Shown here: positions 1-64,000 of the stretch, piece by piece
Numbering within the stretch: position 1 is the stretch's first letter
Layout: the number at the start of each line of letters is the position of its first letter
Source: Macrostomum lignano
Taxonomy: Eukaryota
Direction: 5' to 3'
Assembly (NCBI GenBank): GCA_002269645.1
Contig: NIVC01000947.1
Span: 62,001-126,000, forward strand
DNA length: 64,000 nucleotides
Position numbers and translations under genes: made by a program
The notes under the pieces: model-generated
What the model was told of the DNA's origin: nothing
The model's database searches: none
What the model saw: the letters and a program-made list of their open reading frames with translations, nothing else

Positions 1-2
1 GT

Positions 3-1495
3 TCAACTAGCGCCTTAAATAACCCATGCGAGATTCGAGAGGCAACTGTCTCAGGCCCCCGACTGACCGCATTGCTGGAGGAGAGTGCGCCAGCTAAAGA
101 TGCTGCTGTAAAGCGCATCAAGAGTGCCTGCGAGAAATCAGACTGGGAAAGAAGCGAGGAGGCCACTGTGAATTCAGCCCACCCGCCAGAAATCCCTCAA
201 CACTCAGGATGTGATGAAGGCGCATTAAGGCCCGACTGCTCTCCCATGAGCCCGCCTAATGCAACCGATAGTCTAACTAAGACTCCATGGCTCGATTGCT
301 TTCCCATAAGCCTGCCAGGTGTCGCCAAACCAAGTGCGCAGAACTCGAATTGCTCCCCGCTGAGCCGTTCTGCCGCCATGCCGACTATCTCGAAGGTCAA
401 ATCGAAGCGATCACTGACCCCGATGTCGAGCAATCCTGCTGAGATGGGCACTGAAGCGTCGATACGATGCGGATTCCAATCCCGCCTTCGACATGCCAAT
501 CAACAGTGGATGAAGAATTCTGCCAGAGCCAGAAAGGCGCCTCAGAATTGGCTGCCAGAATCTGAGTACTCTGATGATGATGATGATGCAACAGGTTCGG
601 ACTGCACGACAGAATCTGAGACCAATCGACAGCCTGATTCGCCCGATGCATTGCCGAAGCCTCAGTTGGATTTCGACTCCCACCAGTCACCGTCGCTGCC
701 AAGATGTCGATTTCTGCTGTCTGAAGCCCTAGAAGCACCGATTACGAGACAGGAGCTGCTTGAAGCGCAGAAGAGAGACCCTGTACTCGCGAAAATCGCT
801 GAGTTGAAGGCGCAAAGTGCGCCTAAACCGTCTTTTGACGAGAGACTAAGCATGAGCAAGGAAATGAGAAACCTGCTCGGGTACTACGAGACCCTATGCT
901 TAGATAATGATGGCATTCTAATGATAGATTTCGATGATAATCGACCCATTAGATTTGTCTTGCCAAAGGAGTTAGACGCTGCAGTAATGCGCGCACTGCA
1001 TGACTCCCCGCTAAGCGGCCATTTGGGCCAGAAAAAGACTCCGCAGAGAGTCCAGCAGTTATTCTGGAGACCCGGAATTCACACTGTGGTCGATCGCTAT
1101 ATTGCCCAGTGCAGAGCTTGCTTAGAGAGCAAAGCCAGGCGCAAAGTGCACTTGCCGCCTCAGAAATTCCCGGTCGGAGATGTGTTAGACCGCGTACACT
1201 TGGATATCATGGGCCCAATCAATCAGCCTAGTGCTGCAGGCCATAGATATGTCCTAACCTTGTGTGACGCGACGTCGAAGTATCCGTGGGCCTATGCTCT
1301 GAGAAATCAGAAGGCCAAGACAATTATTAAGGTGATTCAGGAACAGTTCATTCCAATTTACGGTGTGCCAGCCCAGTTCCATTCTGATCAAGGAACCAAT
1401 TTTACGGGCGCCGCCTTTAATAATTTTTGCAAATTATATGGGATAAGACACACAGTAACTTGTCCGTATAATCCTGCATCTAATGGACTTGTTGA
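3..1495 (+). pseudogene. pol: Gypsy pol, part 1: long S/P/acidic linker, integrase zinc-binding domain and N-terminal part of the catalytic core
   Basis: Frame is open from the window start. Motifs: LHDSPLSGHLGQKKT...CRAC (HHCC), RVHLDIMGP (first Asp), HSDQGTNF (second Asp), YNPASNGLV just before the MITE insertion. Confidence 0.92.
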
Positions 1496-1792
1496 CATAC
1501 ATGCGCAACCTCCAAATTTCGGTCGGCCATGCGACTTAGTTTTAACAAAAATGCGACGTAGTTTTTGGCCAAAAATGCGACTTACATGTAAAAAAACCCG
1601 AAAGCAAAATTAACGCAACTTTGGGTAAACGGCAGGAGTAACTATGACTGTCTTATAAAGCCAAAATGCCTCGTCAGCTACTTAGTACTACTACTCTGTG
1701 TTTTTTCGGGTTGGCATTTTTGCGACTTCCTTGGTTGGCCACCAAATCGGTCGGCCGGATCGGCCGACTCGGCCGACTGTTGCGCATGTATG
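1496..1792. mobile_element. 297-bp non-autonomous DNA transposon (MITE; hAT- or P-like) inserted in the integrase
   Basis: Perfect 14-bp TIRs (catacatgcgcaac / gttgcgcatgtatg) and a perfect 8-bp TSD cttgttga (1488-1495, 1793-1800). Subterminal tcggccga and tgcgac repeats. Removing it restores NGLVENLNRNIK. Confidence 0.95.
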
Positions 1793-2897
1793 CTTGTTGA
1801 GAACCTGAATCGGAATATTAAGTCTGTGCTAACCTGTCTGTTAGAGACAAAGCACAAAGATTGGGCACACTATCTGCCAGCTTGCTTAATAGCGCTGCGC
1901 ACGGCTGTTCACTCAGTGACAGGATACAGCCCGCATTTTCTGATGTTTGGCCGCACGTTCAATTTGCCTATTGAGAACGCATTGCGCCACTCACCTGATT
2001 ATCAGAATCTGCCAGATTATGTGCGCCAATTTGAAAGTAGACTGAGTGAGGCGACCGCCCTAGCAAAAGAGCGAATTCGTGCGCAGCAGGAATTGCGCGT
2101 AGATCACTTTGCCGGAAAACCGCAAGTAGATCCGCTGCAGCCAGGACAATTAGTGTTCTTGGCGAATCCAGTGCTAGAGGCCGGTGAAGCGCCGAAATTC
2201 CATAGACCGCGGAAGGCCGTCTATGAGGTGATCGAGCAGAAGGGCGAGCTGGTCTACAAGATCCGTCGCCAAGGCGAGAAGCGCCGTGCTCGAAGAGGTG
2301 CTTGTCGTGCACCGGAAGAATCTGCTCCCCGTGCCAACTGCCGACTATCTCCCACAGGTCGCAGAAGCACCGCACCCGATGCACCGACAGCGTTGTCATC
2401 CGGCGCCACAGGCTGCTACCGAAGCGCCAGGCTGCCACGCTGAGTTCTGCACCGAGGATTCCGACGAGGACGAAGACGAGAGCATTGTCGACGTGAATTG
2501 GGCGCACCCAGCTGCAGCCGCCGCTGCGCTGTGGTCGACGCGCTCGCCGCTGCAAGCGCGATCGCGAGACGCCAACGCTGAAGTTGTCGACCGAGGAGCT
2601 GAAATGAGGATGGGAGATGTTGCGCCCATTGAGGTTGCGCAGTTGCCGTCACGCAGCCTAAGCCCACGCGAATCTCCTACTCCCGCGCTCCCATCCCCCA
2701 TCGCACCTGAGCAACAACTAGGAGAAATTTCAACTGTAGATAGGCAGGCAACTAGGACTAGGGACGTCGATCTAGCGACACTAAACCGCCCAGAGCGATT
2801 GCGCAGGGAGCCTGATAGGTTACAGGTCAACCCTAGCCGCAAGACATATGCGTCTCGCCTGGCGAGGTTACTTAACCGCATCTTCCGTCGAAAATAA
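1793..2897 (+). pseudogene. pol: Gypsy pol, part 2: rest of the integrase core, SH3/GPY-F-like module and C-terminal tail, with a frameshift near 2280
   Basis: VENLNRNIK...WAHYLPACLIALRTAVHSVTGYSPHFLMFGR is a typical integrase core end. LQPGQLVFL...YEVIEQ...YKIR continues in another frame as EEVLVVHRKNLLP and ends with RPERLRREPDRL; stop at 2895-2897. Confidence 0.88.
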
Positions 2898-2916
2898 TTG
2901 CCTTCCAGCGACAATT

Positions 2917-3834
2917 ATGTCGGACGAAGAAATGAAATCCGCGATCAGGACTACAACTAAACCTAAAAAGCCGGCGGGTGGCACTACTGTTGCCCAGAGG
3001 GACGATCGGATGAGGAATCAGGGCGAACTCCAGCTCCGGAGCTCGGTGGCTGTTCCGCTAAGTAGCCGAGTTCCCTCATTAACCTTCTTGAACGAAGAAT
3101 TGGAGCTGATGGCCCCGGACTCACCTTTGGATGACACCACCGCCAGAGCATCCATCAATCGTTTGAGACCGGCAGATGAAGGCATTTCATTGGTGCCGCA
3201 ACCAAAGGGTCTGCGCCCAATTGATGCTGGTGCCGCTTCGCAGGAGCGCCCGTCACCAGTAGGAGGCGGCCCCCAAGGGCGCCCACGAGGCGCGGACGCA
3301 CCGCAGCCCCGCGGCGATCTAGAGGCCCGTCCTCTGATCCGCCGTCGAGGACGACGAGCAGGCCGTTTCCGTGGCCCAGCTGGGCGAGAGCTGTTTTTAA
3401 GCCTGCGCCAGGCTGCTGCCCGGGCAGCCACCGCCACGCCGCTTTATGCGCGAAATGTGAGGCCTCCTGGCCCCTGTCCGCCGCCTGGATTGCGAGCTCC
3501 GCCAACGACACCGGTCAGCCGCGGCACGTCCACCGACGATCTCATGGCGTGGACAAGACAGAGACAGGCCCAGGCCATCGCTGATTTGATTAAGCTGGCT
3601 GGCGTACGCCAGCACTTGTTCGCCGAGCTGCCGCCAGACCTACAGGCCCAGCTCAGGCAAGAAAGCCTGCAGTCCCGGCAAGCACTTTTTGAATGGGCGG
3701 CGAACTTAGCAGCCAGGAAGCTGGCCGACCGAGAGTTCAGCCGCCAACACACTGAACTGGTAGCGCGGCGATTCGCCGCGGAGCTCGGCCATGTAGACCT
3801 GCCACCGCCGCTCAAGGCCGTCCTGCGAGAGTAA
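2917..3834 (+). CDS. Additional ORF (ORF3, ~305 aa) of unknown function between pol and the 3' LTR
   Basis: ATG 19 nt after the pol stop, uninterrupted to TAA at 3834. Pro/Arg-rich middle and a predicted-helical C-terminal ~95 aa. No obvious signal peptide or TM segment. Confidence 0.6.
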   Translation: MSDEEMKSAIRTTTKPKKPAGGTTVAQRDDRMRNQGELQLRSSVAVPLSSRVPSLTFLNEELELMAPDSPLDDTTARASINRLRPADEGISLVPQPKGLRPIDAGAASQERPSPVGGGPQGRPRGADAPQPRGDLEARPLIRRRGRRAGRFRGPAGRELFLSLRQAAARAATATPLYARNVRPPGPCPPPGLRAPPTTPVSRGTSTDDLMAWTRQRQAQAIADLIKLAGVRQHLFAELPPDLQAQLRQESLQSRQALFEWAANLAARKLADREFSRQHTELVARRFAAELGHVDLPPPLKAVLRE

Positions 3835-4237
3835 GGCGAGAGTGGACATGTGCGATTACTTCCGCTCTAGCTGTCTGAACTCAATCTGATGGTGCGACAG
3901 GCCAATCCGGCCTCTATTAAGCATTTTCCTTTTATTCAAATTTATCACCCCCCCCCCTTTTCTCAAGGCATTAAGGATGTTGCATTTTCTTTGGATCAGG
4001 CCAAACTCTACTTTGTTCTTGGGTTATTTTGTACACCGTTGCCGTAATCAATCCTCGAACTTATTTTTATTCTACATTTCTCAGCCAAATAATGACGCCT
4101 GTAATTCGCCTTCTCTTCGCCAATATTCGTACTGCATGTAACATCTATTTGAATAAATATGATGAACTTACCTTTTTTCAAATAAACGCTGAAGCCGTCA
4201 GCTTCTTCCGGCTCATCTTTTAGCTGGAGGAGAGTGA

Positions 4238-5703
4238 TGTGGCCGCAGCCTTCTGCTGCAAGCATAGGGCCGCAGTCACATCTTAGGCACTGCTGTCCGC
4301 TGCTAGTATCTGGAATAGGAATTTTCTGCTGCCTCCATGCACTCTAAGCAGCCCTCCTTGGCGCTCAAAAGTTGCACAATATGGCGCAATCTTTAACATA
4401 GGAAATTAGGAAGTTTTGCCTAGCCTAGGGTTAGTTAGTGGAAGCCGCCAAATTTGGCGCTTGCCTGTACTGTTGTTGCCTGGCCTGCCGCGTACAATCG
4501 CTCAGTGTACGCAAGTCTAGTTAGCCGCACTCCTCCCCCGTGCGCTCTCTGGACCCTTCCCCTTCTGCTCTCTCGTTCCTCCTGCGTCCGAGCCTCTCCC
4601 CATGCGTCATTCTATTTTTAGACTGAGGGTTTCGCGGACCCCGTGTCCCGAGCTGAACCCTCCCTCACGTGCTGCCTTGTGCGCACAAGCCCAAATTTGG
4701 CATGCTATTGTCACTGGTGGCTGGAGGCGACTGTCGGCGCTTCGTACAAGCTACTTTCTCCCCATGTTTAATCAATATCTGTTGTGCATCATTATCCGCA
4801 CTTTTCGGGCTGCAGTTCCATGGTCAAGCCACGGAATGCCCAAACGCTCCACCCTCCGCGTTCTATATTAACGAATGCAGGCCCGCTTGTCTGAATTTTT
4901 CCTCAGAACCGTTTTGACCGCTGGTCAGACTTGTCGAGAGCCTTCTCTAAGTCTAGCGCTCTAGCGCCGGTTAACAGCGAAGCAAAGCTCCTGAGCAGGT
5001 CTTGGTAGAGCTATAAGCATCGCTAAGCAGCTGCAAGCTCCTGAGCAGGTCTTGGTAGAGCATTGCAGCGCTCAAGCAGAAAGCACGCTCCTGAGCAGGT
5101 CTTGGTAGAGCATTGCTAGTGCTACAGCTCTGGTTTTCCAGCCTACCCTATTGGCAGGAAATCAGTTGGCTGAAGCCATTCTGCTAGTGTCAATTCGCGA
5201 CACAGGCGCGAATAAGAGTGAGAGTGATTGTGCACTCGCAGCACTCGTGCGCGATTCTAAGACTAGCTGTTAGTTTATAGGCCTAGAGTCTATTGCTGCT
5301 TCAAGGCGCATAGACCTATTTCCTCGCCGCCCATCTGCGCGAGACGTAGCTATTAGGTTAGTAGGAGTTAGGGGTCCTCTGAGAGCTAAACTCAGACACG
5401 CTCAAGCGCGGACATTTGTCAGTGCCAGGACTGCGCCGCTCAGGCCATTTGCTACCATTGAGTCCTGTCACTTGGACATTGAAATATCTGAGACTAGTTG
5501 TTCTAGCGTTATTTATTTGCGTGGAGCCCAAACAGACCCCTTCATTGCGGATCCTACGGTTCCCACGCTGGTGGCAGCACTACCCTTAATTTTAGATTTC
5601 TCCCCAGTCTCAGTCCCCATAAGTATAACCGCTAAGACCGCCCCGGCCAATAGCAGTCCCCCTCATTCTATCCCAGACCGGGCAGTAAAGAGCGTTTATA
5701 ACA
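4238..5703 (+). repeat. Putative 3' LTR of the Gypsy element
   Basis: Starts TGT just after the purine tract and ends ...tataACA. An AGTAAA poly(A)-like signal lies 14 nt before the end, and the sequence turns AT-rich afterwards. The 5' LTR is outside the window, so the ends are unverified. Confidence 0.55.
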
Positions 5704-5994
5704 CTAAAGTACTGTATATGCTAAAACTGCACTTGGAAATCGTCAAAATCATTTATAATTTTTGTCCTATTTTACTCGTAGACATTTGATAATGTTTTAG
5801 CATTATCAGCTGTAAGGCCATAGTTCAGGTAGCTCAGGCAGCTGTAGTTCAGGTAGTTAAATTTAAACTTATCTATACACACAACTTTCAGTCTTAATGG
5901 CTGGTAGTGGCAGTATATGGTATATAAGTTATATATTTACTCGTACGAATCAAAACACAGCAAATAACATACAACAGCTACGAGAGCAAGACAG

Positions 5995-7085
5995 CTAGCA
6001 AAATTCCTGCTTGCAGATTTCGGCTAGCAAAATCCTTGCTAGCAAAATTCCTGCTAGCAAACTTCAGCTAGCAGATTTGGCTAGCAGATTTTGGCTAGCA
6101 GATTTCGGCTAGCAGATTTCGGCTAGCGGATTTCGACTAGCAAACTTCGGCTAGCAGATTTTGTCTAGCAGATTTCGGCTAGCAGATTTCAGCTGGCAAA
6201 CTTTGGCTAGCAGATTTTGGCTAGCACATTTTGGCTAGCACATTTCGGCTAGCAAACTTCGGCTAGCACATTTTGGCTAGTGATGGATCCGAATATTTGG
6301 ATTCGGAATCGGAATCCGAAAAAAAGTCTTACTTTTATAGGAATCCAAATGTTTCGGATTAGGAAATTTTTTTTCTGAATATTTCTGAATGTGCTTGTAA
6401 AATTCAAATCTAAAATAAATATTACAATTCAAGAGTCAGGCGTGATTGTGATCGTGAATTTATATTAGCATACATGTATATTGAGCTCGTAAGTTATAAG
6501 TGTTGAAAATAACAAACAAGAAAAGAAATCATACTCATATATTGATAATAGCTACTCGGCCGTAATGCTGTCAAGTCAACAAATTTAAAATTTATTAATT
6601 CTTTACATATTTGTGTTCACGTTTTTTGGTAAATCAAGTAGAAAAGTTATATTTCTAATAAAAATGTAAGCAGAAATTCACAACCGTTAAACATGTTTCA
6701 ACAAAATCACTATTGTGAAAAAATGGTCCTGAATTCACGATTGTGATCACATCTAGCCCCTAAGATAAAAGTACGAGTACGAATATAAGCCCAGGAGAGA
6801 TGGAATCTTGTCAGTCAATTTATATGCGCACTAATTAGATGACGAAACATTTTTGTAAATTAAAAGAGTTATAGTTACTCCCACCATTTACCTTACACTT
6901 TTTCCTTACATTCGGAAACATTTGGATTCGGATTTGGATTTTTTTGTACATTCGGATTCGGTTTCGGAAACTTGCAAAAATCCACATTTGGTCCATCACT
7001 AATTTTGGCTAGCACATTTTGGCTAGCAGATTTTGGCAAGCAAATTTCTCGCTAGCAAACTTCGGCTAGCAGATTTCCTGCTATT
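5995..7085. repeat. 14-bp minisatellite (gcagatttYggcta) split by a MITE
   Basis: Units at 5995-6277 and 7002-7085 flank the insertion. Confidence 0.9.
6278..7001. mobile_element. 724-bp hAT-like MITE
   Basis: TIRs tagtgatgga / tccatcacta, perfect 8-bp TSD attttggc (6270-6277, 7002-7009), and subterminal ggattcgga/tccgaa repeats at both ends. Confidence 0.92.
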
Positions 7086-9644
7086 AGATCTTGTACTCCC
7101 ATTAGGTTGACTGGAATGTGAGTTGCAATGATTTTGCTCTTGAAATATAAATGTGAAACATACTTTTTGATAAACTATAGTGTCTCTTTGACTCTTATTT
7201 AATGGGGATCGTAAGACAAAACTTGACCTGCTCAGGGATTGTAAAACGAAAGAAAGCTGCAACTTCTTTGTTATAGTATTTTTCATCATGTTACTATTTA
7301 TCAAAGCAGCGATGTAAAGACAAGATAACAGACAAGAGGTCAAGGCATTCTTTGTACAAAGATGTATAGACATAAGACATGTCTATACATTCCCAGTTGT
7401 CTGAAACAAGACTCAAGAGAAATTGCACTCTGAGCCTTAAAATCGCACCTTGAAATTTGGCACAAGGTGCAATTTTGCATTTCGTCTCTGGCGAAAAAAC
7501 CCAAATGAGGAGAGAGGGTAAGGAATAGAGAAGAGAAATACATGGATAGGATAAAGGAGAGGCAAAGGAACAAAGGAGATGAGAGTTGATGAGGAGAGAT
7601 TTAATATGAGCGGAGAAAGAGGAGAAAGGAGAAAGGAGATTAATGGAGAGGAGAGATGGGCAGGAGGCTGCCCTAGACTTGTTGGGAATTTTTAGAATTT
7701 TTTTAAGATGCAAAAAAGTGCTTAAAAAACAGTAAAAAGTTGTTAATTTTACTGTTTTAATAGCTAGGGAGATGTCCAAACATGCTAAAACCAGCTTTTA
7801 AAGTGAAGAGAATGCAAAAAACATCAAAAAATAGTTTAATGAACAATTCGAGAAGATTGCCCAAAAAAGCTATTTGTCTAGTCACTAGACAAATAACAAT
7901 TGCCTTAAATTAAATGTTTGAAACTAAAAGTATCTTTAATTTTTTTTAAATAACTACTATAAATAAAACTTCAATTAAAAGAATACAATATTATTCTAAT
8001 ATACATAGTAATATTGACTCAACATTTATAAATAGATAAATAGAATTAAGACTTAATAAATAAATATAAAAATATAGAAATTAAAACATAAACAGCCAAA
8101 TTTATTATACCACATTAATATCCAACTACCCTGAAGTGGCCTGAACCTGAACATTGACACCATGATGGTATTAATGTTTAAGTGAAATAAAAAACTGCAA
8201 TTACTACAACTTACCTTACTATCTATCTCATTATGAGATTGAGTTCAAAGTTAAATCAATGTAAAAATCTTTTCTCTTATTTACTGAACAGGTGAATAGG
8301 AAGATTCGAAATCTAAGTATAAAAATAGAAATAGAATGTTCCAGTTTATCATATGATACAATTAAGAAAACCTTGTGTAGCTCAAACTGAAATAGAATTT
8401 AGTATTCAGTCAACTTTTACCGTCCGAAAGAACTCACAAGTCGATAATTTTAAAGCTTCGTGCGGAGAAATTTCATTGGACGCGGCAAAAACCCTCCTTG
8501 CAACATTGTGTAACTTTCTTCTCTCTCTACTTACTATAGTAGCAATGCACACTTGTGTAATCAGAACATTTTTACATAAACAGATATTTTTTCTTTGTAT
8601 CTGGAAAGCTAAACAGCCTAAAAATTAGTAAAGTGCTTCGCACCAATGGATTATTAAGCTCAATCTAATTCTTTACACTCAGTAATCAACAGCTATGGCC
8701 TCTCGGTAACTTTTCTACATCTATGGGCCTGAAATGGACCGTTTTGTCTGTTATTTTTGATAGTTCAAGATTTCGACCGGAGTAAAAAAATAAGCCCAAA
8801 AATGAATTGAAATGTTTCAAAGGAAACTGAAAGAAGCACGCTACGCGTAGCATTAGAAAAGAAGGTGCAAATTACAATCAATCAGTTTCAAAGCAAAAAT
8901 ATATGCTTTGTAATTTTTTCAAATTATCACAAGCTCTCAATGAAATCTAGCTACAATAAAACCAGAGTGACAAGCATAACACGTACGCATTACCCCAACA
9001 GCCCATGGTCATGGACACCCCGAGTCCCGAACCTCAAATGGGCCATGGCCAAACTACGATTAGCTAAAACTAAAAATTGCAGCTTTGCTCAGTGAAATTT
9101 CCCTCATAAATTTGCCGCCAAACTTAAATAAGCTGCAAGAGCGCTTCTTTAGGTGTATAATCCTACTATGCAATGGGGGGCTGGGAGGCTTTGATTGGGA
9201 AGCTGAGGAGTGATGGAGAGCTGTTAGACTGCTGCAAACTGCGGTGGAGCTGGAGATACACAAACTCCTCTCAGGGCTGCTAATTGGCCAAAAAGATGAC
9301 GTGATTAAAGCATGAGAAATGATAACAACCATGAGAGACTACGTCCCACAAACTGGCTTTCGAAGCAGGGATTGGCACGCTTTAACCTCAAAGGCCAGAT
9401 AAAGAATCCAGCTCATGGCTGCGGGCCAGATGCAAGTGGAAAGGAGAAGAAATAGACTGTTAGAAGAGAGGAGAGGCGAGAGGGGGATAAGAGAAAAGAT
9501 AGAAGATAAGAGGAGAGACTAGGGGTGAGGAGAGAGCAGAGAATAGGGGAGAATTCCCCCGGAGAAAGAAGCGAGAGGAGGGGAGAGAGGAGGGAGAGGA
9601 AAGAGTAGAGGTGAAAAGAGGGAGTGAGAAGAGGGAAGAGATGA

Positions 9645-9750
9645 GGCAGTCAAATTGCTCGGCAGTCAAATTGTCCGCAGTCAAATTGACCGCAGTCAAA
9701 TTGTGGCAGTCAAATTGTGGCAGTCAAATTGTGGCAGTCAATTGTGGTGA
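9645..9750. repeat. 14-bp tandem repeat (gcagtcaaattgtg)
   Basis: About 7 direct copies visible. Confidence 0.85.
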
Positions 9751-10616
9751 ACCCAACACACTGTACTAAAAACGGCCCTTTTAAGGGCAGAGCATAATAT
9801 TTTAGGGGGGGCACTGGGCACAGGAAAAGGGGGCACAGGTACCTTTATAAGCTGTTAATTAGGGCCTAAAATCAGAAAAAGCACTAGAAATTACCACGTG
9901 GACTCATTTTCTGGGGGGGGGGGGGGGGCACGTGCCCGATCCTACCGCCCATGCCTATTTGGAGCTAGTTAACTGTGAAAAACGATCCCAGAAAAAACTT
10001 GTATTTCGGTTATATACTCCATACATGTATTTCAGTTGGTTGTGTGAAACATTTCATATAGTAAATATTTTGATACACAATATTGTCTTTCTATATTGTG
10101 CGACGCGTATATTTAAACAACGGCCAGGCACAACAACTATAAGCAATAGAATTTCGGCAACAAAAAATGCGCTACCAAAAAAATTATACAGCAAAAAAAC
10201 GCTGTATTTTTATAATTGTTGTTTATTACTTATTTATTACTTATTTATTAGTTTATTTATTACTGTTTTTCGCGAATTGGGGCATGAGCGATATGTACAT
10301 GTACATTAATGCAATGCATACAATATCAATGCATCAATGCATGCATCAATGTAACTTATTCAATCTCATTATTTAATTGCTTCGGGCAGTGCGAAATCGA
10401 ATAATATTGCTTATAGAAGACTTAAACATATTATAAACATTTGCTATTAAGTAAAAGTACATATTCATTCTAAGTACCATTGCATACACCTAATTCTATA
10501 CATTTTAGTTGTAAGCAGAGAATATCCATATGAAAGTTTTGGCTGCTGTTGAGACACAAAATAATTAAGTGCAAAGTAATAATTAAATCAATTTGGCGAA
10601 CAATTTGCAGCCGGTT

Positions 10617-11840
10617 GTCTAACAGGTGACACCACTGTGTCTAACAGGTGACACCAATTATCTAATAGGTGACACCAATTATCTAACAGGTGACACCAAG
10701 TATCTAACAGGTGACACCAATTATCTAACAGGTGACACCAATTATCTAACAGGTGACACTGCAATTATCTAACAGGTGACACCAATTATCTAACAGGTGA
10801 CACCAATTATCTAACAGGGTGAAACCAATTATCTAACAGGTGACACCAATTATCTAACAGGTGACACCAATTATCTAACAGGTGACACTGCAATTATCTA
10901 ACAGGTGACACCAATTATCTAACAGGTGACATCAATTATCTAACAGGGTGACACCAATTATCTAACAGGTGACACCAATTATCTAACAGGTGACACCAAT
11001 TATCTAACAGGTGACACTGCAATTATCTAACAGGTGACACCAATTATCTAACAGGTGACATCAATTATCTAACAGGGTGACACCAATTATCTAACAGGTG
11101 ACACCAATTATCTAACAGGTGACACCAATTATCTAACAGGGTGACGCCAATTATCTAACAGGGTGACACTGCAATTATCTAACAGGGTGGACACCAATTA
11201 TCTAACAGGGTGACACTGCAATTATCTAAAAGGGTGGACACCAATCATCTAACAGGTGACACCAATTATCTAACAGGTGACACAATTATCTAACAGGTGA
11301 CACCAATTATCTAACAGGTGACACCAATTATCTAACAGGGTTGACACCAATTATCTAACAGGGTGACACCAATTATCTAACAGGGTGACACCAATTATCT
11401 AACAGGTGACACCACTGTGTCTAACAGGTGACACCAATTATCTAACAGGTGACACCAATTATCTAACAGGTGACACCAATTATCTAACAGGTGACACCAA
11501 TTATCTAACAGAGTTGACACCAATTATCTAACAGGGTGACACCAATTATCTAACAGGGTGACACCAATTATCTAACAGGTGACACCACTGTGTCTAACAG
11601 GGTGACACCAATTATCTAACAGGTGACACCACTGTGTCTAACAGGTGACACCTATTATCTAATAGGTGACACCAATTATCTAATAGGTGACACCAATTAT
11701 CTAACAGGGTGACACCAATTATCTAACAGGGTGACACCAATTATCTAACAGGGTGACACCAATTATCTAACAGGGTGACACCAATTATCTAACAGGTGAA
11801 ACCAATTATCTAACAAGGTGACACCAATGTCATGTCTAAC
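10617..11840. repeat. 21-bp minisatellite (ctaacaggtgacaccaattat), ~55 copies, just 3' of the protocadherin stop
   Basis: Direct tandem array. Confidence 0.95.
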
Positions 11841-11881
11841 AGATGACAGCTACCTGAACCTGTCAGCTATAACACCGAATG

Positions 11882-12087
11882 TCACACATAGCTAGCCTTG
11901 GGAATGCTGTACAGTTTGCCCTGGTGCTTCAGTGTCCGATCGCAAGGTGCTTCGAATCGATCGAACGAGGCTGCTCGGCTGTCGGCAGCTGATGATGCGG
12001 CAGATTCGCCGAGCCGCTTTCTGGACAGGCGGTCTGTGCAGGGTGCACCGGCGGGAGACAGGGCCAGGGGCAGAGGATGCGGAGGCG

Positions 12088-12122
<35 letters not shown>

Positions 12123-12315
12123 AAGTCAGCTGTCGAGCCGCTCCTGGCCATCAGCTGTACAAACTCGACGCGCTGACCAGCCGACGTCCTGTAGAGAGTG
12201 CCGCCAGCCCTGCTGGTGCCCAGGTCCAAGTCGTTGTAAGGCGGCGCGCCGCGGCGGTTTGGCAGAGCCTCCTGGTAGGCCGACGAGCCCGGTGGAGGCG
12301 TCTGCTTGGACTTCG
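11882..12315 (-). CDS. pcdh: Protocadherin coding exon 7 (cytoplasmic tail with poly-Q10, ends ASYV-stop)
   Basis: Strong acceptor ctgac...ccccgtctgcctcttgacag|CG, phase 1; TGA at 11884-11882. Confidence 0.78.
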
Positions 12316-15300
12316 CTGTCAAGAGGCAGACGGGGAATAAGTCAGAATGCTCAACTTTGGCCTGTATGCTTGGCTGTTTGTTTTAATTGGCTAGGGAGTT
12401 GTGGTGGAGTCTGATAGGGTTCGAACTCGAATTTTAAGCGCTAAATTAATATGGCATCAAATTATTATTGCAGAAGGAACAGTATATTGTGCAGGGAAGT
12501 CATTGGAGTGACTGGAAAGTCACTGGAGTCACAGGGAAGATACTGGAGTGACAGGAAAGACACTGGAGTGACAGGAAAGTCACTGGAGTCACAGGGAAGA
12601 TACTGGAGTGACAGGAAAGTCACTGGAGTCACAGGGAAGATACTGGAGTAATAGGGAAGACACTGGAGTGACCAGTGGCGTAGCCAGGATTTCCTTCTGG
12701 GGGGGGGGCGGGTCACAGTCAGTCACAGGCTCACAGCGGCAACCGGGGCAAGGGGGTGCTAGGCCTCTGCGACGGGGGAGGGGGCCTGAAAGTTTGGCCT
12801 GGATCAGCCGGCTACGCCCCTAAGAGTGACAGGAAAAACACTGCAGTGACAGGGAAGACAGTGGAGGCACAGGGAAGACACTGGAGCGACAGGGAAGACA
12901 GTGGAGGCACAGGAAAGACACTGGAGTGACAGGGAAGACAGTGGAGGCACAGGGAAGACAGTGGAGGCACAGGGAAGACAGTGGAGGCACAGGGAAGACA
13001 GTGGAGGCACAGGGAAGACACTGGAGTGACAGGGAAGACACTGGAGTGACAGGAAAGTCACTGGAGTCATAGGGAAGACACTAGAGTCATAGGGAAGACA
13101 GTGGAGTGGCAGGCAAGATAGTGGAGTGACAGGGAAAACACTGGAGTGACAGGGCAGTCAGGGAAGACATTGGAGTGACAGGAAAGACACTGGAGTGACA
13201 GGGAAGTCACTGGAGTGACAGGGCAGTCACTGGAGTCACAGGGAAGACACTGCAGTGACAGGGCAGTCACTGGAGTGACAGGGAAGACAGTGGAGTTCTT
13301 GAACCAATCATTAACTATGCAATAGCTCGTAATCCTACTCAAGCCGTTTGCACTCACAAGTTCCGCCGGCAGTGTCCAGAGTCTGGGACGGGCCCCTCCT
13401 CTGCATCCTGGAGCCCCCGTAGGTGACGTAATTGGCTGTGTCATCGAAGGTCGCCGCAGTAGCTTCGGATTGGTTCAGCGAGGATGTCACAGATGGGAAG
13501 CACTGCGTGCGGTGTTCCAGGGAAGACATGAGGTAAGGGCTGGGGCATGTCAAGTCTTATCAACAAATATAACCGACTTCCCGCCAAAGTACGTATTTGA
13601 ATACAAAAAATATTGATGGAGCATCCAATGAAACGATACAGACTCTCTGAGTCTGTATCGATGCCATGGTTCCATGGGGAGTTGCTGAGATGGCATGGCT
13701 CAATGGGGGAGTTGCTGAGATGCCATGGCTCAGTGAGGATTTGCTGAGATGCCAATTGGCTCAATGGGAAGTTGCTGAGATGCCAATTGGCTCTATGGGG
13801 AGTTGCTGAGATGCCATGCCTAAACTTCACAAACTTCAAGTTTCAAAACTCAGGGTTCAGAGACCGCACGTCCTGCTGTCGCTCACCTTCTCCCTAGAGG
13901 GGACGCCGCCACCGGAGCTGAGGAACGGAGCCAGGGACTCTGGCTGGCGGGCGTCTGCCCCAGCCTCCGGCCCGTTGGTTTTCCGCCTCATCCTGTGCTG
14001 CTGTTGCTGCTGGGCCAGCTGAGACCCTGTCGGGCCTAGCAGCTCAGCGAAGAAGCCCCGCCTGTGACAGAGGCACAGAGCAACAACCAAAAGAATCAAC
14101 GTGAGAGCGCAGGCCACCGCCACCGCAGCCACCAAGATGTGACCGCCGCCGCCTGAGGACCTTCTGCCGTCTCCGGGAACGCCATCGAAGCCTCTGCCAG
14201 GCACATTCGTCTTGCCGTTGCCTCCGTTGTCGACTCCACCGCCACTGCCTTCGCCGCTGCCGTCGCCGCGTGGCTCGGTGGGCAGAAACTTCGGTATCGA
14301 CCGGTCAACGGTGATTGTGAGTCGGATCTGAGCAGAGCGGACCGGCTCCAGGTTGGCAGAGTCGGACACGAGCACCGTCAGCTGGTGGTCGCGGATGTCT
14401 GACTCACACATCTGGCGGTTGATCTGCGTGTGGGTTGGGGTTTGGGGTCATGGCTAGGGCAACAGGTTTTCTTGGGGGAAGCAAATACCCAGCCAGCAGA
14501 ATCAATACCCACACTGCAGAATCAATACCCACACTGCAGAATCAATACCCACACTGCAGAATCAATACCCACCCAGCAGAATCAATACCCACCCAGCAGA
14601 ATCAATACCCACACTGCAGAATCAATACCCACACTGCAGAATCAATACCCAGCCAGCAGAATCAATACCCAGCCAGCAGAATCAATACCCAGCCAGCGGA
14701 ATCAATACCCACCCAGCAGAATCAATACCCTGCCAGCGGAATCAATACCCACCCAGCGGAATCAATACCCAACCAGCGGAATCAATACCCACCCTTCAAA
14801 ATCAATACCCACTCACTGCAGAAACAATATCACACTGCAGAATCAATACCTACCCAGCAGAATCAATACCCACTCTTCAAAATCGATACCCACTCACTGC
14901 AGAACCAGAAGCAATACCAACCCAGAAGAAGCAATACCCACTTAAAAGAAGCAATACTCACTCACCCAGAAGAAGCAATAGTCACCCAGAAGAAGCAATA
15001 CCCACTCAGAAGAAGCAATACCCACTCAGAAGAAGCAATACCCAATCAGAAGAAGCAATACTCACTCAGAAGAAGCAATACCCACTCAGAAGAAGCAATA
15101 CTCACTCAGAAGAAGCAATACCCACTCAGAAGAAGCAATACCCACTCAGAAGAAGCAATACCCACTCAGAAGAAGCAATACCCACTCAGAAGAAGCAATA
15201 CCCACTCAGAAGAAGCAATAACCACTCAGAAGAATCAATACCCACTCAGAAGAAGCAATACCCACTCAGAAGAATCAATACCCACTCAGAAGAAGCAATA

Positions 15301-18300
15301 CCCACTCAGAAGAAGCAATACCCACTCAGAAGAAGCAATACCCACTCAGAAGAAGCAATACCCACTCAGAAGAAGCAATACCCGCTCAGAAGAAGCAATA
15401 CCCACTCAGAAGAAGCAATACCCACTCAGAAGAATCAATACCCACTCAGAAGAAGCAATAGTCATGTATCTACCATCGAATTAGCAGCAAAAATATTCCT
15501 CTAAAAATCCTGTTGGGAAATGACTCACACTCATTCGGGCTTGGCATAATTAAGTCTCAGACACGCTGAAGGTTGGCGTGGGGAGCCGATTTGTGGTCAG
15601 AATACTAAAAGAGAGGGGAACATCCAATCAGTCGAAGCCTTATCAGAGGCGGGGCTCGGCCCTTGGCAGGTCTCCCCCAGGTGCCCTCCCAAGTCTGAGA
15701 AATCATATTCACCCAGCCCGTACGATCTAGTAGATTAAAGAGCAGACAAGAGAAAGGCGGACCCCGCGCCCTGCTGGGTCGTCTTTGTTAAAGCAGAATT
15801 GGGCTCGCGCGCCATCAAAGGCCTAAAAAGCTCATTTGCGCATAGCTGGAATTCCACAGCTTCCCCTGTTCGGATTCGGCTTTGGGCATTTTTTAGCTAC
15901 CGAAGCGAAAACTTAAGCTGTCAGTAACACGCTCTGAGGCAGACGTTTAATCCGGCTTGAAATACTGATTACCCAGGGTGACTGGCCCGGTTGCAACTGA
16001 CACTGCAGCGTTTTCGCAGCGGATTTGAGTGACTGAAGCGGAGTTTGAGTGACTGAAGAGGATTCTGAGTGACCGAAAAGGATTTTGAGTGACTGAAGAG
16101 GATTCTGAGTGACTGAAGAGGGTTCTGAGTGACTGAAGAGGATTCTGAGTGACTGAAGAGGATTCTGAGTGACTGAAGAGGGTTCTGAGTGACTGAAGAG
16201 GGTTCTGAGTGACTGAAGAGGATTCTGAGTGACTGAAGAGGGTTCTGAGTGACTGAAGAGGGTTCTGAGTGACTGAAGAGGATTCTGAGTGACTGAAGAG
16301 GGTTCTGAATGACTGAAAAGGATTCTGAATGACTGAAGAGGGTTTTGAGTGACTGAAAAGGATTCTGAATGACTGAAGAGGATTCTGAATGACTGAAAAG
16401 GATTCTGAATGACTGAAGAGGGTTTGAGTGACTGAAAGGATTCTGAATGACTTAGGCGGATTCTGAGTGACTAGAGCGGATTCTGAGTGACCAGAGCGGA
16501 TTCTGAGTGACCAGAGCGGATTCTGAGTGACCAGAGCGGATTCTGAGTGACCAGAGCGGATTCTGAGTGACTAGAGCGGATTCTGAGTGACCAGAGCGGA
16601 TTCTGAGTGACTGAAGAGGGTTCTGAGTGACTGAAGAGGATTCTGAGTGACTGAAGAGGGTTCTGAGTTACTGAAGAGGGTTCTGAGTGACTGAAGAGGA
16701 TTCTGAGTGACTGAAGAGGATTCTGAGTGACTGAAGAGGATTCTGAGTGACTGAAGAGGATTCTGAGTGACTGAAGAGGATTCTGAGTGACTGAAGAGGA
16801 TTCTAAATGACTGAAGAGGATTCTAAATGACTGAAGAGGATTCTAAATGACTGAAGAGGGTTCTGAGTGACTGAAGAGGATTCTGAATGACTGAAAAGGA
16901 TTCTGAATGACTGAAGAGGGTTTTGAGTGACTGAAAAGGATTCTGAATGACTGAAGAGGATTCTGAATGACTGAAAAGGATTCTGAATGACTGAAGAGGG
17001 TTTTGAGTGACTGAAAAGGATTCTGAATGACTTAGGCGGATTCTGAGTGACTAGAGCGGATTCTGAGTGACCAGAGCGGATTCTGAGTGACCAGAGCGGA
17101 TTCTGAGTGACCAGAGCGGATTCTGAGTGACCAGAGCGGATTCTGAGTGACTAGAGCGGATTCTGAGTGACCAGAGCGGATTCTGAGTGACCAGAGCGGA
17201 TTCTGAGTGACCAGAGCGGATTCTGAGTGACTAGAGCGGATTCTGAGTGACCAGAGCGGATTCTGAGTGACCAGAGCGGATTCTGAGTGACTGAAGAGGG
17301 TTCTGAGTGACTGAAGAGGGTTCTGAGTGACTGAAGAGGATTCTGAGTGACTGAAGAGGATTCTGAGTGACTGAAGAGGATTCTGAGTGACTGAAGAGGG
17401 TTCTGAGTGACTGAAGAGGATTCTGAGTGACTGAAGAGGATTCTAAATGACTGAAGAGGATTCTAAATGACTGAAGAGGATTCTAAATGACTGAAGAGGG
17501 TTCTGAGTGACTGAAGAGGATTCTGAATGACTGAAAAGGATTCTGAATGACTGAAGAGGGTTTTGAGTGACTGAAAAGGATTCTGAATGACTTAGGCGGA
17601 TTCTGAGTGACTAGAGCGGATTCTGAGTGACCAGAGCGGATTCTGAGTGACCAGAGCGGATTCTGAGTGACCAGAGCGGATTCTGAGTGACCAGAGCGGA
17701 TTCTGAGTGACTAGAGCGGATTCTGAGTGACCAGAGCGGATTCTGAGTGACCAGAGCGGATTCTGAGTGACCAGAGCGGATTCTGAGTGACCAGAGCGGA
17801 TTCTGAGTGACTAGAGCGGATTCTGAGTGACCAGAGCGGATTCTGAGTGACCAGAGCGGATTCTGAGTGACTAGAGCGGATTCTGAGTGACCAGAGCGGA
17901 TTCTGAGTGACAAATGCATTCAAGCGAGTTTCATAAGTGAATATCACCGATTCACAGAACTCACCCTGATCTTGCCATTGTCTGGATCGATATCAAACAG
18001 TTCTTTGTTCGAATCCCCGACCAGCTGGAATCGCAGCTTCCCATTTTCAGCCTCGTCGAGATCCACAGCCAGGACCTGCAGCACAGGCTGCGATGCCGCC
18101 TCCCTCCAGGACACTCGGAATGTCCGGTTCCCCGGCCTCGGAAACCGGATTTCCGGTGTGTTGTCGTTGATATCCAACACCCTGACGGTCACAGTGGCGG
18201 TCACCGAGTTCTGCTGCAGACTGCCACCGTTGGGATTGTCAACTACCCGAATTCGAAGCTGGTAGTCTTGTTGACGCTCGCGGTCCAGCAGCTGGTTGGT

Positions 18301-21300
18301 TCTGATGCTGCCTGATTGACTGTCGACTCGGAAGTCGCTCCACGCCGATGACTGCGGGTCGGGCAGCAGGATAAACCGGATTCGGCCGAATTCTCCACTG
18401 TCCGGGTCTGCCGCCTCGATCCGGCCAACCAGGGTGCCAACGCTGCAGTTCTCGGACACCTCCAGCTGCCGCCCGTCTGGGTAGCTCTGCGGCAGAGGTG
18501 TGGTAGAGGTGAGAATGAGATAGAGAGAGCCAGAGATGGAGAAGGGGGAAGAGAGTCAGAGAGGGTGAGAATGGTGAAGAGAGAGTCAGAGGGGGAGAAT
18601 GAGGAAGAGAGAGTCAGAGAGGGTGAGAATGAGGAAGAGAGAGTCAGAGAGGGGGAGAATGAGGAAGAGAGAGTCAGAGAGGGTGAGAATGAGGAAGAGA
18701 GAGTCAGAGAGGGGGAGAATGAGGAAGAGAGAGTCAGAGAGGGTGAGAATGTGAAAGAGAGAGTCAGAGAGGGAGAATAAGGAAGAGAGAGTCAGAGGGG
18801 GAGAATGAGGAAGAGAGAGTCAGAGGGGGAGAATGAGGAAGAGAGAGTCAGAGAGAATGAGAGAATAAGGAAGAGAGAGTCAGAGAGGGTGAGAATGTGA
18901 AAGAGAGAGTCAGAGAGGGAGAATGAGGAAGAGAGAGCCAGAGGGGGAGAATGAGGAAGAGAGAGTCAGAGGGGGAGAATGAGGAAGAGAGAGTCAGAGA
19001 GGGAGAATAAGGAAGAGAGAGTCAGAAAGGGAGAATGAGGAAGAGAGAGTCAGAGGGGGAGAATGAGGAAGAGAGAGTCAGAGGGGGAGAATGAGGAAGA
19101 GAGAGTCAGAGGGGGAGAATGAGGAAGAGAGAGTCAGAGAGGGTGAGAATGTGAAAGAGAGAGTCAGAGAGGGAGAATAAGGAAGAGAGAGTCAGAGGGG
19201 GAGAATGAGGAAGAGAGAGTCAGAGGGGGAGAATGAGGAAGAGAGAGTCAGAGGGGGAGAATGAGGAAGAGAGAGTCAGAGAGGGAGAATAAGGAAGAGA
19301 GAGTCAGAGGGGGAGAATGAGGAAGAGAGAGTCAGAGGGGGAGAATGAGGAAGAGAGAGTCAGAGGGGGAGAATGAGGAAGAGAGAGTCAGAGAGGGTGA
19401 GAATGTGAAAGAGAGAGTCAGAGAGGGAGAATAAGGAAGAGAGAGTCAGAGGGGGAGAATGAGGAAGAGAGAGTCAGAGGGGGAGAATGAGGAAGAGAGA
19501 GTCAGAGGGGGAGAATGAGGAAGAGAGAGTCAGAGGGGGAGAATGAGGAAGAGAGAGTCAGAGAGGAGAATGAGGAAGAGAGAGTCAGAGGGGGTTAATG
19601 AGGAAGAGAGAGTCAGAGGGGGATAATGAGGAAGAGAGAGTCAGAGGGGGGAGAATGAGGAAGAGAGATTCAGAGGGTGAGAATGAGGAAGAGAGAGTCA
19701 GAGGGGTGAGAAATGAGGAAGACCTGAACAGGTATTTCTCCCACAGCAGGCAATCTGGCGACTAAAACAGGCTGACAACTGAGCTGATGGCGCAGAAAAA
19801 AGCTTTTAGAAGCGGACACAAAATTTGAGTTTTCGATGGGGCGTTTTGTTCTGAGTGCAGTTCAATGTTCCACGGAGAACGGGACTGCATGGCCCAGCGT
19901 GTCTCTCCTGCAGGAGCACGAAAGCATGCAGGAGGTTCTGATTTCGGATCAATTTCGATCTGGGGTTGAGTTCGGGGCAACTAGATATTCCGGAAAAAAT
20001 TCAATCAGTCTAGTGTTTCAACTATTTATTTTAATAGCTTTTTCTGATAAAGCGGCCCTTTCTAGGGCTCAAATAAAAAAACGTACAAGATCTTAATTAT
20101 TCGGATCTCAAGTTGATTTCAAGTCCAAGGTTTATTCTGATTTCTTCTACAGTCAAATGATTCCACTGTAATTCCCTCGTGATTATGTCGATTTATTCTT
20201 AGATTCCCATGATCTGTCTCCCTGATTCCCCTATAGACTCCTCTGACTCCCCTTAGACTCCCCTGATTTCCCTTAGACTCCCCTGACTCCCCTTAGACTC
20301 CCCTGACTCCCCTTAGACTCCCCTGACTTCCCTTAGACTCCCCTGATTTCCCTTAGACTCCCCTGACTCCCCTTAGACTCCCCTGACTCCCCTTAGACTC
20401 CCCTGACTCCCCTTAGACTCCCCTGACTCCCCTTAGACTCCCCTGATTTCCCTTAGACTCCCCTGACTCCCCTTAGACTCCACTGGCTCCCCTTAGACTC
20501 CCTGATTCCCCCTTAGACTCCCCTGATTGCCCCTTAGACTCCCTCGATTCCCCCTTAAACTCACTTGATTCCCCCTTAGACTTCCCTTATTTCCCCTTAG
20601 ACTCCCCCGATTCCCCCTTAGACTCCCCTGATTGCCCCTTAGACTCCCTTAATTCCCCTTTAGACTCTGCCGATTCCCCTTAGACTTCCCTGGCTCCCCA
20701 TTAGGCTCCCTGATTCCCCACAGACTCCCCTGATTCCCCCGTGGACTCCCCTGATTCCCCTTAAGACTCTCCTTAGACTCCCTCGATTCCCCCTTAGACT
20801 CCCCTGATTCCCACTTAGACTCCCTCGATCCTCTGTCTCCTCCTCAAAAATGCCAAGTGAGCCCCTCACCACAGTCGGCGCATTGTCGTTGACATCCCGC
20901 ACGGAGACGTTCACCCGGGCGGTGTCCCGCAGTCCCGCCGGGTCCGTCGCAGTCACCAAAATGACAAAGCTGGCGTGAGTCTCTCGGTCGATGGCCCGCC
21001 AAACTTTGATGACGCCAGTCCTATTCTCAATATAGAAATATTCTTCAGACTCCTGACCGATGAAGTAAGTCACCTGGTTGTTTAGCGGTCCTTCATCCCG
21101 GTCAATAGCCCTCACCCTGACAACGTCGCTAGGCAGTCGCTGGGTATTCTCGACAACAGTGGCCAGATACAGTGTCTTTTCGAACTGCGGCGCTTCGTCG
21201 TTGATGTCGATAACCTTAAAGCTGTGATCTTTGCAGCTGCTCAAAGATGGCGTGCCGTGATCTCTGCAGCAGACCTTCGACCACTGCGTGGACGTCGTTT

Positions 21301-24300
21301 CCCTGTCAAGGATGGCTGTCAGTAGCAGTTTGTACAGATTCTCCGTGGATTTTTCCAGTCGGAACTTGTCCGTTGGCTCTACTTCGCAGGTAACCTCGCC
21401 TCCGGGGCCCGTGTCCTTGTCAATCACGGTCACCATCGCCACGGCCACGTCGCCAGTCCGATTGCCCTCCGGGACTCCCTGCTTCACTGCCGAGATGCTG
21501 ACCTCCGGTTGGAAGTCGTTCACGTCTAAGACGTTTATGACCACCTGCGGGTTTTTGAGTCGTTTGGTTTGTCGAAACATCAAACATGATGAAGGAGGAG
21601 GGGACAATAACTATTGCGCCACTTTACAGCAGGTTCAGCGTCCCTTAAGATGGTATCGCTTACCATCGCGTCCCTTACCATCGCGTCCCTTAAGATGGTA
21701 TCGCTTACCATCGCGTCCCTTACCATCGCGTCCCTTACCATCGCGTCCCTTACCATCGCGTCCCTTACCATCGCGTCCCTTACCATGGTGTTCCTTACCA
21801 TGGTGTCCCTTACCATGGTGTCCCTTACCATGGTGTCCCTTACCATGGTGTCCCTTACCATGGATTCCCTGATCCCAGCTCCGCTCACCTCAGCTTCGGC
21901 TGAATTCTTCGAACTGCCACCGTCTGTGCCGATCACGGTGAACACGAACTGCTTCTGGGTCTCGTAGTCCAGCGGCCTGGCTACGCTGATGCATCCGCTG
22001 GCGGTACTGATGACGAACTCCCTGGTAGATTTCCCTCCCGGGACGTTCTTGATTCCGTACCGGACCAGTCCGTGAACGCCCTCGTCCGGGTCCGTGGCCA
22101 ACACGCAGAGCACCGTCTGCCCAAGAGCCGCCGACTCGCTGACATTGGCGCTGTACGCAGTTCTGTTAAACTTCGGATAATTGTCGTTCACGTCTGCGAT
22201 GTTGATTACGATGGTTGCGCTGCCAGTCTGGGACGGGCTGCCGCGGTCCATGGCGTACAGGATGAACTCATATCTGGAAACTGTCTCCCTGTCCAGCGCT
22301 GCCAGTTGCTTCAGGACTGGAATCGGCTCCAGGGAGCGCTCGGTTCGGATCTCCTCAAGTTCGAACACGGTGGAGCTTGGCTGGAGATCGTATCTGGGCC
22401 GAGGATGAGAAGGGTGAGAGGGAAAGTCAGTCCGGGCTGGAATATTCGATAGTTGGCTGCTAACTACCGAATCTGCACTATTCACTGAGGTTATATTCAC
22501 TAATCTGGAATCGAATCAGAAAATTGAGTTGGCGCCAGAAACCCAGTTTGATGGCGCCAGAATGCCAGCTTGATGACGCCAGAACCCCAGCTTGATGGCG
22601 CCAGAATCCCAGCTTGATGGCGCCAGAATCCCAGCTTGATGGCGCCAGATTCCCAGCTTGATGGCGCCAGAATCCCACCTTAATAGCGCCAGAATCCTAA
22701 CTTGATGGCGCCAGAATCCTAACTTGATGGCGCCAGACTCCTAACTTGATGGCGCCAGAATCCTAGCTTGATGGCGAAAAAAAAATCCCAAATTCCAGAT
22801 TGATGGCGCCAGAATCCCAACATGATGGCGCCAGAATGCCAGCTTGATGGCGCCAGAACCCTAGCTTGATGGCGCCAGAACCCCAGCATGATGGCGCAAG
22901 AATCCCAGCTTGATGGCGCCAGAATCCTAGTTTGATGGCGCCAGAATCCCAGCTTGATAGCGCCAGAACCCCAGCATGATGGCGCCAGAACCCCAGTTTG
23001 ATGGCGCCAGAACCCCAGCTTGATGGCGCCAGAACCCCAGCATGATGGCGCCAGAATGCCAGCATGATGGCGCCAGACTCCTAACTTGATGGCGCCAGAA
23101 TCCTAGCTTGATGGCGAAAAAAAATCCCAAATCCCAGCTTGATGGCGCCAGAATCCCAACATGATGGCGCCAGAACCCCAGCTTGATTTTCCGGTAAGAA
23201 GAAAAACTTGTTGACTCCTACATCAATTTGCCGAACGTCAGGCTGGCTGTTGAATATCGCTGACTAAAAGCAGCACTGTGTGGCTGAGTCCCAGGCACTG
23301 CTTGGCGAACAGTTGCGCTTGTAAATTTTCCACTTATACTTTGGAGGGAAGAGTCAACTGATGCTGCCGCACTGGATGCTGGGGTGAATGGTTTGGTTCA
23401 GCCTACACTAATATTTCGGCTTGTGAACAGATGGTTCTAGTGCTGTCTACTGCAAACAAACGAATTATCTCATTTAAACTCTTCCATGCATTTATAGTGC
23501 AGGGGCGTTGACAGGACTTTTCATCATTTGGGGCGCATCTTTTGAGGAGCCAGCGCTGGCGTTCTGGTGCTATCAAGCTGGCATTCTGGCGCCATCAAGC
23601 TGGTATTCTGGCGTCATCAAGCTGGCATTCTGGCGCCATCATGCTGGAGTTCTGGTGCCATCATGCTGGGGTTCTGGCGCCATCAAACTGGGGCTCTGGC
23701 GCCATCAAGCTGGTATTCTGGCGTCATCAAGCTGGCATTCTGGCGCCATCATGCTGGGGTTCTGGCGCCATCATGCTGGGGTTCTGGCGCCATCAAGCTG
23801 GCATTCTGGCGCCATCATGCTGGCATTGTGGCGCCATCATGCTGGGGTTCTGGCGCCATCAAGCTGGGGTTCTGGCGCCATCAAACTGGGGCTCTGGCGC
23901 CATCAAGCTGGCATTCTGGCGCCATCAAGCTGGTATTCTGGCGTCATCAAGCTGGCATTCTGGCGCCATCATGCTGGGGTTCTGGCGCCATCATGTTGGG
24001 ATTCTGGGGCCATCAAGCTGGGAATCTGGCGCCATCAAGCTGGGGTTCTGGCGCCATCAAACTGGGGCTCTGGCGCCATCAAACTAGGATTCTGGCGCTA
24101 TTAAGCTAGGATTCTGGCGCCATGGAGCTGGCATTCTGGTGATAAACTGTAACGCCTCTAGCCGCCAGCCTCGAATTCGAAGCGTGAAGCAAGGATTAAT
24201 TAATACATTTTCTGAGAAATCTAAAAAACCTGCACGCGCGCGTGACCGCAGTGCTACAAAAAGGAATTAAAAAACCAATTTTTGCATTTCGGTATTTGCA

Positions 24301-27300
24301 TGCTTGAGACTCCAGCCACTGGAATGTCAAAATTTTCCAATGAGTCTTGCCAACTAGAGAGTAAAGTAGAGAGAGAGAGAGAGAGTAGAGACAAACAGAA
24401 ATAAACTGCGTTAGTCCCTTTCAGAAGCAGACAAGATATAAATGTATAAAGCTAATTAATCAGACTCAGATAGATTGATCAACTCCAAACTGAATCTTGA
24501 AGCAGGGTATGAAAAGCAGGTCGATTTCGGGGCGAATAATATTTGGCTAAATTTTTTGCCTCTTGTCTAAACAAAGCCAGAGCGGGACTAATTTCCCAAG
24601 AAACCAGTCGAGCACAGATGGGCGGGGCCGTGACCGCAAGACACTGGGGTGAAGCATTGCTCACTCCTATACTCTATCAGGATAGCCAAGGCCTCACAGT
24701 TTCCCAGCGCAGCAGGACTGAGAATAAATGACTCAGCAGATTAGTAAGGGGGAACAGGGGGACATGTCCCCTCCAGTAAAAGCTATGGGGGGGGCAACAA
24801 TGCTTTGTCCCCCCCCCCCACCGCACCTTGTGACCAGTTTTGGAAAGCAATAACTTTGTTTCAGGGTGCTAAAAAATGAGTGCCTGCGGCGCTAAAATGA
24901 GTGCCTGCGGCGCTAAAATGAGTGCCTGCGGCGCTAAAATGAGTGCCTGCGGCGCTAAAATGAGTACCTGCAGCGCTTAAATGAGTACCTGCGGCGCTAA
25001 AATGAGTACCTGCGGCGCTAAAATGAGTACCTGCAGCGCTTAAATGAGTGCCTGCGGCGCTAAAATGAGTACCTGCGGCGCTAAAATGAGTGCCTGCGGC
25101 GCTAAAATGAGTGCCTGCGGCGCTAAAATGAGTGCCTGCGGCGCTAAAATGAGTGCCTGCGGTGCTAAAATGAGTACCTGCGGCGCTAAAATGAGTGCCT
25201 GCGGCGCTAAAATGAGTGCCTGCGGCGCTAAAATGAGTGCCTGCGGCGCTAAAATGAGTGCCTGCGGCGCTAAAATGAGTGCCTGCGGCGCTAAAATGAG
25301 TGCCTGCGGCGCTAAAATGAGTGCCTGCGGCGCCAAAATGAAGTATATGATAGTTTTATTCAAACATAAAGCCTATTTTTCTCTGCAAAATAAAAAACAA
25401 TTATCACACAATTAGCGGGGGATTTGGGTGCCTTAAAAGTTTAGACTACAGCTAGGTTTTGGTGTTGTTTTATATTTGCATAAATTCATTACTAACTATG
25501 TTAAATTGGTCTTGTCATTATTTTAAACGATTTTTCAAGTGACAGACCAATTTAACATGAAAAATCGATTAATGCGTGGTTAGAGCAACATGTGAGGCAC
25601 AACATAGTATGATTAGAACTTTCTCTGACACTGTTAAGAGACCCAATCACTGTTTTAGTGTTGAAAATCGTGAAATTTCCCATCTCCGTAGTGTATTTTT
25701 CCGGTGAAACCTGCCTTTAAAACTGTTTCTGAACGAAAAACTTTATGAATATCGATAGAGCCATAAGAAAGGCACAACATATCAAAAGATGAACATTGGA
25801 TCTGCCTCCCATCAAAAGCAATAACAATTTTTGTGCTGAAAAAATTAAAACCTCCTATCTCTGCTGTGTATTTTTCGGCGAAAAGTTGCCTTCAAAACAT
25901 TTACCATAGATTTCGAGTGTAGTATCCTATATACGAGGTATCAGTTTCCCAAAACTTAAACTTGCAAACAAATTTATTCAGCTTTATTAACACGAAACCA
26001 ACTTTGTTAAAATCGGTTCTGCTATTTCCAAGTTATTGAGAATTTTCTGTTTGCCTATCTTTACCCAGCAACTTTTTGGTCAGGGGGTACTGGAAGTGGG
26101 TGTCCCTTCCATGTATCCCGTGTTCTCCTGTGCTCTGTCTGAGTCACGCAGTCCCACGTGTCCCATTGGCACTAGAAAAACTGGTTGCAGTGTTTGCTCT
26201 CGGTTCGATCTGGAAGATAACTTTTTTATCTACTATGAGTTTTTATCAGTAGCTAACAAGGATGGGATGCTCCCGAAACTGACTAATTTACACAACTGTC
26301 CCCGACCTGAATTGAGGCCAGTGTATTTGTTTTAGTTAATGTGAGGCCCCTTTAATGTGTTACTAGCTGAGCTGGGAATCTGCTATCGGCTGCATCAGTT
26401 TCGTGATGGTGTTTGACTGTGCAGAATCTGGATTCACCGGGCTTGGATCCGAATGCTGACCCCTTCCAGCATCCCCCTGACCCCTTCCAGCACCCCTGAC
26501 CCCTTACAGCACCCCTGACCCCTTCCAGCATCCCCTGACCCCTTCCAGGATCCCCTGACCCCTTCCAGCATCCCCTGACCCCTTCCAGCACCCCCTGACC
26601 CCTTCCAGCACTCCCTGACCCCTTCGAGCACCCCCTGACCCCTTCCAGCACCCCCTGACCCCTTCCAGGATCCCCTGACCCCTTCCAGGATCCCCTGACC
26701 CCTTCCAGCACCCCCTGACCCCTTCCAGGACCCCCTGACCCCTTCCAGGACCCCCTGACCCCTTCCAGGACCCCCTGACCCCTTCCAGCACCCCCTGACC
26801 CCTTCCAGCACTCCCTGACCCCTTCCAGCACCCCCTGACCCCTTCCAGGATCCCCTGACCCCTTCCACCCTCCAGCTGACCCCTTCCAGCACCCCCTGAC
26901 CCCTAACAGCACCCCTGACCCCTTCCCCCTTTTTTAATTTCCCATATTTCTCACTGGCAACTGGCGCTGCGTCACACAGGGACCACAACCGCTCGCAATC
27001 AGGGTGCACTCAGCTCTAATCCCTCCATTTCCTGGAAAGCGAAGAGAGGCAGCAAGGGAAGAGGGGATATGAGTGGATAAGGGGGGCTGCAGAGCTTTAG
27101 TCACACAGTCATTTTCATACCTGAGATTGGAGCAGCAAATCCATCTCCACAAAGCCATCCGTGTGTGCCTCTATCAAATTAATCCACTTAACCTGAGCAG
27201 CAGCTCCCAGCTTCACCCCCATACTTATCCCAAAATTCCCCAAAAAATTAACGAGGCTCCGATGTTGGCCAGAGGGTGGGGGTGGAGTTTCCCTCAGCAA

Positions 27301-30300
27301 AGTTGAGCCCCTGTCTGTCTCTATCTCCAAGCCTTAAATTGTTTTATTGTTTCGAGGGCCCACCGGAAGTCAGAGTCTGCAACTCTATCTATCGGTCTTC
27401 ATCATCCAGACATCAAAAGCCGCTTTGTGTCTTTATCTATATAATGTGCTCATGATTACTATGGATAATTAACTATATGCTAGCTTGCTTCACCCAGCAG
27501 CAAAATCTGTTTGCCATTCCCAATCTCACTTATGACAGTTGGTTGGAACAGAGGGGGGTTTCGTTGGATGAGGTTTCGTGTTTGTTCAACTCTGCTCTGA
27601 TTCAATCAGAGTCCGTTTCTTTTAAATTTATCTGCGCACAGATTGATCCAGCTGGTTTTGAGTAAGGGATATAAGTTCTGATTCCCCATTGATTCCCCAT
27701 TGATTCCCCATTGATTCCCCATTGATTCCCCATCGATTCCTCATTGATTCCCCTTTGATTCCCTCTCTGATTCCCCATTGATTCCCCATTGATTCCCCAT
27801 TGATTCCCTTTTGATTCCCTCTCTGATTCCCCATCAATTCTCTGTAATATTCCTCATTGATTCCCTTTTATATTCCATTCCCCATTGATTAACTTTTAGA
27901 ATCGATATTTATTCCCCTTTGAATTCCCCATTGATTCCCTCCCCGATTTCCCATTGATTACCTCCCCGATTTCCCATTGATTCCCTCTCCGATTTCCCAT
28001 TGATTCCCTTCCCGATTCCCCATTGATTCCCTCCATGATTCCCCACTGATTATTTCCCCGATTCCCCATTGGTTCCCTCACCGATTCCCCATTGATTCCC
28101 TCACCGATTCCCCATTGATTCCCTCACCGATTCCCCATTGATTCCCTCCCCGATTCCCCATTGATTTCCTCCCCAATTCCCTTGTCAGAGGATCAGGAGA
28201 ATTCTCTCTCAGACCCTGGCAGTGGGAGGAGCTGCCCATTCCGCAATCATCAATCAATCGGCTCGGAAGAAATTGCGCCGCTAATTTGATGATGAGTCTT
28301 GAACTCTGCAGGATTTCCTCATCCCTAAAGTTCGAGACTCACGATCTTTGGCGCTCGGTGGATGGATTAATGTATATTTATTACAATAAATTAATTAACT
28401 ATATAGTATCTGACTTACTCGCTGGCTACGACTGGAGTTGAAGATTGATTGTCTCAAACTTGCCCCGTCGCCAGTAGGAAAAAAGTTTGGTAAAATCGAC
28501 CAGATTTGGCGAATACGGGGATCTTTGAAAATCAGATCTGGACTGGAAATTCGTTTTTTTCAAGTTAAAGACTTCGAAATTAATTGATTAATGCTGTTCA
28601 CTGTTCACTGTTCACTGTTCACTGTTCACTGTTCACTGTTCACTGTTCACTGTTCACTGTTCACTGTTCACTGTTCACTGTTCACTGTTCACTGTTCACT
28701 GTTCACTGTTCACTATTCACTGTTCACTGGTCACTGTTCACTGGTCACTGTTCACTGTTCACTGTTCACTGTTCACTGTTCACTGTTCACTGTTCACTGT
28801 TCACTGTTCACTGTTCACTGTTCACTATTCACTGTTCACTGGTCACTGTTCACTGGTCACTGTTCACTGTTCACTGTTCACTGTTCACTGTTCACTGTTC
28901 ACTGTTCACTGTTCACTGTTCACTGTTCACTATTTACTGTTCACTGTTCACTATTCACTGTTCACTGTTCACTATTCACTGTTCACTGTTCACTATTCAC
29001 TGTTCACTGGTCACTGTTCACTGTTCACTATCGCCTCTATTTACTGTTCACTGTTCACTGTTCACTATCGCCTCTATTTACTGATCACTATTTACTGTTC
29101 ACTGTTCACTATTCACTGTTCACTGGTCACTGTTCACTGTTCACTGGTCACTGTTCACTGTTCACTATCGCCTCTATTTACTGATCACTATTCACTATTC
29201 ACTGTTCACTGGTCACTGTTCACTGTTCACTATTTACTGCTCACTTTTCACTGTTCACTATTCACTGTTCACTGTTCACTGTTCACTGTTCACTGTTCAT
29301 TATTCACTATTCACTGTTCACGGTTCACTATTCATTATTCACTATTCACTATTCACTGTTCACTGTTCACTGTTCATTGTTCATTATTCACTATTCACTT
29401 TTCACTGTTCACTGTTGTTTTGACTGTCGCCTCAGATTTTCAAGGTTTCACCTTTTCAAAGTTTATGGCTTCCAATCCAGATTTGCGTTTCTTTCGGCGT
29501 CCCGGACAGAACAGAAGCTTCATCAGTGATTGACATCGCAGAGAGGGGGGGGGGAATTGATTAATTTCTCATCGCCTCTCGCGTCTCAGCAGCGGCAGGA
29601 AATTCATAAAAATTGAACAGACTGAGACTCCCCGGTGTCTCAGTCGCTTTTGAGTATCGAGTGGCCCGCCATGGCCACTTCTCATGGATTTTCGCTTACT
29701 CATTCCACTGTCCTGCTCTAATTAATATCTTTTCTGGCTTGAAGTCTTTCAACTCTAATCTCCGATATCTAGTCTCTAGTCTCTCTCTTCTATCATTTGG
29801 TCATTTCATCTCAGCGGTAACCGTGAGGGCCAACCTCCAAGGCTGCAGGTTCAGGTGTGAGGGAGGCTGCGAAGTGCCGGATGAAGATATACCCGTTTAA
29901 TTGTTCGCAGACTCCGAACATGCAATACGGATTTGGGCAGGTGTTGAAGCCTTCCGTGCTCACGTGCTGTGAGTAGGGCTGCCGCTTGCAGTTGGATAAA
30001 ATTAATTAAATCCAATACTGATACACTAGCCAGATCTCCCACAGCCTGGAGTACTCCTTCACCCCCTCTCTGCCCTCTCTTCCCCCTCTCCCCCAACCTC
30101 TGTGCGCTCTACCGCACTATAATTCACTCTACTCCGCTCTACTCTACTCTACTCCACTCTACTCCACTCTACTCTACTCTACTCCACTCTACTCCACTCT
30201 ACTCCACTCTACTCCGCTCTACTCCACTCTACTCCTCTCTAATCCACTCTACTCTACTCCACTCTACTCCACTCTACTCTACTCTACTCCACTCTACTCC

Positions 30301-30695
30301 ACTCTACTCTACTCTACTCCACTCTACTCCACTCTACTCCACTCTACTCCACCCTAACCCACTCTACTTCACTCTCCTCCACTCTATATCTCTCTACTAT
30401 TAATACACTTAACTCTACTCCACCATACTCAAGCCCAGCCTTCCATCTCCCTATATAATTGCTCCTTGAGCACTGCTCACAGCTCACTCAAGTCTCAATT
30501 ACAAGCCACTTCAAATGCGTCTGTGGGAAACAGTTCAAAGCCAATTAATTTTTAATTAACCGGGGCAAATCAAACTCGCAGGACTGCAGGACTGCAATCA
30601 ATCAATCAAAGTTTTGCTTTTCGAATCAGCAAATGGACATTAAAGCTGAAATTCCGGCTTTTTTCAACAAAAAAAGTCACGACAGGGCTCGAGTG

Positions 30696-30748
<53 letters not shown>

Positions 30749-31496
30749 TGACAACTCAGCTCTTCACCTGTCCCACTTCTGACTGATGGCTGTAATTTCA
30801 TTTCTCTAATCTTCACCGTATCCAGTTTCATATCCCGTATCCCAGTCCCAGACCCAGTCCCAGTTCCAGTCCCAGACCTAGTCCCAGTCCCAGTCCCAGA
30901 CCCAGTCCCAGTCCCAGTCCCAGTCCCAGTCCCAGTCCCAGTCACAGTCACAGTCACAGTCCCAGCACCAACCTGGCGATGCCGAACAGCTCTCTGTCCT
31001 GGTCCGTCGCCCTCGGCAGGTCAATCTTGCCATTTGCGGGGGTCCTGAGCTCCGACAGCTCAATGGTGAAGACCGGCCTGTCAAACCTCGGTTGGTGATC
31101 ATTGCGGTCCAAGATGGCCACTTGGACGTGTTTGACTGTGCTGTCGCGGACCAGCGTCAGAGTGACTGTGCAGTTCGGCAGCGCCCTGTTGCCGCACTCG
31201 CCAGTGTCACGGACCAGCCGCTCCAAGTCCACCGGTTGAGCGGTCACCAGAGTTGAGCCAGGGCCGCGGATGCTGAAATAGGCAGTCAGTGCTCTCGGGT
31301 GTGTGGTGATGATGCTGAGACCTTCGGGTTGCAACCGACAGGGAGTCGAGCGCTGGCCAGACAAGGTCAGCTCAGTGCCCCGCGGTGAGTCATCAATCAC
31401 TTCACAGACAGCATCGGCCGACCCGTCAACCAGTCGGTGACAGCAGAGGCACAGCAGGTACAGAAGCGGTGCCAACTGGTTCTCAGAAAGTCGCAT
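11882..31496 (-). CDS. pcdh: Protocadherin-like protein, ~1113 aa: signal peptide, 7 cadherin repeats, TM helix, low-complexity tail ending in SYV. Coding exons: 31496-30973, 22393-21889, 21544-20870, 18486-17965, 14423-13887, 13502-13358, 12315-11882
   Basis: DxNDxxP linkers (DRNDHQP, DVNDNYP, DVNDFQP, DINDEAP, DVNDNAP, DINDNTP), LDRE and AxDxD motifs, TM ILVAAVAVACALTLILLVVALCLC. All six introns are GT-AG with matching phases (2,0,0,0,0,1); total 3342 nt, divisible by 3. Confidence 0.9.
12500..13290. repeat. 20-bp minisatellite (cactggagtgacagggaaga) in protocadherin intron 6
   Basis: Direct tandem array with variants, interrupted by a 150-bp MITE. Confidence 0.92.
12673..12822. mobile_element. 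150-bp hAT-like MITE
   Basis: TIR-like ends cagtggcgtagcc / ggctacgccccta (11/13 match), 8-bp TSD ggagtgac / agagtgac (7/8), G-tract-rich interior. Confidence 0.75.
13358..13502 (-). CDS. pcdh: Protocadherin coding exon 6 (cytoplasmic)
   Basis: Acceptor acgcag|TGC (phase 0) and donor T|gtgagt (phase 1) bridge exons 5 and 7 in frame. Confidence 0.7.
13887..14423 (-). CDS. pcdh: Protocadherin coding exon 5 (end of EC7, TM, juxtamembrane)
   Basis: Acceptor acgcag|ATC, donor AAG|gtgagc; hydrophobic TM followed by CHRR. Confidence 0.9.
14475..15460. repeat. Two related 20-bp minisatellites (gcagaatcaatacccacact grading into cccactcagaagaagcaata), protocadherin intron 4
   Basis: Direct arrays sharing the core agaaNcaataccc. 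Confidence 0.93.
16022..17910. repeat. 20-bp minisatellite with higher-order alternation (ttctgagtgactgaagagga / ttctgagtgaccagagcgga)
   Basis: About 94 units arranged in three A-B blocks. Confidence 0.95.
17965..18486 (-). CDS. pcdh: Protocadherin coding exon 4 (EC6-EC7)
   Basis: Acceptor ccgcag|AGC, donor AGG|gtgagt; AADPDSGEFG, LDRE, DINDNTP. Confidence 0.92.
18550..19712. repeat. 28-30-bp purine-rich minisatellite (gagagagtcagagggggagaatgaggaa), protocadherin intron 3
   Basis: Direct tandem array. Confidence 0.93.
20215..20830. repeat. 20-bp minisatellite (ccccttagactcccctgact), protocadherin intron 3
   Basis: Direct tandem array running up to near the donor at 20869. Confidence 0.92.
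20870..21544 (-). CDS. pcdh: Protocadherin coding exon 3 (EC4-EC5)
   Basis: Acceptor ccgcag|GTG, donor GTG|gtgagg; DVNDFQP, DINDEAP, DVNDNAP. Confidence 0.92.
21645..21865. repeat. 15-bp minisatellite (tcgcgtcccttacca) filling protocadherin intron 2
   Basis: About 14 units within a 344-bp intron. Confidence 0.92.
21889..22393 (-). CDS. pcdh: Protocadherin coding exon 2 (EC2-EC3)
   Basis: Acceptor cccag|A, donor GAG|gtgagc; LDRE, DVNDNYP, LDYE motifs. Confidence 0.92.
22530..24140. repeat. Two inverted arrays of a 22-bp unit (cagcttgatggcgccagaatcc) flanking a ~370-bp unique spacer
   Basis: 22530-23185 is forward; 23555-24140 is the reverse complement (ggattctggcgccatcaagctg). Confidence 0.93.
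24870..25340. repeat. 21-bp minisatellite (cgctaaaatgagtgcctgcgg)
   Basis: About 22 near-identical units. Confidence 0.95.
26455..26925. repeat. 20-bp minisatellite (ccccttccagcaccccctga), copy 1
   Basis: Direct array; the same family recurs at 32950-33325. Confidence 0.93.
27680..28180. repeat. Degenerate 11-23-bp repeat (gattccccatt core)
   Basis: Direct tandem units. Confidence 0.85.
28593..29415. repeat. 7-bp satellite (ctgttca)n
   Basis: More than 100 units. Confidence 0.95.
30125..30962. repeat. Microsatellite cluster: (ctcYa)n 30125-30400, (ct)n 30697-30745, (gtccca)n 30840-30962
   Basis: Directly visible; the hexamer array abuts the exon-1 donor. Confidence 0.9.
30973..31496 (-). 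CDS. pcdh: Protocadherin coding exon 1 (signal peptide, EC1, start of EC2)
   Basis: MRLSENQLAPLLYLLCLCC... DRNDHQP; donor AG|gttggt, phase 2. Confidence 0.88.
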
Positions 31497-31724
31497 GGTC
31501 TTGACTGTGTAAGTTGGAGTCCAATAACTAGTGCGCTCTGAAGTGCGGCAAAATAGTGGCGGTTTTAATGCTAAAAGCATTTTTAGTTCATGCTGGCCGA
31601 TAAATTTTGAACTCGCGGATTTAACAGCCTCTCAAAAGGTGCTAAACATCCGGCATCTAAATTTGAGCTCAGCGCCATCAGGAATAGCAAACTTGGGCGA
31701 TAAATAGACGATAGAAACTCGTGA

Positions 31725-32515
31725 AGCAGGGGTAGAGAGCAGCTGGGGTTCTGAATGCAAGATGTGAGGTGGTGGGGCATGGGTAGAGAGCAGCTGGGGT
31801 TCTGAATGCAAGATGTGAGGTGGTGGGGCAGGGGTAGAGAGCAGATGGGGTTCTGAATACAAGGAGTGAGGTGGTGGCGCAGGGGTAGAGAGGAGCTGGG
31901 GTTCTGAATGCAAGATGTGAGGTGGTGGCGCAGGGGTAGAGAGCAGCTGGGGTTCTGAATACAAGGAGTGAGGTGGTGGGGCAGGGGTAGAGAGCAGATG
32001 GGGTTCTGAATACAAGGAGTGAGGTGGTGGGGCAGGGGTAGAGAGCAGCTGGGGTTCTGAATGCAAGATGTGAGGTGGTGGGGCAGGGGTAGAGAGCAGC
32101 TGGGGTTCTGAATGCAAGATGTGAGGTGGTGGGGCAGGGGTAGAGAGCAGCTGGGGTTCTGAATGCAAGGTGTGAGGTGGTGGGGCAGGGGTAGAGAGCA
32201 GCTGGGGTTCTGAATGCAAGAAAGATGTGAGGTGGTGGGGCATGGGTAGAGAGCAGCTGGGGTTCTGAATACAAGGTGTGAGGTGGTGGGCAGGGGTAGA
32301 GAGGAACTGGGGTTCTGAATACAAGGTGTGAGGTGGTGGGCAGGGGTAGAGAGGAACTGGGGTTTTGAATGCAATGAGTGAGGTGGTAGGGCAGGGGTAG
32401 AGAAGAGCTGGGGGCTCTGAATGCAAGGAGTAAGGTGTGGGACAGTGGTAGAGAGGAGCTCTGGGTTCTGAGAGGTTCTGAATGCAAGAAGTGAGGTGGT
32501 GGGGCAGGGGTATAG
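31725..32515. repeat. 51-bp G-rich minisatellite upstream of the first protocadherin coding exon
   Basis: Period 51 (gagagcagc at 32041 and 32092), about 15 units. Confidence 0.93.
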
Positions 32516-32949
32516 AGGAGTCACTTTGACTTCATGGAGTATTCCTAAGACTGAGCAGGTCACTCTTACGCTAGTCTAGCTTGCAAAATACTTTTTGTTG
32601 CTGTCAATCGTAGGAGCAAATGCAAGAAGTCTCAATCGATGCATTTTTAGTAATCCGAGTTGGAGAATGAACTTAAAAAAGCTAACTAATCATTACGAAT
32701 CTGTCCATCAATCAACTCAAATACCGCTTGAGACCGCGGGTCGGCACTCTCTTTTCTTTGTTCTCCAATACGGTAGCGGTGTCAGCTTTCCCGCGTTCAT
32801 TCAAATTGAACTCCATCCCTGCACCCAACCCTGTTCCTCGCGCTTACGGATGGCTAAGATGAGCTTTTTCTTGTTGTGAGTGTTTCACTCACGGCAGACT
32901 TGAGAAATGCGACTCACCTGCTGTCAGGAAGAAATGTGACCACCCTAAC

Positions 32950-33325
32950 ACCTTCCAGCATCTACTGACCCCTTCCAGTATCCCTGACCCCTTCAAGCAA
33001 CCCCCCGACCCCTTCCAGCACCTCCTGACCCCTTCCAGCACCTCCTGACCCCTTCCAGCACCTCCTGACCCCTTCCAGCACCTCCTGACCCCTTCCAGTA
33101 CCTCCTGACCCCTTTCAGTACCTCCTGACCCCTTCCAGCACTCCCTGACCCCTTCCAGCATCCCCTGACCGCTTCCAGCATCCCCTGACCTCTTCCAGAA
33201 CCTTCTGACCCCTTCCAAAACCTCCTGACCCCTTCCAGAACCTTCTGATCCCTTCCAGAACCTTCCTGACCCCTTCCAGAACCTTCTGACCCCTTTCAGC
33301 ACTCCATGACCCCTTCCAGCACCCA
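32950..33325. repeat. 20-bp minisatellite (ccccttccagcacctcctga), copy 2
   Basis: Same family and orientation as 26455-26925. Confidence 0.9.
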
Positions 33326-33894
33326 AGCAAGAAAGCCAGAAAACAAGTCAGCTTATTCAGAATCGTACAACAGCTTCCTGAACATTCATACACATGAATG
33401 CTATTTTGCTCGCCATAAATGACTGTCTGTGTATTGAAGTTTGTGCAGCTTTCTGCAGCCCAATAAAACTGCCAGGGAGGCGGCCCCAGTCCCTGAACTG
33501 CCATCAGCGCCCCCCCCCCCCTATAGAAGCAACAGCTTACTACAAAGCCGAGCCTCGTAACGCGAAGAAGGCAAAATCAAAAGACAAACAACAGCGAACT
33601 GTAATTATGAAAGTCATATGCTTTCAGATAGCCAAGGGTAGATCTGGCCTAGTGATAACAGAGGCCCTGTCACGCCATGGCTTGCAGAACCAATGCAGGA
33701 CTTTGTTGCCACGCAAACTCTTTCTCTTTGTCAGCAGTTCGAAAATACTGCGATTTTAACTATTTGTGTATTTGGTTGATTTTGTCCGGCAATTCATCTC
33801 TTCTAAATTTGACCTGCTGGAGCCAGGGAATACATTACCTTTGTACACCACCTGCTCCACCTCCTTTGCCCTCTCGCATTTTATCTTGCCTCTC

Positions 33895-34150
33895 TTCTCA
33901 CTCCTCTCCTCTCCTCTTCTCTCCTCTCCTCTCCTCTCCTCTCCTCTCCTCTTCTCTCCTCTCCTCTCTCTCCTCTCCTCTCCTCTCCTCTCCTCTCCTC
34001 TCCTCTCCTCTCCTCTCCTCTCCTCTCCTCTCCTCTCCTCTCCTCTCCTCTCCTCTCCTCTCCTCTCCTCTCTCCTCCTCTCCTCTCCTCTCCTCTCCTC
34101 TCCTCTCCTCTCCTCTCCTCTCCTCTCCTCTCCTCTCCTTTCCTCTCCTC
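33895..34150. repeat. (tcctc)n microsatellite
   Basis: Direct. Confidence 0.95.
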
Positions 34151-34629
34151 CGCCATTCATTAGCTGTATCTCAGATTCAATGATTAAAAACTTTGCTTTG
34201 AATTATAAATTTTGCAAATCACACGCCAGTCCAGTTGCACTTTTACTGAAGCAACCAACCCGTCATTCAGCCGCGCACCTGACAGGCGCAAGACCTGTCC
34301 AGCTTGCAAAGCAGCGGTAAACAAAAGTTTAGGTTAACCAGTGACACAGAACCTGTGAATGACGCAGCTGTTGTGGCCTGGATTCAATTTTGATTTCGGA
34401 TTTGCGCACGAAATACGTCTTGGCATCATCTTCTTGCGCAGCGGCATTTTTTGTTTTAATTCTCGTCTTAGAAGAGTTTGCAGATCGAGATTTCCGAAAT
34501 TCAAAAACGAATATTAGTCACTATTTTGCGCAGGGGACTTCTAAATTACAAGTTCAGGAAGAAAGGCATAGGCTAATCTATTCTGCATGCGTTGATGGTG
34601 ATTTTTTCAGGCTAAACCCAGAAATCATT

Positions 34630-37362
34630 CAGATCTCACCCTGACATCTCACCTGACATCTCAACCTGTCTCACCTGATATCTCACCCTGTCTCATCTGA
34701 CATCTCACCCTATCTCACCTGATATCTCACCCTGTCTCACCTGACATCTCACCATGTCTCATCTGACATCTCACCTGACATCTCACCTGACATCTCACCC
34801 TGTCTCATCTGACACCTCACCCTGTCTCACCTGACATCTCACCCTGTCTCACCTGACATTTCAGCCTGTCTCACCTGATATCTCACCCTGTCTCACCTGA
34901 CATCTCACCCTGTCTCATTCAGATCTCACCCTGTCTCACCTCAGATCTCACCCTGTGTGAGCATTACTTAATGAGACGTAATATTCTAGCAATTAAAAAA
35001 ACTACTCGCACCGTACAACCATTAAATTCATCAACAAATACAGTAGATATTCTATCTATCGATAGAACCAATTTTCAGGGCACCGATCATGTTTCCACTA
35101 TACAAGCACTCTGGGCCACTTTTATAGTAACTCACTCTTATGCTAAAGGGGGTTAGAGACACAGTTTTGGTTTGCGATACAGACACTGGCCAGCCTAATT
35201 TGCAATGCTAAATAAAATTTTGCCCTGAATCATGTACGCACACATTCAGTGGCCTTGGATGTGTCTCTGGCAATGTCTTTCTATATTTTTGCTTTAACCA
35301 AGTGTGCTGTTGGTTAACTGTGACCCAGCAAAGCTGATGATGATGCTGGGTTGGTTTGTGAAGGAAATTGCAAGAGCAGCTGCATTGCCAGACTTCTTCA
35401 GCCATGGAGGACCGCAACCAGAAACTTGGACTGACAACTCTACGAAATTCTTTGGCGTTCAGACACCTCAGTAACCTCAGACACCGCAGAAGTTGAGATA
35501 CTGAGAAACTGAAAGCTTTCTAATGTTGCATAGCACAGTTGCAATCCAGGCTGCAGCTCTGGCTCTCCATGGACTTGCCCGGCTAATAATTGCTTTGCTG
35601 CACGTCCCCTAAAAGCAGACAAAAAACTTTGCTTGTCTCTATTATGAAAATAATGACAGCTCTTACAACTAACTGATCCAGGGTTGCTTTGCCTCATTAT
35701 TTGTCAAGCCAGGTGTGAAGCTGCTGGCCTCAGCACCGACACCTCATCAATCTGACCCCAGAAAAAGTGCAAATAATGCATGCAGCTGAGCTTTGATTTT
35801 TTTTGCTACAAGTTAGCAAAGCATTGAAGTGTGCGCGGCAGATTAAATTAAATCGTTAGTTTATAGTTTGCATAAAATAGTATTTCCCGTAAGGGAAATT
35901 TTTGGAAATTAATTAATTACACCGGCAGGTTATTGTTGGAAGTCAGTGCTGTGCAGTTTCTGCTTTGGGACTCTGTTTCCTGTTATGCTTCTTGTCTCAC
36001 CTGACATCTCACCCTGTCTCACCTGATATTTCACCCTGTCTCACTGACATTTTACCCTGTCTCACCTGACATCTCACCCTGTCTCACCTGATATTTCACC
36101 CTGTCTCACCTGACATTTCACCCTGTCTCACCTGACATCTCACCCTGTCTCACCTGACATCTCAACCTGTCTCATCTGACATCTCACCCTGTCTCACCTG
36201 ACATCTTACCCTGTCTCATTCAGATCTCACCCTGTCTCATCTGACATCTCACCCTGTCTCACCTGATATCTCACCCTGTCTCACCTGACATCTCACCCTG
36301 TCTCATTCAGATCTCACCCTGTCTCACCTGACATCTCAACCTGTCTCACCTGATATTTCACCCTGTCTCACCTGACATTTCACCCTGTCTCACCTGACAT
36401 CTCACCCTGTCTCATCTGATATTTCACCCTGTCTCACCTGACATCTCACCCTGTCTCACCTGACATCTCACCCTGTCTCACTTGACATTTCACCCTGTCT
36501 CACCTGACATTTCACTCTGTCTCACCTGACATCTCAACCTGTCTCACCTGACATCTCACCCTTTTTCTCATTCAGATCTCACCCTGTCTCACCTGACATT
36601 TCACTCCTGTCTCACCTGACCTGATCTCACCCTGTCTCACCTGACATTTCACCCTGTCTCACCTGACATCTCACCCTGTCTCACCTGACATTTCACCCTG
36701 TCTCACCTGACATCTCACCCTGTCTCACCTGACATTTCACCCTGTCTCACCTGACATTTCACCCTGTCTCACCTGACATTTCACCCTGTCTCACCTGACA
36801 TTTCACCCTGTCTCACCTGACATCTCACTCTGTCTCACCTGACATCTCACCCTGTCTCACCTGACATTTCACTCTGTCTCATCTGACATTTCACCGTCTC
36901 ACCTGACATTTCACTCTGTCTTACCTGAAATTTCACCCTGTCTCACCTGACATTTCACCCTGTCTCACCTGACATTTCACCCTGTCTCACCTGACATCTC
37001 ACCCTGTCTCACCTGACATCTCACCCTGTCTCACCTGACATCTCACCCTGTCTCACCTGAGATCTCACCCTGTGTGAGCAGTACTTAGTGAAGACGTAAC
37101 ATTCTAGCAATTAAAAAAACTACTCGCACCGTACAACCATTAACTTCATCACCAATTACAGTAGATATTCTATCTATCGATAGAACCAATTTTCAGGGCA
37201 CCGATCATGTTTCCACTATACAAGCACTCTGGGCCACTTTTATAGTAACTCACTCTTATGCTACAGGGGGTTAGAGACACAGTTTTGGTTTACGATACAG
37301 ACACTGGCCAGCCTAATTTGCAATGCTAAATAAAATTTTGCCCTGAATCATGTACGCACACA
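34630..37362. repeat. Local duplication: two copies of [22-bp tctcacctgacatctcaccctg array + ~290-bp unique unit]
   Basis: Arrays at 34630-34953 and 35993-37070; near-identical unique units at 34954-35244 and 37071-37362. Confidence 0.9.
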
Positions 37363-37599
37363 CATGCATGTTGGCGCACAAAATGGAAAAGTTAGTGAAA
37401 AAACCCAAGGCGAAGACTGAAGGATTAGCCGTAGATGGGGCCTTGACCAGCTCCCCATATGATTGATCACTGGGCCACAGGATAAAATGGCGAGCCTTTA
37501 TAAGTGAGCAACGAATTTAGTAGATTAGACTGGCGTAGGTTGAGGCTCGGTCATTTTCTAGTGATGCTGGGAGATGCTGTACTGGAGATGGGCAGAGAT

Positions 37600-38335
37600 T
37601 AGAGATAGGTGAGAAATGAAGAAATTAGAAATGGATAGATTAGGAGGAGATTAGAGATGGGGAGATTAGAAACGGAGAGATTAGAAAAGGAGAGATTAGA
37701 GATGGAGAATAAGATAGGGAGATTAGAGATGGGGAGATTGGAGATGTAGAGATTAGAGATAGAGAATAAGGGATAGGGAGATTGAAGATGGTGAGATTGA
37801 AGATGGTGAGATTAGAGATGGGGAGTTTAGAAATGGGGAGACTAGAAATGGAGAGATTAGAAATGGAGAGATTAGAGAGGGGAAGATTAGAGATTGATAG
37901 ATTAGAATTTGGGAAATTAGAGATGGCCGGATATTAGAAATGGAGAGATTAGAAAGGGAGAGATTAGAGATAAATAGATTAGAAAGGGGGAGATTAGAGA
38001 TTGATAGATTAGAATTTGGGAAATTAGAGATGGCCGGAGATTAGAAATGGAGAGATTAGAAAGGGAGAGAGTAGAGATAAATAGATTAGAAAGGGGGAGA
38101 TTAGAGATTGATAGATTAGAATTTGGGAAATTAGAGATGGCCGGAGATTAGAAATGGAGAGATTAGAAAGGGAGAGAGTAGAGATAAATAGAAATAGATT
38201 GGAGATGATTAGATTAGGGGTGAAGAGATTAGAGATGGATAGATTAGAAATAGTGAGATTAGATATAGGGGAGATTAGAGATGAGGAGACTTGCAGATTA
38301 TAGTTTGATGAGATTGTAAATGAGAGAGATTAGAG
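37600..38335. repeat. Degenerate purine-rich ~15-bp repeat (gagattagaaatgga)
   Basis: Direct tandem units with internal block duplication. Confidence 0.8.
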
Positions 38336-38357
38336 ATTCAAGACCGGCAGCACTTAC

Positions 38358-38520
38358 CAGTAGGAGTCCTGGGACTTATTAAGGAATGCTGCAGTCTTTT
38401 ATCCGACCAGAATCAGTTTGCATTGAAGAGGCGCAATTATTATTCGTGTTTACTCTGTTTACAATAACTGAGTGTAACTAGACCCGAGCTGCTATCAAGG
38501 CAAATTACCAGTCCGCTTGG
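38358..38520 (-). other. Candidate non-coding 5' exon of the protocadherin (5' boundary unknown)
   Basis: Consensus donor CTG|gtaagtg at 38357; the first coding exon is preceded by an acceptor (tgcttttag|, 31571) that needs an upstream partner. Confidence 0.3.
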
Positions 38521-38724
38521 CTTTAACAAACTGAAAGTTCAGCGGCAGGCTGGGGGTGTGTTGTCCTCACTGCCCTCTCATTGGTGGAGCGAGCCAGCAC
38601 TGTCCCGTGGGCCAGCCAATGGTGCAATACCGCTTGGGGGGAGGGTGAATGGGGGGCCATCCTAAAATGTTCAACTTTAGATTATTGGGATGTGTTTGCT
38701 ATAATCTGCGGCATATGATCTGAC

Positions 38725-39270
38725 TAGATTTGGCGTCGATAGATGTGGCGTCGATAGATCTGGCGCCAATAGATGTGGCGTCGATAGATGTGGCGTCGAT
38801 AGATGTGGCGTCGATAGATGTGGCGTCGATAGATGTGGCGCTGATAGATGTGGCGCTGGTAGATGTGGCGCTGGTAGATGTGGCGCTGGTAGATGTGGCG
38901 CCTATAGATGTGGCGCAAAAAGGAAATGTGGTGCCGATGGATATGGCGCCGATAGATGTGGCGCCGATAGATGTGGCGCCGATGCAAAATGTGGCACCAA
39001 CAGGGAATGTGGCGCCAATAGAAAATATGGCGTTAATAGATGTGACGCCAACATGGGATGTGGCGCCGATAAGAGATGTGGCGCCAATATGGGATGTGGC
39101 ACCGATATGGTTATTGGCGCCAATATGCGCTGTGGCACCAATATGGGAACTGGTGCCGAAATGGGGAGTGGCGCTAATATGGAGAGTGGCGCCGATATAG
39201 GGAGTGGCACCGATATGGGGAGTGGCGCCAATATGGCAAGTGGCGCCGAAATGGGGATTGGCGCCAATAT
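38725..39270. repeat. 15-bp minisatellite (atagatgtggcgtcg) grading into longer degenerate units
   Basis: Direct. Confidence 0.88.
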
Positions 39271-39689
39271 GGGTTTTGGCCTGAGCAATAAAAACTTATT
39301 TCTGCTCAGACAACAAAATGGCCCTGGCAGGACCAGCTCAGCTATTTAATTGCCATCAGCAGGTGAAAGAGTTCAGGTCAGGCTTTCTACTTAATTAGTT
39401 TAAATTTATATGCCGAATCGTCGCACGTTGATCGATGCGTCACGTGATCTGTTCAGTTCGAATGACGAGACATCTATTTTGCTCCTTTATTTTTTCTGCA
39501 TTTTAATTATAATGAAAAAAGCTGAAAACTAAATAACCAGCTACTAATTAGTCGGTTCTAAAAAATTGAGCAAAAGGATAAAAAAAGACTCAAAAAATTG
39601 GTGACTAAGTGAATTACATGGAATCAAAGGTTTTATGATTAATGCAAGCATGTGATTGGGTGCACTGTGGCTCATTCTGGGTCGTGAGA

Positions 39690-41325
39690 CAGGTAGTGAA
39701 AGACAGACAGACAGTGTGGGACAGGTGAGACAGACAGACACAGTGTGGGACAGGTAGAGACAGACAGACACAGTGTGGGACAGGTAGAGACAGACAGACA
39801 GACAGACACAGTGTGGGACAGGTAGAGACAGACAGACACAGTGTGGGACAGGTAGAGACAGACAGACAGACAGACACAGTGTGGGACAGGTAGAGACAGA
39901 CAGACAGACAGACACAGTGTGGGGCAGGTAGAGACAGACAGACAGACACAGTGTGGGGCAGGTAGAGACAGACAGACAGACACAGTGTGGGGCAGGTAGA
40001 GACAGACAGACAGACACAGTGTGGGGCAGGTAGAGACAGACAGACAGACACAGCGTGGGACAGGTAATGACAGACAGACAGACAGTGTGGGACAGGTGAG
40101 ACAGACAGACGCAGTGTGGGACAGGTAGAGACAGACAGACAGACACAGTGTGGGACAGGTAGAGACAGACAGACAGACACAGTGTGGGACAGGTAATGAC
40201 AGACAGACAGACAGTGTGGGACAGGTGAGACAGACAGACACAGTGTGGGACAGGTAGAGACAGACAGACAGACACAGTTTGGGACAGGTAGAGACAGACA
40301 GACACAGTGTGGGACAGGTAGAGACAGACAGACAGACACAGTGTGGGACAGGTAATGACAGACAGACAGACAGTGTGGGACAGGTGAGACAGACAGACAC
40401 AGTGTGGGACAGGTAGAGACAGACAGACAGACACAGTTTGGGACAGGTAGAGACAGACAGACAGACACAGTGTGGGACAGGTAGAGACAGACAGACACAG
40501 TGTGGGACAGGTAGAGACAGACAGACAGACACAGTGTGGGACAGGTAGAGACAGACAGACAGACACAGTGTGGGACAGGTAGAGACAGACAGACAGACAG
40601 ACACAGTGTGGGACAGGTAGAGACAGACAGACAGACACAGTGTGGGACAGGTAGAGACAGACAGACAGACACAGTGTGGGACAGGTAGAGACAGACAGAC
40701 AGACACAGTTTGGGACAGGTAGAGACAGACAGACACAGTGTGGGACAGGTAGAGACAGACAGACAGACACAGTGTGGGACAGGTAGAGACAGACAGACAG
40801 ACACAGTGTGGTACAGGTAGAGACAGACAGACACAGTGTGGGACAGGTAGAGACAGACAGACAGACACAGTGTGGTACAGGTAGAGACAGACAGACACAG
40901 TGTGGGACAGGTAGAGACAGACAGACACAGTGTGGGACAGGTAGAGACAGACAGACACAGTGTGGGACAGGTAGAGACAGACAGACACAGTGTGGGACAG
41001 GTAGAGACAGACAGACACAGTGTGGGACAGGTAGAGACAGACAGACACAGTGTGGGACAGGTAGAGACAGACAGACAGACACAGTGTGGTACAGGTAGAG
41101 ACAGACAGACACAGTGTGGGACAGGTAGAGACAGACAGACAGACACAGTGTGGGACAGGTAGAGACAGACAGACAGACACAGTGTGGTACAGGTAGAGAC
41201 AGACAGACACAGTGTGGGACAGGTAGAGACAGACAGACACAGTGTGGGACAGGTAGAGACAGACAGACACAGTGTGGGACAGGTAGAGACAGACAGACAC
41301 AGTGTGGGACAGGTAGAGACAGATA
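39690..41325. repeat. ~29-37-bp minisatellite (acagtgtgggacaggtagag + variable gaca)
   Basis: About 50 units; source of the spurious 540-600-aa ORFs. Confidence 0.95.
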
Positions 41326-41984
41326 GCAAAAACGACCAGTCAAACTTTAGAAACGAAGGAAAACTAATACAGAACAAAACCCTGCTTTGTTTCTCCCTAA
41401 TCAATATAGAATAATATGAGTATCTGAGCAGTCTCACTACAGTTACACTTTATAAGCAGGCTCCCCTGCCGCCAGTGCCGCATTACTGCATTGGATGAAG
41501 GAAATGAATCATATTTCATGCTTGAATGGGCAGGCCCCAAGTAATGCTGGGCTTTGGCGGTATTATATACTGCTCATATGTAGAATGAGACGCGCGATCG
41601 AGTTCCTAACACCCCAGATCACCGCTCGATACATGCGACTTTAAGGGGGATGGAGTGAAGCTAAAATATATTACAGCCTCCCTCTCTGTCTCTCTTGGCG
41701 TGGCGGACCCCCTTCATCAGCTGTGACCTCCCTTCGAGATCTGAGGACCGGCAGACAGGGCCCCGAGGGCGAACACACTGCAGAGAATCCAGTGAAGTTG
41801 GCCGCATCATTGTCGCTTAACTTGAGAGAAGGATTATGGAATTATGAGAGATGCTAACAACACTGTGCGAGTTGGAGCGAGTGGGTGTGGCACATTGCAG
41901 CGTGCCCTCGATGTACAGCTCACTGTAAATGAAAGTGCAACTGCGAACCCGGGAGACAAAAACAACTGCGAACCCGGGAGACAA

Positions 41985-42041
41985 AGACAGACAGACAGAC
42001 TGACAGGTAGGCAGACAGACAGACAGACAGACAGAAATACT

Positions 42042-42072
<31 letters not shown>

Positions 42073-42074
42073 GC

Positions 42075-42109
<35 letters not shown>

Positions 42110-42120
42110 CACAGACAGAC

Positions 42121-42165
<45 letters not shown>

Positions 42166-43435
42166 GACAGACAGACTGACAGACAGACAGACAGACAGAC
42201 AGGCAGACAGACAGAGACAGACAGACAGACCAGGGTTCAACCCCATAGGCTGATGTTTGAAGTACGAAGTCAGATTTGAGATGAGAGTGGCAGTTGAGAG
42301 TGAAGGTATAACCTGAATTCTAAACGACTATTTTTCATGGATTTCCCATCCGGCTTCCGAAACTCCAGGACATTCATGATGCAGTTTGTTTTGTTACTCA
42401 GCCTCTCTCAGGCCCCATCTGTTGCAGTTGCAGTGGCCGGGGTCGCGCGGGATCCGTATGAAATCGATCTCAAACAAATAAAAATATCTCTCTAGTTCGG
42501 AGGCTGCGAAGCTTCCCGATGTGAGCATAAATTGCTGACCGCGCGAGCTGGCGGGCTATAAAGGCTAATTATGACTTTTATGCGCCCTATGTTAGAGATT
42601 TAACCCTATTATTAGGGCTGCATGAAGCCGAACTTAAATTGGTAATAATAAAATACAGTGCTAGGAAAGTAGAGAATCATAGACTGAGGGATGATATTAA
42701 TAGAGAGACAGAAGGGGAGGGAGAGGACGAATGACGGGAGAGGGGAGGATATAGTGAGGGAGAGAGGGAGAGAGGGAGAGAGGGAGAGAGGGAGAGAGGG
42801 AGAGAGGAAGAGAGAGGGAGGGAGGGAGGGAGAGAGGGAGAGAGGGAGAGAGGGAGAGAGGGAGAGAGGAAGAGAGAGGGAGGGAGGGAGAGAGGAAGAG
42901 AGAGGGAGGGAGGAAGAGAGAGGGAGGGAGGGAGAGAGGGAGGGAGAGAGGGAGGGAGGGAGGGAGGGAGAGAGGAAGAGAGAGGGAGAGAGGGAGAGAG
43001 GGAGAGAGGAAGAGAGAGGGAGGGAGGGAGAGAGGGAGGGAGGGAGAGAGGGAGGGAGAGAGGGAGGGAGAGAGGAAGGGAGGGAGAGAGGGAGGGAGAG
43101 AGGAAGGGAGAGAGGGAGGGAGAGAGGAAGGGAGGGAGGGAGGGAGGGAGAGAGGAAGAGAGAGGGAGGGAGGGAGAGAGGGAGGGAGGGAGGGAGAGAG
43201 GGAGAGAGGGAGAGAGGGAGGGATAGAGGGAGGGAGAGAGGGAGAGAGGGAGAGAGGGAGAGAGGAAGGGAGGGAAGAGAGGGAAAGGACAGAGGAGAGG
43301 GAGATAAAGAGGGAGAGAGGGAGAGGGAGGTAAAGAGGGAGAGGGGGAGAGAGAAGCGAGGGGGAGGGAGATATAGGGAGAGTGAGAAAATAAGGGACAA
43401 GAGAGGAGAGAGAGAGGGAGAAAAGGAGAGGGAAA
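41985..43435. repeat. (gaca)n 41985-42230 and GA-rich low-complexity tract 42760-43435
   Basis: Direct. Confidence 0.9.
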
Positions 43436-44309
43436 TGAGTGGACAGAGCATGAAGGCAGTAGCAGTTGCCCATTCGCCCGTACGCGGAACGTCAGCCGGC
43501 CTTACAGAGAACCAATTAACTAAGAGAAGTCGAAAAAAGTTGCCACAAAGCTCACAGCTACAAGCCCGAATTTCGAAAAGGTGTCAACAAAAAGTACAAC
43601 TGTGCACTTTTCTCTATATCTGTGCAGTGCTCGGGGAGGATTCGGAGAAGAAAGAATTGTATCCTGTTTTCTCAGCTAGAGATGTTGCACTGGATGGCAA
43701 TTTAAATGCAGATTGGGCTAGCAGCCAACGCATCAGCTTATAACCCTGTCAATCTCGTTCTCCTCAGTGCCATCAGTCCATTCTGAGCACAAAGAACTCC
43801 AAACTGAAATTAGCACTACTGCAGCGGTTATGGCATCCCCCGCAAGTGTTAAACTATTGAATAAAGTTTTAAAATAATATTACTGTCCAACAAATTTCGA
43901 CGCTAATAAACGCTACTTGCCTACTTACAGTAAAATAAAAAACCGCAATGTTAAAAATTATTCAAGTCATGTGTAATAAAAAGTATGGTAATAGCTAGGG
44001 TTAGTTTTGTTTAACTTTGGTAATCTAATGAGCGCTTTATACTGAAAGTTGATTATATTATTATATTATTAATCCTAATAAAATATACTAAATTATTAAT
44101 AGAAGCAAAAGCTGCGCAGCTGGTAACGAGCGAAACATAGAAATTTATATACTACGAATTGCTAATACGAAAGAATACTATTATAACAAAGAATATAGTA
44201 TCAAACCGGTTTGTTTATAATGATCTAAGTCATAATATGACGTGGCATAAGTGTTGTCTTGTCTGACCAAGCAGCATATCGAGTGCCATATTATAAAAGG
44301 TCACGACTT

Positions 44310-44995
44310 CATCAGGGGAATCTCTAAATCTAAGGTCATGACCCCATCAGGGGAATCTCTAAATCTAGGATCATGACCCCATCAGGGGAATCTCTAAATC
44401 TAGGGTCATGACCCCATTAGGGAATCTCTAAATCTAAGGTCATGACCCCATTAGGGGAATCTCTAAATCTAGGGTCATGACCCCATCAGGGGAATCTCTA
44501 AATCTAGGGTCATGACCCCATCAGGGGAATCTCTAAATCTAGGGTCATGACCCCATCAGGGGAATCTCTAAATCTAGGGTCATGACCCCATCAGGGGAAT
44601 CTCTAAATCTAGGGTCATGACCCCATCAGGGGAATCTCTAAATCTAGGGTCATGACCCCATCAGGGGAATCTCTAAATCTAGGGTCATGACCCCATCAGG
44701 GGAATCTCTAAATCTAGGATCATGACCCCATCAGGGGAATCTCTAAATCTAGGGTCATGACCCCATCAGGGGAATCTCTAAATCTAGGGTCATGACCCCA
44801 TCAGGGGAATCTCTAAATCTAGGGTCATGACCCCATCAGGGGAATCTCTAAATCTAGGGTCATGACCCCATTAGGGAAATCTCTAAATCTAGGGTCATGA
44901 CCCCATTAGGGGAATCTCTAAATCTAGGGTCATGACCCCATTAGGAGAATCTCTAAATCTAGGGTCATGACCCCATTAGGGAAATCTCTAAATCT
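44310..44995. repeat. 35-bp minisatellite carrying the palindrome gggtcatgaccc, ~19 units
   Basis: Unit ggggaatctctaaatctagggtcatgaccccatca, just beyond the PGK 3' end. Confidence 0.95.
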
Positions 44996-45140
44996 GCAAG
45001 GTTTAGACAAGAAATCTCTCATATAAACTTCTAATAAGGTTAGGCTAAGCTCTAATTACGCTACGGTCTGTTGTCTAAAGCTACTGCGAGTAGTCATCAG
45101 TGAGTCAATATTTAGTTTCATAACAAACAAAGTGGGAGCT

Positions 45141-45563
45141 TCAAGCCGCATCAGACAGAGCCGTAACTCCAGGCATCGGCTTGCCTTCGAGCAGTTCAAG
45201 CGAGGCGCCGCCGCCGGTGCTGACGTGGCTGACTTTGTCCTCGGTGCCCCACAGGGCGGCGCAGGTAGCCGTGTCGCCGCCGCCAATGATGACGCAGGCG
45301 CCGGAGGCGGTGGCTTCAACGCAGGCGTCCATGGCCTGCTTGGTGCCAGTGGAGAAGCTGGCCCATTCGAACACGCCCATCGGCCCGTTCCACACGATGG
45401 TGCGGGCGCGTTTGATTGCGGCAACAAAGACTCGCATGGACTCGGGGCCGCAGTCCAGGCCCATGTGGCCGTCGGGCACGCCGCCAGAGGCCAGGCTGGC
45501 AGTGCCAACCGTGGCGTTCTCGGCAAACTTGTCCCCGATGACAAAGTCTACGGGCAGGTGCAC
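45141..45563 (-). CDS. PGK: PGK exon 5
   Basis: Acceptor ctccag|GTG; WNGPMGVFE and [13 protein letters not shown] motifs; TGA at 45143-45141. Confidence 0.96.
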
Positions 45564-48500
45564 CTGGAGGGATCCAGGGGGGGGGCAGATTTGAAGGAGC
45601 GTTTTTTGAACGAGTGTTTCTTCAAGGAATGACTCCTCAGGGACTGACTCTTCAGGGAGTGACTCCTCAGTCAGCGACTCCTCTGGGAGTGACTTCTAAA
45701 GGCACCGATGCTTCAGGGAGTTGAGGTGATGTTTCAGGGGAGATTATGCTACAGGCTAGAGTGATGCTTCAGGGGGAGTGATGCTTCAGGGAGGGGGGAG
45801 TGATTCTTCAGGGAAGAGTGATGCTTCAGGGAAGAGTGATGCTTCAGGGAAGAGTGATGCTTCAGGGGAGAGTGATGCTTCAGGGGGGAGTGATGCTTCA
45901 GGGGGTGATACTTCACGAGGAGTGATGCTTCAGGGTAATTCAGGTAATTGGAACACGATTTTTACCTGAACACCAAGCCGCTTGGCCTCCTCCATGACGT
46001 CCTTGACAACCGAGGACCCAGCCTCATCGTAGAGCGAGCTGCCGATGGGCATGTTGTGCAGCACCTTCAGAAAGGTGAACGCCATGCCGCCAGTGATAAT
46101 GAGCTCGTTCACCTTGCTGAGCAGGTTCTTGATTAGCAGGATCTTGTCGCTAACCTGGGGGTTGGGGATGACCAAACATGTTATTTGCCTGCTTGAGCCA
46201 AGACTCCAGTTAGACTTGATTCAGAACGGCTAACTACGACTCGCTTGTGTGAGTACCACCCTCAGCAGAACACTTGACCCCCCCCCCTAACAAAACACTT
46301 GACCCCCATCCTTACAGAACACTTGGCCCCCATTCTACAGAACACTTGACCCCCATTCTACAGAACACTTGACCCCCATTCTACAGAACACTTGACCCCC
46401 CATCCTACAGAACACTTGACCCCCGATTCTACAGAACACTTGACCCCCATCCTACAGAACACTTGGCCCCCATTCTACAGAACACTTGACCCCCATTCTA
46501 CAGAACACTTGACCCCCATTCTACAGAACACTTGACCCCCCATCCTACAGAACACTTGACCCCCATCCTACAAAACACTTGACCCCCATCCTACAAAACA
46601 CTTGACCCCCATCCTAAAAAACACTTGACCCCCATCCTACAAAACACTTGACCCCCACTCTACAGAACACTTGACCCCCATTCTACAGAACACTTGACCC
46701 CCATTCTACAGAACACTTGACCCCTCATTCTACAGAGCACTTGACCCCCCATCCTACAGATCACTTGACCCCCCATTCTACAGATCACTTGACCCCCATC
46801 CTAAGGAAACTTAACCCCCTCTCAATCCTACAGAACACTTGACCCCCATCCTACAGAACACTTGACAGCACCTTGGCCCCGCCCAGAATGGCCAGAAACG
46901 GTCGCTCGGGATTCTCCAGCGCCTTGGCAAAATACTGCAGCTCTTTGCGCATCAGAAAGCCGGAGGCGCGCTGCTGCAGCTGCACTCCCACCATGCTGCT
47001 GTGGGCCCGATGGGCGGTGCCGAAGGCATCATTGATGTACACGTCGCCGAGGCGAGTGAGCGACTGCCTGAAAGCTTCAATGGCGGCCTTCTCCGGCTTG
47101 AACTTCTTGCCATCAGCGTCCAGGCCGCTGCCCTCCTCTTCGGGGTGGAAGCGCAGGTTCTCAAGCAGGATGACGGTGCCAGGCGCTGGGTTGGCGCAGG
47201 CGGCCTCTACCTCGGCGCCAACGCAGTCAGTCAGGAAAGTGACTGGACGGCCCAGTTGGGCTTCAACTTCTTTAGCGATGGGGGCCAGAGAGTTCTTAGC
47301 CGATGGTTTGCCATCAGGCCTGCCAAGGTGGGACATCAGCACCACCGACTTGGCACCTTTCTCCAGGGCGTAGCGGACTGTTGGGAGAGCAGCCACGATT
47401 CTGCGGGATTGCAGAAGTGTTGGATTTTTTATTACACATGCTAGGCATCATCTGATTCCTAAGTAAAAGGTACAGTATATGCCTTTGTCACGGTGAAATT
47501 TCAAATTTTACTCCAATATTCTAAAAAATTCACACTCCCACATCCTCAACCTCACATTTGTAGATCTTTAACCTCACACTCCCACATCCAACCTTAACCT
47601 CACACTCCCATATCCTTAACCTCACAATCCTAAATCCTTAATCTTGCACTCCCAGATCTTTAACCTCACATTCCTAGATCATTAACCTCATACTCCTAGA
47701 TCATGTTGCAGGCCCCTTCGCTAGTTTATAATATCCCACCGACTTGTCACCAAGTTGTAGCAGGCCTGCTTCCTCTATCTCTCAGAATCCCACTAAGTGC
47801 CACAAAGTTGCCGTAGGGGTTCCTACTTCTAGCTTATAATTCCACAGCTGAATCACCAAGTTGTTGCAGGCCTTCTGGCTCTCTCTATTTAATTCTAAAG
47901 TTTAAACACTGAACTGTACTAAAACTGCTAAATTTGCTATTTCTAAGAATCCTATTTCTATGCTTATGTGTACTTTTACATTATGGGCTATCGTCACTAC
48001 GAGTTACCCCTGGTAGCTTCAGTGCCCGAGCGGCAAGACACTGCTGACTACTGTTAAATTCCTAAAATTATCCAGTCCAAACACGGCGTTTACCACAGAC
48101 CGAGGGGTTTCCGGCTTCCTTTATTACTGTCTCTCACGACTTAGAACTGCATCACGCTAATCTGAGCAACCTGAAAATTCTCCCTTCCTAGGTAATCCAA
48201 CCCTTCTACACTGGGTATTCCACCCTTTGTACTGGGTATTCCACCCTCTTTACTGGGTATTCCACCCTCTTTACTAGGTATTCCACCCTCTTTGATCAGC
48301 AATCCCTGCTTGTCACTGTACTGGCAAAACGCTTTCTGCTGTCCAACACGGTAACTTAGTTTGCAATACTGCTTCAAAGGACTAATTCAGAAGAACCAAG
48401 AAATCTTAATTTCCTGTTAACTGATTAGGAACCCAAAAGGTTGAGGTTTCGTTTTATTTTGGCCTTGTATTTATACTAGTTAGAGTCTTGTTTCATTGGC

Positions 48501-49510
48501 TTACGTATCTAACATTAAAACAAATGAATAGCTAAAACAAATTCTTCGCATCATTAAAACAAAATATTATTCAGTAAAACAAATTTACAAATTAAAACAA
48601 ATCATACGGTACTTATTATTTTGGCGGGAATTTAATTTCACGGAAACAAACTAATTTTCTAGGAATAAACATAAGCCCTTCTACAATCATTAACCTCATA
48701 CTCCTAGATCATTAACCTCACACTCCTAGATCATTAACCTTATAATCTTAGATCATTAACCTCATACTCTTAGATCATTAACCTCATACTCTTAGATCAT
48801 TAACCTCATACTCTTAGATCATTAACCTCACACTCCCACATATTTAACCTTACACTTCTAGATCCTTAACCTTATATTCATTCCTAGATCCTTAACTTTA
48901 AAATTATACTTCTTTAGCATTGAAAACTTTAAATTAAACTATATAGTTTAAACATTCAAATTTTACTATTATTTTAATAGTATTATTTTATGAGCCCTTA
49001 ACTAAAGAACCATTGGATTAATAGAAATATAAATTCATAAAAAGATCCCATATAGCATATAAAACATGTATAAAAAAACATTTGAAAATAAAAATTTAGA
49101 TTACTAAATATATACTTTGACAAATAAAATATAAATTATATTGACTTACCTTTGGTTGTTTGTGATCTTTCCATCTTTCATTGGAACATTAAAGTCCACT
49201 CTAAAATAAAAAAGAAGGAACATAAATATTTTGTTTAGTTTTACAAATAAATTGCTCAACTCTTAGTCTTACACTCTTACAGAATACAGAATCTAATAAT
49301 CCAACTGTAGTACAGTGTATCTAACAATGATATTAACATACTGAAAACAATCATAACAGCAGTACTCATTGCACGAATTTGAGTTTATATTTACTGACTA
49401 TCATATCAAATTATTGTTCAGAAAGTAGATTAGAATTGCCAAACTTACCGAATTAGCACTCTCTTGCCATTCAGTTCAACATTATCAATGCTCAGCTTCT
49501 TTAGGGACAT
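45141..49510 (-). CDS. PGK: Phosphoglycerate kinase, 417 aa. Exons: 49510-49449, 49200-49150, 47400-46872, 46154-45966, 45563-45141
   Basis: [21 protein letters not shown]|[17 protein letters not shown]|IVAALPT...SHLGRPDG...[11 protein letters not shown]...[13 protein letters not shown]...LGGAK|VSDKI...WNGPMGVFE...GGGDT...[16 protein letters not shown]. All introns GT-AG and in phase; 1254 nt total. Confidence 0.97.
45625..46865. repeat. PGK intronic minisatellites: 18-bp gtgatgcttcagggaaga (45625-45935) and 23-bp acagaacacttgacccccattct (46270-46865)
   Basis: Direct arrays filling introns 4 and 3. Confidence 0.9.
45966..46154 (-). CDS. PGK: PGK exon 4
   Basis: ccccag|GTT ... CAG|gtaaaa; [10 protein letters not shown]. 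Confidence 0.95.
46872..47400 (-). CDS. PGK: PGK exon 3
   Basis: ccgcag|A ... AAG|gtgctg; [15 protein letters not shown]. Confidence 0.95.
47704..48685 (+). mobile_element. 982-bp solo LTR (Gypsy-type) in PGK intron 2
   Basis: Termini tgttgcagg / ccttctaca; 4-bp TSD atca (47700-47703, 48686-48689); AATAAA 16 nt before the end. Removing it restores a 22-bp repeat unit atcattaacctcatactcctag. Confidence 0.85.
49150..49200 (-). CDS. PGK: PGK exon 2 (51 nt)
   Basis: ttttag|A GTG GAC TTT AAT GTT CCA ... AG|gtaagt; RVDFNVP. Confidence 0.95.
49449..49510 (-). CDS. PGK: PGK exon 1 (62 coding nt)
   Basis: ATG...CG|gtaagt; [17 protein letters not shown]. Confidence 0.93.
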
Positions 49511-50562
49511 AGTTAATTTACCAGAAGTTAACTTTAAAAGACCAAAAATATAAAGACGCAAGTAACTGCAAATCAGAAAAGCTTCGTAGAGATCAGAGCT
49601 AGATGAATCAGCGCGCAGCACAACACAGCACTCTAAAAAATGGAATTATATTTACCATGTTAAAATTTGGCAAAAAGCTATAGTAGCTTTAACAAATGTT
49701 AAAGTTTATTTTTTTGAAGAAGTACAAAGTATTTCAATAACAATAAATTTTAATTTTAATTTATAATGATTAAAATTATAGTTTCTTTCTCAATTTATTA
49801 TACTTCAACCTGTTTTGAGAAGCCATTAATGTCCATATCAAAAGCAATGGCGAAAGAATGTCCAATGAAATAATTGAAGCCATACAACTGAATTCATTTA
49901 ACTGTACAGCGAAGAGAATTAGAATCAGAAAATCTTTTCATCGATTTCATTTAGATCCACTCCCTCTCACTTTATTTTAAAAACTTTATAAAACGGCCCT
50001 ATTAAGGGCTCTAAAAATCACCAAGAGGAAATATCCTGTCTGAAACATCAAAGTGGTCGCGTCGAACAAAGCTAGTAAAAATGGTAAATAAATAATATAT
50101 TTAGCATTAGAATTAGTAGTATTGTTAACATTTGTGAAGTAAGCTGAATTGAAAAATGTAACATTAACTTCCTCATATCACATGCAAATTAAATTAAGCA
50201 TGCTAAAATTTGTATGATAAAAAAAACTATAAAAAGCCATGTCATATTTTCACTGTATAAGACGAAAAAAATAAAATCAGAAAACTTTTTCTGGTGCTTT
50301 TTAAGCTGTATTTCAGCTAGCTTGTTGCCCGGTGGGTCCTTTTTAAAATTTTTAAAACGGCCCTTTTAAGGGTTGCGATTAATGCCTTAAATTAGTAACC
50401 GGGCTTTTGTTAGCCGTACAATTTTGATAAACGCGTCTCTCGTCCGCTCATAAGGGAGAATTTCCGGGCTTGTTTCATTGTCCCGCTGAGATCTCTACTA
50501 CACCATCAAATAGCCGTCATAGAGCTAAATTTACTGTCAAGAATATCAGACCAAGGACCAGC

Positions 50563-52369
50563 TAGGGATTGCAAAATCCCGGTCTTCTGTCAATTCCGGC
50601 CATGCAACATGGACAATCCCGGGATTATCAATCCCGATAAATCCCGAGTATTTGTAATCCCGGGATATGATCATCCCGGGATTTAATCCCAGAATTTGGC
50701 CAATCCCCGGGATCAGAAAAATACAATTTTTTAAGCTTCTGGGTTGAAATTTTAAGACAAAATATGCGCTAGCGTTTTTTGCTTCCATTTTTGACTGTTA
50801 TAGAGTTAATGATCTGTTTGTAGATGAAAAACAGCATTACGACGTATCTTGTGACGTATTTGAGTAAGTAGTATAAAAGTACTTATTAGTAGTAAAGAAG
50901 CAAATAAAATATCAAAATTTAAATTGGAATAACTTTCACGGTCATTTGACCGGTTTTTTGGCCCTACTAAACCAGGAGAAGGCACGGGCTTCCCTGATTC
51001 ACTCAACCCCCTCTAGCCCCGGGGAGGTTTAGTTTTGTGCTTGGAGTAGGTGCGACGCCCCAACGGTAGGAAGTAGGGCCCGCCCTCAGCCCGACTGGTG
51101 TCGCCTGCTCGGCTTGATGGTCACAGTTCTTTTAGCCTAGCTTAGAAACCTAGTGTTAGTACACTCCCAACATGGATCCTAATTCATTCCTAGTGGCGTA
51201 AGAGCCTGTTCAATGGTTGAGGCGCCTTATTACTTATTTAGTTAATAGTTAGTTAGTAGTTGAGGCAATTAACGGAAATTAGCGCAGTATAATAACATAC
51301 TTGTGGACCCAATTATGTTCATATTACAACAATTTACGTAAAAATAAAAACAAAAATTTGTCCCGGTGTGACAGTGTGATTCGTAGAAGCGTGTATCGTA
51401 TTTCTTTATTTTCATATGCATACCGTGCTACTACTGTATTCTTTCATTTATTTTAACAATATTCGTACGTATTATTATCGCGCTATTTTTACTGTTAATT
51501 GCTTTGTTTTTGTAGCCTCGTATGTGTTTATTCTATTATTTGTATTTCATTCATATCGTTATTATTTCTCGTAAAGTAGTTCTACCTATGTACTTGTACT
51601 GACGTATGTTATCCTTGCATGATATATTTATCGATTAATTTGTACATGTACATTGCGCGCCGCGTGGGGGGTTGTTTGTCTGGGTTTTAGATTAAGGGTG
51701 TTGTTGTTATCTGTTTACCTTAAAATATATGCTTACACTGCAGTCAGCAGCCGCTCTCGCCCTTCCCCTTGCTTCGCTTCTCGACCTAGGCTTGCTAACC
51801 CTTAGCTGTGACGCTGTCTGGCCTCCTTACACCAACTCTTCCGCCGTCTACCTTGGCACACCAATTAGTTAATTAACTGATCCAGCAATTTTAAGTAGCA
51901 CTAGCAAAAGTCTAAGGGTTGAAGCGGCTTGCCGATCTGCTAACTAATCATGAACTATCTAAATTAACCGCTACACAGATCCGTCTTATTCGCCTTATTC
52001 GTCACACCGGGATTCGGGACCTCAATTTAATACAAAACAGTTTTGAATTCATTCCAAGAAAACAATTTTACGATTCGCACATTTCACTATTTGGATGACT
52101 AAACGATATTCTAAAAAATGCATTGTAAAGTGAAGTGGAACTGAAAAATACATGATGAAAATTTAAAATTAAAAGTGTCTGCTCCTTCTTATCAATCCCG
52201 AAAAATCCCGGGATTCACAGATTTTAATCCCGGGATCCCGAATCCCGGCCATGGATAATCCCGGGATTATCAATCCCGGTAAATCCCGACAAATTTTAAT
52301 CACAGGATTCAAATCCCAGAATTTGACCCCTAATCCCGGGATCCCAGGATCCCTTGATTGCAAACCCTA
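50563..52369. mobile_element. ~1.8-kb non-autonomous hAT-like element
   Basis: TIR-like ends tagggattgc / gcaaacccta, dense atcccggg subterminal repeats at both ends, imperfect TSD (aggacca on both flanks), no transposase ORF. Confidence 0.72.
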
Positions 52370-52741
52370 AGGACCACACAGTGGCTATATACAGTGGTCC
52401 TTGTACCAGACTATCTACGTTTAACTTCTCGTGCATGTTTTTTAGTTACCGACTGGGATTTTTTAACGTTTCCAATGACCTAAGAGAGATGTATAGTCAT
52501 GTACTTATCTGCTACATTTTGCATGATCACCGGGAGTAAGTTTACAGTTGAAAGAATTAAGATTCAATTTTTTTTCGAAACAGTGCACTGAAAAGCTTTT
52601 GGAAAGTTTTATATTTGTTTAAAATTGTTGTACGAGTGTACAATTAAATTAGTTAAAGCGGTTCAAGGTTCATGCACACACAAGCCGCCAAGCTTCAAGA
52701 TTTAAACAAAGCATACATTTACATGATAATCTTGTTTTAAC

Positions 52742-54604
52742 TCACGCCCTCAGAGCTTCGTACATCTCGGTGAGGCTTAACTCCTGCCGCTGCTGGGGCG
52801 ATCCGGCCGTGGCCGAGGCCCTCTTCTTGGATGAAGCCAAATTGACGGGGCGATTCTGCGACTCCAGCAGCTGCGGCGACTCCCCTTGAGCGTCGGCGTT
52901 GCCCCCGATGTCGTCGGCTGGTTCGCGATATTGTCCGGCCACCATGGCCTCCTGCTGCACCAGCTCCTCCGTGAACCGCTCGAACCTGGCCGCCGGGTCA
53001 CCCAGGCGCAGCTGGATCAGACCCAGGCGCTCCTGGTTGAGCTTCCAGTCCAGGTAGATGGTCATCTTCTCGCGAAGGATTTCGTTGCGACGTAGAAACT
53101 TTGCGGCAGCGATTCGACGCAGCTCCTTCTCTGTGCGCCGTTTCTTACGACCGCCGCCGCTGCGTTCGGTCGTCGGCCGGGTTGCTGTGACCGAAGGTGC
53201 CACAGTCGGCTCTACTGTTGCTACCGCTGTTGCTGAAGCAGACTCGGGTGCCCGCTGCTCATGCGGCTCGACCGATTCTGTGGAGGACCATCATTGTAAA
53301 CACTTCCGAGACATCGTCCCACAACCCCAGCGCGGACGGCAATTCTGCCCATTCCGCTGACCCCTGAGCGCATACATGTACATGTACGCAGGCACGCACT
53401 CATCCACGCGCCCACACAGTGCACAGTGGCCCTAAATTTTAATATCGTTAGGCATTGTGTACATGTACAAATTCTTATGGGGGTCGACCGTCATGGTTAG
53501 GAATTTAACAGTGCTTAAGTTTACAGCTCCTTTCTACGTCATCAACTTTTCTACCGCTTTTATAATTCACTCACCCTGCCTCAACTCCTGCCTAAACTCT
53601 GTCGCGTCTGGTGCGGCGTCTCCTGTAGCTGGTTTGTCTCCCGCATCGACTGCTTCAACGGTGGCCTCCCATTCCGCTCCATCTTCCTCTTCGTCCTCGT
53701 CGTACTCCTCTTCGTCGTAACCTTCTTCTGGTGCCTTATTTTCCCAAGCCTCTCCGTCGGCTTCAGTAGCCTCGCGGCTCGGGTGCACCCGACGCAGCCT
53801 CCGACGCCGCCGTCGATGCCTCATGTGGCACTCGTCTACTGACACGACGTTCAACAGCCGGTTGGAGTCTGACTTGCTCACCAAGTCCATCGGCTCAGTG
53901 GGGTAGTCGCTCAGCGCGCTGTCAATAAACGGCGTGCCTCCGCGCGACACCTGCGTGGTCTTTTCGGCAACGTCGGTTGCGTGTCGTTGACTCGTCTGCA
54001 GCTCCTGCTGCGTGGCCGACGGTGCGCTAGCTGGAACTGCCCGACTGCTGTGCAGCTGGAAGAACAGCGGGCGACGAGGCGCCGCCGTCAGCGCTGCTTG
54101 ACGCTGCTGCTGCTGGGGAGGCCTCGGTGACGCACTTGGCGTGGCAAGCTCCCGCCGGGGAAGTTCGAGCAGCGAGGGCGGACTGCGGTAGGTCATGGAC
54201 AACTCGGCCAGATGATAGTCGTACACCTTCAAAGACTTACTTGGACTGGCCGATGACCAGTAGGAGGCTTCTGTAGCTTTGTCGGCGACTACAGGCTGCG
54301 TTGGCGGGGCCGTGCGACTCGAAGTGAGCCGGGCCGGGCCCAGGCTGAGGTAGCGCTGCTTCTCCGGCTCGCTCATGCCGGTGAAAGGCACGTACTTGAA
54401 GTAGCGAATCTGCGTCAGCTCTGTCTGCCGCCGCTGCTGCCGCGGATCCGGGGCTGACTTCGAACCGAACGCAGCTCGAGGACGCTGACGAACTCGACGA
54501 TTGAGACCGAGCTGCCGGTTGAGGTCGTCCTGCAGCTTCGGCTCGACCAGGTTCGGGTCCATCCACCCGTCGTCGTCATCAGCGTAGCGCGGATGGTTTG
54601 CCAT
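52742..54604 (-). CDS. Gene B: uncharacterised ~521-aa low-complexity protein. Exons: 54604-53575, 53277-52742
   Basis: Long GC-rich ORFs joined in phase 1 by CAG G|gtgagt and tcctccacag|AA; 1566 nt total. The start ATG and last stop are not independently confirmed (the ORF is open to 54736; a possible donor gtgagg overlaps the stop). Confidence 0.65.
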
Positions 54605-55526
54605 GGATGGACAACAGCTGACCAGGGTGGCTGACAGCTCTGCACTTTCCCCGACTGGATTCAGAAGTTGTTTACCTGGCGACGCCTCGCTCAGAGTGGA
54701 AGCGCGCGGACGATGAGCAGCTAAGCTCGCGCTCAAGGTTTGAGTTTTTAGACCAGCGACCCTTCTTCATCTCTCTCTCCCCCCTCGCATGGCTCAGCAC
54801 TATCGGAGGGTTTCTAACAATCTACAAATGTAGTAAAGAAAGGAGAGCGAGAGAGGCAGCTCTACACTTGCTGCCGCTACTGTCAGTCTATAGTAAGCAG
54901 TTTGGGTGGAGCAAAACACCGAAAAAATAGATTTTTTTCTCTTCATCTCCACACAAAACGCTCTAAGGTCTTCCTATCTTGTCTCAGCCTCTCGCGCGAA
55001 CCGTTGCCAACGTACCGACGTGCTTGGAGAGCTCATAACAATGCTGGCTGGTTGTGCCTGACCAAATTAATTGTCTATTGACGATGCAAGGCTCAACTGA
55101 GTCTCAACTACACTAAAATGTCTTGTTAATAATGCACTACAGTTCTATTTTACATTCGTCTGTCTACTCATATGTGTAGCAGGTGCCAATTGTCATCAGC
55201 TGCCTATCAAAATTAGGACAGAATTGATTTTAACGCCATGTTGAAGTTTGTGACAACACGGACTTTAACAATCAGTGAGAAGTAAATATTATCACGTTTT
55301 AACATATAAATTTATTCACGAAAAACACGCACACTGACTGAAGCGAGATTATAAACCGTCTATCAAGGCAAGCGAAAAATACAAGTAAAAAAACTTTTTT
55401 CAGCAAAATAAAATTAAAAAAACAGATATGTTTGTTTAAATCTAATCTTCGCATATTATTATTTTCGATTATTCTCCAAATTGGACCAAAATAGAACGAA
55501 AATCTAGACCAGCTTTTTATTTGTTG

Positions 55527-58500
55527 TCAAACTTCCTTAGCGTGGTCAGAATTGACAGGATCGGATTCGTCTGTACTGGATTCCTTTCGTTGGTTTGCCA
55601 TTTCCGCTGATCCACTGGATGGCTCCGGCTCAGCAGGTGCTGACTCTTCGGGAACTTGGATTCCGCTTGCCCGGTCGTCGCTGTCCTGAGGATCGACTGT
55701 CTCTTGCTTCTGTGGACTGTAGTTTTCGATATTGTTTGATACGGTAGGTTCTGTCTCAGCTGTCTTCTGTGGACTGGCACTCTCAGCTGTCTTCTGTGGA
55801 CTGGCGCTCTCAGCTGTCTTCTGCGGACTGGCGCTCTCAGCTGTCTTCTGCGGACTGGCGCTCTCAGCTGTCTTCTGTGGACTGGCACTCTCAGCTGTCT
55901 TCTGTGGACTGGCACTCTCAGCTGTCTTCTGTGGACTGGCACTCTCAGCTGTCTTCTGTGGACTGGCACTCTCAGCTGTCTTCTGTGGACTGGCACTCCC
56001 AGCTGTCTTCTGCGGACTGGTAATCTCTGCAGCTGTCTGCTGCGGACTGGCGCTCTCAGCTGTCTTCTGCGGACTGGTAATCTCTGCAGCTGTCTTCTGC
56101 GGACTGGCGCTCTCAGCTGTCTTCTGCGGACTGGCGCTCTCAGCTGTCTTCTGCGGACTGGTAATCTCTGCAGCTGTCTTCTGTGGACTGGTAATCTCTG
56201 CAGCTGTCTTCTGTGGACTGGTAATCTCTGCAGCTGTCTTCTGTGGACTGGCACTCTCAGCTGTCTTCTGTGGACTGGCACTCTCAGCTGTCTTCTGTGG
56301 ACTGGCGCTCTCAGCTGTCTTGTGTGGACTGGCGCTCTCAGCTGTCTTCTGCGGAGGGGCACTTTCATTGACCTTCTGAGGACTGGCGCTTTCACTGCCC
56401 TTCTGCGGACTGGCACTTTCATTGTCCTTCTGCGGACTGGCACTTTCATTGTCCTTCTGCAGACTGGCACTCCCAGCTGTCTTCTGTGGACTATTAATCT
56501 CTGCTGTCATTTGAGGACTGGCGCTCTCAGCTGTCTTCTGTGGACTGGCGCTCTCAGCTGTCTTCTGTGGACTGGCACTCTCAGCTGTCTTCTGTGGACT
56601 GGCACTCCCAGCTGTCTTCTGCGGACTGGTAATCTCTGCAGCTGTCTGCTGCGGACTGGCGCTCTCAGCTGTCTTCTGCGGACTGGTAATCTCTGCAGCT
56701 GTCTTCTGCGGACTGGCGCTCTCAGCTGTCTTCTGCGGACTGGTAATCTCTGCAGCTGTCTTCTGTGGACTGGTAATCTCTGCAGCTGTCTTCTGTGGAC
56801 TGGTAATCTCTGCAGCTGTCTTCTGTGGACTGGCGCTCTCAGCTGTCTTCTGTGGACTGGCGCTCTCAGCTGTCTTCTGTGGACTGGCACTCTCAGCTGT
56901 CTTCTGTGGACTGGCACTCTCAGCTGTCTTTTGTGGACTGGCGCTCTCAGCTGTCTTGTGTGGACTGGCGCTCTCAGCTGTCTTCTGCGGAGGGGCACTT
57001 TCATTGACCTTCTGAGGACTGGCGCTTTCACTGTCCTTCTGCGGACTGGCACTTTCATTGTCCTTCTGCGGACTGGCACTTTCATTGTCCTTCTGCGGAC
57101 TGGCACTCCCAGCTGTCTTCTGTGGACTATTAATCTCTGCTGTCATTTGAGGACTGGCGCTCTCAGCTGTCTTCTGTGGACTGGCGCTCTCTGTGACCAG
57201 CAGACTGGTACTCCCAGCTGTCTTTTGAGGACTGACACTTTCATTGACCTTCTGCGGACTGGCTCTTTCATTGTCCTTCTGCGGACTGGCACTCCCAGCT
57301 GTCTTTTGAGGACTGGCGCTCTCAGCTGTCTTCTGTGGACTGGCGCTCTCTGTGACCAGCAGACTGGCACTTTCATTGTCCTTCTGTGGACTGGCACTTT
57401 CACTGACCTTCTGCGGACTGGCGCTTTCATTGACCTTCTGCGGAGTGGCACTTTCATTGACCTTCTGCGGACTGGCACTTTCATTGACTTTCTGAGGACT
57501 GGCGCTCTCGTTGACCTTCTGAGGACTGGCGCTCTCGTTGACCTTCTGAGGACTGGCGCTCTCGTTGACCTTCTGAGGACTGGCGCTCTCGTTGACCTTC
57601 TGAGGACTGGCGCTCTCGTTGACCTTCTGAGGACTGGCACTCTCGTTGACCTTCTGAGGACTGGCGCTCTCGTTGACCTTCTGAGGACTGGCGCTCTCGT
57701 TGACCTTCTGAGGACTGGCGCTCTCGTTGACCTTCTGAGGACTGGCGCTCTCGTTGACCTTCTGAGAACTGGCGCTCTCGTTGACCTTCTGAGGACTGGC
57801 GCTCTCGTTGACCTTCTGAGGACTGGCGCTCTCTTTGACCTTCTGAGGACTGGCACTCTCGGCTGTCTTTCGTGGACTGGCCTTTGTCCCCATTACCTGA
57901 CCCTCCTGTTTCGTCGACCTCGAATCATCGTCCCAGTTGCTGCCATCTCTCTGGACTCCACTGTCATCTTCGTTTGCGTGCAGACCGTACGCTCTTGGCT
58001 GCCGCATCTGGTCCCGCGGCTCTTTCTTCTGTGCTTTCTGCTTTGGCGGCTTCTCCGCTTTGGTAGACATTGGCTTGGCTTCAGTTGTGTCGGTGACAGC
58101 TTTCGCCTTCTTCTGCTTCTCACGCTTTTCCCGATTCTCCTGCGTGTCCGAATTGGTTTGTAGTTGCTGCTTTCTGTCGGCCGTTTCGCTGATTGCAAGC
58201 GGCTGCGGCTGCTGCTTGGAGGGGCGCTGCAGCTGGGACGGTCCGCTGTCCGATGCGCTGGTGGCGGTGTCTGGATTGTTGGTTGCGAATTGTGGATTGT
58301 TGATTCATGATTGTGGATTGTTGGTTGATGATTGTGGATTGTTGGTTGATGATTGTGGATTGTTGATTAGGGATTGTGGATTGTTGATTAGGGATTGTGG
58401 ATTGTTGATTGAGGATTGTGGATTGTTGATTGAGGATTGTGGATTGTTGATTAGGGATTGTGGATTGTTGGTTGATGATTGTGGATTGTTGATTAGGGAT

Positions 58501-61500
58501 TGTGGATTGTTGATTAGGGATTGTGGATTGTTGATTGAGGATTGTGGATTGTTGATTGAGGATTGTGGATTGTTGATTAGGGATTGTGGATTGTTGGTTG
58601 ATGATTGTGGATTGTTGATTGAGGATTGTGGATTGTTGGTTGCGACTTGTGGATTGTCGGTTGATGATTGTGCATTGTTGATTGATGAATGTGGATTGTT
58701 GATTAGGGATTGTGGATTGCTGATTGATGATTGTGGATTGTTGATTGAGGATTGTGGATTTTTGGTTGCGAATTATGGATTGTTGGTTGATGATTGTGGA
58801 TTGTTGATTGAGGATTGTGGATTATAAATTGAGTAGTATGGATTGTTATGGATTGTATGGATTGTTATGGATTGTATGGATTATTAAGGATTGTGGAGTT
58901 CTGATTCATGATTGTGGATTGTTGATTGAGAATTATGGAGTTTTGATTGATGATTGTGGATTGTGGATTGTTGATTGAGTATTATGGATTGTTGATTGAG
59001 GATTGTGGATTGTTGATTGCTGATTGTGGATTGTTAATTGAGTATTATGGATTGTTGATTGAGGATTGTGGATTGTTGATTGTTGATAGCTGATTGCTTA
59101 ATTTTGATTACGAATGGTGAATCGTTGATAGTGGATTGTTGCTTTTTGCTTCTAACTTGTTGAGTGTTGATTGTTGATTGTGGTCAACAATTATTTTATT
59201 AATGAGCTCAAACTCACCGTCAGACTCTGAGAAGAAGCTGGACTTGTCTCTTGCCTTTCTCGGATATCTCAGCAATTTTGGCGGCCTCTTAATCATCTCG
59301 ATACGCCTCAGATTGGCGGCGTGTCGTCGCTGAATGTCGGCCATGTCAGCGTCCCGCCGACGTCGCTTCTCAGCCTCAGCGGCCTGTCGCTCGGCCTCCG
59401 CCGCTCGGGCGAGCTGGAGCTCAGCCTCCAGCCTGCGAAGGCAGCGCTCCATCTTGAGCTCGCGCTGCCGACGGAACAAGTCCTCGGCGCCGCCCGCCGC
59501 AGGCTTGTAGGCGGCTTCGGCCTCTTCAAAACGACGTTTGCTCTCTTTGCTGGGCTCGGAGGCGCGATTCTGCGGGGCGGTGTACGCAGGCAACTCCGAC
59601 TCTGACAGGGTGTACACCGGCCCTGACTTTCTAATCGTAAGGCATGTACACTTTCTGTGCAGGGGGGTTGGCCCTTTATAGGTGTGAATCACGACAACAG
59701 AATCAAACCGGAACCCCACCTGGTTCAACCGAATGGCTCTCCGCCTCTCCAGCCTGGCGTCCTCAGCCGCCCATTGCCGCTCCATCGACCGTCGAGTCTC
59801 ATCGTCGGAATAGGCGGCCCGAATCTCTTCTCGCTTCTGCCGGGAGCTGGCGAAACTGCCGACTGGCTGCCGTTGCTGCTGCAGCTGCTTCTGGTCCTCA
59901 CTTGCCGTGTGCGGCGATTGATTGGACTTGCTGCGGTGCGACCTGCGAGCAGGTGCGAATTTGTTCCTCTTTATTACTATTCAATTGATTAAACAGTATT
60001 CGGCCTGCGTTGCATCCTTGATCACGGAAAGTGACACAACTCCGACACTTAAAGTGGCACAACTCCGACACTTAAAGTGGCACAACTCCGACACTCAAAG
60101 TGGCACAACTCCGACACTTAAAGTGACATAACTCCGACACTCAGAGTGGCACAACTCCGACACTCAAAGTGGCACAACTCCGACACTCAAAGTGACACAG
60201 CTCCGACACTCAAATTGGCACAACTCCGACACTCAAAGTGGCACAACTCAGACACTCAAAGTGGCACAACTCCGACACTCAAAGTGACACAGCTCCGACA
60301 CTCAAATTGGCACAACTCCGACACTCAAAGTGGCACAACTCCGACACTCAAAGTGGCACAACTCCGACACTCAAAGTGGCACAACTCCGACACTCAAAGT
60401 GGCACAACTCCGACACTTAAGTGACACAGCTCCGACACTCAAAGTGGCACAACTCCGACACTCAAAGTGGCACAACTCCGACACTCAAAGGGGCACCTCT
60501 TGAAACATTCAGGGACAAGAGAAATTTCTGTGGAACTTTTGCGTGTTTTTTATTTTCCGCAATAAAACTTTTTACGTTAGTTTCCCAGGATGCCTGCAGC
60601 TTAGAATACTTTAGCTGATATTCCTTACATGCATGAAGCGTACGGTAGCCCATAGCAACTAGTAGAGACCGGAGTTATTGAGAAAAAATATGCTTTGCCC
60701 CCCAATACCTCCCAGCAGACTGCCAGAGACAGACAAAACAGCCGCATCTTCACGGCCGATTGAGAAACCCAGGAATTTTCTCGTTTTTTTTCCACAGCTC
60801 CCCAGCTCCCGGCCTGCTGCACGTGCTTGGCTCCCACGCGGAGCTTCCATCAATTTTCCCTAACAAACGACAATGGAGTGCAGTCACCCGAATCCTCTAC
60901 TCTGCTCAGCATTTAGAATTCAAGGCGGTTATTTAAGGCTAAAGTGCTCTCCGTGGTGGGCGTGACCAGCTATACGAGTAGGAAAGACTTTTTTGTTTGC
61001 TCCGTCTTTACGTTTAAAAAGTTAACACCGGAAAATTCAGCTACGAGCGTATTTATTGTTCAAAACAAGCGCATTTCGTTTCTTCAGATCCATAAAATTT
61101 ATTTTTTAATTTAAATATTTTTGAATCAATTTTTTCCGCATATTTTCTGTTTGAAAGAGCAATTTAATTTTACCCTTTGTTAATTTTAAACGTCGTTCAA
61201 CAACACCGGCGATTATTATTTTAGGCGATTTTTACGGAGAATAGGCGATTTTTTACATTCTTTAATTTAACAAAAAAGTTTTTTTTAAAGTGAGCTTTTT
61301 TAATAAAAACACCCATCGTAGCTACATTTTAACAAATGCATTTTAAACATCGTTGCTTTTTTAAATTCACAAAAGAAGCGTTAAAAAATTGACAGAGCTA
61401 TTCAGCATCTGCTTTCGATGCGGGCAAATTAGCAAAATTGAGATGGAAAACCCATCCATGTTTTCGCTAACTGACAAACAGAATGAATGAATTGGGTTTT

Positions 61501-63345
61501 TTTAACTTGTTGACTACTATATGCATGACTATTCAGGGAGCCTAAAGGTAGCCATAGCTACAACTCCGTCTCAGTTGGGTATGAAAATACAACAATAAAA
61601 ATGCTGTATGAATAGCGAGTTGAGACAGCGCCCCTTACTGTACTACTTACTGGCTTTTAATTCTTCATTTAACTGACAGATGCGCGAGATTACAAGCCTA
61701 GCATACTTTTTTTACCTTTTTGTCGTTCATTTCAAACTATAAATATACCCTGCTCTGTATCCTTACGCTCGTATATTTAAAGCCTGCTATTCACCGATTC
61801 ACCTACATGTAAAATGTACAGATTCACCCACTTGTACATTTACAGATTCACCCACTTGTACTTTTACAGATTCACCAACTCAAACTGTACAGATTCACCA
61901 ACTCAAACTGTACAGATTCACCAACTCACACTGTACAGATTCACCAACTCACACTGTAAAGATTCACCCACTTGTACATTTACAGATTCACCCACTTGTA
62001 CTTTTACAGATTCACCAACTCAAACTGTACACAGATTCACCAACTCACACTGTACAGATTCACCAACTCACACTATACAGATTTACCAACTCACACTGTA
62101 CAGATTCACCAACTCACACTGTAAAGATTCACCCACTTGTACATTTACAGATTCACCCACTTGTACTTTTACAGATTCACCAACTCAAACTGTACACAGA
62201 TTCACCAACTCACACTGTACAGATTCACCAACTCACACTGTACAGATTCACCAACTCACACTGTACAGATTCACCAACTCACACTGTACAGATTCACCAA
62301 CTCACTATACAGATTCACCAACTCACACTGTACAGATTCACCAACTCACACTGTACAGATTCACCAACTCACACTGTACAGATTCACCAACTCACACTAT
62401 ACAGATTCACCAACTCACACTATACAGATTCACCAGCTCACACTATACAGATTCACCAGCTCACACTGTACAGATTCACCAACTCACACTGTACAGATTC
62501 ACCAACTCACACTGTACAGATTCACCAACTCACACTATACAGATTCACCAACTCACACTATACAGATTCACCAGCTCACACTATACAGATTCACCAACTC
62601 ACACTATACAGATTCACCAGCTCACGCTGTACAGATTCACCAACTCACACTATACAGATTCACCAACTCACACTATACAGATTCACCAACTCACACTATA
62701 CAGATTCACCAACTCACACTATACAGATTCACCAGCTCACGCTGTACAGATTCACCAACTCACACTATACAGATTCACCAACTCACACTATACAGATTCA
62801 CCAGCTCACGCTGTACAGATTCACCAACTCACACTGTACTGATTCACCAACTCACACTATACAGATTCACCAGCTCACGCTGTACAGATTCACCAACTCA
62901 CGCTGTACAGATTCACCAACTCACACTGTACTGATTCACCAACTTCACCAGGTGAAGCAGCAAACCCGCTCGCTCACCTGTCAGTCAGCACTGTCGCCTG
63001 TCGGGGAGACGCTCCATTTTTACTCAGCGGCGGCAGCAGCAGAGGAGACTCCTCGAACTTCTCTTTGCGCTTCTGTCGGCCCTGCTGACCCTTCGATTGT
63101 CGCACCGACTGCGGCAGCTCATCAGTCAGCTGAATGTCTTCAAAGTCATCCTCGTACTCCACCTGATGATGCGGTTGCTCCTCCTCGGCCAGCGCCGCCG
63201 CCAGGGCTTCATCGTCTGGGGCCACTTGAGACTTTCGTTTGGCCAGAATTCGGTCGGCCAAGCTGCTGCTGTTGTTGCCGCGGCCGCCGCCAACGCCTGC
63301 ACGGCTACCGGCCGAAGCTGCCGACTCCAGGATGTTTCTAGCTGT
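55527..63345 (-). CDS. Gene A: large (>=1278 aa) disordered/coiled-coil protein with ~78 SASPQKxxE-type repeats; 5'-incomplete. Exons: 63345-62978, 59942-59218, 58270-55527
   Basis: Exons join in phase (AG|gtgagc to ctcgcag|G; G|gtgagt to atccag|AC); 3837 nt total; AATAAA a few nt after the TGA. The first exon and start codon are unresolved. Confidence 0.75.
55760..57885 (-). repeat. Coding tandem repeat, 27/30/24-bp units (SASPQKTAE, SASPQKVNE, AEITSPQKTA)
   Basis: All unit lengths are multiples of 3; the frame stays open for 2.1 kb. Confidence 0.93.
58275..59095. repeat. 21-bp minisatellite (gattgtggattgttgattgag) filling the last intron of gene A
   Basis: Direct array abutting the acceptor at 58271. 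Confidence 0.92.
60030..60490. repeat. 23-bp minisatellite (gtggcacaactccgacactcaaa)
   Basis: About 20 units. Confidence 0.93.
61810..62940. repeat. 23-bp minisatellite (tacagattcaccaactcacactg)
   Basis: About 48 units, ending ~35 nt from the donor at 62977. Confidence 0.93.
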
Positions 63346-64000
63346 CTGTTGATCGGTCAGCAATCAGGATGGGGGGATGCCCTGGTCTCAAGTGGCGGCT
63401 TCAGTAGCTGTCATCCATTTGACCACTTCGGGACGTCGGCACTCGGCATGAAATAGCGGGGGCGAGCCAGCAGAAGAGATCCGTCATCAAATACAATGCC
63501 ATTCTCTTCTGTCTCTTCCTTCCCCTTCCCCTGTCCGGTCCAGAATCCCATGACTAAGCCGGTTTCTAAGGGCAACGGCAAGACTTCTGGGCCTTCCGCG
63601 CTTCCCACCCAGTTCTTCGTCTCCCCCACCTCTGTGTCTCTCCTGCTCTCTTTCTCTCTTGCTTCCTCGTTCGCTCACAAGGGACTGAGCATGTCGCAGC
63701 TTCTTTGCCAACCTCACTCCCCCGTACCAACTAAAAATTGAGCCGTGTCTCTCGTTTTGTACCTCCCAACAAGCAGCATCTTCTGCTTCTATTGCCGCGA
63801 TTGTTCATCTCTGAGGGGACCTGCGACTGTTGCGTACCTTCCCGCCAAGGAAAAAATACAGGTCGAAAAGACTTCAAAAGACTTCAAAAGACAGCTACTG
63901 GATGAGAGAATAGATTCTCTTATCTATGGATTCCCTGCCTAGAGTTGTATCCTATGGTAACCGGCCTCTTCTACCGATAGGGTCTCTTCTTCAATTCATT

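Follow-up and report, generated by a model that had tools for sequence, protein, structure and literature searches.

Ser-Pro-x-Lys is the best-fit consensus of CDK-type proline-directed kinases, and repeated Ser-Pro sites are known from several described systems. The KSP tails of the neurofilament H and M proteins, which include a KSPXK sub-type that is a substrate of CDK5 and ERK, become a polyanionic projection on phosphorylation. The SPKK sites of histone H1 and the sperm histones have two basic residues and lie in a strongly basic DNA-binding tail. The CTD of RNA polymerase II, an array of YSPTSPS units, is read and written by CDK-family kinases; its unit has no basic residue at +3 and it belongs to a conserved enzyme. 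Here, we describe a locus in the flatworm Macrostomum lignano at which a 27-bp minisatellite in an open frame encodes dozens of Ser-Pro-x-Lys sites. The window analysed is a stretch of 64,000 nucleotides (contig NIVC01000947.1, positions 62,001 to 126,000). A literature search returned nothing relevant on SPQK or on Macrostomum repeats or phosphorylation. The reading that we prefer, with a probability of about 0.6, is that a taxonomically restricted gene carries the array in its last exon, that the array is a coding minisatellite which expanded while its frame and peptide were kept, and that its product serves as a multisite Ser-Pro spacer.

The gene model (Table 1) runs from the ATG at 59785 through two GT-AG introns to the stop at 55527 and encodes about 1053 residues, or 1103 residues if the 150-nt intron is retained; retention adds 50 residues because this intron is in frame and stop-free. 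Exon 1b ends in phase 1 and is followed by the donor GTGAGT (59217..59212), the AG|AC junction at 58272/58270 restores a GAC codon, and 59785..59218 joined to the last exon gives a 3312-nt CDS with one terminal stop. The leader may begin at a cis- or trans-splice acceptor, since an AG lies just upstream of its start. A 100% match to the M. lignano UniProt fragment A0A1I8GLG8 bears out the 5' exons and one intron; that model ends at 59366 (residue 142). As the first-pass annotation had proposed, the repeat is contained in a single exon of about 2.7 kb: 58270..55527 on the minus strand is one open frame, and the translation from 58271 is stop-free until the terminal TGA.

Table 1. Features of the repeat-bearing gene; positions are those of the window.
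Feature	Position	Strand	Remarks
5' leader	59786..59943	-	Open frame; A0A1I8GLG8 annotates coding from 59941
Coding exon 1a	59720..59785	-	First in-frame ATG at 59785, MERQW...; 100% identical to A0A1I8GLG8
Intron 1 (GT...AG, 150 nt)	59570..59719	-	Absent from the annotated protein
Coding exon 1b	59218..59569	-	Encodes basic clusters and the larger part of the predicted long helix, a candidate coiled coil
Intron 2 (947 nt)	58271..59217	-	Acceptor AG at 58272..58271
Start of last exon, unique, basic, K/Q/E-rich, about 130 aa	57882..58270	-	In frame with the array
27-bp coding array	55764..57881	-	78-79 units, consensus ACAGCTGAGAGCGCCAGTCCACAGAAG = TAESASPQK
Duplicated block, copy 1, about 23 units	56535..57170	-	Alignment with copy 2
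Duplicated block, copy 2	55899..56534	-	597 matches, 12 mismatches; indels of 27 and 3 nt
Acidic unique C-terminus preceded by the degenerate last unit TAETEPTVSNNIENYSPQK; together 78 aa	55530..55763	-	
Stop codon TGA	55527..55529	-	
AATAAA polyadenylation signal	55516..55521	-	Starts 6 nt past the stop; read from sequence

TRF places the array at 55754..57881 (period 27, 77.9 copies, 87% matches) and reports no other array there. When the translation is split it gives 79 units, of which 65 have 9 residues, ten have 10, two have 8 and two are degenerate edge units, close to the 78 or so units of 8-10 residues claimed from the first inspection. That inspection had counted about 70 units bearing SPQK, TPQK or SPHK; we find 69 [ST]Px[KR] motifs (65 SPQK, two SPHK, one TPQK and one SPRK), and the last-exon translation contains 73 minimal S/T-P sites, only one of which is TP. 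Every variant keeps the frame, as had also been stated, all array units being 24, 27 or 30 nt long and thus multiples of three. The sub-families include VNESASPQK, DNESASPQK and the 30-nt TAAEITSPQK. The earlier report of a duplicated multi-unit block is borne out by two 636-bp copies, whose lengths differ by a single 27-nt unit and a 3-nt step. Consecutive identical 27-mers form runs within the array and, because of these runs and of a block duplication with so few mismatches, the expansion looks recent. The roughly 70 sites are one amplified site and not 70 independent events. In the edge units ASPRK and ...NYSPQK the S-P-x-K motif is kept and the remainder of the unit has diverged.

An open frame over such an array proves nothing by itself, because minisatellites with long ORFs across them abound in the window: at least one frame is open across 17 of the 34 arrays checked and across six of the ten with a period divisible by three, and some of these ORFs reach about 600 residues in three frames. 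On these grounds the array could be a period-27 minisatellite that lies in a 3' UTR or a non-coding RNA, or that belongs to a decaying pseudogene, and whose frame is open merely since its unit is free of stops. One sense frame and one antisense frame are indeed open across it, and the exon is covered by no database protein in exact-match and homology searches, the UniProt model having ended upstream. We nonetheless consider this account very unlikely. The frame continues without interruption through 130 and 78 codons of unique flank, its extension into unique sequence (224 and 423 nt) is the largest two-sided one among the 34 arrays, and the other frames of the unique flanks carry stops. It also meets the ATG exon at an in-phase junction and is followed directly past its stop by AATAAA. 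The 21-bp minisatellite that makes up nearly all of intron 2 (58272..59082) has stops in every frame and no frame open across it, in keeping with the contrast first drawn between the exonic and intronic repeats.

The variation among units likewise argues against a non-coding array. Within codons 3-9, diversity is 22% at third positions compared with 2% at first and 5% at second positions. Synonymous variants account for 96 occurrences over 11 possible changes and non-synonymous variants for 38 over 52; the synonymous excess in copy number is confined to the coding frame (Mann-Whitney p = 0.004; the shifted frames give 0.90 and 0.81). Synonymous CpG transitions are common (AGC/AGT, 33 to 31 units; CCG/CCA, 22 to 23), whereas a non-synonymous transition at those same CpG dinucleotides is found in at most three units. 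Variants of array length, both in units and between the duplicated blocks, are exclusively in-frame. Because variants spread through unit duplication, the array records few independent mutational events, and this selection signal rests on perhaps 20-30 of them. The antisense frame that shares its third positions with the sense frame is also open across the array and has a similar synonymous excess (85 to 105, versus 91 to 86 in the sense frame), so that the strand assignment rests on the flanks, the splice sites and the poly(A) signal. Coding on the plus strand was rejected, since every plus frame is interrupted by stops in the flanks, and translation would yield Leu/Cys/Trp-rich nonsense. The array is thus very probably a real translated coding repeat, and it is the only one of about 34 sizeable arrays in the 64 kb that is supported as coding.

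As far as sequence searches reach, the gene is taxonomically restricted, found so far only in M. lignano. An exhaustive phmmer search of 1.84 billion representatives with A0A1I8GLG8 matched only the query itself and no NSRP1 relatives, and a homologous-protein search with the same query also returned only itself. The N-terminal model gave nothing among the best 8000 word-filter candidates of a protein homology search, and neither the unique N-terminal part of the repeat exon nor its C-terminus with three repeat units had a match in protein databases of 1.8 billion representatives and 5.8 billion clusters. Exact look-ups of the 847-aa ORF, the 225-aa ORF and A0A1I8GLG8 in the contig index returned nothing, a metagenome DNA scan for the repeat unit gave 0 matches and Rfam had no matches over the whole window. 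A PDB sequence search yielded weak T-cell-receptor noise only, and Foldseek found no match in the PDB for the AlphaFold2 model. The UniRef name of the 5' fragment, NSRP1/CCDC55 (DUF2040, PF09745), was not recovered at E <= 10 when A0A1I8GLG8 and the 321-aa N-terminal model were run through hmmscan against the current Pfam library. The annotation gap here is therefore twofold: the public protein model stops short of the repeat and its domain name is irreproducible. The repeat itself gave a Pfam match to SPRR2 (E = 2.8e-12), which we rejected because SPRR proteins are Cys/Pro-rich proteins of the cornified envelope; the match is an artefact of periodic Pro/Gln/Lys, and no single stretch passes alone. 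No Pfam domain was accepted.

The predicted protein consists of a basic N-terminus with a long helix, a neutral disordered repeat tail and an acidic C-terminus. In a single-sequence AlphaFold2 model, a helix spans residues 30-116, where pLDDT exceeds 90 from residue 51 or so; outside the helix the block-mean pLDDT is 44-66, falling below 50 over the repeats, and the first repeats, which the model includes, have no secondary structure. The unique segment 57882..58270 is predicted to be disordered except for a single short low-confidence helix. The first-pass annotation had spoken of an unannotatable coiled-coil protein: homologues indeed go undetected, and of the coiled coil what stands is the long N-terminal helix, a candidate and the sole confidently predicted ordered element. 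The repeat tail comprises 706 residues of S/A/P/Q/K/E/T with no aromatics and 5% V+I+L. Its 75 K+R and 78 D+E residues give a net charge of about -3 and, as each unit contributes one Glu and one Lys, it is a well mixed neutral polyampholyte. The S/T-P-x-K sites are accordingly predicted to lie in an accessible, disordered region, a call of moderate weight that combines the single-sequence model with composition.

The high S+T+P content of the repeat domain (40%) also recalls a secreted mucin-like or adhesive repeat protein, with units that are O-glycosylated and not phosphorylated, and flatworms do make large repetitive secreted proteins. The N-terminus (MERQWAAEDARLERRR...) is, however, charged and, in the model from ATG 59785, has no hydrophobic signal peptide or transmembrane segment. 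The N-terminal part is predicted to be helical and basic with NLS-like clusters, and Pfam showed no Cys-rich or adhesive domain (nor a filament domain). We regard a secreted product as exceedingly improbable.

Tandem repeats make up 39% of the window, and 51% of its 10.6-48.9 kb portion, compared with 15% of the M. lignano genome as a whole (PMC5730564); the mutational process is therefore very active at this locus. In the reading that we prefer, the slippage and unequal exchange that fill the locus with minisatellites would have expanded a 27-bp unit within coding sequence, and selection would have kept the frame and the peptide xxESASPQK. Derivation of the 27-mer from a neighbouring family was considered and rejected: the best match, to the 20-bp arrays at 12.5-13.3 kb, scored 23 against a shuffle maximum of 21 and is not significant after 33 comparisons.

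The same mutational activity would equally serve a translated exon in which a recent minisatellite is merely tolerated within a disordered tail, SPQK having been present by chance in the founding 27-mer and the sites serving no regulatory role. The recent look of the array favours this explanation, and the homology searches found no orthologues that would show long-term maintenance. Moreover, conservation within the array is as strong (91-95%) at E, S, A and the nominally free 'x' position, Q, as it is at S, P and K, so that a signal of site-specific constraint is absent; the uniform conservation of ESASPQK is explained equally well by recent homogenization. On the other side, the variants that have spread are synonymous and not non-synonymous, even where both arise at shared CpG sites, and this argues for a degree of constraint on the peptide. 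Only the edge units hint that SPxK is longer-lived than the remainder of the unit, and Ser-Pro sites in accessible disordered segments are often phosphorylated. We hold passive tolerance to be rather unlikely, if a serious contender.

Under the preferred explanation, in which selection keeps the peptide, the long N-terminal helix could dimerize or anchor the protein while the tail would act as a projection or spacer, whose multisite Ser-Pro phosphorylation might drive its charge from about 0 to about -140. The motif fits the full CDK consensus named in the first-pass annotation, and S/T-P-x-K/R sites are clustered as in a multisite CDK substrate (69 in 706 residues), which makes CDK-type multisite phosphorylation a reasonable expectation from the sequence. 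Phosphorylation of the tail at many SP sites in vivo may be put at slightly under even odds, and a specifically CDK- or cell-cycle-controlled switch is doubtful. Matches to the cyclin-docking type motif [RK]xL number four, about chance level, and all lie in the N-terminal part of the retained-intron model. Processive CDK phosphorylation assisted by Cks favours priming at phospho-Thr; one consensus site is Thr-Pro and the rest are Ser-Pro. A bolder version would make the array a lineage-specific phosphorylation device, born recently from the minisatellite process of the genome inside an orphan gene, with 69 identical optimal sites on one chain serving as a high-capacity CDK substrate in proliferating neoblasts or germline. 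It would then be a buffer or timer for a kinase or phosphatase, or else a neutral-to-polyanionic switch that governs condensate formation or spacing. This version is distinctly unlikely.

If the tail is phosphorylated, few natural arrays would carry full CDK-consensus sites at such density, and work on multisite phosphorylation and on the charge-driven behaviour of disordered chains would gain a convenient natural substrate, in a host that is a transgenic, RNAi-amenable regeneration model. The locus also illustrates clearly how a hyperactive minisatellite process is filtered by a reading frame, and its in-frame period, in-frame-only variants and mostly synonymous drift bear on the origin of repetitive orphan proteins.

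As a sequence, the array resembles coding minisatellites such as mucin VNTRs, involucrin and the Chironomus Balbiani-ring proteins, with which it shares a period divisible by three, concerted evolution, higher-order block duplication and degenerate edge units; it differs from them in its unrelated unit, the absence of a secretion signal and its restriction to one lineage. Like NSRP1/CCDC55, the protein combines a charged, helical N-terminal region with a long tail of low complexity, although it lacks the DUF2040 match. With the RNA polymerase II CTD it has in common a long array of near-identical Ser-Pro units evolving by unit duplication, whereas unit, length and context differ and the flatworm protein is an orphan. 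The analogies initially drawn to SPKK and KSP repeats do not carry over in the features that define those repeats. Histone H1 tails and sea-urchin sperm H1/H2B likewise repeat S/T-P-x-K sites matching the CDK consensus, but [ST]P[KR][KR] occurs once in the flatworm protein, the repeat domain is charge-neutral, and neither a histone fold nor an H15 domain is present. K-S-P occurs in none of the 79 units: Ala precedes Ser, the unit has 9 residues with Gln at +2, and the protein has neither an intermediate-filament rod nor any other Pfam domain and no homology to neurofilament proteins. For a possible mode of action, neurofilament H/M tails are still the best analogy, since they too are Glu/Lys-rich disordered tails of tens of short tandem Ser-Pro units on a helical part, the KSPXK sub-type also having Lys at +3, and their conversion to a polyanionic projection is what we propose for the flatworm tail.

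The SPQK repeat forms a single array (55754..57881; period 27, 77.9 copies and 87% matches in Tandem Repeats Finder), and the minus-strand frame that reads through it from 58270 is free of stops until a TGA at 55529..55527. Cutting the translation of this exon after each ...P-Q-K yields 79 units: 65 nonamers, ten decamers (TAAEITSPQK), two octamers (TESASPQK), both directly after a unit ending in SLLV, and, at the edges, two degenerate units (ASPRK and TAETEPTVSNNIENYSPQK). The full S/T-P-x-K/R motif is present 69 times (65 SPQK, two SPHK, one TPQK and one SPRK) and is lost from ten units (SSQK, SLQK, and two each of PPQK, SLLV, SPQM and SPQQ); the minimal S/T-P occurs 73 times in the repeat exon. 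Within-unit variation is confined to positions 1 and 2 (T-A, V-N, D-N). Units 27-49 recur as units 50-72, and the duplicated blocks (57170..56535 and 56534..55899, minus strand) align with 597 matches and 12 mismatches, their lengths differing only by a complete 27-nt unit and a single 3-nt step. The description in the first-pass annotation, of about 70 sites in frame-keeping units with a duplicated block, is accurate.

The open frame over the array is, on its own, not beyond chance. At least one frame is open across 17 of the 34 tandem-repeat arrays checked in the window, in some of them with three frames at once each holding an ORF of about 600 aa, and the proportion of periods divisible by 3 (about one third) matches chance expectation. 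The antisense frame that shares third codon positions with the sense frame is also open across the SPQK array. In antisense, ORFs encoding 215 and 613 aa (LLRTGALVD... and the like) traverse it at 55732-58163 (+), and the apparent synonymous excess in the antisense open frame (85 to 105) is a trap for strand assignment. The case for coding must therefore be made from the flanks, splicing, polyadenylation, length variants and codon statistics.

The sense frame extends 224 and 423 nt beyond the array into unique DNA, the largest two-sided extension among the 34 arrays (the runner-up minimum is 129 nt). Stops are present in the other flank frames and in all plus-strand frames, with the exception of one neighbouring minus-strand frame, which has none over the 234-nt downstream flank. 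Upstream, an ORF runs from an ATG at 59785 to a consensus donor (G/GTGAGT at 59218/59217, phase 1); on the acceptor side AC comes directly after the AG (58272..58271) and restores the split codon as GAC. The joined coding sequence is 3312 nt long with its sole stop at the terminus, and an AATAAA (55521..55516) starts 6 nt past that stop. Every unit-length variant (24, 27 and 30 nt) and every block-level indel keeps the frame, and these represent just a handful of independent events. Within codons 3-9, the minor-allele frequency is 22% at third positions, 2% at first and 5% at second; of the 63 single-base changes possible there, 11 are synonymous, with 96 occurrences between them, and 52 are non-synonymous, with 38 (Mann-Whitney p = 0.004). 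Over all nine codons the sense frame gives p = 0.012 and the shifted frames p = 0.90 and 0.81 by the same test. Mutation bias can be controlled for internally at CpG sites. Where AGC-GCC forms a CpG, the synonymous AGC/AGT split is 33 to 31 units and the non-synonymous transition at the neighbouring G is found in 3; at the CpG in CCG, CCA is found in 23 units versus 3 for CTG (Pro to Leu). The number of independent events is modest because variants spread by unit duplication. Taken together, we put the probability that the array is a genuine coding repeat with a peptide under purifying selection at about 0.8.

An exhaustive phmmer search of 1.84 billion representative proteins with the 319-aa non-repeat N-terminal part returned a sole match, P0001 (UniRef100_A0A1I8GLG8), a 142-aa M. 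lignano fragment. It is 100% identical to 59941..59720 plus 59569..59366, which identifies the locus as M. lignano and confirms the minus strand and one GT...AG intron (59719..59570). With its length of exactly 150 nt, this intron is in frame and contains no stop, so that its retention would add 50 aa (VGFRFDSVVVIHTYKGPTPLHRKCTCLTIRK...) and leave the protein unbroken; the predicted product has about 1053 aa, rising to 1103 aa if the intron is kept. The public model (59366-59941, minus strand) omits the 2.7-kb repeat exon. The fragment starts directly after an AG (at about 59943), possibly a cis- or trans-splice acceptor, and the 5' end of the gene is provisional; Wudarski et al. 2017 (PMC5730564) give 38.8% as the share of M. 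lignano genes with trans-splicing. UniRef names the fragment 'DUF2040 domain-containing protein' (NSRP1/CCDC55-like), and neither P0001 nor the longer N-terminal model has a DUF2040 match in current Pfam by hmmscan at E<=10. The unique start and end of the repeat exon and three repeat units matched no protein in large protein collections, and neither a PDB sequence match nor a Foldseek structural match was found. At the available search sensitivity the gene is thus an orphan.

Features of the window
Feature	Position	Strand	Basis
Ty3/gypsy-type LTR retrotransposon fragment	72-3834	+	Integrase domains in ORF 72..1613: Integrase_H2C2 (E=1.2e-16), rve core (E=2.1e-16); more ORFs downstream
Separate downstream gene candidate	52742-54736	-	389-aa ORF up to GTGAGT donor near 53575, then 153-aa ORF (53203..52742)
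SPQK gene exons	59785..59720, 59569..59218, 58270..55527	-	P0001 match, splice sites and ORF
Minisatellite region	10618-48876		About 30 different arrays, periods 4-51 bp (mostly 20-23 bp), 0.1-1.9 kb each
33-nt motif, two copies	49976-50008, 50340-50372	+	AAAACGGCCCT(A/T)TTAAGGG included
Palindrome blocks	50608-50683, 52240-52359	+	Many AATCCCGGGATT-type sub-repeats

Tandem repeats make up 39% of the window and 51% of the interval between 10.6 and 48.9 kb, compared with 15% for simple and tandem repeats genome-wide (PMC5730564); the locus is thus 2.5-3 times richer. Over these 38 kb, the arrays are set apart by short stretches of unique sequence. Some unit families turn up again (26456 and 32951; 34633 and 35993), and one pair lies inverted (22530 against 23555). 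In two-sided extension the SPQK array is followed by a 5-bp array (33889-34150) and a 51-bp array (31583-32563, minus strand, 14.6 copies) with three open frames, the best reaching 140 and 104 nt into its flanks. The 20-bp minisatellites at 12492-13296 (GAGTGACAGGGAAGACACTG) have a core of about 16 nt in common with the complement of the SPQK unit, at a score (23; shuffle maximum 21) that is not significant given 33 comparisons. The downstream candidate encodes a Pro/Gln/Arg-rich product with an acidic DEEEYDEDEEED stretch and no Pfam domain above threshold (sub-threshold GH3_N_vert only, E = 0.018). The 33-nt motif, its copies 364 bp apart and the first followed by purine-rich CAAGAGGAAA, is a hairpin resembling the 3' stem-loop of histone mRNAs, with no nearby histone ORF and no Rfam match at the gathering threshold. 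The palindrome blocks are directly repeated at a distance of 1.64 kb, with 86% identity over 59 nt, and could mark the ends of a small transposon of the non-autonomous kind.

Counted on the 1103-aa retained-intron model, the N-terminal 319 aa are basic (K+R 69, D+E 50), with Lys/Arg clusters resembling nuclear-localisation signals, and the C-terminal 78 aa are acidic (D+E 19, K+R 5). Run alignment-free on the intron-spliced N-terminal region together with the initial repeat units, AlphaFold2 places a single long helix at residues 30-116, where pLDDT exceeds 90 from about residue 51, and for which a coiled coil is plausible; outside it block-mean pLDDT is 44-66, falling below 50 over the first repeats. 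The 706-aa repeat domain (S 143, A 121, P 76, Q 75, K 73, E 71, T 61) has no aromatics and just 40 aliphatics (V 23, I 12, L 5), and with K+R 75 versus D+E 78 its charge alternates regularly and is net neutral. The repeat tail is a neutral polyampholyte, predicted to be disordered, that carries 69 copies of the Ser-Pro-Gln-Lys-type motif at nine-residue spacing. The interpretation in the first-pass annotation is borne out in part: the repeat is coding and belongs to an orphan protein with a long predicted helix, and the phosphorylation switch is a hypothesis.

MAPKs favour Pro at -2, DYRKs Arg at -3 and CK2 an acidic residue at +3. The repeat motif has Pro at +1 and Lys at +3 and none of these three features, and judged by sequence it would fit CDK-type kinases best. 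Phosphorylation at many of the repeat sites is a serious, if tentative, possibility; when complete it would add up to about -140 charges to the tail and could convert a compact or neutral chain into one that is extended and polyanionic. That the tail is a switch under CDK or cell-cycle control seems unlikely. The two degenerate edge units retain S-P-x-K (SPRK, SPQK) despite changes elsewhere in the unit, which weakly favours an array selected specifically for CDK sites. Against such selection, E, S, A and the 'x' residue Q are as conserved (91-95%) as S, P and K within the array, the expansion of the array is recent, and all sites but one are Ser-Pro.

The SPQK protein offers a neat case, open to testing, in an animal model that is tractable, with no unexpected mechanism evident. 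The KSP tails of neurofilament side-arms offer the closest working analogy, although with no KSP and no rod domain the protein is not a neurofilament. Nor is the repeat an SPKK-type histone tail, having S/T-P-basic-basic once and a net charge of about 0; membership of the NSRP1 family is not demonstrable, and the protein model is not mucin-like because it has no signal peptide. In the broad sense the array is one of the coding minisatellites, with which it has concerted evolution and higher-order duplication in common. The SPQK tail joins two known kinds, the disordered tails built of S/T-P-x-K tandem repeats and the coding minisatellites.
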